A stretch of 57,206 nucleotides of DNA, counting the filler, from Dugesia japonica (Eukaryota): NCBI GenBank assembly GCA_001938525.1. It is 4 parts of 4 records of this genome, joined end to end, with 100 filler letters (N's around TTAATTAATTAA, not from the genome) between each part and the next. Parts side by side here need not be neighbours in the genome. Positions count along the whole stretch, not along the records: positions 1 to 12,545 come from MQRL01628209.1; 3 more parts are not named here. One strand, given 5' to 3'. Below, one piece after another: positions 1-57,206 of this stretch (its first letter is position 1; every line of letters begins with the position of its first letter). Both the position numbers and the translations under genes were made by a program. A model generated the notes under the pieces. That model saw nothing but the letters and a program-made list of their open reading frames with translations. It was not told the DNA's origin and made no database searches.

Positions 1-175
1 GTAACAGTAAACATTCGTCTCAAATAAGTAAAAGAAAACATGAAAAAACATGAAGAATTACTAATTAAAGATTAAAATTCTAAAATCGATGTAATTTATA
101 ATAATTAAATAATTTAATTTTAAAAAAATTTAAAATTAACCAATATAAAATCTAGTAAANNNNNNNNNNNNNNNA

Positions 176-340
176 GAAAATTACTATTGTAAAAATAAAT
201 ATTGAATGAATCAAAAAGTCAATTCCTGACGAAGACAAAGTCGAAATATAGAATTATTATCAAAAACCAAAAAAAAATTTTGATCGAAGCTTTTATTTTA
301 AATGAACTAAGTAAAAGAACTTTAACTCTCGACATACACA
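176..340 (+). mobile_element. Penelope-like pseudo-LTR / hammerhead-bearing short dispersed repeat
   Basis: Contains the hammerhead followed by TTTGATCGAAGCTTTTATTTTAAATGAA. The same motif recurs at 5008-5043 (-), 5067-5102, 9868-9894, 13722-13747 and about 47805-47835. Confidence 0.6.
221..255 (+). ncRNA. Minimal type I hammerhead ribozyme, Penelope-like element type (copy 1)
   Basis: AATTC (stem I)-CTGACGA-A-GAC aaa GTC (stem II)-GAAA-TATA-GAATT (stem I'). The CUGANGA/GAAA core is intact, stem III is vestigial and there is an extra A after A9, as in PLE hammerheads. Confidence 0.8.
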
Positions 341-794
341 AATCTAGTATAAATACTAACTCAAAATTAAAACTGATTGATTTCCATTTTATTCTGTTTC
401 ATTAAACAGAAGCAGAAATCTTTTCAATTCAATTATTTGGTTTGTTAATTCAATTAAGTTACTTTAAATTAATCTTAATCGGTTTNTTACTTTAAAATCT
501 AAGCGTTATTAGATGTTAATATTTAAGTCTTGTTCCTAAATTTGATTGATATTAATTCTAATCAAACAAATGTATACCATTATTTTGGAATATAAATGTC
601 CAAAAACAATCATAATTTTTTTGAAAAATCAGTTAATTTAAACAAAAAAATCATTAATTTCACTTAATTTAAGTAAGAAATTGAATTTTTGGTGATTGTG
701 TAATGATTACATAATTTCTCAATTATATAAAATCGATTATGTCATATTTATACATTGATTACGGGATAAAATGTATTTATTTCTGAAACATTAG

Positions 795-1228
795 ATTATT
801 ATTAAGTCATTGGCTAAACGCAATCTGATTGGCTGGCATGGGAGAGTTATTTGTTTCAGTTCTGCCCTACCTATCATTAACGAATTAAATTTAAATAGAG
901 TTATACGACCTCTGTTATAAATCACAACATAATTTTCTAGGAAAATATAATATTTATTTTTTAGTTAATATATTTTATATTTTTAAGAAATGTGAAAAAG
1001 AATGTCAGCAATTATCGTGTTTCTATGAATTTCGCCATTCAATTAAATCAGAAGCTCATTTCGTAAATATTGAAGAGATTGGAATCCTCACCAATGATGG
1101 TTCACCAAATCTAGTATTATGGCGAAATCGTGACTACGTTTTTAATAAATTAATTAAAATTTTACAAAATTAAAAATGAATTATTTTGTTAAATTTTAGC
1201 TCATACGGAAATATTTTCTATAAAATAA
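795..1228 (+). CDS. 3' part of a spliced gene of unknown product (exons 795-899, 988-1129, 1200-1228)
   Basis: Phase-compatible GT-AG introns give IIIKSLAKRNLIGWHGRVICFSSALPIINELNLNR|KCEKECQQLSCFYEFRHSIKSEAHFVNIEEIGILTNDGSPNLVLWRN|PHTEIFSIK*. GC content is higher than the flanks. No family recognised. Confidence 0.5.
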
Positions 1229-2749
1229 ACGATTTTTCTTAATGAATCCATGAAAGTATTAGTTAAAGTGTTCAGATCGTTTACTGATTTTAAGTAACCG
1301 AAATCAACAATTGCGTGAATTTGAGTTATAAAAATTATAGAGTTATAAAAAGTTTCTTATACCTTAAATTACCGTAAATGTAAATATTAGATATCAAATT
1401 ATAAATATTTTAAAGCATCCTTTGTGTTAAAAAATAAAATAATTACTTTAAAATTATTTATTAACTAATGACAATTTTTATAGGCGTTATTAATTTAAAT
1501 TGCAGTATTTGATCAACAGATGACCAAGACGGTAAAGCAATTAAAATGGGTGAAAAATAATGAATTCATTTCATTATTTATGGTTGACTAAAAACCGCAA
1601 CAAAATCATTTAAAAATTTCGTTACAAAATATTTTCAATATCATAATTGACAACATTGTACAAAATTTATAATTTCATTTAAACCATAAAGCTTTTTTCA
1701 AATATTAATGTTTAAGATAAAATATTTTGATAGAATTAAATATTTTATTTCTAAAATTATAAAATCTGAAATTAATATTAGAGAATTTATTAAATTTGAT
1801 GTTTGTTTATCTGTGCTAATTGATTAGTTGAATAAGTCAAACTATTGTATGAATTACCAAAATAAAATATTAATTAAAATTGTTATGATATTACTCATTA
1901 ATTACGCACGNAATTATAATAAAATTATATTAATATGTATGAATGTTATTTTANAATATATGTTAGTATTTTTCTAATAATTTATACACTCAAATCAATA
2001 AAATGATCATATATAAAAGCAATACGGTTAGCATAAAAAAGTATTGTTATAAAAATGTTAATTTGAATCAGATCATGAGATAAATTAATGTCGTTTGAAT
2101 TTGGATTGAATTGCATTTTGAGCTGGACCAGGATATATATTTGTTGTAAATAATAAATTGCCAATTCCAAATAGTTTATGATAAATTTGCTAGCATTTCC
2201 TTGTATCAGAAATTGAATACTAACAAAATTGTCATCAAATATTCATAAAGTATNATGTTCCACATTAAATAAAACACTAACTGGTAAATGATCACTTAAA
2301 CTTTTATTCTAAGCTGTCTCGCTTAACTACGATATAATGAATTCTTAATAATAAAAAAGAGGAGGCAAAAACATAAATTTAGTGACTATCCAACGTCCAT
2401 TATTACCACCTTATCAACAACCACTTTCGCCCAAATATTTATAAATAACTAATACTTCTCGAACAATCAATTTTTAAAGCAATCAACTAAGTTAAAAAAA
2501 ATTAAAACAAGTATTGTCGCGTGCCAAAGGTTCGTGGTCAGCACAAATCTGTACAAAAGAATTATTTTATCACAAGTTGTCACATTTATTACATTAATCA
2601 AAGTATAATTAATTAATTAATTCAAATTATAAATCATACCAATAAAATTATCAGGAATTCAATTCAATTGATTCTGTTACAAAATATTACATCAAAAACT
2701 TACTAAAACACATTGTGATTTTATAAATAATCAATTTTAAAAAAAAATT

Positions 2750-3260
2750 CAGGATTGCATTATTCTAATGAAAACTGCAAATCATACGTGAACATATTCG
2801 TTTCAATGGTGATCATGCGGAGCATCATAATACTAACAGTTCAGCAATTTCAAAACATCGGTGCATTTGATAGATGAATGTTTACTAATATCTTCTCTTA
2901 CTAGTTTTGCTCCAGTCAGTTTTCAAAACTTTTCACTACTAGAAAAACTGATTAAAACTGAAATTGCAGTGGTTATTTACAAATTTTCTACACCACTCTC
3001 CGCACAGTTGATTCTCATATGTTAATTTTTTCACCTATGCTACCGACTAATTATTGAAAATTAGTTTTTTAAGTCAACATATATTTTCTTAGTTGTCAGC
3101 TAATAATTTATTTTCAATATTAAAGTTGTCTTAAACCTCAAAGATTTCGCTAAACTATGTTTTGGGTAACCAATATAATTTCTGCAATTACATGCTGACA
3201 TATTTTGTCGAATTGCTGTTTAGTTTTCTGAATTGACCAATCAGTAATTCACACTTGTTT
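2750..3260 (-). pseudogene. Possible highly decayed PIF/Harbinger transposase
   Basis: Scattered fragments TKQQFDKICQHV, ESTVRRVV*KIC and APHDHH..EYV lie in the expected order. Many stops and frameshifts. Confidence 0.25.
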
Positions 3261-4353
3261 TGCATTCCGCTTGGGCTTCCATTGTATCATTGATGTTTTT
3301 CTACTACATTTGTGCATTTTTATTTCATTTTATATTGTAATAATTCGTTGGATTTTATAAAAAAAACATCAAAATTTATTAAAAAATCTGATACATATTT
3401 CATGTTTTTTTTAATTGATTTAATAACAAGGATATTAATTTTTATTGAATAAATATATAAGATTGAAAAAATAATTAATTAATCCAAATCGAAGACCAAT
3501 AATCACTTTGTGTTCTTTTCACTCCAGAATAGTGAAAAAATGAATTCATAGAATTATACTTCAAAACTGATTCAACTCCGAATTCTTTAATTCACTCTTC
3601 TCACTTTGATTTTGTTCATAAAATTTAAAGGTTAGGTTGACTTTTTTGCTCGTTTCTATTTCTCCAACTTTTACTCTTTTTTTATAGCAATTATTATTTA
3701 TTTTAATTCAATCTCTTTAAATAAATTGTCTTCAAATAAATCTTCTTGTTAAAATATCTTTTCAAAATCTCTTTAAAATCCCTTTATTAGATTCTCATAA
3801 AATTATTTTGAAATTTCTAATAATTATTTTATGATCTCTCTCTCTCCTATATATCACTGAGTTTTCTTTATATAGATTTTCTTCTGGCGTCTGATTTTTT
3901 ACACTGCTGATTTATAATTAATCCTGGTAATTTCAGCTATTTAATTAAATAATTAATTTAATTAATTTAATCTTTTGGAATTCTACGTCAATTTAGGTTT
4001 CAATCTACTTCTATCTTTGCTGGTCTTAAATTCCTGATCTACTGCTAACACTGGTCGCTTCTTCCTGTTATTTGTTTTCGCCGCTTTGTTCTTTAAACTA
4101 CAACAACGAAGTCTTGATTCAACACCTTTGCGCTGCTCTACCGGACTAATTGTTCTACTCAAACACAATTTTTATTTGAGTTTAATTTTATGTTTTTACG
4201 GACCATTAATCTATTACTAACCAAATAGTTAAAAATGAAAATTAAATTTAAATTCATTAAATAACGTATTTTATATTNTATTGGGTTGAGTATTGAGCNT
4301 ATTCGTATTTTTCAAAAAAACTTCAAAGTCAATCTTTGTAATTATAAAACATT

Positions 4354-4690
4354 TCATTCAACAATATATGCACTATTTAACTCAGCGACATTTCGCCATT
4401 TATCTAGTAATTTGAAAATTTCGTTCTTCTAGAATTTCTGTTTTTTAAGCGATAAACTCCTTCAGGTGTTTTCGGCCAGCTTCTAAAAAAATGAAATATT
4501 TTCCACTAATATATTTCTGTAATTACCTGAATAAATGAAAATCAGATGGTGCTAGATCCGGTGTGTATGCTGAGTGAGGTAAAACATCCCAGCCAAATTG
4601 CAATAACTTTGCTTTTATACATGTGGTCTCCCGTTATCTTGTTAAACAATATTTATTGCTCAATTCCAGTTGCTTTTCATGAGCAGCTCT
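4354..4690 (-). mobile_element. mariner transposase C-terminal remnant
   Basis: QDNGRPHV..KLLQFGWDVLPHSAYTPDLAPSDFHLFR*LQKYISGK...LLDKWRNVAELNSAYIVE*, containing the YSPDLAPSD motif. Stops and frameshifts present. Confidence 0.9.
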
Positions 4691-5007
4691 CAATGAACCC
4701 TTTCAGGGAAAGAAACTGCTCAGCCTCTAATGGTGCATTATGGTACGTAAATAAAACATTTCTACTGGAATAATTTTAATCAGTGGTATTTCACAGAAAA
4801 ACCCCAGCTCATAATCTATATTTATAGTGTACTATAAATACAAAATAATCATTTTAAAAATGTGGAAAGCCACAAAACACGGGTTTTAGATTTTTTTTTA
4901 ATTCTCGAGAAACCCTGGAGCAAATCCATATTTACAAGAAAATGTTTTTTTTCAACATGTTTAAATTTAAAATTATATTTATTAAGTAATTCAAACTTAG
5001 TTTTGAA

Positions 5008-5102
5008 TTTCATTAATATAAAAGCTTCGATCAAATTATTTTTACTCTTGATATTATTTCAAAAACAAAAATAATTTGATCGAAGTTTTTATTTGAATGA
5101 AT
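5008..5102. repeat. Inverted pair of Penelope-like pLTR ends (36-bp arms, 23-bp spacer)
   Basis: 5008-5043 is the near reverse complement of 5067-5102 (AAAAATAATTTGATCGAAG(C/T)TTTTAT..AATGAA). Confidence 0.75.
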
Positions 5103-5608
5103 TCTGAAAAACGATCCGTAGTTATGTCCAATAATTATTCTCGCAATAATTGTAATTGTAAAATTAGTTTTAAATTTAATATTTAAATTTTTTCTTACCC
5201 GTTTTGATGATAATTTAATTATCATAATTGCTAATCCATCATTGTTAATGCCACAATAATTCAGAAAATAATAACTTTATGATACTCGAATTTTAAAAAA
5301 AATCAATAAATGATATTATCAATTCAAATCAATGATAATAATAATATAGTTTGAAGCTGGTTTGTTTTGAATAACAGTAGCAAAACTTTGATAAATTGTT
5401 CGTATGTCTACACAACTATTATAATAGTAATGAATTTTGTTGTACAGGTTGTCAAGAATAAGAAGAATAAACAATGGATAGTGTGTACTAGAAAGCTAAT
5501 GTATTGTTAAATGATAATTGGTTTGTTTGTATTCATTAAAAAAGAAAATTTTTCACGAACAGCGAATTGTATAATTTTAATCAATTTTATTCCAAATTAA
5601 ATTCCAAA

Positions 5609-8600
5609 ATGTCATGGCAAAGCGTTTCTATTCCAGATCATATTAAATTTGCTATTGGTGGCTCGTCAGGGTAGAATTTGATGTTTATATAATATATTAA
5701 TGAGTCAACTGAATATTTTAATGTTTAAAGAATACTAACAACTCTTATTGTGCAACCTCTAGATTTTGTTAAAACTCGAATGCAAGTCAGCGGTTAATGA
5801 ATTTGATTAGAGTTTGTAAAAATTACTTTACTATTAATAGGCCAAGATGGTCATCGGAAATTTTATTCCAATAGTTGTGATGCAATCAAACAAATAACCA
5901 AAAATGAAGGAATTTTATCAATATATTCCGGGTAAAATATTTATTTAATAAATAATTTTATTAAGATTTCACTGAAATGAATATATTAAAATTAATATTA
6001 AAAATGAAAATTAATAATATTTGTATAATTTTAATTTTAACATAAAAAACTGTTTTTTTATAATATGATATTATATAATATTGGTAATATTAAAAAAAGC
6101 GAATGCTCAAAAAGAATAATTAATATTCCAATTCATTTGTAATTAATAGGGTAACCCAATGCAACTTATTGCAAATATTATGCAACATTTTTAAATAAGT
6201 GCATTTTTTATTATTTTATTTGTTTTAATTTTACCCATATGACATCTAATTCAAACTCAATCGCCAGAAACCAAGCAAAATATGTGAAACAATGTAAAAA
6301 AGAATATATTATGGGAGTAAATGGAAGTTTATCTTGCATTCTTTGTAATAAAAATGCAATAAGCTTTTATACTTGCACCTGTTGGATTGCCCTAGTAATT
6401 AATAACAATTTCGAAAGATTTTAAAATTGTATTGATTGATAGAATACTTATTGAAATAAGAAGCACTTAAACAAAAGTGAAATTATTTCAATTATATTAC
6501 TTAAATTAAAAATAAATTCTAGTCATAGTTAAAGTTTAAAACATTGATTTTAATAATAAACCATTAAAAATAAACCATTATTCTTTTATCTTGCTTCACT
6601 GTTCTTGTCATATATGATTCGGAATAACTCTCATTTGGAAGCTTTCATACGCGTTTTGAGTGCTGAAAGTGTAACCTGTACAAAAATTCATCAGACCATA
6701 TTAACTTTTTCCATTCTTCTAACTCCAACTTAAATGCTCTTTTGCCTATGCCAAATGTTCATTCTTATTAAACACTGACACTAACGGTTTTCACACCTAT
6801 AATGGGAATAACCAGCTTCGTGTAATCTGTTGTGGATAGTTTGTGGTGAGATATTCACATTTAGATTTCTTTTGATTTGTTTCGCCTAAATAATCCGACC
6901 ACTTATTGCGACAGACACAATATTTTGATCTTCAGTATTGGTCGTTTTACTTTGATTTCCAGTAAATTTTACGTTCGCAATTTCCAGTTGCTTTGTAATC
7001 TTTAAGAAAGGTAGCGACTGTCGATTAAGCTTTCTCCATTTTCTTTATTATTTCTCTCCCAGATAATCCGAAATTTGAATATACTACAATCTGTCCTTTT
7101 CAAAATTAGTTAGCTTTACCATTGATATAAATGCACCATCTATACTATTTATATTTACGGAAAACAATACAAAACAAATACTTGTTCAGTTTATTTGATT
7201 TAATCGATTTCACAGCTAATCTATATGAAATTTTAAGTGATAGAATTTTTATTAAATGGTTTCAAGTAATTTGTCTTATTTGGATAATAAATGGATCTTT
7301 TTTTGTATATACACCCCACTTTTTACACGGTAGANACGATCCAATAAAATTCATGTAAAAAACGATACAATAATAGTAAAATTGAAGAGGCGTTCCTCAA
7401 CTTTAAAAAGTAGTGTAAGATTAAAAAAGAGACGGTATGTAATCGACGAGATCGTGAAAAAAATCATGAAAAAATCGACTAATTACATCGTCAACTTTGT
7501 ATCCTTAATAAAGTGCTAATTTTACATTCTGCAAAACATTATCTTAATTATGAAAAAATATAAAATTAAATGAAACGTTTATTGATGATAGTGAGAATTG
7601 GCGTATGTGTTTACAACCGATTGTTTACAAAAGTCGGGTTCTTCACCGAAAATGTTTGGAAATAAAGAAAATTGTTAGATGAGTTTGGAGTACTCGTCGG
7701 ATCATTAATATCAAAACTCGATTCCATAGCAAAATTTATTCACAAACAAAACTATAACATCATTATTTGTTTATTCAAACAAATTAAAACCCATGCTTCA
7801 ATTGGAAATTATTTTCTAATAAATTTAATATTTTAGATTAAATGTTTATTTAAAATAATTCCAAAATTTAAAGAAAATAATTATCTGTTATCAAAATCTC
7901 ATTTAAAATTTTCACAAAATTTCAAAGCAAACAATGATTTGTTATTAAAATATTTATTTTTAATTTTCAAAATTTTAAAACAAAATTGTAGTTTCTAAAA
8001 ATCTACAATAAATTGTGTATAAAAATATTTGAATTAATCTTTAACTACTCATAATTTTTGTATCAAAACTTTAATTTAATTTACTTTAATTTCTTGATTA
8101 ATTTGTGGCTTTCAATTTTTAAATAAAAGATTTTTAAAAAAATAATTTCCAATCAAAGAACAAAAATTTCAACTCGCTTTTCAAAACATACTCACAAAAA
8201 TTATTTTGGATTTCATTTTTAAATGTTTCAGTTATGATTTTTTATAGATTATTTTAAACTATTTTTTACTTAGCAACGCAAATACTAGCTAGCTACATTT
8301 CTAGCTACTAGATTTTCTGGAGAATTTCTATGAAATTTTGATAATGAAATTTATTGCTTCATTCGAAATATTTTAGCTTATAATTTTATTTTTAAGTTTT
8401 TTTTTAGTCCATTGGTAAAATTTTTTTTTAAAAAATACATTTGGTTTATTTATTCCATTACTTTGAATTGATTAATTCATTAAAATGCTTATTAAGTTTT
8501 CTTATCAATTTACAAAATTGATTACATCGTGATATTTAAATTTGATTGGTTGCAAGTCAGTTTATATTGATTTTATATAAATAGAATTATATTAACTGAA

Positions 8601-11424
8601 CAATAATAATTAAAGTAGAATATTAATTGAAAATTTTAACATGAAATTCATGTGTGAGTTATTATAAAAATTTAAAATTATTAAACCAAAACATTGGTTT
8701 AATCCTTTCATAGTCACTTTTAAATAATTACTTATTTACCTTTTTATGTGATATTCTAGAACTTTAAAATAAGCTAGATAAGTGGTCCCGAAACCTTTTT
8801 CGATCACGGACCCGTCAGCGTTCAAAATTTTTTTGTCGTGGACCACTAAGATTTTTTTTATATTAATTTATTGATAAACTTAATTTAAACCTTTTCTTTA
8901 TCAAATGACAAAAATGAATTTTTTTAAGCTATTTTATTAATTAATGAGAACCTTGTGCTTGTTTATCTTCAACTAGACGATTCTATCTGGTGATAATAGG
9001 AGATAATGAAACACAAAGTGCACTACTTTTTTTCAACCTTTGTATATTCGCGGGAAGACTGTAGGTGAATTTCTCAAAAGTATATAAATGAATTAAATTG
9101 AAATGTCCGTGTGGACCGGTGAAACTTTCTCCATGGACCAGGGGTTTGGGACCTTGGAGCTAGATGGTTTATCAGTTGCAGACCACCCTGTAATCAAAGA
9201 AGGCTCGTCGAAAAAAATACATTTGCAGAATTTTTTCGAATTAAATTTTATTTATGCATCATTATATTTTTACAAAAAAAATAATAAAAAGATACATAAT
9301 ACGGTCAATGTGGCATACAAATGAAGTCTACTAAAAAGTGTCCACCAACCGCAGCCTTTTAGACACCTCATTTTTGTCTTATTCGTTTGTTTAACTGAGG
9401 AAAGTCGAGATTGGTGCTTTTCAGGTGTTTCCAGTTCGCATCGGATTGATTGATTCTCTGCATGTTTTTGCCTTTTTAGTTTGCAGATCCTCAATATTTT
9501 CATTTTATTTTGGAGTTGTCGATAACATTTTTGTAGCTAATGGTGGAGACGGTTTTTACGTTGTTCAGGAGTGTTGGAGTCCATTTTGTCAACTGAAACA
9601 TTGACAATATTATCTATTTTACAAACAATTTTTCTTTGTTCATTTTATTATTATTTTTAAAATTTGTCGATTTTCTGTGCTCGTTTTTAAAATTATCCGC
9701 TTTCATAAATTTTTCTTGTTCCTTTTTTATATGACTTCATTGAAAGTTTTAAAATTATCATTATTGAAGTTGGCCATTTTTGTATTCTTTTCTTGGTCAT
9801 TTTCTGAATTATGAAGGAGACAATGGTTGAAAATTCGAATATCTACCAAAAAAGAAATAAAACAACATTTTGATCGAAGTTATTACTTTAATGATATTTT
9901 GTGGTGAATAAATAAATCCTTAATTATCTCGGGGTAGCCGATTTACGAATGGACTGCAAATTTGTTGGCAAAATATCTAGGAAAGTAATCCCTTCACAGA
10001 CTCCACTTTGAAAACCACTGGTCTAAATACACTGTCATTGGTGATTTTTTCTCAATACTTAATGACGCAACTCTTTGATCAAGAATCATCTGATTTTCGA
10101 TTACAGATGATATTTAATTTCTTCTAGAAAAGGATTTTTTCAAAAGCATCAAAAACTACTCATAAAGCTTAATTTTTATGGATGGTATCAATTTTCCAAA
10201 AAATACGGAAAGAACAGAGCGTAATGAATTTATTGAATTAAAATAAATATTAAGAAATTAAAATTTACAATTAAATTTAAACAAGATGGTGGCACGAATA
10301 GAGATTGTTCAGTCGAATGGATTTTGTTCATCAGTTAACTTGAATATTAACTAATCAGAAGTGTCCATTGTAGTAAACAAATTGCATGAGAGGATTAAGT
10401 AAAATTTCAGTTTAGTTTTAAAAGATAGAATTTATTGATTGAATGAATATTCTGTATGAGTAAGTGAATATATAAATAAAAAAAAGAATGCATCAGCTAG
10501 TAAAATATGGAACAACGACACTGGTATACCTTTTCTTTCAAAGTATAAGCTTTTTACCCAGTTGTATTATTCTTAACTCTCTAATCTTTGTAAAGTTATT
10601 AGTTATTACAAGTTCTCACGGATATTCCGCTGCACCCGTGTTGACACCAGATCTACTAGAAACGCATCAAAAAAGGATTTCACTATATCACTGATTTTGG
10701 AATAAGTTATAAGTTATAAAACATCTTAATAAAATAATTCATTAACGAATAGGTGTTTTTTACTGTATTTAATTTCACTCAAAGCTCATTTAGTTTTATA
10801 AATTTGCAACTCACTACGAGTGTTTATAAATACATTTGCTTTATCTATACGCTTTATTTAATTATATTGAATTTCAAATAAATCCCAATAAGAATGATTT
10901 ATGCCTAAATTTCTCTATGAATTAAATCTTCATTGTTTTATCAATTTCAGTTTGACAGCAGCCTTATTTCGACAAGCCACTTATACAACTGTTAGACTGG
11001 GCATTTATATGTCGTTGTATGAGAAATATTCAACCAAAAACCACCAACCAGATTTATCAATAAAACTTTTTGTTGCAATGATAGCCGGTTTGATTGGATC
11101 ATTAGTTGGTACCCCTTCGGAAATAGCTTTAGTCAGAATGACTGCTGACGGAATGTTATCGAAATGATATAATTATATGATAATTACGTTATTCATTTTT
11201 AGATTACCTTCGGATCAAAAAAGAAATTATAGAAATGTTTTTCATGCACTTGCTTGTATTATTGAAGAAGATGGATTTTTTGGCTTATGGAAAGTAATAA
11301 ATTAAAAATCAAAACATTTCATTTTAGTCTTAGTCAGTCTTACCAACCATGTGCAGGGGAATCATCGTAAATCTTATTCAATTAGCATCATATTCCCAAA
11401 CTAAGCAAGGACTCATTGAAATCG
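5609..11424 (+). CDS. SLC25A11: Mitochondrial 2-oxoglutarate/malate carrier, 3'-partial; exons 5609-5670, 5731-5792, 5841-5931, 10951-11154, 11203-11293, 11334-11424
   Basis: The spliced translation (200 aa) includes KFAIGGSSGILTTLIVQPLDFVKTRMQVSG, EGILSIYSGLTAALFRQATYTTVRLGIY, GTPSEIALVRMTADGILPSDQKRNYRNVFHAL and LPTMCRGIIVNLIQLASYSQTKQ, diagnostic of the oxoglutarate carrier. All introns are GT-AG and in phase. The third carrier repeat was not found in the window. Confidence 0.93.
6147..6394 (+). mobile_element. hAT non-autonomous element (248 bp) in SLC25A11 intron 3
   Basis: TIRs TAGGGTAACCCAA / TTGGATTGCCCTA and a perfect 8-bp TSD GTAATTAA (6139-6146, 6395-6402). Retains a short ORF start with CxxC (LSCILCNK). 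Confidence 0.85.
6600..7122 (-). mobile_element. Tc1-family transposase remnant
   Basis: MVKLTNFEK...STVATFLKDYKATGN...KTTNTEDQNI...NISPQTIHNRLHEAG...EEWKKLIWSDE, i.e. paired-like HTH, second HTH and first catalytic D. Frameshifted. Confidence 0.88.
7672..7822 (+). repeat. Dispersed repeat (other copies about 33488-33600, 35165-35308, 35597-35740)
   Basis: Shared TGTTAGATGAGTTTGG...GGATCATTAATATCAAAACTCGATTCCATAGCAAAAT. The 7.7-kb and 35-kb copies also share CATGCTTCAATTGG.AATTATTTTCT. Confidence 0.75.
8780..9157. mobile_element. hAT (Charlie-type) MITE
   Basis: Imperfect TIRs AAGTGGTCCCGAAACC / GGTTTGGGACCTTGG and a perfect 8-bp TSD AGCTAGAT (8772-8779, 9158-9165). Confidence 0.85.
9806..9894 (+). 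mobile_element. Decayed copy of the hammerhead-bearing repeat
   Basis: AATTATGAAGGAGACAATGGTTGAAAATTCGAAT (eroded core) followed by TTTGATCGAAGTTATTACTTTAATGA. Confidence 0.5.
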
Positions 11425-11519
11425 GTAAACTTTTAATTTATTTCGAATGTGATATGACCTTTTGAAAAATGTTTGATTTGTTTGGGTCTTGGATTAGATT
11501 TCCATATAATACTTGTGTT

Positions 11520-11748
11520 CAGAGCCGTTGCTAGGTGGGTTCAGCGCGTTCGTCGTAGCCCGGCCTCGCGTTTATAGAGGCTCTGNNNNNNNNNNNNNNN
11601 NNNNNNNNNNNNNNNNNNNNNNNNNNNNNNNGGCCAAGAACGACTCAGTTCTTTGGCAATTTTGTCAATAGAAAATAAATTAGCAAATTCTATAAGTTTT
11701 GAAAATATTTTAAAAGATTTTATCGCCAAGAAGGTGAGAAAATGTTAA
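11520..11748 (+). mobile_element. hAT (Tip100/ZMYM1-like) element: left terminus and transposase C-terminus
   Basis: GC-rich start CAGAGCCGTTGCTAGG. 11632-11748 encodes GQERLSSLAILSIENKLANSISFENILKDFIAKKVRKC*, the end of the hAT dimerisation region. Confidence 0.85.
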
Positions 11749-12545
11749 CACTTGTTTTGGGAACTAAACTAACAATATTTTTATTTGATGTATAAATAAG
11801 ACTTTTAATTAACATTTTTTGTACTATTTATTTTTGTGTTTTTATTATTATTTTGTATGTTTTTGTATTATTTAATTAATTATATTTTGAATATTTTTTA
11901 AATGTGAATTTGTTGCTATGAATATTTTATTATGGTTTCATAATTGCAAATATCTTATTATTTTATTATGAAAATTTATTTTGAACTCTCGCGCGCGCTC
12001 TGCTTATGTTCATGTAAGTTAAATTCAAAAAGTATTTCTAAAAATAAATAAATGAAAACTTGAACACAACGAGATTGGGGAATTTCTAAAACTTTTTTTT
12101 GGGTGAAATTTAAAAATCTAAAAATTATGTTTTAGAAAATAACGTTTGTAGTAGAAATCTATTTGAAAGTATTTTAGTAAACAACAATTGGATTTGATAT
12201 TTTCTTTTGAACACTGAATAATTTATCAGTGATGTGAGGAAATGTATGTTTCTTAAATGTTTTAAGTGCTTTTATTTTTTATGAATGTGTAATTGATGGA
12301 AGCTTNNNNNNNNNNNNNNNNNNNNNNNNNNNNNNNNNNNNNNNNNNNNNNNNNNNNNNNNNNNNNNNGATTTTTAAAATACGAAGTAAAATTGTATTCT
12401 TTAGGAACTTTATTCATTTTTGGTAGAAATCAATAAGTAAGGCTTACATTTTTTTTATCAATTACTAATTATATAAAAAATAGTATTTTGTTGTAATTAT
12501 TTTTTAGATAAAACATCTGTAACATTTTATTATAATATTTTGTAA

Positions 12546-12645
12546 NNNNNNNNNNNNNNNNNNNNNNNNNNNNNNNNNNNNNNNNNNNNTTAATTAATTA
12601 ANNNNNNNNNNNNNNNNNNNNNNNNNNNNNNNNNNNNNNNNNNNN
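12546..12645. other. Artificial contig spacer N44-TTAATTAATTAA-N44
   Basis: Exactly 100 bp. The 12-mer has stops in all six frames, and the construct occurs three times identically. Confidence 0.95.
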
Positions 12646-12712
12646 AAAATCTGAGCACTGTCCACTAAAATCTGAGCACTGTCGCTAAAATCTGAGCTTT
12701 GTCAACTAAATT
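12646..12712. repeat. Tandem repeat of about 21 bp, 3 copies, running into the gap
   Basis: AAAATCTGAGCACTGTCCACT / AAAATCTGAGCACTGTCGCT / AAAATCTGAGCTTTGTCAACT. Confidence 0.85.
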
Positions 12713-13034
12713 ATGACCATTCATATGAGCACATTTCTTCTGGACATTTCATTATTAACTGCGATATTTTTTTATTTGCTCTGTAATCCACTTGAGCTGT
12801 GGACAATAATGTAATTTTACAATCACTCGTGATTCCAGAACAAAATTGGCATCCATTATTCATCATTTCATAAACACATTTCCGACAAAATCTACATCCG
12901 CATTGAGTTTGACAAGCATTAATCAATATTTTACTACATTTTCCACATTTGAATTTATCTGGAACCTTTTTATTCGCATCAAAATTGTGCTGAGTTAATA
13001 ATTTATAACTATTTTCTAATTTATCACTGCTCAT
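12711..13034 (-). CDS. TRAF-like RING finger protein, N-terminal part (RING plus start of the first zinc finger)
   Basis: KFKCGKCSKILINACQTQCGCRFCRKC...CSGITSDC...DYRANKKISQLIMKCPEEMCSYEW resembles the TRAF2/3 N-terminus. ATG at 13034. May be truncated or spliced onward. Confidence 0.75.
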   Translation of the reverse strand: MSSDKLENSYKLLTQHNFDANKKVPDKFKCGKCSKILINACQTQCGCRFCRKCVYEMMNNGCQFCSGITSDCKITLLSTAQVDYRANKKISQLIMKCPEEMCSYEWS

Positions 13035-13655
13035 TGTTATATAATAATCAATAATTAAATGTAAAGATATCAATGAACTATGACTACAAACCCATAATTT
13101 CACGCTAAAATGTTTTCTATTGGTGATTATTTATATTAATAATAAAATAATGATGAAATTTTACGCAATTCGGCAAATAATAATCTTAACGAATTAAAAC
13201 AAGGAAAATTTACCAAGTTTCAATAAGTAGATAGAAAGTAGAACATCAAACCACTAGTAGATGCTAATATACATCAATGAACTCTATAGACATTTTTTTT
13301 AATTTTTTCAGGGGTACCTACAAATAGTTGATTTTTGCAAAGTTTTTCAAAAAATTGACTATAATTACTAAAATTTTTAATACAACTAATGAAAACGCAA
13401 AATACCGCCCCAAAGCTAAAGAACTGAATACATAATTCATTCTTGAATATTCATATCTACTCAGTTTAATATTAATTATCATTTTATAAACATAGAAAAA
13501 GCTTTATTTTAATTTTTAAAAAAATATTTTAGAATAAATAAATAAAAATAGATAAAAATATTTAAAATTAAAAAACTTTTAATGTCATTTGTTTAAATAT
13601 TTTATTTGAAACAATAAAAATACTTTACAATTTGTCTTTTTCAGGCAAAAAAAGT

Positions 13656-13692
13656 CAATTCCTGACGAAGACAAGGTCGAAATATTGAATTG
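13656..13692 (+). ncRNA. Minimal type I hammerhead ribozyme (copy 2)
   Basis: CAATTC-CTGACGA-A-GAC aag GTC-GAAA-TATT-GAATTG, with a 6-bp stem I and an intact core. Confidence 0.8.
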
Positions 13693-13745
13693 TTATCAAA
13701 TATCAATAAAAACAACAAAAACTTTGATGGAAGCTTTTATTTTAA

Positions 13746-13746
<1 letters not shown>

Positions 13747-13803
<57 letters not shown>

Positions 13804-13871
13804 NNNNNNNNNNNNNNNNNNNNNNNNNNNNNNNNNNNNNNNNNNNNNNNNNNNNNNNNNNNNNNNNNNNN

Positions 13872-13923
<52 letters not shown>
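13747..13923. repeat. (TAT)n microsatellite spanning a gap
   Basis: Pure TAT repeats on both sides of the N run. Confidence 0.97.
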
Positions 13924-13924
<1 letters not shown>

Positions 13925-14244
13925 GTAGATAGATAGTAGCAGTCATAGCCAGCACACATAAAGTATCTGCCCCCGTGATATGACGAAACATAATCCTAAT
14001 GCATTTAGTTAGGAGTTTTAAAAAATGACATCATATTATGTAATATTACGAAATGTGATTAAGTGGCCATATATTTCCCTGTGTATTTAGTTGGGAAAAA
14101 TTTTTGCACACAAATTATGTCATTAGATTAATTTCATCGGTGAAATTTTACGTAATAGGATTAAGTGGCCATACATTTCCCTGTGGTTTTAGTTGGGAAA
14201 TGTTTTTAGGCTTTTTAGTCAGTAATATTTTTTAAGCTTTTGAG

Positions 14245-14715
14245 TTGGAAATTTATTCGGTGAGGTAGAATGAGGTCAATTTTTGATTGGTTTTAGGTGG
14301 TTTTTGCCCAAAATTTCCTTGGTAAGGTTGAAGTAGGTCAATTTTTGGTTAGTCAAAGTTTTCCTCGGGAACGGTCAGTTTGGGTCAGTTTTGGGTGATT
14401 TGGTCGAATATTTCTTTGGGATTGGTTAATTTAGTTCATATTTAGGCAATTTGGTTGAAATTTTCCTCAGGAATGGTATATTTGGGTAATTTTTGGACGA
14501 TTTGGTTGTTATAGGTGAATTTGGCTCATATTTGAACGATTCAGTCAATTATTTACTCGGTTTGGGTAATGTTAGCCAATTATTTACTCAGTTTGGACAA
14601 ACTTGGTTAATTATTTGCTCACAAGGATCATTTTTAGGTAAATTCGGTCCAATATGTCTTCGGGATTGGTAATTTCTTGGTGATTGGGTCGAACATTTCC
14701 TTGAACAGGTCAGTG
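14245..14715 (+). repeat. Degenerate G/T-rich array with about 10-11-bp sub-period
   Basis: Recurrent units such as AATTTGGTC, ATTTTTGGT and TTTCCTCGGGA. Strong strand asymmetry. Confidence 0.7.
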
Positions 14716-16602
14716 GGCATGATTTATAAGGAAATTCATGTAAAAATTTAAATTTTTTTAAATTTTAAAGTTTTTAAAAAAAATATTTTTATGGGATTTT
14801 TTTTGAATCCGAGTGAGCAGCCTATGTTGTTTAAATAATATGAAAATCTTTAAATTTTTAAAATGAAATTTTTTATCGGAATCCGGGACTTCCCAACTTT
14901 TTGAAAAAATATGTTCTATATCTTTGATTTCAAAGATTTTTATACCAAACTGCTGAAATTTTACGGCGATTATTTTTCACAAATAAAACTTTTTCGCAAA
15001 TAATTTCCGTTTTACATAAGTCAACAAAGGATTTATTCGATAGAGAATGTTTTTCTGATTCCAAATGTTAATCTAAAATCGTCAAAATTAATACTCGATG
15101 AAATAAATAGGTTTTTGTGGTTGAAAACATCTCAAATCTTGAGTTTTGTACTCAATTTTCTCCACGTACATAACTCGTATGGTTTCAAATTTGCTATTAT
15201 TTTACTCAGGAGGAAAAGGCGACTAAGCAAAGTTGAAATATCGTCTCGGGAAAAATGCTTCCTAACAAATATGTACAGCCGTCCTCCAAGATTTGGTAAC
15301 ATGTTTAGAACATATCAAAAGTAACTCAAAATTTATAATAAAACAATCTATTTAATATAGAATGTTTCGCTGATCAAGAATATTATCATCTAAAATCACC
15401 AAACCTTATAGATAAAAATTTATATTGAAAAACAAGTACTTAATTTTAGAGTCCCCGAGGAACAGAAAATAGTTTGATAATTTATTCAAAAAGATCAATT
15501 TTGGGTAGTTTTTTTAGATACATTTGGATGAAATTTCACTCTTCACCAGTCTTCAGTTATCAAAACTCTGTACACTGTACTCTAGTATTCAGACATCAAA
15601 ACTCTGCTAGCAGTGCACTGATCATTAAATATCGATGGTTTTCTCACTATTTACAGGTCTTTTCTATCATAAAATGGTTTTCTTTCGTTTTTTGATAGTA
15701 TGAACTATTGGTAAATGTACTGTTTAATCAATATTTGATTATTTAACCTGTTCTATATGTTTTTTGTAATTTTGAAAATTAAATTAGATAATATGTATTT
15801 TTAGCGTAAAAATTTAATAAAAGTTTAATTTACAATAGGAATTTTTTATTAAGTATTGATAATTTTGAAATTATTTAATATAATTGATTGAATAAATTAA
15901 GTATGATGAATTAATTAATTTTCAATATGTAATTTGATTAAAACTATAATTTTGTAGATAAATAGAATTGTTTTGAATAAATTTTTAATCGTATTTTGAA
16001 AGTAAATCAGATTTTATGTATATTATTATGATTAAATTTAAAATTTTACGGTTAAATTAAAATTATAATAGAAAAGGCTTATTAATTATTGATTAAATTT
16101 GAAATATTTTTAATCAAATTAGATTTCGTATGTATTTTTTAATTAGTGTTTAATTTATAATAGAAAATTTTTATTAAGCATTGATTCATTGAAATAACTC
16201 ATATAATTGATAGAATAGATTAAGTATGATGTATTTAATAATTTTCAAATAATTACCAGTAAAGGTACATGCAACTTGAATTTATGTGAAAACACATTAA
16301 ATTTAGAAAAATCAATCAAATAAATAGTTAAAATTATGTTTTTTAAATTAGAGTTGACTATTAATGAAAATAAAACTTTGACTCAAATTTAAACATCAAA
16401 GTAACTATAGATAGAGAATTTTATGCTAAGAATAACATGTTTAAAAATCGTCAATTTTTAAAACATTAATGGAAATAGTTCATTTCAAACTTTAATTTAT
16501 TTATAATAATTCAACTTTTCATTAAGCATTAAAGAATTGGAAATAATTTGAAATATTAATTGAAAATAACTAAAAATAAATGATTGAATAAATAATTTTC
16601 AA

Positions 16603-16760
16603 ATAGCGAGTATTCTGTATGTAAAAACTTGATGATAGCGAGTATTCTAAATGTTAATACTTGTTGGTAACGAGTATTGCGCATGTTATTATTTGTTGAT
16701 AGCGAGTATTCTGTATGTTAAGACTTAATGATATCAAGTATTGTGTATGGTAAGACATAC
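16603..16760 (+). repeat. 32-bp minisatellite, 5 copies
   Basis: Consensus ATAGCGAGTATTCTGTATGTTAAnACTTGnTG, head-to-tail with no spacers. Confidence 0.9.
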
Positions 16761-16941
16761 TAAGAATGAAGTGACATCTGATTTGGATAAAAAATAATTG
16801 AATAGGTATTACTTGTTTGTCAATATGTTGTTCTAAATAATAATAAATTATAAAATAATGAGACTACTTACAACAATTGGTTTATTGAATGTATCTGGTT
16901 TAATAGTCTTAGATTTAATTATAAAAATCTATATGTTTCAG

Positions 16942-17155
16942 ATTAAAACCCATATTTTCATGATAATTCCCATATTTATGATAAAACCCATATTTTCATA
17001 ATAAAACTCATATTTACAGAATAATACCCACATTTAACATGGATCTTTCATTAAACCTATATTTTCAATGTTGAGATCAATATTTTTAATGTGGAATCAA
17101 ATATTTCTAATGATGAGATCCACAATTTCTATGTTAAACTCTTATTTTCTAACAA
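16942..17155 (+). repeat. Degenerate minisatellite of about 20-21 bp (resumes about 17730-17835)
   Basis: ATAAAACCCATATTTTCATG-like units. Confidence 0.75.
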
Positions 17156-17444
17156 TGTTACTTATAATTTGGTATTTAAAAGAAAAGGAATTCTATAAAA
17201 CCAAAGAGCAAGCAGGGCTATCAAAATGCAAGCAAATAAGCAGAAGGATAATCAAATGATGAAAATATACTGATATAAAATTTCAATTGTGCAATCTCAT
17301 ATTATACTGATATGAGATTATACTGATATAGTGATATTATATTAAATAAGAAGCAAGTCAAATCAACTATTACTCACTATCACTCAGTCTTATTGTCTTC
17401 TTTTATCAATATATGACACTCTTTAAAGATTAGTGATGTGAGGT

Positions 17445-17670
17445 CTATGAAAATATGAAATGAAAATATGCAATAAAACACATTAGAAAATATAGATAAA
17501 TATAGCTAAATAGGGGCTAAATCATGGAAAATGGTGGGAAATAAGCAAAATATAGCTAATTATGCATAAATAGGGGTGAATAGAGAAAATAGGTGTAAAT
17601 GATCGGAAATGACTAAAGTAGCGGAAATTATGGAAAAATTAGTGAAAATTAATAAAAGGTAGGCAAATTA
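17445..17670 (+). repeat. A-tract array with about 10-bp period
   Basis: AAATATAGCT AAATAGGGGCT AAATCATGGA AAATGGTGGG ... AAATAGGTGT AAATGATCGG. Confidence 0.75.
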
Positions 17671-18149
17671 AGTATATTAAATGACTATGTATAGAATAAA
17701 TGCAGCATAATTAGTGACTATATTTATTCTATTAAATACTTTCTAATGGTAAAACTTGTATTTTCTATGATAAGTCCAAAATTATTTTTTATAAATCCAT
17801 TATTTTTAAATAGTGAAACTCATATTTTCAATAATGAAATAGTGTAATAATGGAAAAGTTATAGCTAAGAAATTGATTTTACTGACCGATAACTTGGTAT
17901 TTAAAAGATAAATAAACGCATAAATACCAAAGTACATACAGGTTTGCCAAGGATCACGCAAGGATATCAATGAGCAAGCAAAGATGAAAGCAAATAGTGA
18001 AGGATTTTATTGAAAGGAATACTTATATTTCACAAGATAATACTCTTGTAATAAACTTTTCCAATAAAATAAACCATAAGTTACTAATAGAAGCTTGTCT
18101 TGTTATGTGTTTAAACTTTTACCTGTTGTTTTCCGTGCTGTTGCATTCA

Positions 18150-21100
18150 TCGCAAATTCAATCTCTGGTAGACATTCTGCTCATTTCTTTGCGTTTCTCT
18201 CTGCTATTGATGCCCCAAAATTGCCTTTTTACCTTTCCAGTCATATTATCGTGATAATGACTTAATAAATATAGTTTAATATTCATCTCATCGGTTAATT
18301 TCTTCATTCTTTGTGATTTGAAGACATTTCTACAGTCTCTATGAATATATTTCGGTGTCTCTAACTTTAATATCCTGTTATCTCTTAATATATGAGCTAT
18401 TGACTCTTCATCTTGTTTTGTTGTTGAAGTCAATGATATATATTTACTATTTTATCGATAATATTCACGATATATTTCTTTTTTTGGAAAGTTTCTGGCC
18501 CTGGTCCTACTACATCAATATATTCTCTTAAATAGCCTCGCCAACTCAGATTTTATAGTTTCTTCTTTAGTGTTAGTTGTTACCACCTTCACTTGCTGAC
18601 ATGCCTCGCATCTGGGCACAATTTTCTTTACACTTTCCCACCACCTGGTCATGTCATATTGTTCCCTAATATATTTTGCAACTTTTTCTATTCCTGCGTG
18701 TGCTAGCAACTGGTGCATTTCTCCAATTTTATCTGATCTTTATCTGTCGGGATCCATACTCTTCAGTTTTGTATTAATATCTGACCGCTGATCTATTAGA
18801 ATCTCTCTTCCTTACCATTTTTGATATGTTCTCGTATTATTCATATCTCTTTATTATCTCTCTGCCATTTTGAAGTCTACTTTATTGGATTCAAACGTGT
18901 CGTTTTTGCCTTTATTGGATCTTCGTATGTGATTATGCACTGTACACATTTACCACATGCCTGTCTTGAGAGCAAATTCGCATTACCATGCTTGTCGCAA
19001 TTTACGATACTGTAAATCAATATCTAATCATCTTAGGTAGCTGACCCAATTTTGAAACTGTTCCTTAATAGGTTTCTTCGTAGTTAACATAAACCTACTC
19101 AACTTAAAGTCTCGTAGAGTGAATCTTTGCTAGTATAAGTAATGGCTGAAGTGATTGCAAAAATAGAATATCATCAACAGTTTCTTTCTAGTTATACAAT
19201 ACCCCAATTCTGGGTTATTCATTGCGTATGATCCATAAGCTTTCAAACTTTCTTGTGCATTATTATCGATTTGTGATAATACGATACCGACAGTATGAAT
19301 TCTCTCCTGACCTCCAGAAACACTAAAATTGGTGGCTTCATCAACGCTTCTTTCATGAGTCTAAATGACTGTTTGCAGCCCTCTGTATATATTAACTTAT
19401 TATTTACACTGCATAGTTTTTCTACTTGTTATATATATATATAGATATTGAACAATAAGATATTTAACAAGTTAATATTATATTTCATAAAATAGCAATA
19501 ATCAAGCAAATCAAATTCATTTTAATATTTTGAATATTTAATTTAAAATATTTAATAATTTGAATTTAGATATATTTAAATACTATCATAATTTAAATAT
19601 ATCACATTCCTCCCTTTGCTTTATCGACTAAATATATCTTTATTCCTTCCAAGAATTGCTAATGTTTTGACCACATAGTAGCAATTGTTTGCAACTTCCA
19701 CATCATTTTTAATTTTCTGCAGAATATTATCTCTAATTTTTCCTCTGTTTTTTGTTTTTCAGAGGACAATTGTCTAAGTGATACTTTTTCAAACACTTTT
19801 TCATTTTGATTAAACTCTTCTACATATCCGAGTGTAGAGTTTTACATCCGGCTTCTAACATATATATTCTTACCCACATGTATCCATTATTATCGATTGT
19901 AATTGTATCTGTTACTAAAATTTTCCGCCCAGTCATTTTCTCTTTATCTCCAGTGAAAATCCATTCTTTACTCGTGTCATAAGTAATTTTCTGATCTGTG
20001 TGGTCCATTATCATGCCTCTGATAAAATATTTACCAATTCCACTTACATATACGTTTTCAGATACCGCAATTATATAACATTCATTATCATTATAAATCT
20101 CACGAGTCTCTGCTTTTCCGAATCCCATATTACAACTCATCAACACGGTCGGTGTTAGTTTTTTATTGACTCCGGTAGAACTGTTTTTGAAATAAATTGA
20201 ATCTTAACATTCTGTATTATTATTTCATGATTTGCTGAATCCACCATTATTTTGTATTTTTTCATACTTCTTAATCCAATATATAGACGTGGAAATATAT
20301 TTGGCATAATATAAAATACGTGATGTAATTACAGGTCCAATTGACATATTTAATTATATCTTCCCCAAACATTCTTCTATTATACCATTTGCGCATGTTA
20401 CTTTTGTCATAGATTTAAAAGTTCACACAGCAGGGTTCTTTTTACAGATACGCTCGGCTAATTCCTGGCCTATAACATTCAAATCAGCGCTCGTGTCAAA
20501 CATAGTTTTTCTGGTATCCCTACAATCTGACATTCAACAATTGGTTTATTTCTTGCTTTTTCTGGTCTTCTTTAGCTTTTCTATTTCAATTTTCAAATTC
20601 TTTATAGTTTCATTCTCTTGGCGCATATTACATAATACATTNNNNNNNNNNNNNNNNNNNNNNNNNNNNNNNNNNNNNNNNNNNNNNNNNNAAATTCTTT
20701 ATAGTTTCATTCTCTTGGCGCATATTACATAATACATTTTCATTCGTTTCGTAGTCATCTGTCATATTTTATACTTTCTACAGCCTCTTACAATGATTTT
20801 GGTTCGAATATTTTTAGTGCATTTGCCAATTTTCTATGTCCCAAGCCATTAATAAATGCTTTTACCATAGTTTCCTCTTTCTTGTCAGATAAAACACTGC
20901 TCTGCATACGAATACGCTTAGCAAAATCAGTTATTTTTTCTCCTCGATACTGCATTAATTCAAGTATCGGCATAGCTTGGTTAATTTTTTATGGTTTAAC
21001 ATCCAGTAAATTGATGTTTTTCCAAGTAATCGATATCTACCTTTGTACTCTCAAAGCTTGGATCACATTTTATTTCCTTCATCAAGTTGTCGTCAAAATA

Positions 21101-22091
21101 TTTACTAAATATAGTAATTCTCTCTTCTGCGGTGATGCTACAAGCATCGGATAAATTTATAAATTCCTTGACGTTTTTTAGATGTCCTCGAATATTCACT
21201 GAGCTTTCATTGTCCTTTCTGAATTTGAACCACTTATCTTCCTTTTCTTTAAACATAAATTTCTGCAGCAAAAGTATCTGCTATGTTACATATATGTTAC
21301 ATAGCTATATTTACATGTTATATATGTTACATATATAAAGTGACGCTATGTTACATATATGTAGATATTAAATAATAAGATATTTAACAAGTTAACATTA
21401 TATTTCATAAAATAGCAATATTAAAACAAATCGAATTCCTTTTAATATTTCGAATATTTAATTTTAAATATTCAATAATTTGAATTTAGATATATTTAAA
21501 TATTATCATAATTTAAATATATCACACTACTTCTCTAGCCTTCTTTGCTTTCATGAATCTATGGTAATATCAACAAACTCTTCATTCTTTTCACGCATTT
21601 TGGTCTTTCGTATGTCAGTATTATAGCAAACTTTGCTGGATTGGTCTGCACTCATTTATGACTTATCATGTGTCCCAAAAATTTGATCTCTTTTCTTAAC
21701 AATTGACATTTTGACAGTTCAATCAAATTTCTGCTCGATGTATTTTACTAAATACTTCATTCAGTGTTTTATAAAGCTCTTCTAAGTTTTCTGAATATAT
21801 TAAAATATCGTTGAAGTACACAGTTGTTCCCTTTATTGTGCCTAAAACCTATGCCAGGAATGTCCCAGGCTCTGTGGCTATTCCAAGCGGCATTCTATTG
21901 ATGCAGTATTGACGTGACTTTTTTTTAAAGGCTTTATGTTTCTTCTAGCACTACTTGGTAGTAAACATTACCTAACTCTAATGAGTTGAAGAATTTTGAC
22001 CCACCTAATCTATCCAGAATCCCTTCTACATTCGGCATTAGAAATGCCTGTCCTTCCGTAATAGCGTTTAGCTGTCTAAAATCTAAACATA
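18150..22091 (-). mobile_element. Ty3/Gypsy pol remnant (RT-RNase H-integrase), interrupted by a nested LTR element
   Basis: RT: CLDFRQLNAIT, RMPLGIA, VYFNDILIYS, IKFLGHMIS (21530-22090). Connection/RNase H 18950-19420. Integrase zinc finger HQLLAHAG...CEACQQVK (18515-18718). Many stops. Confidence 0.92.
19427..21526 (-). mobile_element. Non-autonomous LTR retroelement (2100 bp) with gag and protease only
   Basis: LTRs at 21349-21526 and 19427-19606 (TG...CA). Perfect 5-bp TSD CTACT (19422-19426, 21527-21531). PBS-like TAGCGTCAC follows the 5' LTR and PPT AAAGGGAGGAA precedes the 3' LTR. Gag-like QYRGEKITDFAKRI..AFINGL and protease-like FDTSADLNVI. No RT, RNase H or integrase seen. Confidence 0.9.
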
Positions 22092-22879
22092 NNNNNNNNN
22101 NNNNNNNNNNNNNNNNNNNNNNNNNNNNNNNNNNNNNNNNNNNNNNNNNNNNNNNNNNNNNNNNNNNNNNNNNNNNNNNNNNNNNNNNNNNNNNNNNNNN
22201 NNNNNNNNNNNNNNNNNNNNCTTTGATGCTTCAAAGTGTACTAAAACTAATTGTGTTGTAACAATGGTTACACATCCCTGCTCAAAGTAAATAACTGCAG
22301 AAGATGTTGATGTTGAGCAGAAACCAATGCCAATGTGTTGTGGATAATTTCTCTCGTTTTTTCTTCATTTTCTTTGCCACGCAGCTTCTTATGTACTCAG
22401 GCTGTTGCCATAGCAACTTTATCAGAGTTTTTTAATAGTTTGCTAAAGGTTTATCATCTGAAAACTTAAATTTTTCGTAAAAAATAAAACAAAAATTTTT
22501 TTAAACTGAACATATCACTCTGAAAAAAGAAAGGTAATATTCAAACAAAGAAATATTCTTATGGTATTGCAAATAAAATTCTTTAAATTTCGAATATTTA
22601 TTCCTGAATTATTTTCAAATGAAAAACTAATTTCTTTATTTTGTTTTGATTACAATAATTGTTGAAAATATGCTTTTACTTATTTCAATTTTATTAAAAT
22701 TAATAATAAATATAAGGAAATAATTTGGAAGAATTTCAACCAATATGAATTAAAATAAATTAAATAAAATAAATTAATATATTATAGGAAAAGAAAATAT
22801 AGAAGAAAATATTTTAATAAGCTTTCAATGTCTACAATCAAATATGCTTTTTGGTCCCTGAATTAATATTAATTCAATT

Positions 22880-23417
22880 AAATAGCAATCAATAAGTAAT
22901 CAATTAATCATTAATCAACAATATATCGATAATCAATAATTNNNNNNNNNNNNNNNNNNNNNNNNNNNNNNNNNNNNNNNNNNNNNNNNNNNNNNNNNNN
23001 NNNNNNNNNNNNNNNNNNNNNNNNNNNNNNNNNNNNNNNNNNNNNNNNNNNNNNNNNNNNNNNNNNNNNNNNNNNNNNNNNNNNNNNNNNNNNNNNNNNN
23101 NNNNNNNNNNNNNNNNNNNNNNNATTAATTAATCATTAATCAACAATATATCGATAATCAATCATTAATTAATTAATCATTAATCAGCAATATATCGATA
23201 ATCAAGCATTAATTAATTAATCATTAATCAACAATATATCGATAATCAAGCATTAATTAATTAATCATTAATNNNNNNNNNNNNNNNNNNNNNNNNNNNN
23301 NNNNNNNNNNNNNNNNNNNNNNNNNNNNNATTAATCAATCATTAATTAATCAATCATTAATTAATCAATCATTAATTAATTAATCATTAATTAATCAATC
23401 ATTAGTTAATTAATCAT
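22880..23417. repeat. ATTAATTAATC-based micro/minisatellite with a higher-order unit of about 44 bp
   Basis: ATTAATTAATTAATCATTAATCAACAATATATCGATAATCAAGC repeats and 15-bp ATTAATTAATCAATC repeats around gaps. Confidence 0.9.
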
Positions 23418-25189
23418 GGGTCCTAAAAATTCGTATCAAAATATTTTTTAAATGTTTTTTTTCTTTTCAGTTTTATTCCAAACTAAAACGAAAAAATTCA
23501 GAGAATATTTTGCTTGATGTTCTTTGGTTGTGGTTGACAAAAATTCTGAGTGAAAATTCCATCAACTAACAAGTGAAATTCAATTAAAATCCTTAATTAA
23601 ACCAATTAAAATATTGTCGCAATTAACAATCAATTTCTAATTTTTATCAAATGTTATCAAGATTTATACTTTGCTGATTAAAATGAAACGAAATTTTGAT
23701 TTTGGTTCGAATAACAGAAATTGTAAATTTTAACAATTTTCTGTAGAAGAACACGAAAATTTATATAAAATATGATAAAGAGGTCAATTCTATTCACAGA
23801 AAATAATCAATCATTAAATTTCTTGATGAATTTCATTAATAATTGACTCGTCAATGTCAGTCCTCATTGACGCTTTGTAGCCATCCCTTGAACAACATAC
23901 ACACAGAAACAATTAAATAATACGATTCGCCATTCATTTATTCTCGGGAATTCGTTGAGATTATTTCTCAAATTCATTTCTGCTGGCGCCTAAAACTAAT
24001 TAGAATGTTATCCCAACTTTCCGCGACATTTCTTTATTATTCTATTGAATTTCTCATAAATAATTCGATATCAATTTTATTAATCATCATGATGACGCAT
24101 CATCGCCACACACACACACATTAATGTAAATTGGCAAATTGATTTTCCATAAATTAATTAATTATGGAGTTATAGAGAGACATTACAACTAAATAATTCT
24201 GAATACAACAACAGTTGTGATAGAGTTTTATTCCTCAGTTCTGATTTTATATTCGCTTTTAGAAATTAATCATTTAAATTGTTAACAGAAAATTTATTAT
24301 TCAACTTCCATTGATCTAAATGCGATTGATGGATGAAACTGTTGTGATCTGTATGATAACATGCACACATACATGTGTTCTTTTATTTTATTTTTTGTTT
24401 ATTATTATTATTACTGTTTTAATTATAAAGTATCATTCTTATTCAATACAAAAAAAATGTTTTAATTATTTTGCTTATTCTAACAAAAATAAATAATTTA
24501 AAAAGTAAAATTAATTCAATTAAAATTAAATTATTTTTATTAAAAAAAATAAAGCACCACACCAATCCTCGCCTCCCCCCGGGATAGAAAAATGTCTTGG
24601 TTCGGTTTTTTAGCAATCTCATTGATTGAAAAATTTTTTCCAGACGAACTGGATAAATGTGCTTGGTTCGGTTTCAACCAATCAAACTGTAGGAATTTTC
24701 ACAAGTCGGTTTTGAACCAATCAAAAATTGATATTTGGGTTTGAATTTAGCATCATTTGACTTGGAAAAAACAACTGTCTAAAAATACACTACTATCGTA
24801 TGGTATTGTATAAGTTAATATTGGTATGTTGGCACTGATTTGAATTTAATTTTCAAATACCCCATAAACGTTTACATGTGAAGGTTCAAATTTGATATCC
24901 AATGTCAAATGACTTTGTTGAGGTAATCGACTCTAATTTATATCAAAATCCGGAGCAAGAAAAAATGTAAAAAGTGGATATTTGTTTTTGATTCCTCAAG
25001 TGTGATTCAACAATTCATATTCTTATCTTAATATCTTATATTTCTAATTAAAGATTGCATATATATTTTACTATAATTATTGTTTTCAATATTCAATGTT
25101 CGATAAACTTTTTGAAGTTTCATCGAAATGATTGAATGTTGATATGTTCCTTTATATTAAAAATTATTCTTCTTTCTTTTGTTTTGTTC

Positions 25190-27330
25190 AACACGAACTA
25201 ACACCCACCCGCTCACTTTATTCTCTGTCCACGCTTTCACTCTCAAAATTTGTCATTTCACTAGCTGCTCCATTTAAATTTTGTTTAACTGTTTCTAAAT
25301 AAACCGTTTTCTGAAAGGGTTTCCGTCGTTGCATGCAAATTTATCCGTCATCCTTTTATAATCTTAAATGGTGATAATTTTGTCGACTCTGGAACCGTAA
25401 CGTTTATGCATAATTCAATTCTTGAAAGTAATGCAACCCAGTTTTTCTCACTACAATTTCTTTTAAAAGATATCGTCCGAAATATTTTTCTACCAGCCCA
25501 TTCTTTTGTTTTAGTAAGGAGAGCTGATTTTTTGTTTAATATTAAATTTTTGTTAACTTTTTTTATATGAATTTATTCTCAGACACTCTTCGTCTGTCAG
25601 TTAATATGCTCTTTGGTTTGCTGAAACGATAAATCCATTTGTTTAAAATTATTCCGAAAATTGTTTCTTCATCTATCTTTGATACTGTTAATAGACTTAC
25701 TAGTTTGCGAAACCGATCGAAAATCACCACTATTTCTTTCCTGATACCACTGATTTTATTTATGCAACATCCACTATTTTCTAATTCTGCGACTTATAAT
25801 CCATCATCAATTTTCAACTCACGATCAAATTTATCAGAATAATTTAACCGAATGGTCTTTTTTTGTCACTCTTACTTCGTTTTGCATTTCTTCAATTCTT
25901 CTTTTTATTATCGAGTCATCTTTCTGTACCTTCCGAATATTTTCTATGATGTTTTCATTCTGTTGAATGATATTAATATATTTTACTCTTGAATTTTCTT
26001 TATTGGCATTCAAATGTATTTTTTGGCATTGTGACCATAAATTTTCATTAATCCGCAATAATCTATCAGTTATGTTATGCTTTCTGCCTTTTCAATATTT
26101 TAATTGAAAATCATTTTCTACCTGATTTTCTATCTTCGTCTCAAATTGTGGGTTGATTGGGTTTTTTGTGTTAGCCATATATATCAATGCTTTCTGATCT
26201 GTTCTTGCTGAAAATCTCTTCTAATAAAGACATTGCTTGAAGTGTATCACATATTCATGGACCCCAGCAATTCTTTTTTTGTTATGCAGTAGTCATTCTC
26301 CTGAGCAGTGAAGTATCTGAATCCATATGCTATCACCAACTCTTCACAATAGTCTGTTCTTTATATAACAAACAATATACCGATGGCTCTAAAACTTACA
26401 TCATTATTTTGAATGAACATTCGATTTTCTCTAGAGAAATCTAGAATTGTTGCATAACATAACTTATCTTATAAGTTCTCAAAAGCAATTCTGCATGCTT
26501 CTATTTACATCAAAGGGTTTTTCAAATTCTGGCATAGCTTCATATAAAGGTGATGCAATTCTTGTGTAATCGTTTATAAATCACCTGTAGTATTTTTGCG
26601 TAACCCGCGAAAAATGAGAATTTTGGTTCTTCAATATTTGTTTTTCGTAATCTTAATTTTTTTTATCTTTATTCATACTAAACTGATTGTATATCTCAAG
26701 AAGACCAATTACTTTTGGTAAAACTTACAATTTTCTGGATTTATCCTCAGTTTTGATTCTGTTAAAAGCTTCTTTCAACAATTTCATTACGATCTTTGAC
26801 TGTTCTTCCATACATTAATATGTCATCTAGATACAAGATGACTCCTTTAGAAATTAACTTGAATGATGCATCAACTTTTTAAACGTTGCTTGTGTCATAT
26901 CTAACCCGGATTAGATACATTCGAACATGCATTGATCTTCCTTTGTATTACACGCAGTTACAACTATCGAGCTCTTTGTTAATTCTACCTGGTAGGATGC
27001 TTGTTCTAGATACATTGAAGAAATTATTTTTGCATCTGCTAAGCCATTCAATTAAAAAAATTTGGTGATCATTGTCAATTATCGATAATCTATACACATT
27101 GTTATTAAACCATCTTTTTTTCAAACAATTCTACAGACTTTTATATTTATTAATTACCCAAATACTTATTAAATTCTGTATCATTTCGCCAATCTTCTTT
27201 ACCAAGTGAATCTGCTGTCTCCAGGGATCTTGAAAAATTGAATCTCTTGATACTTTTATTTCATGTACAATTTTTTTCGTGCATCCTATATCAAACTTAC
27301 ATCCTATTAATATTTCTATTGGAATAAGTC
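25190..27330 (-). mobile_element. Ty3/Gypsy pol remnant (decayed RT, RNase H, integrase)
   Basis: GVILYLDD RT motif near 26822-26845, FINDYTRIASPLY, RNase H-like FSARTDQKALIY and integrase-like fragments at 25300-25800. Heavily disrupted. Confidence 0.85.
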
Positions 27331-27349
27331 TATTTGATAGACTTTTACA

Positions 27350-27690
27350 CTGATTCCAAATATGTTAACCTAGAATCACCAAACTTTATAGATGAAAAGA
27401 GATATTAATAAAACCAGTACTTTATTTGGGAGTCTCTCCTCGAGGAATATAAAAATAGGATGATAATTTATTCGGTAAGGTAAATTTGTTTGTTGATTCT
27501 TTAGATAAATTTTGATGAAATTTTACTCTTCATTAGTCTTCAGTTATCAAAGCTCTGTGTACTGTTCACTAGTGCTGGATTAACAATACTCTGTTTACTA
27601 TGCACTGATTTTTAGTTATCAATGGTTTTCTCAATCTTTGTTCTTTGCTGGACTTCGTTCTTCACTGAAATTTTCTATCATGTACTGTTT
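27350..27690 (+). repeat. Dispersed copy of about 15380-15695
   Basis: Shared AATCACCAAAC.TTATAGAT...CGAGGAA...GTCTTCAGTTATCAAA.CTCTGT...TGCACTGAT...ATGGTTTTCTCA. Confidence 0.85.
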
Positions 27691-28329
27691 TTCTTCCAAT
27701 AAATAATGGGTTTTAAATTATTAACAAAATTTCTTTTAGGTATATTAACAATATAAAAACTTTTATTTTCTTTTTTTGTAAAATATTTAAAAGAATATAT
27801 GTTGTAAATATTGTTGTTCAGCAACAATAAAAATGTTTAAATCATACCACCCAAAAATACTTTAAAATATTTTTTTCTTCTATTTATACAAACATATTCT
27901 CTTAAATCACGGTTTATTTTTTCATATTCTCTAACAACGCATTTTGTGTCATTTAATTGAGGCAAAAGATTAATTACATCACAATATTTTAAATTTTCAT
28001 AAAAAGAATTTCTGTTTTATAATTGTCAAAGGGTAAATAATTTCTTCGTGGAAGTCAATTTTCAAACGAGAATTTGATTTTATGATTTTCATTTAAAATT
28101 TCTAATATAACATTTCGTACTTACTCCATCCCATAAAAAGTGGATTTTAAAAAAACCAAGAAAATCTGTTTGAGAAAGTATATTGGGATTTAATTTAAAT
28201 AAACTCATGCTAGCAGATATAATTACTGTTTTAATAATAAATGAATGAGGGGAAATGAATTAGAAATAATAAATGGGAATACGAAAGAGTGCGATATTAT
28301 TGCTATTTTTTGTTATTAATATTATTGGT

Positions 28330-28897
28330 GATTCCAAGACAGTGTTATTCTTATTTCTAATTGAACTGTTATTTTGAAAAGTTAGTGTATATTGTTAATC
28401 ATAGCGATTCATTTCTGTTTATTTAATTACAATAAATATTAGTTTTGTCTCAAAGAGAAAATTTATTGTTTCTTCCTTAGTAAATCAAAAGTCGACTTCT
28501 AAAGTTGTCCACAATATATCCAAGTCGTTACACATAAATTTTGTTCAAATTTGAATTGTTCATCTACAACAATTCTTTACACGCTGCTCTTTCGAATTTC
28601 AATAGCTTTTGAAATGTCGGAGATGCTAATATTGTGGTGCTTAGAAATGTTATTCAACACTGCTGCTCGTCTCTCTTCATAATTTTCAATATAAGATCTT
28701 CCAGAACTCTGCTTTCTGTTAAATGTGCCACGTTAAAAAAACATGTCCCGCAATTTTCTGGTATAATTTTTATTTACTTCGAAAGCTTGACATAATTTTT
28801 ACAAAACCTTATTCTGGTTCCATCTTTCTGATTTTGACCAACAATCTTTCATAACGTACTAGAGCAATAATTTTTGGTCTTCTGAAAGATTTGCCAT
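28330..28897 (-). mobile_element. Probable Tc1/mariner-superfamily transposase N-terminal remnant
   Basis: MANLSEDQK...RGTFNRKQSSGRS (GRP-like linker)...ISISDISKAIEIRKSSV*RIV (HTH-like). Confidence 0.5.
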
Positions 28898-29190
28898 TTT
28901 AAAATTCAAAAGGTTTTAAAAAGATTTTAACAAAATGGTTAACTAAAACAAATGTCAATTAGAAATAAAACAATTTATCTAAATTAAAATTAAATTTATT
29001 AAATCCAGTTTTTATGAGAGGGAGAAAATATTTTTTAAATAATATTAAATTTGTTATAGAATTTTAATTTTTTCATTTTTATCAATCCTTAAATGGTTTA
29101 AATCAAACAAAAATGGGAGTTTCTTTATTCAAAGTAAAAACCCGAATTTTATACTCCTTTATAATTTCAAATTTAAAACTTGTTACAAAT

Positions 29191-30976
29191 TAGGGTTGGG
29201 TATTAATAATAACTTATTAATAAATCAATTATAACAATTTATTAATAATAAATTGAGTAGAGTAATGATAATAATAAATAACCGGATTTAAAAATACCTA
29301 CGGAAAAAGAAAATGTTTTTATTTCACAAAAACGAAAGCGAAGAAATGAAACTTAAAATTACTTTCATAAGATTGATGCTCATAAAGCCAAATTCAAGGA
29401 ATGTGGCCATGAAGTATGCCTAAATGGACAAACAAATGAAATGCTATACCATATATCAGCTGAGCATGCCACACATATTCCTAGAGATGGTAATGTGGCC
29501 ATTACTAATCAAATTTCTGAAAATCTACTATATAAATTTATTATTGAAGATGGTTTGCCTTTATAAATTTTAGAATCCAAAAATTTTAAAACATTATTGT
29601 CGAAATTAAATACAGATTTTAACATGGCATCAAGAAAAGATGTTACTTCATCGATTGTTCCATGAATTTTTGACGACTGTCAAAGCCATACATTCAAAAT
29701 GCTTAATGAATCACAATATCACAGTTTCACAACAGACACTTGAACATCGCTTTCAAATGAATCTTTTATGACAATAATATGTCAATTTATAGGAAATTAT
29801 TTTAAACACAAATATTTTCTTCTTTCAATACCTGCTTTTCCTGAAAATTCCTAGAAGTATAAAATATCAGACAAAATTAAATTTACCAGCACGTAGTTTA
29901 AGACAGGATGTTAAAACAAGGTGGAACTCTGTTTATTATATGATTGAAAAATTTATTGAATAAAAAAGGGCTATTACTAGTGTTTTAACAGAACAAAGTA
30001 AATTGAAATTATTAGATGTTATTAGCAATATTGATTTTTTAAACATAGGTTAATTAATTAAAGCATTAAAATCATTTGAGGAGGCTACAAAGCAGGTTTC
30101 TTGTAAAAACTTTACAACAGCGTCGTCTATATTGCCTATAATTATACAATTACGTGCAATTACAGAAAAGAAATTATTAAAATCTACAGTTGCGACATTA
30201 TCTAATGAGTATTTATCAATTTTAATCAATGATGTAAATAAAATACGCTATAAATATAATGATAGGATCACAGTGTTGCGCAAATGCAGTTATCTCGATC
30301 CAAGATTTAAAGCACTGAAAATTTGCGATATGGATCTAATTTCTACAATTAAAAGCGAATTTAATTTAAAATATTGTAATGATGATCACAAAATATCACC
30401 TATAACTTCGGAATGTAAAAATAAATTATGGGAAGATTTTGAAGATGTTATTGATGACGATGAAATTACTATATACGACAAATTTCCTATATTAAGAATT
30501 GATGATTTTGATTTTTTTGAAAAATAATGAAAAGACTTTTCATTCATTAACTAACTTAGTCTTAAAGTGCTTCTTCAGAAAGAATATTTTCATGTAGTGG
30601 ATTTGTTGTTGATAAATTAAGAAACTGTCTAACATCAAAAAATGTTGAAATATTAGTGTTCTTAAAACATAATTTCCGAAGAATGAATGAATAAAAATGA
30701 TTTGAAGCTTATATAAATATTTTGGTTTGTTTATAATCATATAATATGTTGCTATTATATATAATTTAAAAATTCCAAAAACATTATCTTTAATTTAATT
30801 TAACATTTTGAGTTATATTTGGTATATTAATGTAATTTTGTACTTAATTTGAAACATCGTATTTATTAAATCCTCAATTATATCATTTATTAAATTAAAC
30901 TACATTATTTAATCATAATATAAAATATTAATAATCTAAAAAAGGCAAGGTTCATTTATTATTAATCCCATCTCTT
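29191..30976 (+). mobile_element. hAT (Ac/ZBED-type) DNA transposon with internally deleted pseudo-transposase
   Basis: TIRs TAGGGTTGGGTATTAATAATAA / TTATTATTAATCCCATCTCTT. 8-bp TSD TTACAAAT / TAACAAAT (7 of 8). Decayed BED finger, FTTDT*TS, QDVKTRWNSVYYMIEKF, YLDPRFK. Confidence 0.92.
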
Positions 30977-30984
30977 TAACAAAT

Positions 30985-31670
30985 GTTAAAAAAATTATGT
31001 ATATCCTTTAATCGATTAACCGGCTTTCCATTATATTGATAACCATATCCGTCAAGATCTAATATAATTTGAACTTCTCAATTAGAAATTTTACATGGAA
31101 ATACTGCACAAATCCAAAATTTCATTTCTGCGAGGTATTTCATTGCTTCATAAAAAAAATATTTTTCTTTGATACTTTTTCTAAAGGAGGTGGAAATTTG
31201 GTTTTTTCATCTATTTCTTATAATTGTAAAATAAATACTTCATCTAAATTATTTAAATATTTAATTGTCGCCAGATTCATAATATATATTTTATCCCCAT
31301 TAAAATTATAAAGAGATGTTCCAAAAGTATTTATAGATATTTATGCTGCCATTTTAAATTTTTTAATTTATTAATTGTATTTTAATAAAATCTATTTCTT
31401 ACTAATAAAGATTGTTTAATATTTTTAATTACATTTTTTATATAAATTATATTTTCTTCATTTAAGTTATTTATTTTATTATTTAATTTAATAACATTTT
31501 GATTTATCTTTATCAGTTTTTAATATATTATATGGATTTTTAATATATCATTATCATTTATTAGTTCATTTATAATTTTTTAAATAATTAATAGAATCGC
31601 CGGTTTCATTAACATATTTATTTTCAATTGCTAAAATTTTATTTTATATTTGTTTATTTTTATTTTCATT
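30985..31670 (-). pseudogene. Decayed compact intronless ORFs of unknown, virus/Polinton-like character
   Basis: MAA*ISINTFGTSLYNFNGDKIYI...KFPPPLEKV...FWICAVFPCK...LDLDGYGYQYNGKPV. Cut by the hAT insertion and adjacent to the repeat at 31800. Confidence 0.3.
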
Positions 31671-31799
31671 TTCCATTTCTTTTTTATTAAAAAAATTAAA
31701 TAATTTTCGGTGATTTTTAAAAAATATTTTAAAAATGGGGCTTTTTTGAGTTAAATTTTAAAAGTGGTGTTAGTTTTTTTTGTTTTTGCGTGGCAAAAA

Positions 31800-32130
31800 A
31801 ATTTTAATGTATTTCTTAGGGAAATTCAAGGGAAAAGTCTATGTTGTTTAAATAATAGGAAAATTTTAAATTTTTTTAATCGAATTTTTATATGGAATTT
31901 AGGTGAACAGCAAAATTTTTAAAAATATATTTTATTCTCAGATTTTAAACATTTTTATAACAAACTGCTGAGAATTTTACAAGGATCATTTTTGGTTTTT
32001 CCAATATTTTACATGGATTTTTCTAAAACTTTTTTCTTCTCAAGCTAGTAACAAAGTGTCTATTCGATAGAGAATTTTACGGTGATAAAGAATCTACAAA
32101 GCTCAAATCACGAAAACTTATAGAACTAGA
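31800..32130 (+). repeat. Dispersed copy of about 14720-15090
   Basis: Shared CTATGTTGTTTAAATAATA, CAAACTGCTGA.AATTTTAC and TATTCGATAGAGAAT. Confidence 0.8.
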
Positions 32131-33849
32131 GCTTATAGGAACATTAAAATAAAAGATAAAGTTAAAATACAAAGTTAACTTCTACAAATATATTTTTCTT
32201 TACATTCTTTTAATGGAATGTTTATGCTTCTAGTATCAGTGTAATAACAGTAGAAATTGTACAATATGTCTGCAGTAAATGGATAGTGGCAGACGAGTAC
32301 ATCACACAAACACCTAACCCCTTGCTGACGTAACTTAATCCTGAGATAATCTGGAATTTAATATTGTAATCAATTAAATTCACTACATTGAGATTTGTTT
32401 TGTAAAGCAGAACTTTACAGAGAACCGCGGCACTGATTTATATTTAAAGTATGGTGGCTGGCTGCAGAAGAGCTCAAAGAAAAACTGCATTGGAAATGGT
32501 AATTTGGAAAGTTCCGGAGGAATGTACAATTTAAATGATAATGGTAAATCCATATGAGATAAAAACGTTCTGGTGGATGACTTCAAAAAATAAAATTACA
32601 GAAGAAGCAAAAACTGAACCCTGCAAAGGAAGCAAAACAGAATAAATACAAACTGCAAAATATCATAATCAATCAGATAATCAGCTAATCTCACCATTTT
32701 CAATAAAAAAGGTACTATTTATATTTTTACTAGAAGTTTACTGAATCTATCACGAATTTTGGAGAATCGATAAGTCAGGACAAAAGAAATCAACAAAGAA
32801 TNNNNNNNNNNNNNNNNNNNNNNNNNNNNNNNNNNNNNNNNNNNNNNNNNNNNNNNNNNNNNNNNNNNNNNNNNNNNNNNNNNNNNNNNNNNNNNNNNNN
32901 NNNNNNNNNNNNNNNNNNNNNNNNNNNNNNNNNNNNNNNNNNNNNNNNNNNNNNNNNNNNNNNNNNNNNNNNNNNNNNNNNNNNNNNNNNNNNNNNNNNN
33001 NNNNNNNNNNNNNTCTGCATGAAATAATTATGTATCATGATAAACGAATTCAACGGATTAACCAAGCATCGAGCAAAAGGTGAATGATAAAGCAATAATG
33101 CCCAGACAACTAAACATGAAAAGTGAAAGAAAGAGTAAGGCGAGTACTAATAAATGAGTTGTCATGTTCGTCTGGTGATGATCGACGGTAATTTCGTTAC
33201 AATTTTAAGCTGTATTTGTATGTTAATTGATGTAATTACACATTTAACATTAATCTATTTGATTTAAGTTATATACTATGTTTTTGACTATTAAATTTTA
33301 TTTAAAGCAGGTTTATATTTAATTTAATGGATATAGTTATTTGATAAACTAAATTCATCAAATTTACGTTTTATTTAGCGAATATTCGAAATTCATTTAA
33401 TTTTATTCCGTGATTATTTTACCCAGGAGATTGATTTTCAACTAGCAAACTTGTAGTACTATAAAATGTTAGAAGTGATATTTTATCTGTTAGATGAGTT
33501 TGGAATACTCATAGGATCATTAATATCAAAACTCGATTCCATAGCAAAATTNATTGAAAACAAAACTAAAAACATAAATTTGCTTTTTTCAAACAAACTT
33601 AAAAATTCATATTGAGAAACGGAAAATATCAAATATTTTAATTTTAAAATTTTATTACTATACAGTTTTAAAATACACTAAAAAACATATTTTATTCATT
33701 TAATTTTATATTTTATTCTATTCAAAATATCTTTAAATTTTACCATTTATTTTATAAATAATTTTTTCTGATACAAATTTTAAATACAAATTTGATTTTA
33801 ATAAATTCCGTTTTAAAATTCAAAAAATTTAAAACTATCTTATATTATG

Positions 33850-35700
33850 AATATAAAATAGATGAATTATTTTCATAACCGTTATAAATCACTTCCTATC
33901 GAAAAGGAATTTTAATGAAATATTGGAATTAAACTAGCGTCAAGAGAAATTCGAACGAATAGGAAATGTATTTTGTAAGGTCACTAAAACTGATGAGTAA
34001 CATGTTATTGTATTTTGATGCGTAAAAGTAGATGTATAATTAAAATATAATCTCAGAATGTTAAACATGAATCTTTATAAGTAATATAATTACGATAATA
34101 TTAATTGGAAATTTTAGAGTGATAATTGTGATCATAATGTTAAAGTTAATACAATCTACATACGCGACTCAAAATTTCTGAATTATTATAGAGAAGTGAG
34201 TCTGGATATGTGATTCCCCGAGGAAAATAAGGTACTACGCTCTCACAGAGGACTTTCAACTCCCGATTCATGCATTATCGTGTTTTAATATTTAAATAAA
34301 AGTAAAATAAATTATATAAAAAGCCAAAAATGTTCATTATCATAATAACTGTCGTTATCACTTTAGTATCACGCTTATAAATTGTATCATTTAATCGACA
34401 GTATGGCTTGATAGATCAGTTTTAAGGAAGCAGTACAATCACTTGATGGATAAACCGTTTCAAAAACCTCCTTTAACAACATGCCAAGTTTTTATGACTC
34501 CTGGAATTAGTATGGAACTGATAGCAATCCGCGATTATTATCTGCCGATAAGTTGACATTACAATATTTTGATATTCGTGATCAGAAGGAAGAAATAATC
34601 ATGTTAAGAAAACAGATCACGCAATTAACTGAGCAACTCCAAAATCATGAGCAGGATCGAACGAAACAGAATTTCGCTCGCGCGGATCTACTCTATAAGC
34701 TCTCAAATCGCTTAAAGCAACCACCATCAATCACCGAGCACAGAACATCGAACGAGTAATGTCGACACTTGTTTCATACATGAATAATCTAGAGGATGGA
34801 GAAATTGTGGAGGAAACTTTGTTTTAAAGACAAATCTTGTGGGTATTTATGTAAATATAGTTAATCGTGCAAGACTTCTATTTTCAAGTCATTTTAATCA
34901 TGTGGTGATATATTAATATTATTAATTCACGATAATTGAGACTTGTTATATTAAAATAACNNNNNNNNNNNNNNNNNNNNNNNNNNNNNNNNNNNNNNNN
35001 NNNNNNNNNNNNNNNNNNNNNNNNNNNNNNNNNNNNNNNNNNNNNNNNNNNNNNNNNNNNNNNNNNNNNNNNNNNNNNCCAACTGTTACAGAAGCATCAA
35101 TCAAATAGAGCTAAAATCAAGCGATTGCGAAAAGTGGTGAAAGAAATGAAAGATACTATCAATTCTGTTAGTTGGGTTTTGAAAACTCATAGAATCCTTA
35201 ACATCAGAATTCAAATTCATTACAACGATTTATTAATAAAAAAAACTATAACATTATTTGGTTAAACAAACAAATTAAAATTCATGCTTCAATTGGGAAT
35301 TATTTTCTNNNNNNNNNNNNNNNNNNNNNNNNNNNNNNNNNNNNNNNNNNNNNNNNNNATATTATTAATTCACGATAATTGAGACTTGTTATATTAAAAT
35401 AACTAAATAAATTATCAAGTTCAAGACTTCAAGATTATACACCATAATATAAAGATAATTTAAAATTTACATCATAAACATTTAGCATGACTTTCACAAT
35501 TGGTAAGCCACCAACTGTTACAGAAGCATCAATCAAATAGAGCTAAAATCAAGCGATTGCGAAAAGTGGTGAAAGAAATGAAAGATACTATCAATTCTGT
35601 TAGTTGGGTTTTGAAAACTCATAGAATCCTTAACATCAGAATTCAAATTCATTACAACGATTTATTAATAAAAAAAACTATAACATTATTTGGTTAAACA
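33850..35700 (+). pseudogene. Cluster of short decayed intronless ORFs (coiled-coil-like), probably mobile-element cargo
   Basis: Examples: DIRDQKEEIIMLRKQITQLTEQLQNHEQDRTK and RAKIKRLRKVVKEMKD. Same strand and interleaved with the 7672-type repeat. Confidence 0.3.
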
Positions 35701-35740
35701 AACAAATTAAAATTCATGCTTCAATTGGGAATTATTTTCT

Positions 35741-35840
35741 NNNNNNNNNNNNNNNNNNNNNNNNNNNNNNNNNNNNNNNNNNNNTTAATTAATTAANNNN
35801 NNNNNNNNNNNNNNNNNNNNNNNNNNNNNNNNNNNNNNNN
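35741..35840. other. Artificial contig spacer N44-TTAATTAATTAA-N44
   Basis: Same 100-bp construct as at 12546. Confidence 0.95.
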
Positions 35841-35872
<32 letters not shown>

Positions 35873-35882
35873 TGTAAAAATA

Positions 35883-36900
35883 TTAGGTGTATAAGAATGA
35901 CTCCACCGTTTAGTAATTATGTATATATCATCTTTAAATAAAGAAATTTTTGAAAGTGGTGTTGTTTATCTGAAGTGCAGTTTACGCGTTATCTATTTAC
36001 TTACAATTTTCAAAAGTGTGTACAAAATTTTTTATTGTGCATTTTAGATAGCGGTATTTGTCCCTGAAAAACTCCATTTGTTGGAAGCATTAGTTTTTAT
36101 GCTCAATTTCAAGAAAAGTGCTATCGATGCACATAAATTTCTTGTAGTCTTATGGCAACCGTGCTTTGGGTAAAAGAACTTGCTGAGAATAGTTTCAATG
36201 GTTCAAAACCGGAAATTTCGGTGTGGACGACAAGTAGCATGGAAAATCACAAAAGAAATGTGAAGATGATGAATTAATAAAGATATTGAACGAAGACAAT
36301 GCTCAAACACAAAAGCAATTGGCTGCTTCATTGAATGTAATTCAACAAGCTATTTCAAATCGATTACGTGATATGGGAAGGATTCAGAAGAAATAAAAGT
36401 GAATGTCTTATGAAATCGCAGAAATTAAAAATATTTGAAAATAGCACTTTCGAAACTTTGTTAGAAAAGAATAAAATTAAGTCTTTCCTGCACCGTGTAA
36501 TCATTGGTAATGAAAAATGAATTTCTTTTAGTAATCATAAGCTTAACAGATAGCGAGTTGATCAAGGCCAGCACACCAAAATCAACTGCAAAACGCAATT
36601 TTCAAGGGGAAAATATTATTGCGTGTGATTGAAACGGTATAAACTACTGTAACCATGAGAAACTGTTACTAGTAATCGTTATGAACATCAAAATATGAAA
36701 TTAAATCATGAACTCACAGCAAAACAACCAGAATGGGTTGCCAGTCATGGGAAAATGATCTTGCTACATGACAACGTCCTAGCTCATGTTGTAAAACCTG
36801 TCAAAGACATGTTAAAAGAGCTGAAATGGGAGGTCTTACCCTCCAACGGATTACCACTTGTTACGATCTATGTCACACGATCTGTTGAAGCAGAGATTAT
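35883..36900 (+). mobile_element. mariner element (Mos1/mauritiana-like) with pseudogenised transposase
   Basis: TA followed by TTAGGTGTATAAG terminus. FVPEKLHLLEALVFMLNFKKSAIDAH, QTQKQLAASLNVIQQAISNRLRDMG, SFLHRVIIGNEK, ILLHDNVLAHVVKPVKDMLKELKWEVLP. Confidence 0.93.
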
Positions 36901-37349
36901 ATTCAAACTTGTTATATTTAAAAAAATTTATATAAATTTGGATTAGTATTAGATTTTAATAAATGATNNNNNNNNNNNNNNNNNNNNNNNNNNNNNNNNN
37001 NNNNNNNNNNNNNNNNNNNNNNNNNNNNNNNNNNNNNNNNNNNNNNNNNNNNNNNNNNNNNNNNNNNNNNNNNNNNNNNNNNNNNNNNNNNNNNNNNNNN
37101 NNNNNNNNNNNNNNNNNNNNNTATCACATATTCATAGTTTTGCCACTCAGATTGCGTCATTATAAAAATACAGAATTATTTCGAATTGTTTCAATACAGG
37201 AAAATTTGTAAATATGTAGTTTATAAAATTTTTTAATGTTTGTTAAATTAAATTTTAAATGTAGATTTAATTAAGTTCTTTAAATAAACTATGAAGTGCT
37301 GAATTTTTAAAAAACGCGTAAACTTATATTTATTGTTCTAAAAATTTAT

Positions 37350-37667
37350 CAGTGGTTCCAAAACTGTGCGCCGCTGTGCCCTGGGTAGCCGTGGCTGTCA
37401 CAGGAACGCCCCAAGATTTTTCCAAAAATTATACAACTTCTATAAAAGTAGCAAATCCGAAAAACGAATAAAAATCCAATAATCGCAATCGGTTATGACG
37501 CCAAACTAAACTATATATATAGAATAATATAGTAGTAACAATATGATATAATTAACCCATAAATTAATAACTTACATAATAATATATGAATATTTTGATT
37601 TGAGACGCCGTGGAAACATTTTGATATCCTAGGAGCGCTGNNNACAAAAAAAGTTTGGGAACCACTG
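37350..37667. mobile_element. hAT (Charlie-type) MITE, 318 bp
   Basis: TIRs CAGTGGTTCCAAAACT / AGTTTGGGAACCACTG. TSD only partly conserved. Confidence 0.85.
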
Positions 37668-38336
37668 AATTAAATAAATGGTTACGAAAACTTAAAGATG
37701 AATAAAAAGTTGTGACATTTGCATTTGAAATACTATTTTTGAAATATCTGTAATTATCTCGTAATCAGTATTTTTATGATTTTGTTAAAATTTTCTTTGA
37801 AAGCATATTTGTGTAAATTATTATTATTATTTGATATTAATGTACTTTAGTGTTATCATTGGGTCATTATTAATTTGCTAATCATTACTTTCATAATACT
37901 GTTAATTTGAATTTTGTATTTTTTATGATGGATGTCTCTAAAGATGAAATCATTAATCATAATGTATCTACTCTACACAGTTCCCATTTTGGAACACTAT
38001 GAATTGGTTTTATGTCTTAAAATAATACTGATTTAATTCAAAATAATTTTACAGATGAAGATGAATAATGTAGATTTTGCACTATTAATTCGAGAAAATC
38101 TAAAATAAATTTAAAAATTAAGTGTGCTTATTTTTTAAATAAAGCGATTGGCTCAGATTATACCTGTAATATTCATTTCAAACTACAGTTTGGTATTAAT
38201 AAGAGAACAAAGAATTCAAAGAAACTGTAATAATCCAAAGCGAATACATTGAAATTGATTCTAACCTGGTATTTCAGAAATATTCCTTGAGCCAATTAAA
38301 TTATTAACTAAACATAGACTTTTAGATCGATTAATT

Positions 38337-41300
38337 TCACGATGTGTGATATGTTTTGATCCATAACTCCTTTTGTTTTTAGAGAATTGACTGATTTCTT
38401 CACACTCGGATGCATCATCCGTAACATCATCAGCGACATCATTTGTATTTTCGGTAGGCTTTGAATCGTATTTATTATAATCTTCATCTTCTAAATCAAA
38501 TATACCGTTTGTACTTTTTAATGTAATATATTAGAAAAGTTAATTTTGTAATTCATAATTAATAACTATTATTTGAAATACTACAAACATGATTTAAATC
38601 CCGGCTGGTCAAACTACAGCCTGGCTGAAAAATATTTAAATTTAAGAAATTTTGCCTAAAAAATTCTAAGTGCTTTTGGATCCATTTGTGATGTCTGATA
38701 GCAAATCTAGAAATAAATAAAAAAAATGACAGAAAAGTAAAATAAAAAAGTGAATTGATTAATTTTAGGACCATTTTAACAAGAATCAAAATATTTTTAG
38801 TGTTTATTTAAATTAGATTAATAATTAAAGAAACTTTTATTTAATTTTTAATTATTGATATTCTTGTTCGAATAATTCCTGATCTTTCTTTAAATCTATA
38901 GAAACAGGTGGTTCCAGAGAATTATTACTTAAATTTGATACACGTAAAGGCATAATATATCCCATATATACTGTGAGGATTGACAGCTCTTTCTCGATTC
39001 GGTGGATGGTAGTGCATGGCATTCTTAGTTGGTGGAGCGATTTGTCAGGTTAATTCAGATAACTAACGAGACTCTAACTCGTTAAATAGTGTATTTATTT
39101 TAATTCGTAAACAATCACTTCTTAGAAGAATAATAGCGTCTAGCTAAATGAAAAAGAGCAATAACAGGCCTATGATGCTCTTAGATGTCCAGGACCACAC
39201 GCGCGCTACAATGGCAGTTCCAACGAGTATACCTTAGTAGAAATAGTTGGGAAATCTTGTGAAACACATTCGTAATTGTAATTTTTTCACATGAACAAGA
39301 AATTCCCAGTAAGCGCAAGTCACTAGCTTGCGCTGATTACGTCCATGCCCTTTCTATACACACTCCGTCGTTACTACTGATTTATTGTGATTTTTCAAAT
39401 TAATTTACATTAAATTCAGATTTATCCAATGTATAAACTAATTCATATAATGTTTTTATTCAATCACTTATTACTAAATCTTAATTTTAAATTATGTGCA
39501 ATACGGTTACTGCAATTACATTTATTAATATTTGGTAATACATTATCAACTGCCAATAATAATCCATTATCCCTCTCTGATATTATGATTTGTCGATTAT
39601 TGTTAATATTGAAATTTTTATTTACATTATCTCAACAACCAGGTGCTAATGATATTAATAATATTCTTATATTCAGCTAAAAATCAGCGCCCGCTCTAGG
39701 AGTGAGCAACCCGGGCATTAGTCTGCGGCGTCAAAATTTGTGTGCAGCATTATAGCTGTAAGTGAGGAAAATATTGACATGGTTTGTCATTTTAGCGTAG
39801 TTGACGTTACCTTGTTTGATTTTCAAAATAATGATATTTTAAGTGTACAATAATACACATTTTAATAGCATATATTTACATATATTTCTTAATTAATTTC
39901 TACTGTTTTGTACTACTTTATTATCAATATGATGTCATACTACATGTTTATTTCTAAATATATGGTTTTATTAAAATTTAAATAAAATAATTTGATTTTT
40001 ACTGAAAATAAAAATTATGTGCCTTTATTTAAAAAATATATATATTCTTAAATGGTAGTAATTTGTCGTTTGTCTGAAGCGACGCAACGGCGCTGCCGTA
40101 ATAAATTAACAAGAATGCAAATAGAATTCTTTGTTTGATTACCAAACTATAAATAATATTATGAACTCATCATGTTCAGTTTTAATTTCAATAGCTTTAT
40201 ATGTTGTTATATATTTAACACTTGATCTATTTTAACGCATTACATTTTCTGTCTCGTGTTTTTATGTAATTGTTATCAATAACTTTTTATAAATATTATA
40301 ATGCTGTTTTATTTGTAAACTTTAATTGTGCCTAAATCTAAATTTTAAATTTTTTTAAAACTTAAAAATTATAAATATAATCAATAAATAAATTCGTTTT
40401 AAACAAAAAAAAATTATTTCAAAAGATTTTTCAACAAGCAAAGTTCAAAGTTGCTGTTCTTTTATTTTCAATATTTCGGTATGAAATTATTCTATACAGA
40501 GCAATGGTTTTATAAAAAAATAATTTTTAAGTTTTAAAAAAATTTAAAACGAAGTCTCGTTTTTATATTAGAAATAATGCACTTTTTTTGTTTAATAAAT
40601 CCAAATTAAAAAATTTAAGTACGATAATTTATTTAATCATCAATATTTTAATCATCATCTCTTGTAAAAGTCTTTGTCCTTTGAATCTAGAAACTCGACG
40701 AGTTCTTCCGCAACCTTATCATGTTGCTGAAATTTTTACTGAAAGGAAATGCTGGATCGCTGGAATAAGTGATATTTGGAATGTGTTGTCTGGAGAATAT
40801 GGAGAATGATGGAATACATCTCAGCAAAACTTACCTACTTTCCCTACTTCACTTTTGCCTTGTGATCTGACGTTATCTTAATGCAGGATAACACCTTTTA
40901 AATTAGCCAATGCAGGATGCTTGTGTTGGATAGCGTCTACTGTATGCTATAGATATCTTAAATAATTCTTTTGCCATATGTCTGCAATTCTATAGTGGAT
41001 GATTCCATGTACATTCCATTAAACTCTAAGCAATATCTTTTTTTCTTGTATGTTCGGTTTCAGAGTTGATTTCGAAGTTTGGTCGGGTGAAAGCTGTTGG
41101 TTTTCTTCGCTTATGATTGTCGTATTTGACTTATTATCAATGACAATCGGATTAAGAAAAGGGTTTTGTCGTGTTAAATAACAACGAATAGCAAACGGAT
41201 AATAGTTTTTATTCATTTCAGTCAATAGATGAGCTACACATTTTCATCTAAGGTTTATTTTTCCAATTGCTTTTAGATGATTAAATATTGTTGATGTGCT

Positions 41301-42242
41301 TTTAATTTTATACGATCTCATCCAGGGCCTTCTGAGGGTCTTACGCCACCAAATCACAAAAAACTTGATCGTCTATGGATAATGACCTTCCTGATCTTGA
41401 CTTATCCTACAGCTCAAAGTTTCACAATCTAAACTTCGCAAACCATCTTCTTACGTCCATTTTATCCAACACTGCTTTGTAAACCCCATTATTGTTGCTT
41501 GTGGCTTTTACACCTGATTTATTCTGCTTAAATTCGAAGAGCACTCAATTGCGCAAATGTTATACAGGTGGTTCGAAGATTGGCATTTTTTATTTATTAT
41601 TATGTTTATTATTTTATTTATTATTTTTTTATTATTTATTTTATTGTAGCATATGGCAATAAATAGAATTAACTTAATAACGACTGAATTATCATTGATG
41701 ATTAAATAAATTATTGTACCTAAAATTTTTAATTGGAATTTATTAAACAAATACGTACATTACTTTTTGGACGACCTAATATTTGAACTATTAAAATATT
41801 AATATTTAATATTAAATATTCTTAATTTTATAGGTTTCTATTATTTTATTTTTACTCTTTCTTATATTTACTTAAACTCATATTTTCAATTACTAAACAA
41901 TACCGCTTGCTGTGGATGTATCTTCATCTTCATAAGTATTGTCAATAGATTTCTGTTTCTTTTTTGCTGATCCCATGTGTTTGATTTTATAAAGTTTTCT
42001 TTTCAAATGATTCAATTCTTGACATAAGGCTCTGTTATCTGATTTGAGTTTACTTTCCAGGAGCAAGTACCATCTTTCATCGTTCCTTAATTCCTAGAAA
42101 CATAAAAAGTAATTTATGAATTCAATCTGGAATGAACATTTATTTTTACGGGAAAAAGTGAATTATTTTAATAAACATTACCAAGGCAATTGTTATAGCC
42201 ATCAATATTTCCATAAATTTATGAAAATCAAAAAACGCATAA
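38337..42242 (-). CDS. Partial spliced gene of unknown product; exons 42242-42182 and 42093-41904, then 38706-38666 and/or 38490-38337
   Basis: In-phase GT-AG splicing gives YAFFDFHKFMEILMAITIAL|ELRNDERWYLLLESKLKSDNRALCQELNHLKRKLYKIKHMGSAKKKQKSIDNTYEDEDTSTAS|DLLSDITNGSKST*, or alternatively |EDEDYNKYDSKPTENTNDVADDVTDDASECEEISQFSKKQKELWIKTYHTS*. 5' exons not located. Confidence 0.55.
38970..39382 (+). pseudogene. 18S rRNA gene fragment (3' portion), decayed
   Basis: Recognisable GGATTGACAG, TTCTTAGTTGGTGGAGCGATTTGTC, GCAATAACAGG, CACGCGCGCTACA and GATTACGTCC.TGCCCTTT, with substitutions and deletions at normally invariant positions. Confidence 0.95.
39420..39665 (-). mobile_element. Mutator/MULE transposase remnant
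   Basis: IIISERDNGLLLAVDNVLPNINKCNCSNRIAHNLKLRF matches the MULE pattern IISDRDKGLxxAVxxVxP...CxxH...N, with the key D and H decayed. Confidence 0.7.
39685..40095. mobile_element. Probable hAT MITE related to the element at 11520
   Basis: Ends CAGCGCCCGCTCTAGG / GCAACGGCGCTG. The right end reversed (CAGCGCCGTTGC) resembles CAGAGCCGTTGC at 11520. No TSD. Confidence 0.55.
40568..41779 (-). mobile_element. mariner element, near full length, pseudogenised
   Basis: TA-flanked TIRs of about 80 bp (TTTGTTTAATAAAT.C.AATTAAAAA...ATTTAATCATCAAT). HLRN*VLFEFK, VRRWFAKFR...KSRSGR, WNVHGIIHY, HSPYSPD. Confidence 0.9.
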
Positions 42243-44019
42243 CTAGAATTATAGTCATAAAAATTATTTAATCTAAATAATTGTATTAGAAAAACATTGT
42301 ATTTCTACACTGTTTACTCATATTGTATTTGATACATTGTTATTGTAATCTCTCCGCAATGAAAGAATGTTGTAAATCAATAAAATTTGAAGAAATTTTG
42401 TTGAAGCCAATAAAACTACTTTCCACATTNNNNNNNNNNNNNNNNNNNNNNNNNNNNNNNNNNNNNNNNNNNNNNNNNNNNNNNNNNNNNNNNNNNNNNN
42501 NNNNNNNNNNNNNNNNNNNNNNNNNNNNNNNNNNNNNNNNNNNNNNNNNNNNNNNNNNNNNCGCCAATTTATGATAGATCAAACCTCAGACCACATATTT
42601 ATAACGTTAATAAATACAAAATACTTACAGTTTGATGGCATTAAAACATCATTTAATAGTGATATTGATTTTAAAGAAACAAATAACAAAAATATAATAA
42701 CTCAAGAACAACTTTGAAAGACTTGAAAATACTCTGTTCGTACATTTATAATTTGCGCCGTCGATTTACACAACCAAAAAATTGGAATTCTACTACAGTT
42801 AATGAGATTAAAAATAAAAGGAGTTAACAACGTAGCATAATACGCAGCGTCGCATCTTAAAAATATCAAATTCAATACGGCCTTAATGATTCAGAAAATC
42901 ATTGGTACCCTTTATAAGGAGGGGAAATGTATTATTATTTTTTAAAATTTAATTAAAACTATTTACCAATAACATATGGTTAAAATAATTTCAATTAGTG
43001 AAACTATTGGTTTATGTTATATGTTTATATAAATCCATGGATTTTGTTGAATAAATAATGTGCAAAACTAGTCGTGTTATTATGGAAAATTATTTGTCTT
43101 CGAAAGATTTCCGTAACAATTTTCTTATTTTTGAAAAGTATGCTTGACTAGACTAATTTTGTTGAAAAAGGAATTGATTTTCAACCTGACCTCTGACTAG
43201 ATGAGAAGTGATTGTTTTTTCAAATTTGTGAATTTGAAATTTGTGGATACATGGAATTCGAAATAACTTAATTTCATTGAAAATAAATCTGTGGAAAGTG
43301 AAAAAGAATGCTATTCTATTAGACATATCAACTATAACCAGTTATATCAAGCAATAAATATCAATTCGATCAATAATGTTTTTTAAAATGTTTTAAAAAA
43401 TGATGTAAAAACATTTCGTTTATTTTATTTCCATAATAAGCACTTGTCTACAATATTTCCAAATTGTCGTTCTTTTAATTGAAATAATTGACAAACAAGC
43501 ACAACCTAATTGAAATTGTAAATGAAAATGATAAACAATTATTACAAAGACAAACAAGATAACAATCAATTTCTGATTTAATTGAATTATTCTTGATTAT
43601 TTATAGTCACTGGTTACCGTTGTGCACATGTACAACAGGATATCACAACTTCATTTTAATAAATAGACATTTCATATTCTAATAGAAAAATTTGACTATT
43701 GAATTTCGACAAACATTTCTAAGTTGTCAATTAAAAAGAAGCGGTAAATAGCCTGTAGTAAGAGATTTTTGCTATTTAGTATTTATCTCTTAGTAAATCT
43801 AACGGGTTTTGCCATATAATTTGGCACACTATTTAATATTCAAATCATTTTTCATATCCATTTTAGAAACATATATATTTGCTTTTTTTAGAAATACCCT
43901 AAAGTAAAACTCAGTAACCACTGATTTCATTCAGAATTCGACTTGAAGAAGAGAATTATTTGAAAAGAAAAATAATTAAAATACTATTAAATATATTGAT
44001 TAATTGTTGAAATGAAACT

Positions 44020-44640
44020 CTAAAAATTTCACGAATAGTGACTTCATTCTATCTTGTTGACGTTACTAATAATACATATCTTGTACATTGGTCAATCATT
44101 CCCATGATATATGTCTTTATACCTTTCGTTTCTCTGAACGATCTATATCTATAAACATCACTTCAAAACGACTTGCTAGCTCAGAACTTTTGACTTCCTC
44201 TTTCATTGTATGAGTTGGTGATTTAACCTTTTGACATACTTCGAAGCTCTTCCCAATCTCCCGAATAAAACTTATTAAATGAATTTCCTCATATGTATTT
44301 TTCATGTACTCTAGAGTTCTCTTTATCCCCACGTGACTCTCTAATCCATTAATCTCTCTAATCTTCTATTTCATTTGATCTTTTGGAATTTATTTTTCCT
44401 TAACTGTCTCTATTCCTTTGTCCCAAATCTATTCATTCAAGTTCTCTTTCACCGCAATTGCATTTATAGTCCTCGTGCTAATTTTTCATTCATTACATCC
44501 TCGTGTATCGTCTGGCATTCCAGACTGATTTCACATTTCAAAATACTTAACATATCCGCATTACTATGTAATGCATCCTTCCTTTATTTCAAATCTATAA
44601 CCAGGCTACTTGAACTGATGAAAATTTGTATTTTTCAGTT
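44020..44640 (-). mobile_element. Gypsy integrase N-terminal remnant, related to the 18.5-kb family
   Basis: HVGIKRTLEYMK...EVCQKVKSPTHTMKEEVKSSELASRFEVMFIDI...MGMIDQCTRYV. Confidence 0.85.
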
Positions 44641-47117
44641 NNNNNNNNNNNNNNNNNNNNNNNNNNNNNNNNNNNNNNNNNNNNNNNNNNNNNNNNNNNN
44701 NNNNNNNNNNNNNNNNNNNNNNNNNNNNNNNNNNNNNNNNNNNNNNNNNNNNNNNNNNNNNNNNNNNNNNNNNNNNNNNNNNNNNNNNNNNNNNNNNNNN
44801 NNNNNNNNNNNNNNNNNNACACTCTTTTTTAAAAAAATTCAAATATTCAAACAAACATATTTAAAATTACATGATTTTCAAAATACTACAAATAATGTTC
44901 TAATACTCCAAAAAAAACTACACACTGAAAACCTTTCGTAAAACTATTTCTTTTTCAGCTCTAACTGCTCTGTGCGCAGAAACTAACATTTTTGTCATCA
45001 GCTTTTTTTTAGAAAATTCCTTATTCATAAATAATCATAAATAATCACTAAACCATCGACTTTCTTAAAATATCCATCAGTGCCTTACAGAAACAGAATA
45101 AAACGTTCCTTCCTTGGGCTTGATTATCCTGATTTATTTCAATGGAGAAGTGTTAGAAAACGAAGCGAGTACATTATCACTTGATACACACACTAAGCAC
45201 ACTCAGTGTGAGTCTTTCGCGTATATTTTACTTNAAAAAGAATTATTGTGACCCAATCTCATGAACCACTCAAAATTGCTAAATTACTATTTGTGGTTCA
45301 CCCGGATCACATTACTAGTCTATGATCTAAAATATATTGAATTTTCTTTATTTTCTTAATATTCAATGGCTTGACCAAATGCTGAATAATTAAGTTGATA
45401 AAATAATTATGAATATAATTGGAATGCGTTGAAAGTTTTTAAATTACAAGGTCATTTATTCATATGAATACTTTTATTCATTATACACTCAAACTTATAT
45501 TTNNNNNNNNNNNNNNNNNNNNNNNNNNNNNNNNNNNNNNNNNNNNNNNNNNAAAAAAATAAAGCCGCTAATATTGAATTTTTACAACAAAAACATGTAT
45601 ATTCTTTAAAGTAAGACGCTTATTAGTATTTAACATACATTATTAATGTCAATATAGCAAGATAGGTATCTATTGATTTTTAAATATAGATTTTTAATAA
45701 TAGTTTTTGATAAAATAAAAAAGGATGAGTTAAACAATAGCAAAAAAATTTGAGTAAAATGTCTTAGTGACACGAAAACAAATTAAATTGAAATTTACCG
45801 TTATTTTTATTAAAAAATATGTAATAAAGTTTGGGATCAAATTATAAAAATTTATGAAAGTGTAACAGTAAAAACGAAAATGCACCTTGGAAAAATTGTA
45901 AACTTACATCATTTTTAAATAAAATAAATTTTTATCATAAGAAATAAAAAAAACTTTTCAAATACTTGACAAAAAGTTTTGATGTTCGCATAAAAATCCA
46001 GAAAATATTATTCAATGATATACCGAAAATAATTTTTTTTCGGTTTTCCAAGAAAATAAAAAAAAATTTTGGATATTTTTTCAAACAGTTTTGAAATTAT
46101 GGATTTAGTTGAAACGATTAATTTTAGAGTATATTTTTAAAAAATGAAACAATTTTGTAGAAATTATCGAATCTTTTAAATGAAAATTATAAATAAGGAA
46201 ATTCGTAAGCAGATTTCTATGATACAAATCGATTAAATAATGTTGTATTTTGCGAACATATGTTGGATTTTTTGTATCTATTTTCTCTGTACATAACAAA
46301 ACTCTGATAAAGTCTTTACATTCCCAATAAAATTTTACTTTTATAAAGCAAACACGTTTTGTACTGAATTACATTTACTTATAATAAATTACGCTTAATT
46401 CTACATTGTATGTTCTACGGTTTCATAAGGGTAACAATGCTACAGTATATAATAAATGTTTACACTAAAATATTTTTAATATGAAATCAATTGGATATGC
46501 TGAGAATCTGGAATGTGGAACCTCTAACACTAACTATCGGACACTAACCTATCCAATCGTGTAATCATTTGCACTACATTATTACTACAANNNNNNNNNN
46601 NNNNNNNNNNNNNNNNNNNNNNNNNNNNNNNNNNNNNNNNNNNNNNNNNNNNNNNNNNNNNNNNNNNNNNNNNNNNNNNNGTCTGGTGTTTATAAAAAAA
46701 ATATTGATGTGTGTTTTGTAAAACATTTAGGAACATGTACACTATGAAGTTCTAAGACTAGAAAAACTGTCACATTTCAGCTATACTATGGACAATTGCC
46801 AAGATTGTACAAAAAACAATCTTTTTATTCAATCAGAACGGTGTTGTTTATTCTCATGATTACTAATTATTCCTTCTATTCAAGTTGTTTTATCCTACAA
46901 ACTCTTGTTTATAAACAGTGCAATATTTACAGTTTTCACAAAGTCATTTTGTTAATTAGCAAAAATAATACAATTTCATTATTTAGTAAATTAATAAAAA
47001 NAAAAAAACAAGCATTATATGAGTTAAGCTACAAGGTTCTTGTGTACCCAGCTTATTTGACATGATATTTTTATATTATTAAATAAATGAATTTATTTCC
47101 ACCTAAAAAATTATTTC

Positions 47118-47668
47118 TGTAACAATCCTATACTTAGAACGTTTCAATTAAGTCTTTGATAAATTTTCTTATTTAGTTTTTAATCCTTAAAGAACTTCAT
47201 CTGTATGTGTAGTAAATGTCGAATGACACAATTGAAATCAAAAGAATCCAAGTAATTTGAAAAGTATATATTTCAATAAAATATATGATATAAACAAAAT
47301 TAATTATATAAGTAATAATTATGTATTTAATTAATAAATTTTTGCGTGTAATACTACATCACTCCTCCCGTCAGATAAAGAAGCGTTTAATATATAGGCT
47401 GAACGAATATTGTCTAGGGAAATTCGCTATGCTTGTCCTCGTAACATTACTTCAATAACTTTGCCATCTTCAATTCTCTAAATTATTAGATATGGACCTT
47501 CATAAACTGGCTCCAGTGGTGTTCTTAATTCGCGTTTGATCCATACAAATTAGCATTTATTAATTCCTTGTAGCATAAATGTTTTCCTGACTCCATGTGA
47601 TCTGAGACAGCTGTTTCGAAATTCTGTTGGAACCATTGTTTGTCCATCAGAGCATGATGGTAGAACAA
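47118..47668 (-). mobile_element. Gypsy 3' end: integrase GPY/F region, PPT and probable 3' LTR (47118-47358)
   Basis: VWIKRELRTPLEPVYEGPYLII...ISLDNIRSAY. PPT GACGGGAGGAGTGA precedes TGTAG. LTR bounded by TGTA...TACA. Confidence 0.8.
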
Positions 47669-47768
47669 NNNNNNNNNNNNNNNNNNNNNNNNNNNNNNNN
47701 NNNNNNNNNNNNTTAATTAATTAANNNNNNNNNNNNNNNNNNNNNNNNNNNNNNNNNNNNNNNNNNNN
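47669..47768. other. Artificial contig spacer N44-TTAATTAATTAA-N44
   Basis: Same 100-bp construct as at 12546. Confidence 0.95.
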
Positions 47769-48109
47769 AATTTGAACTTTTTTTACAAATAAATTTTGTT
47801 TTGTTTTGATCGAAGCCTTATCTTATTTTAATGAAATTATATAATTATCTATATCATTTCTTGAATGAAGGATTTTTATACTGTAAAGTCTATACAAATT
47901 ATGTTCAGTTTTGTATTCTGAATTTAACGATACTAAATCTGTTTGCTTATCATAAATATTTTCAGAGTAAATAATTTCTTTTATTTAAGGTGAGGCATGG
48001 TACCCTGTAATTTTTTATCTTTTAAACCAAACATATTTACACAACAAATCCTATACAAATATGTTTAGAATTTTATTCTAAATCAAATATTACTATTTGT
48101 GAAGCAATA

Positions 48110-48484
48110 ATATACGTTTTGACCGAGAAATTTAAAAAACAAGTGTTCCCGTGCTGCACTACCTTTATCTTGGAAACTAAAAACATTTATATAGTAAAAC
48201 GTATACAAAAGATGTTTAGTTTTTAATTCTATGGCCATCAATGCCAAATTCGAAACAGTACAATTAAATTTGACCGAAAAAATTAAAAAACAAATTTTCG
48301 ATATTCAACCTTCTCGAGCAAATATTCGACCGTTCCATCAAAAAATCGAAAGATTTTTCATGTATTCGTAACGTCCAATCAAACTCCTACTTGTCAAAAA
48401 CAGCAAAAATTGTGAAGAACAGTCGACGGGGGTGGGGAGCGGGGGGCAAGGGGGTCGATGCCAGTGCGCTCATATCTATCTACT
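48110..48484 (+). mobile_element. Putative Polinton-like right terminus with a G-rich subterminal tract
   Basis: Ends AGTGCGCTcatATCTATCTACT, matching AGTGCGCTaggATCTACCTACT at 53964-53985. Confidence 0.5.
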
Positions 48485-48819
48485 TAGAGGTCCCTAAAAT
48501 GTTTCGAAAAAGTTACCAGAGATTTGATAATTATTTTATATATTTACTTTGTTCCTGAAAACCATGAAAATCATGCAATAAAGACAATGAACTCAATAAA
48601 ACAATTAACAGCATACATTCAATAATTAAATCACATAAACGCAAATAATTCAAAGAAATCTATGCATGTAATCAGTATATTTATATAGCTATTAATACGT
48701 CTAATCTATAAAATTTACATATCATTTTATTATTAAAATAAACAAAGTTCATACAAAGTTTCGTAGATTTACATATAAATTTCATTAAAAATATTACACA
48801 AACTTCATTAGGTTTTCTA

Positions 48820-49895
48820 TATGGTTTTATAAAATAATTATTGTGTTTTCATTGGGTGATTATATGGTAATTATATGGTTTCTTTAAACGATTTATATGG
48901 TTATTATAGGGTTTTATATGAGCCTTTTAATCAAATATTTCGAAATTATATAGATGTCTTTGTTATATTTTTGAGCCTAACATACATGTCAACAGAGTCT
49001 AACAAAAAACCCAATAGAGCTTCATACACAGTAAACTAATGAATATTATACACACAATGCACTCAAACATTAAAGCTTATGGAGCCATATAATACATACA
49101 AAAAACCTAATAGAGTTATATAATACACATGATAAACCTAATAAATTCGTATAATACATATAGTAAATGCAATATAGTCATATAATAAACAAAATTAACT
49201 AATAGAATCATTAAATGCACACAAAGAACTCAATTGAACTAATTAAAGTCACATAATAACCTCCATACTTTCAGTTAAATATGTACAATAAACCTAATAT
49301 AGACATATAATACACATAATTTAGCTTATAAATTCATATAGTACATATACTAAACTCAAGATAGTAATATTATATATTTTTATACAAATACCCCAATAAA
49401 GTCCCTTAAATACACACAAAAAACTTAACATAGTCTTATACACAGTAAAATAATTGGTCTTATACTCACTAAAACCAAATATGTTTTATATACACAAAAC
49501 CTAGTGGACTTTATACACATAATAAACCTAATAAGTATAATACACACTATAAACCATATAGATTTATAAAGTACACACACTAAGCTCAATAGAGTTTCTT
49601 AATTTCATATAATAATTTTTATAATAACTACATAATAAACTCAATAAAGTCACATAATACACACAATTAACTCAATATAGTCATATGATACATACAAAAA
49701 CCTAATAATTTCATATAATATACTCACAATAAACCTAATAACATTAAATACATACAAATACATCAATTAAACTAGTTAAAAGATACAAATAAACCCTATA
49801 GATACAGTTAAATACATACAATAAACTCTATACATATATGTAAATACATACAATAAACTAAATAGAGTCACATAATACACATTACACAATAAATA
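48820..49895. repeat. Degenerate A/C-rich minisatellite of about 31 bp with an inverted leading block
   Basis: Consensus AATAAACCTAATAGAGTCATATAATACACAC over about 48990-49895. 48820-48925 has opposite-strand-like ATATGGTTT units. Confidence 0.8.
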
Positions 49896-50079
49896 TACTC
49901 ATCTATTTAAAATAATAATATTAAAGGTTCCCGGGGGGATATTAAACCTTTACACATATTAATCCACATATGCATCATAAATAAATGTTAAGCAATAAAA
50001 ATTTAAGATAAACAAAAGACTAATAGAAACTTAACAAGTGATTAGTAATACATTTGTATAATATTATACACTATATTAT

Positions 50080-50435
50080 TGAAAATATAACTTCATCAGA
50101 TCAAGGTAATAATAACAAATATTAATCTAAATAGTTATTTTATAGTAGATGATTTTCAAGAAAAGTATGTAGAGATAGATGAAATAGATGCATCAACAGA
50201 GGAAGAGATGAACGATACTCAACTAAATGATGATATTCTTACCGCGAAAATGATTGATTCACAGGCAAATGATGTCATTATTGATGAGGAAATAATTAAT
50301 ATGCCTCCAAATGATGATATTTATGATGAAGTAATACCTGAAACAAATACAAATAAGAATATGAATGGTGAGGAAATTACTGATTAACAGTTCGATGAGA
50401 AAATAAATGATAAAGTAATGACTGATATTGATTGA
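50080..50435 (+). pseudogene. Acidic low-complexity spliced ORF remnant
   Basis: GT-AG intron 50106-50145, then VDDFQEKYVEIDEIDASTEEEMND...GEEITD*QFDEK with an internal stop. Confidence 0.35.
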
Positions 50436-50919
50436 ATTTTCTATTGTCTAATAAAGAACATGTATGTGATTTAAATAAAATTTCACATTATTGTCTTTTG
50501 TGTGTTATCTTACATAGATATTTTAACTGTATTAATTAGATTTCGTTCAAATACTTCCAAAATTACATAGAAGTCATTGCAAATTTTAATAAATTATATA
50601 GAAGTCCACCAAAAAATAGTTTCTTTCTTCAACTTTGTATTTTTAGAGTCTAAATTGTATCGAAACAATAAACCTTTTGATGCTACTCATAGCAGTAAGG
50701 GAAGAAAATTCGATGACCTTGGAAAACAATTTTAAAAAAAGTAAAAGAAATTTTTAAATCCTACAAAAATCACCCAGTAATTAAAACAAAAACAAAAAAC
50801 TACTTTATTTTGACTAGGGTTAAGACATATTATAAGGTACAGGAATATATTTGGAACGTACATGCAGGAAATAACATGCTAAATAATAAAAATAATATAA
50901 GCTACTATAATAATATAAT

Positions 50920-51800
50920 AAATGGGTCTCTACGACCCCTTATCGTTATTATAATAACGGTAATTATCGTTTAATTAAATTAACGATTATTAATATTTTA
51001 TCAATTAATCTGGCTCAGTCCCCAAAATCGAACGATAATTCTAGTTTTCCAAACGATGATTCAGTTGAAAAAACAGACAGTAAGAGCAAGGACATTCTCC
51101 TGATGACACGAATTTGGTTTTCCAAATTCAGTGTCAATCATATTTGCATACAAACCAGCCAAACATTCTGAACGAGAGGAGAAAATAATCAATCAATGGG
51201 AGAACGAAAATCAGAAATGTAGGCCAACGATTGGTCGAGCAACGAGGGCTTGCTAATCTCATAATCATGCAGGAATAAAATAGAATAATCCGAAGAAAAA
51301 TTACCACAATTTTAAAACATTTTTGTAAAATCAATTTTCATTAATTCTAGAAACAATTTTTGTTACTAAATACTATTATCATTTGATTTTATTTGTTGAG
51401 CGTAAAACATTCATCAGTATTTGTAATTTCGAAAGGGGTAAATCTTGGAAGGAGATTTGGAGAACAAGTAACGGTAATCATAATATTTATTTGTGAAATC
51501 TGATATAACCTTTTAACGAATGACATTCCCAACGTTGGTTTCTTTCGTGGTTGGCCGAGCTCCAGAGAAATCACTGCTACCAGATCTCATGCAGATTATT
51601 GTGGGCACCTGCGAAACAAATGCTGATGCTGAACATATATGGAAGATTAGTGAGAGTTGAAATTGGCGAAATCGACAGTTGAAATTAGCCAGTGGAGAAA
51701 TTGAATACACAATTATTTTATGTATTGATGAGAAACGATGTTCAAAATGAACCAGAGGAAGTTAAGTACTGAAATCTGTTACGAGGGCGGAATGAATTAG
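50920..51800 (+). mobile_element. Possible decayed piggyBac transposase
   Basis: Fragments GLLI..HAGIK and HNIYL..LLTNDIPNVGFFR. Subterminal GGGTCTCTACGACCC, and an AGGG-TTAA end at 50817-50823. Confidence 0.3.
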
Positions 51801-52476
51801 TACGGAAACTTCGAGGGCTTGGTCAGACGCGGAAGGAACAGATTATACTTACGGTTGCTTTGGTTGTTATTATTTTGGGAGTTGGATTATTTTATTTTAT
51901 TTTTCATTTTTTTACGTTAAATAAGTTATTGCTAACAAATTTTTTTTATATTACATTAACGATAACAAGGTTCTTATAATGCTTTAAAGTTTTATTTTTT
52001 GTAATGTAAGAGAAATATTAATAACAAATTATTTTTTTATGTTTTAATCGATTTGGTAAAATGAGTAAAATATTGATAGAATTTTCGAATACTGTAAGAA
52101 ATATTTACAAAAATTTTTTTTAATGTTTTATTTGATAACATGAGTAAAATATCGATAGAATTTTCGAATACTGTAACGTTATTTCATTTTGATAGCGTAA
52201 ATAAAGTAATAATACAAATTTCATATTAAAATCTTTATTATAAATTTTATCATAAAGAAATATTTTTTTTGTTTGAGCTTTTCGATACCACGAACGAAGA
52301 AAGATGTTTGCTTTAAGTGAACATCTTCCCTGATTCGTGCTATGAAGCGGAGAAATCAAAACAATGGGCCGTAGGCTGAAAAATCGTAACAAAATTAATC
52401 ATTTTTATTTTATCAAACTTCTCATATTTTAATTTATAACCACTGTTTATTTCGAATTTCTTAGATGTTAAAACAA

Positions 52477-53985
52477 ATGAGAACGCTCAAAAGACCTCGT
52501 TACATCTGGCCTTACATTGATGACGTGAGGTGATATTACATTGAGTTGTCAGAAGTACAGACGATGTTAGAGAATGAGGCAAAAGTTTACCGCGACGAGG
52601 TTAGGAATTTGGAAGCCGACAACGAAACTGTTCGTCTCAAATTGGCAGTAAAAACTTCTCGGGTTAGATCTCACAAATGCTAGATAGAAAGGACACGAGA
52701 GTCCTTTATGTCGCAAATAAAACTGCTCAAAGAGGAGCTATCCGACAAACCAATAAAAGTAACAGGCATACAATCTCTCTCCAACACTACCGAGGGGATG
52801 AAGAAGTAGAAGAGTGGGCAATTGTCCGGGATTGGATGAGCCTGAGCGGTTCCGTCCGGTATTGATATATTTTTTAAATAAAATAATTGTGGTCTAATTC
52901 TTGGATTTGAAAATTTTTAGTTATTTTGTTGATTTTCTTCAAATTAAAGAGTGTGATATATATGTCACGGTTTAGAGTGAATTAACTGCAGAGGCAGTAG
53001 TGAAATGACATTAGTTATTCACGATTTTTCATTTGGGTTTTATTGTTGCTTCAGGATAAAAAGAAAATCAGGAGAATTTTGTAGTAATGTTAATTGGGTG
53101 ATATGATTGTGTGATGGACAAATAAGAGCGAGATAAAATGTTAATTGTTACATTTAAGAGTTTGTAAAATGCTAGTTATTATACTTAATAATTTGATCGA
53201 TTTAAAAAATTAAATATATATTTTTGTTTGCATATGTCATTTGCTTGAGGTGTCAAATTTGAATCTCTCTGATAATTTTGTGAATCAATGACCAGGCAGT
53301 AAAATATCAACGAAGAAGGTAATTACAATGCAAAAGAAATAGAAAGAGGAGCGCGGAGAGCTCCAGAATGAGGTGTTGCAATTGCAGGGTCAGGCAACGA
53401 AACAAAGAGCTAAATTTCAGCAGTGGAAGCAGAAAGAGTTGGCTTTACAGCAGGCAAACCGCTTGATGGCCGATGTGATAAAAATATATGCAAATCGGGA
53501 ATCCACAATGTTCGCAACACTCAGAAAGTTGTGGCTTAGCTATCGAACAACAGATAAAAATTCGGATGGCTAAAACAATACCGTGGATCTCGATGCATGA
53601 ATTAAGCATTAAAATTAAACATTAAAACAAAAAATATGAAGTCTGTGCGGGAAACTTAAGTATTAAATTTGCGTTGGAAATTAAATATTTCATTTTTACG
53701 GGGAATTTACATATTAAGTCTGCTTGGGTTATAGTTGCTATGGAAATAACATTGACCGACTTTCATTTAATCATGACCTACATTCATTCGACCTAGAAAT
53801 ATTAAAACCAATCATAATTGAGAATACTGAGCCATTTTGACCTTGAAATGGCTCAGCCAATCAGAATCAAATATAATGAGCCACTTTGGCTTTGAAAAGA
53901 AAATTTCAACCAATCAGATTAGAGTAATCGGGCCATTTTGATCTTGACGGCGGGGGTTAACCTAGTGCGCTAGGATCTACCTACT
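52477..53985 (+). mobile_element. Putative Polinton right arm: small coiled-coil pseudo-ORFs (52477-52865, 53330-53573), repeated CCAATCA boxes and terminus
   Basis: Three CCAATCA...GCCA(T/C)TTTG units at 53805-53945, then GGCGGGGG and ATCTACCTACT. Adjacent to Polinton core gene fragments. Confidence 0.5.
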
Positions 53986-54023
53986 TGTATTAAATTATAT
54001 ATGTATATAAAATAGAGTTGTGA

Positions 54024-54143
54024 AATGATGCTGTTTATCAAATTGTAGGTCCAAACAGAAGCGGAAAAATATTGTTCGATTCCAAGTTACTTAAATCAAA
54101 TTTATTTAAATCAAAATTTAAAAAAATTTATTGACACAGAGGT
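54024..54143 (+). pseudogene. Polinton packaging ATPase N-terminal fragment
   Basis: VYQIVGPNRSGKILFDSKLLKSNLFKSKFKKIY*HRG, a decayed Walker A in A32-like context, just upstream of pPolB. Confidence 0.65.
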
Positions 54144-54420
54144 AAACTTATTAATTATTAGTTAAGATTCCGTGTGCTATCTCAAACAATCACACCAACA
54201 TCATTTTTTTTTGGTTGTGAAAGACTTAATTTGATAAGTGTTGTAAATATGTTGTGTACTTTTATGTGTTGTTTTTTTTAATGTTATATAATAAATCTTA
54301 TTTAGTCAAAGTGTTTTTTATTTTAAGCATATGGTTTTAATTTAATCTTCTAATAAAAAAAATATCTTTTTTAAATTGCCTTCTTGAATTGTTGGTAATA
54401 TTTTTAATTCGGATACAATT

Positions 54421-55295
54421 TTAAATTTTCAGTTGAGTGTACAAATGACAAAGGTAAATAGAAGTGTAAAGTTCAGCCAGGCATCTATTATCCAAACAAT
54501 ATATAGATGTGAACATTAAATTAAGATCAGTGTAAATCAAAGTTGGAGAAGAACTATTATAAGCTTTTAAATAGTAGCCTGTATGGTAAAACAGTTGAGA
54601 ATTTAAAGAAAACATTGAATCTGTGCTTGTGTAATTCAACTGAAAAAATGATGACATATACGTCAAAAGCTGGATTTCGAAAAACATCAAAAATAGATGA
54701 TGATCTTATAGCTGTTTGGTTGAACAAAGAGATTATCTGTTTAAATATGCCGGGATACATAGGACAGTTTGTATTGGACCTCTCAAAGTTAAGAATGTAC
54801 CAATTACAGTAAATTCAGTTGGAAAAGTACAGAAAAGAAGAAACATGTGAGATAAATATTGTAGCCGGTGATACGGATAGAACATAAAATTGGAAAAACT
54901 AACCAGATTAATGGTGAAAGACCAGCTATTGGACACATCCAATTACATCACAAGCCATCCTCTTTACAGCAACAATTTTAATTCAGTAATTGGAAAGTTT
55001 AAGGATGAGAGTAAAGGGGAGAAATATTAAAAATGGATATTTTTGAGACCAAAGTGTTATAGCCTATAATGAAGACTAAGGGCATAACATTGAAAGGTAC
55101 TGAAATTTGTCATTAGTCATACCTTGACTGTTATAATAATAATGAAACGGTCTCAGTATAGAAATTTCGAAAAACATCGAAAAATCATCAGCTTTACAGT
55201 GTCAAAAGTAAGAAAGTAGCTCTGTCTAATAAGGATGATAAGCAAGTATGGACAGGGAAAAATTTAAGCTATTCCTACGGGCATTATTTATTATA
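54421..55295 (+). pseudogene. Polinton/Maverick protein-primed DNA polymerase B, C-terminal part
   Basis: EKNYYKLLNSSLYGKTVEN (motif B), YIGQFVLDLSKLRMY, GDTD (motif C), LDTSNY..HPLY, IGKFKDE, FLRPKCYS, YGHY. Stops and deletions present. Confidence 0.93.
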
Positions 55296-56254
55296 ATACT
55301 TTTTCTCAATTAAGATTAATCCAACTCAATCAAGATCAATCCAATATACTTCAAGGTATAACTTTATTTTATTTTAGATAATATTTAAAACTTTTATAAT
55401 TAGAAAAAAGATGGAAAATGTATATATGTGAATGTGTATCGATCCTCTTTAGGACCACAAATATTGATTTAGAGTATATTAGTCCTCATTAGGGTTTAAA
55501 GTTATAAGTTTGATAAAGAAACTGAAACAAAGAAAATTCAATACAGATGCAAGTCATCAAAAATTATAAGTGCAACTCGAATGCAAGTTAAAAAAAGACA
55601 ATGCAACATGAAAGCAAGTATACAAAGAGCATGAGTAATTGAGGTGCGCATAAAGAATGCAAGTTAAACAAAGAAAATGCAATGGAGTTTCAACAAAATC
55701 AACATATTTTATTTTATCAACAATGAATTTAGATAAAGTTATAGATGATATGATTAAATATATTGATATAAATTATTCCAATGAAATTCAACAAAATGTT
55801 GTAAAAATGAATGAAGAGGAGAAGAAAACATTTGTTGAAGTTATAAGTAAGATATTTTTATTAATGTATTATTTAAATAATGAATAACTTAGAAAATATG
55901 GAAATGATAGTCGATTTACAAACAGTCGAAGCTGTACCAATGGTCGAAGAAGAAATACTGATAATTAAAGGTGCAGATCTTTTAGAAAAATCAACATATA
56001 TATTTGATAAAGGTTTCATTTAATTTAAATAAAATGATATTAATTATTTTTAGAGTTGTTCATTGAATTACTTAAAACTATGTATCCAAAACTAAGAGAA
56101 GAAATACTATACTGCGCACCAGAATTTTTATGGTTTAAAATTAAACAGATTACTGGAATATTATGAAATAATCACAAAATCTGATTAATTAATATTATTT
56201 GTTTTATCGAATAAAAGCTTTTTTGTATGAATTTGTTTTTATTTTTTATGTTTG

Positions 56255-56545
56255 ATTAATCACTATGCACTAAAGGAACATGGACTGGAACCGTTACGGT
56301 TTGTTTCTTTACCAGGATTGAGCTGGGCAAGTTGTCTCAAGACAATGGACAGACCTTTAGAATTGCTCCAGTACCCAGATATGCACCGGTTGTTAGAGTC
56401 GGGAATTCGTGGAGGTATAACCTTTGTAAATAGACATTTCGTTCAGGCAGATGATAAAACAACATTGCTTTACATAGATGTAAATAACTCATATGGTTGG
56501 GCTTAAACACAGCCTTTACCATATAAAGATTTATAATTTGTAGAT
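56255..56545 (+). pseudogene. Polinton pPolB fragment (region up to motif A)
   Basis: HGLEPLRFVSLPGLSWASCLK...LELLQYPDMHRLLESGIRGG...LLYIDVNNSYGWA*TQPLPY. Confidence 0.92.
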
Positions 56546-56649
56546 GATATAGAAGAAACATACTAAAATATACTGATTGGTGAAAAATGATAATCTAAAA
56601 AATTGTAAATAATGAGGCTCGCGACTTATTTAATTGATTTTATTATTGT

Positions 56650-57124
56650 GGTGTGAAAATTCAAGTCAATGATAAGAAAATCCATGGTTTATTCAAATTT
56701 TAAAATAAAGTGTGAAAGTACATACCCTAAAAAATAACAATTAAAAAATAGAAAGGTATGAAAATTCACAACCCATAAAAAAATTATTTTAATACTAATA
56801 ACATCCACACCAATTAGAAAAAATAAAAATAATTTTATTATATATTTTTAAGGCTAAAAAAGAATTGACGCGAAAGGTGTAAACATCGCATCTATAAAGA
56901 AATTTATAATAATAATATTGACAATCACAAATTGTTAATTCTTTTAAGGTGTGAAAATTGATACCTATAAAAACAATTAAATAATATTCTTTTTTTTATA
57001 TATAATATAATGCATGAAATTTTTTTTTAGGTGTGAAAATTCACATCTGTTGTTGATTATTAGGAGCACATTATAAATTTCACACCTATTATGAAGTGTG
57101 AAAGTTCACGCCAGAGGTGTGAAT
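56650..57124. repeat. Cluster of about 9 AGGTGTGAAAATTCACACCT-like imperfect palindromes and half-sites
   Basis: Copies near 56650, 56709, 56754, 56875, 56947, 57029, 57078, 57094 and 57115, with irregular AT-rich spacers. Confidence 0.75.
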
Positions 57125-57151
57125 GCTAATGTAGTTCATTTATCGCTATTA

Positions 57152-57206
57152 TTAACCCTTCGACTGTTGGCGCTTTAATTTCAATTTTTCTCATGATATT
57201 CTGATA
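57152..57206 (+). mobile_element. Possible piggyBac terminus
   Basis: TTAA followed by CCCTTCGACTGTTGGCGC. Confidence 0.4.

What the first reader, a model, noticed from the sequence alone, without database searches (positions are those of the whole stretch)
221..255. Intact minimal hammerhead ribozyme in a short dispersed repeat
Seen: the complete CUGACGA/GAAA core, a 5-bp stem I, a 3-bp stem II and almost no stem III. A second intact copy at 13656-13692 differs only in the stem II loop and at the cleavage-site base, and a decayed copy lies near 9810. Known: minimal type I hammerheads mark pseudo-LTRs of Penelope-like retroelements and retrozymes and are thought to cleave as dimers. Inference: six motif copies in 57 kb with no PLE RT or GIY-YIG coding sequence seen suggest an abundant non-autonomous self-cleaving retroelement family.
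Basis: partly seen in the sequence, partly recalled or inferred. Interest (0 to 1): 0.75.

Follow-up and report, generated by a model that had tools for sequence, protein, structure and literature searches.

The report
Minimal hammerhead motif in retro-copy fragment
A 35-base sequence at 221-255 has every published hallmark of the tiny 'minimal' hammerhead ribozymes carried by Penelope-like retrotransposons and sits in a short, truncated mobile-element copy, so it is most likely a real but ordinary relic of a well-known kind, not a new system.

Summary
Stem I has 5 bp (221-225/251-255). The core CUGACGA is at 226-232, followed by one unpaired A (233). Stem II has 3 bp with an AAA loop (234-242). 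GAAA is at 243-246, followed by a self-complementary AUAU, with A250 as the cleavage-site base.

No Rfam model detects it. It does carry three extra traits published for Penelope-like-element (PLE) minimal hammerheads:
- a nucleotide between A9 and G10.1;
- a G10.1-C11.1 pair;
- a palindromic 15.2/16.2.

A descriptor requiring all of these hit only this site and none of 10,000 shuffles. The calculated chance rate is about 1-3 x 10^-4 per Mb.

The motif belongs to an 86-nt repeat unit (221-306). Copy c3 (9807-9895) is a decayed full unit flanked by a 7/8 direct repeat. Copy c2 (5009-5101) is a head-to-head pair of 5'-truncated copies that begin 0-6 nt from the predicted cut. All copies share the same 3' end. 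This pattern of 5' truncation and inverted adjacency is typical of PLE insertions.

No RT or GIY-YIG coding sequence lies in the piece. Family abundance, covariation and cleavage could not be tested. Verdict: probably a genuine but inert solo relic, a new member of a known kind.

The parts
221..255 (+). Minimal type-I hammerhead motif. Stem I 221-225/251-255; core 226-232; unpaired A 233; stem II 234-242; GAAA 243-246; palindromic AUAU 246-249; A17 at 250. Predicted cut 250|251.
   Evidence: Sequence read. Only hit of the relaxed and strict descriptors. The hammerhead fold is -2.0 kcal/mol against an MFE of -2.4, about 15% of the ensemble.
221..306 (+). Repeat unit copy c1: hammerhead, A-rich tract, then a conserved core ending in AATGAA. 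It may extend further 5'.
   Evidence: Local alignments to c3 and to both c2 arms all end at 306. There is no flanking direct repeat at 221/306 (2/8).
5009..5060 (-). c2 left arm: inverted 5'-truncated copy equivalent to c1 251-306, without the hammerhead core.
   Evidence: c1 251-306 to 5060-5009. The arms are 85% complementary. Hairpin MFE -38.1, z=-9.5.
5053..5101 (+). c2 right arm: 5'-truncated copy equivalent to c1 253-306. It overlaps the left arm by a few bases at the axis (5055).
   Evidence: the repeat finder D1/I1.
9807..9895 (+). c3: decayed full unit equivalent to c1 221-306. Its hammerhead part is no longer a match to the descriptor.
   Evidence: alignment; nhmmer E=0.0017. 25 of the 35 motif positions are identical to c1, with 3 indels.
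9799..9806 (.). Left copy of the candidate 8-bp target-site duplication of c3. The partner is at 9896-9903, 7/8 identical.
   Evidence: Such a match occurs at 0.3% of random sites with exact bounds, and at 4% if the bounds may shift by 2 nt.
9896..9903 (.). Right copy of the candidate target-site duplication of c3.
5001..5008 (.). Weak candidate target-site duplication of the c2 pair. The partner is at 5102-5109, 6/8 identical.
   Evidence: 2% of random sites with exact bounds, 11-22% with shifted bounds. Weak on its own.

Best explanation
Positions 221-255 are a genuine minimal type-I hammerhead of the kind carried in the pseudo-LTRs of Penelope-like retroelements. Here it is preserved inside a dead, 5'-truncated retro-copy (221-306, possibly longer on the 5' side).

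Inferred mechanism in the source element: two motifs on one multimeric transcript, or on two transcripts, pair through the self-complementary AUAU (246-249) to build an extended helix III. Each RNA is then cut after A250, so the downstream product begins at G251. Copies are made by target-primed reverse transcription from a fixed 3' start. That gives a common 3' end (c1 306) and variable 5' ends.

The copies in the window fit this as follows:
- c3 (9807-9895) is an older insertion with an 8-bp target duplication.
- c2 (5009-5101) is a head-to-head pair of copies whose 5' ends lie at or within 6 nt of the cut site.

At this locus the motif is solo, so it is most likely inert.

Shown: the motif, its improbability by chance, the unit boundaries, the flanking repeat and the inverted pair. 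Inferred: ribozyme activity, dimer mode, PLE parentage and reverse-transcription origin.
For: 1. Three traits were listed by Cervera & De la Pena 2014 (PMC4209133) as emerging in PLE min-HHRs without being demanded by their descriptor. [quoted passage not shown] All three are present here.
2. A descriptor requiring these traits hits only 221-255 and none of 10,000 shuffles. The analytic rate is 1.3-3.1e-4 per Mb. Published genomes hold thousands of real min-HHRs.
3. The motif is part of a repeat. c1 221-306 aligns to c3 9807-9895.
4. c3 is flanked exactly at those bounds by a 7/8 direct repeat (p about 0.003-0.04). The hammerhead segment therefore belongs to the inserted unit.
5. All copies end at the same 3' position while their 5' ends differ.
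6. c2 is an inverted pair of 5'-truncated copies joined at their 5' ends. PLE insertions are described as highly 5'-truncated, often with an adjacent inverted 5'-truncated copy (PMC8557442). A purified PLE protein extends both DNA strands (PMC11167929).
7. The c2 arms begin 0-6 nt from the predicted cut.
8. The distance from the cut to the unit's 3' end is 56 nt. In the anole PLE the corresponding distance, from the HHR cut to the start of reverse transcription, is about 85-92 nt, so the scale is similar.
Against: - No Rfam hammerhead model reports it.
- Helix II has only 3 bp with a triloop. The published PLE examples that were read have 6-8 bp.
- All helices are short and mostly A-U. The hammerhead fold (-2.0 kcal/mol) is not the MFE. 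It would fail the -5 kcal/mol 'active' filter used in a 2026 preprint.
- Only one intact motif could be examined; c3 is decayed and c2 lacks the motif.
- There is no tandem partner, no pseudo-LTR structure and no RT/GIY-YIG remnant in 12.5 kb.
- No further copies were found in any searchable collection, so covariation is untested.
- The strict descriptor was assembled after the motif had been seen, although from published criteria.
- The c2 flanking repeat is weak (6/8).
Confidence: 0.6

Rival explanations
1. The repeat is a non-ribozyme element: a foldback or MITE-like DNA transposon relic, or another short AT-rich repeat. The hammerhead look of c1 is then a chance arrangement with no RNA function.
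For: - c2 is an almost perfect 110-nt hairpin (z=-9.5) with a possible 8-bp flanking repeat. That resembles a palindromic MITE.
- No Rfam hit and marginal folding energy.
- The other copies lack an intact motif.
- The hammerhead part of c3 is not significantly similar on its own (E=20).
Against: - The chance rate of a motif with all the PLE-type traits is about 1e-4 per Mb.
- c3 has no terminal inverted repeat, yet it is flanked by a 7/8 direct repeat that encloses the hammerhead segment.
- A shared 3' end with variable 5' ends is a reverse-transcription signature, not a cut-and-paste one.
- No transposase remnant was found.
Confidence: 0.2
2. The hammerhead is real, but the element is not a PLE fragment. 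It would be an independent very small non-autonomous element, either SINE-like or a retrozyme-like unit of about 86 nt propagated through a cleaved, possibly circular, RNA.
For: - c3 is a complete 89-nt insertion with a target duplication. Its 5' end coincides with the first base of stem I.
- The c2 arms start at the cut site, as expected for copies of a self-cleaved RNA.
- No coding sequence is nearby.
- Animal retrozymes are thought to derive from PLE pseudo-LTRs.
Against: - Known animal retrozymes are 170-400 nt tandem repeats with canonical hammerheads that have loop-loop contacts. No tandem array is present here, and the motif is the minimal type.
- An 86-nt unit may simply be the detectable 3' end of a longer element. 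c1 shows no target duplication at 221, so it may extend further.
Confidence: 0.15

Closest known systems
Minimal hammerhead ribozymes (min-HHRs) in pseudo-LTRs of Penelope-like elements (Cervera & De la Pena 2014, PMC4209133)
   Same: - Type-I topology.
- Helix I of 4-5 bp with no defined loop 1.
- Unpaired nucleotide between A9 and G10.1.
- G10.1-C11.1 pair.
- Almost no helix III, with palindromic 15.2/16.2, so presumed dimer action.
- Mostly found as dispersed single motifs from truncated elements.
   Different: - Helix II is only 3 bp with a triloop, against 6-8 bp in the Schistosoma and Drosophila virilis examples described.
- There is no pseudo-LTR, tandem partner or RT/GIY-YIG frame in the piece.
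- Family consensus and covariation are unknown.
PLE insertion architecture (Craig et al. 2021, PMC8557442; Frangieh et al. 2024, PMC11167929)
   Same: - Strong 5' truncation with a fixed 3' end.
- An inverted 5'-truncated copy joined head-to-head (c2).
- Insertion into AT-rich DNA.
- Hammerhead a few tens of nucleotides upstream of the 3' insertion end.
   Different: - No 30-40 bp 'tail' could be identified.
- In the anole element no RNA ends were seen at the hammerhead cut and cleavage was dispensable in vitro. Here the c2 arms begin at the predicted cut.
Animal non-LTR retrozymes and Schistosoma SINE-like hammerhead repeats
   Same: Short non-coding AT-rich repeats carrying type-I hammerheads with a weak helix III. 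They are thought to be PLE-derived (preprint 10.64898/2026.07.22.740005).
   Different: Those are 170-400 nt units in tandem arrays, with canonical helices (6 and 4 bp) and loop 1-loop 2 contacts. Here there are solo copies of 50-90 nt with a minimal motif.

Membership tests
Hammerhead ribozyme (catalytic core) | Conserved core C3 U4 G5 A6 N7 G8 A9 ... G12 A13 A14, A15.1-U16.1, H17 not G | tested here: met
   Read directly at 226-232, 243-246 and 249-250; descriptor hit.
Hammerhead ribozyme (catalytic core) | Three helices around the core in type-I order | tested here: inconclusive
   Helix I has 5 bp and helix II 3 bp. Helix III cannot form in a monomer (1 bp with a 2-nt loop) and needs a partner. 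The hammerhead fold is -2.0 kcal/mol, about 15% of the ensemble.
Hammerhead ribozyme (catalytic core) | Match to a curated covariance model (Rfam Hammerhead_1/3/II/HH9/HH10) | tested here: not met
   No hit at gathering or at E<=10. The only hit was RAGATH-1-hammerhead, 12.1 bits against 56.3. Minimal variants were originally found with descriptors, not with these models.
Hammerhead ribozyme (catalytic core) | Site-specific self-cleavage | not testable with these tools
   No expression or biochemical data are available. The c2 arms starting 0-6 nt from the predicted cut are only an indirect hint.
PLE-type minimal hammerhead | [quoted passage not shown] | tested here: met
   A233; criterion from PMC4209133.
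PLE-type minimal hammerhead | Conserved G10.1-C11.1 pair | tested here: met
   G234-C242.
PLE-type minimal hammerhead | Palindromic 15.2-16.2 (and loop 3 if present), allowing a dimeric helix III | tested here: met
   A246-U249 reads AUAU, which is self-complementary. The duplex is predicted to be very weak (-0.4 kcal/mol).
PLE-type minimal hammerhead | Genome holds consensus families with covariation and compensatory changes | not testable with these tools
   No other genomic copies could be retrieved. Only c3 is available, and it is decayed.
Penelope-like element | ORF with telomerase-like RT and GIY-YIG endonuclease | tested here: not met
   Pfam scan of all 105 ORFs of at least 36 aa found only Mito_carr and two weak unrelated hits. 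This is expected if the copies are short 5'-truncated fragments.
Penelope-like element | Pseudo-LTRs from partial tandem insertion | tested here: not met
   No tandem array of the unit. There is only a marginal resemblance of 197-217 to 244-266 (p about 0.02), next to an N run.
Penelope-like element | High 5' truncation with a common 3' end; adjacent inverted 5'-truncated copies | tested here: met
   All alignments end at c1 306. The 5' ends are at 221, 251 and 253. c2 is a head-to-head pair. Feature description from PMC8557442.
Animal non-LTR retrozyme | Tandem repeats of 170-400 nt, each unit with a type-I hammerhead | tested here: not met
   Tandem Repeats Finder shows no such array. The copies are solo and 4.8 kb apart.

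The most novel reading that the evidence does not exclude
The head-to-head pair at 5009-5101 may be a genomic footprint of hammerhead cleavage in vivo. On this reading both arms start at the predicted cut because the reverse-transcribed RNA had already been self-cleaved. That would be natural evidence that PLE-type minimal hammerheads really process the template RNA. It would also suggest an unusually small element (an 86-nt unit with a 3-bp helix II).
Probability: 0.12. Interest if true: 0.6.

Novelty: new member of a known kind. Interest (0 to 1): 0.3.

Why it matters
Minimal hammerheads occur by the thousands in many animal genomes and mark remnants of Penelope-like elements, so one more copy is not surprising. 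Two points are of modest interest.

First, the motif is at the small extreme of the class (3-bp helix II, all helices nearly pure A-U).

Second, the neighbouring inverted pair begins at the predicted cut site. If that were repeated genome-wide, it would bear on an open question: whether these weak ribozymes actually cleave the retroelement RNA in vivo. In vitro work on an anole PLE found cleavage dispensable and saw no RNA ends at the site (PMC11167929).

Tried and rejected
- **Rfam scans** at gathering and permissive thresholds gave no usable hit.
- **A 4.8-kb tandem duplication** to explain the equal spacing of the three copies was rejected. There is no DNA or protein-level homology between the intervals and no elevated identity on that diagonal.
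- **More copies from public collections:**
  - The joint hammerhead-plus-core pattern in viral contigs gave 69 chance hits with no similarity to the unit.
  - The repeat core in metagenome contigs gave 4 bacterial coding-sequence chance hits.
  - A word search with the ORF that happens to span the repeat found nothing.
- **Organism:**
  - An exact-product look-up of a window ORF was not on record.
  - The carrier exon finds only a 53%-identical bee (Hylaeus volcanicus) OGC-like protein. The host is probably an arthropod or other invertebrate, but it remains unidentified.
  - That bee contig has no such repeat or motif.
- **Continuation of the c2 arms past the unit's 3' end into a new hammerhead start** (a circular or tandem template) is not significant.
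- **Papers:** Lunse et al. 2017 on small PLE hammerheads is not held. No supplement text is held for the 2014 paper.

- The joined spliced model of the carrier gene was not built or searched; the exons were searched apart.
- The large representative protein search was not used, because no claim here rests on it.

**Handling of the copies**
- Searches printed pairwise alignments of the natural copies as they stand.
- In my working reasoning I compared c3 with c1 position by position. This report gives counts only and names no change that would restore the decayed copy.

Full report
**1. Observation**

The piece is about 25% G+C, eukaryotic DNA. Positions 221-255 on the + strand read as follows:
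- a 5-nt strand (221-225);
- CUGACGA (226-232);
- one extra A (233);
- a 3-bp hairpin G-C/A-U/C-G with loop AAA (234-242);
- GAAA (243-246);
- U-A-U (247-249) and A (250);
- the complement of the first strand (251-255).

In hammerhead numbering this is helix I (5 bp), C3-A9, an unpaired base, G10.1-C11.1 closing helix II, G12-A14, A15.1, U15.2, A16.2, U16.1 and A17. The scissile bond lies between 250 and 251. It omitted the extra A.

**2. Is it more than chance?**

- The bare core pattern is expected 0.56 times per window, so by itself it means nothing.
- A relaxed type-I descriptor finds only this site. It requires helix I of at least 4-5 bp, helix II of at least 3 bp, 0-1 inserted base, any short helix III and H17. 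It occurs in 5-27 of 3,000 dinucleotide shuffles.
- Cervera & De la Pena (PMC4209133) list traits that emerged in PLE minimal hammerheads without being part of their search descriptor. [quoted passage not shown] The motif has all three.
- A descriptor requiring them hits only 221-255 in the window and nothing in 10,000 shuffles, which amount to 124 Mb.
- A calculation at this base composition gives 1.3-3.1 x 10^-4 expected matches per Mb on both strands. That is less than one per gigabase genome.
- The caveat is that I assembled the strict descriptor after seeing the motif, although from published criteria.
- Rfam covariance models do not report the motif. The only hit on 190-290 is RAGATH-1-hammerhead at 12.1 bits against a 56.3-bit cut-off.
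- The hammerhead fold of the 35-mer is -2.0 kcal/mol against an MFE of -2.4, about 15% of the ensemble. Thermodynamics therefore neither supports nor excludes it. The AUAU duplex that would build a dimeric helix III is very weak.

**3. The repeat**

The repeat finder shows a conserved core at 262-301, 5058-5097 and 9852-9891. Local alignments define the unit:
- c1 221-306 aligns with c3 9807-9895 (nhmmer E=0.0017).
- Both arms of a 110-nt hairpin at 5001-5110 (85% complementary arms, z=-9.5) align with c1 251-306 and 253-306.

Three independent alignments therefore stop at the same 3' position (c1 306), while the 5' ends differ (221, 251, 253).

c3 is flanked, exactly at the homology bounds, by 8-mers identical at 7 of 8 positions. 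That is 0.3% of random sites at exact bounds, and 4% if the bounds may move by 2 nt. The c2 pair is flanked by 8-mers identical at 6 of 8 positions (2% exact, and weak if the bounds may move).

c3 has no terminal inverted repeat. In c3 the hammerhead part matches c1 at 25 of 35 positions with 3 indels and no longer satisfies the descriptor. I give counts only.

c1 has no flanking repeat at 221/306 (2 of 8), so it may extend further 5'. A 15-N run at 160-174 prevents looking further.

**4. What it most likely is**

The pattern has three parts:
- a common 3' end with variable 5' ends;
- a short target duplication;
- a head-to-head pair of 5'-truncated copies.

[quoted passage not shown] A purified PLE protein cleaves and extends both DNA strands (PMC11167929).

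In the anole element, reverse transcription starts about 85-92 nt downstream of the hammerhead cut. Here the unit ends 56 nt downstream of the predicted cut.

The copies in the window are therefore best read as dead, severely 5'-truncated retro-copies of the 3'-terminal region of a hammerhead-bearing element.

The ribozyme mechanism is inferred from the family. It involves dimerisation through the palindromic helix III and cleavage after A250.

The c2 arms begin 0-6 nt from the predicted cut. If truncation points were uniform over the 86-nt unit, this would happen about 8% of the time. It is a hint of cleavage before copying, not proof.

**5. What is absent**

- No RT, GIY-YIG, integrase or transposase signal occurs in any of the 105 ORFs of at least 36 aa.
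- There is no tandem array of the unit.
- There is no second intact motif in the piece.

With no partner motif in the piece, cleavage at this locus is unlikely. 'Non-autonomous' and 'abundant' cannot be judged from 12.5 kb.

**6. Related sequences elsewhere**

None could be obtained:
- viral contigs gave 69 chance matches;
- metagenome contigs gave 4 bacterial coding-sequence chance matches;
- the protein word search with the repeat-spanning ORF found nothing.

The searchable DNA collections do not hold eukaryotic genomes.

The only gene recognised is a mitochondrial carrier. Its exons lie within 10898-11462 on the + strand. The best relative is a bee OGC-like protein at 53% identity. The carrier exons were searched apart, and the joined spliced model was left out. 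The organism remains unidentified, probably an invertebrate.

**7. Rivals**

- **Chance motif in a MITE-like or foldback repeat.** The c2 hairpin, the lack of an Rfam hit and the weak folding speak for it. Against it are the very low chance rate of the full trait set, the c3 target duplication that encloses the hammerhead segment without terminal inverted repeats, and the shared 3' end.
- **A real hammerhead in an independent tiny SINE- or retrozyme-like element.** c3 is a complete 89-nt insertion that starts at the first base of helix I. However, known animal retrozymes are 170-400 nt tandem units with canonical hammerheads, and none of that is seen here.

**8. Verdict**

The feature is most likely a genuine but inert relic of a PLE-type minimal hammerhead, a new member of a known and very common kind.

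Interest is modest. The one point worth following genome-wide is whether 5' ends of copies pile up at the predicted cut.

Noticed in passing
window 221-306, 5009-5101, 9807-9895: The three repeat sites are spaced 4796 and 4794 nt apart start to start. The intervening 4.8-kb stretches share no detectable homology and the flanks differ. Post hoc, the chance is about 5 in 10,000. No explanation was found.
   Followed up: partly
window 197-217 (and N run 160-174): Just upstream of the motif, 197-217 resembles unit positions 244-266, the stretch spanning the predicted cut. The local score is 25, reached by 1.8% of random segments. This could be a remnant of a partial tandem copy, but the adjacent 15-N run prevents checking.
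   Followed up: partly
window 10898-11462 (+): Exons of a mitochondrial carrier gene, 2-oxoglutarate/malate-carrier-like (Pfam Mito_carr). The best relative is 53% identical, from the bee Hylaeus volcanicus. A very short intron of about 48 nt (about 11155-11202) is implied by the reading frames.
   Followed up: partly
window 5001-5110: The head-to-head repeat pair folds as a near-perfect 110-nt hairpin (MFE -38.1 kcal/mol, z=-9.5). It draws a sub-threshold plant miRNA-precursor hit (MIR862_2, 20 bits against 71). If transcribed it could be a substrate for small-RNA pathways.
   Followed up: no
window 7848-7979 and 7700-8730: A 54-nt tandem repeat of 2.5 copies, 79% matches. It lies inside a long, loosely self-complementary AT-rich region (about 60% identity inverted self-matches).
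   Followed up: no
window 11139-11218 (+), 11271-11371 (-): Sub-threshold C/D-box snoRNA-like matches in and around the carrier gene's intron: snoU83D at 22.9 bits against 55, and DdR2 at 23.7 bits against 80. Probably chance.
   Followed up: no
window 9097-9321: Open frames on both strands with non-AT-biased codon content, for example 9097-9321 (+) and 9096-9251 (-). This suggests an exon of an unidentified gene. No Pfam family was found.
   Followed up: no
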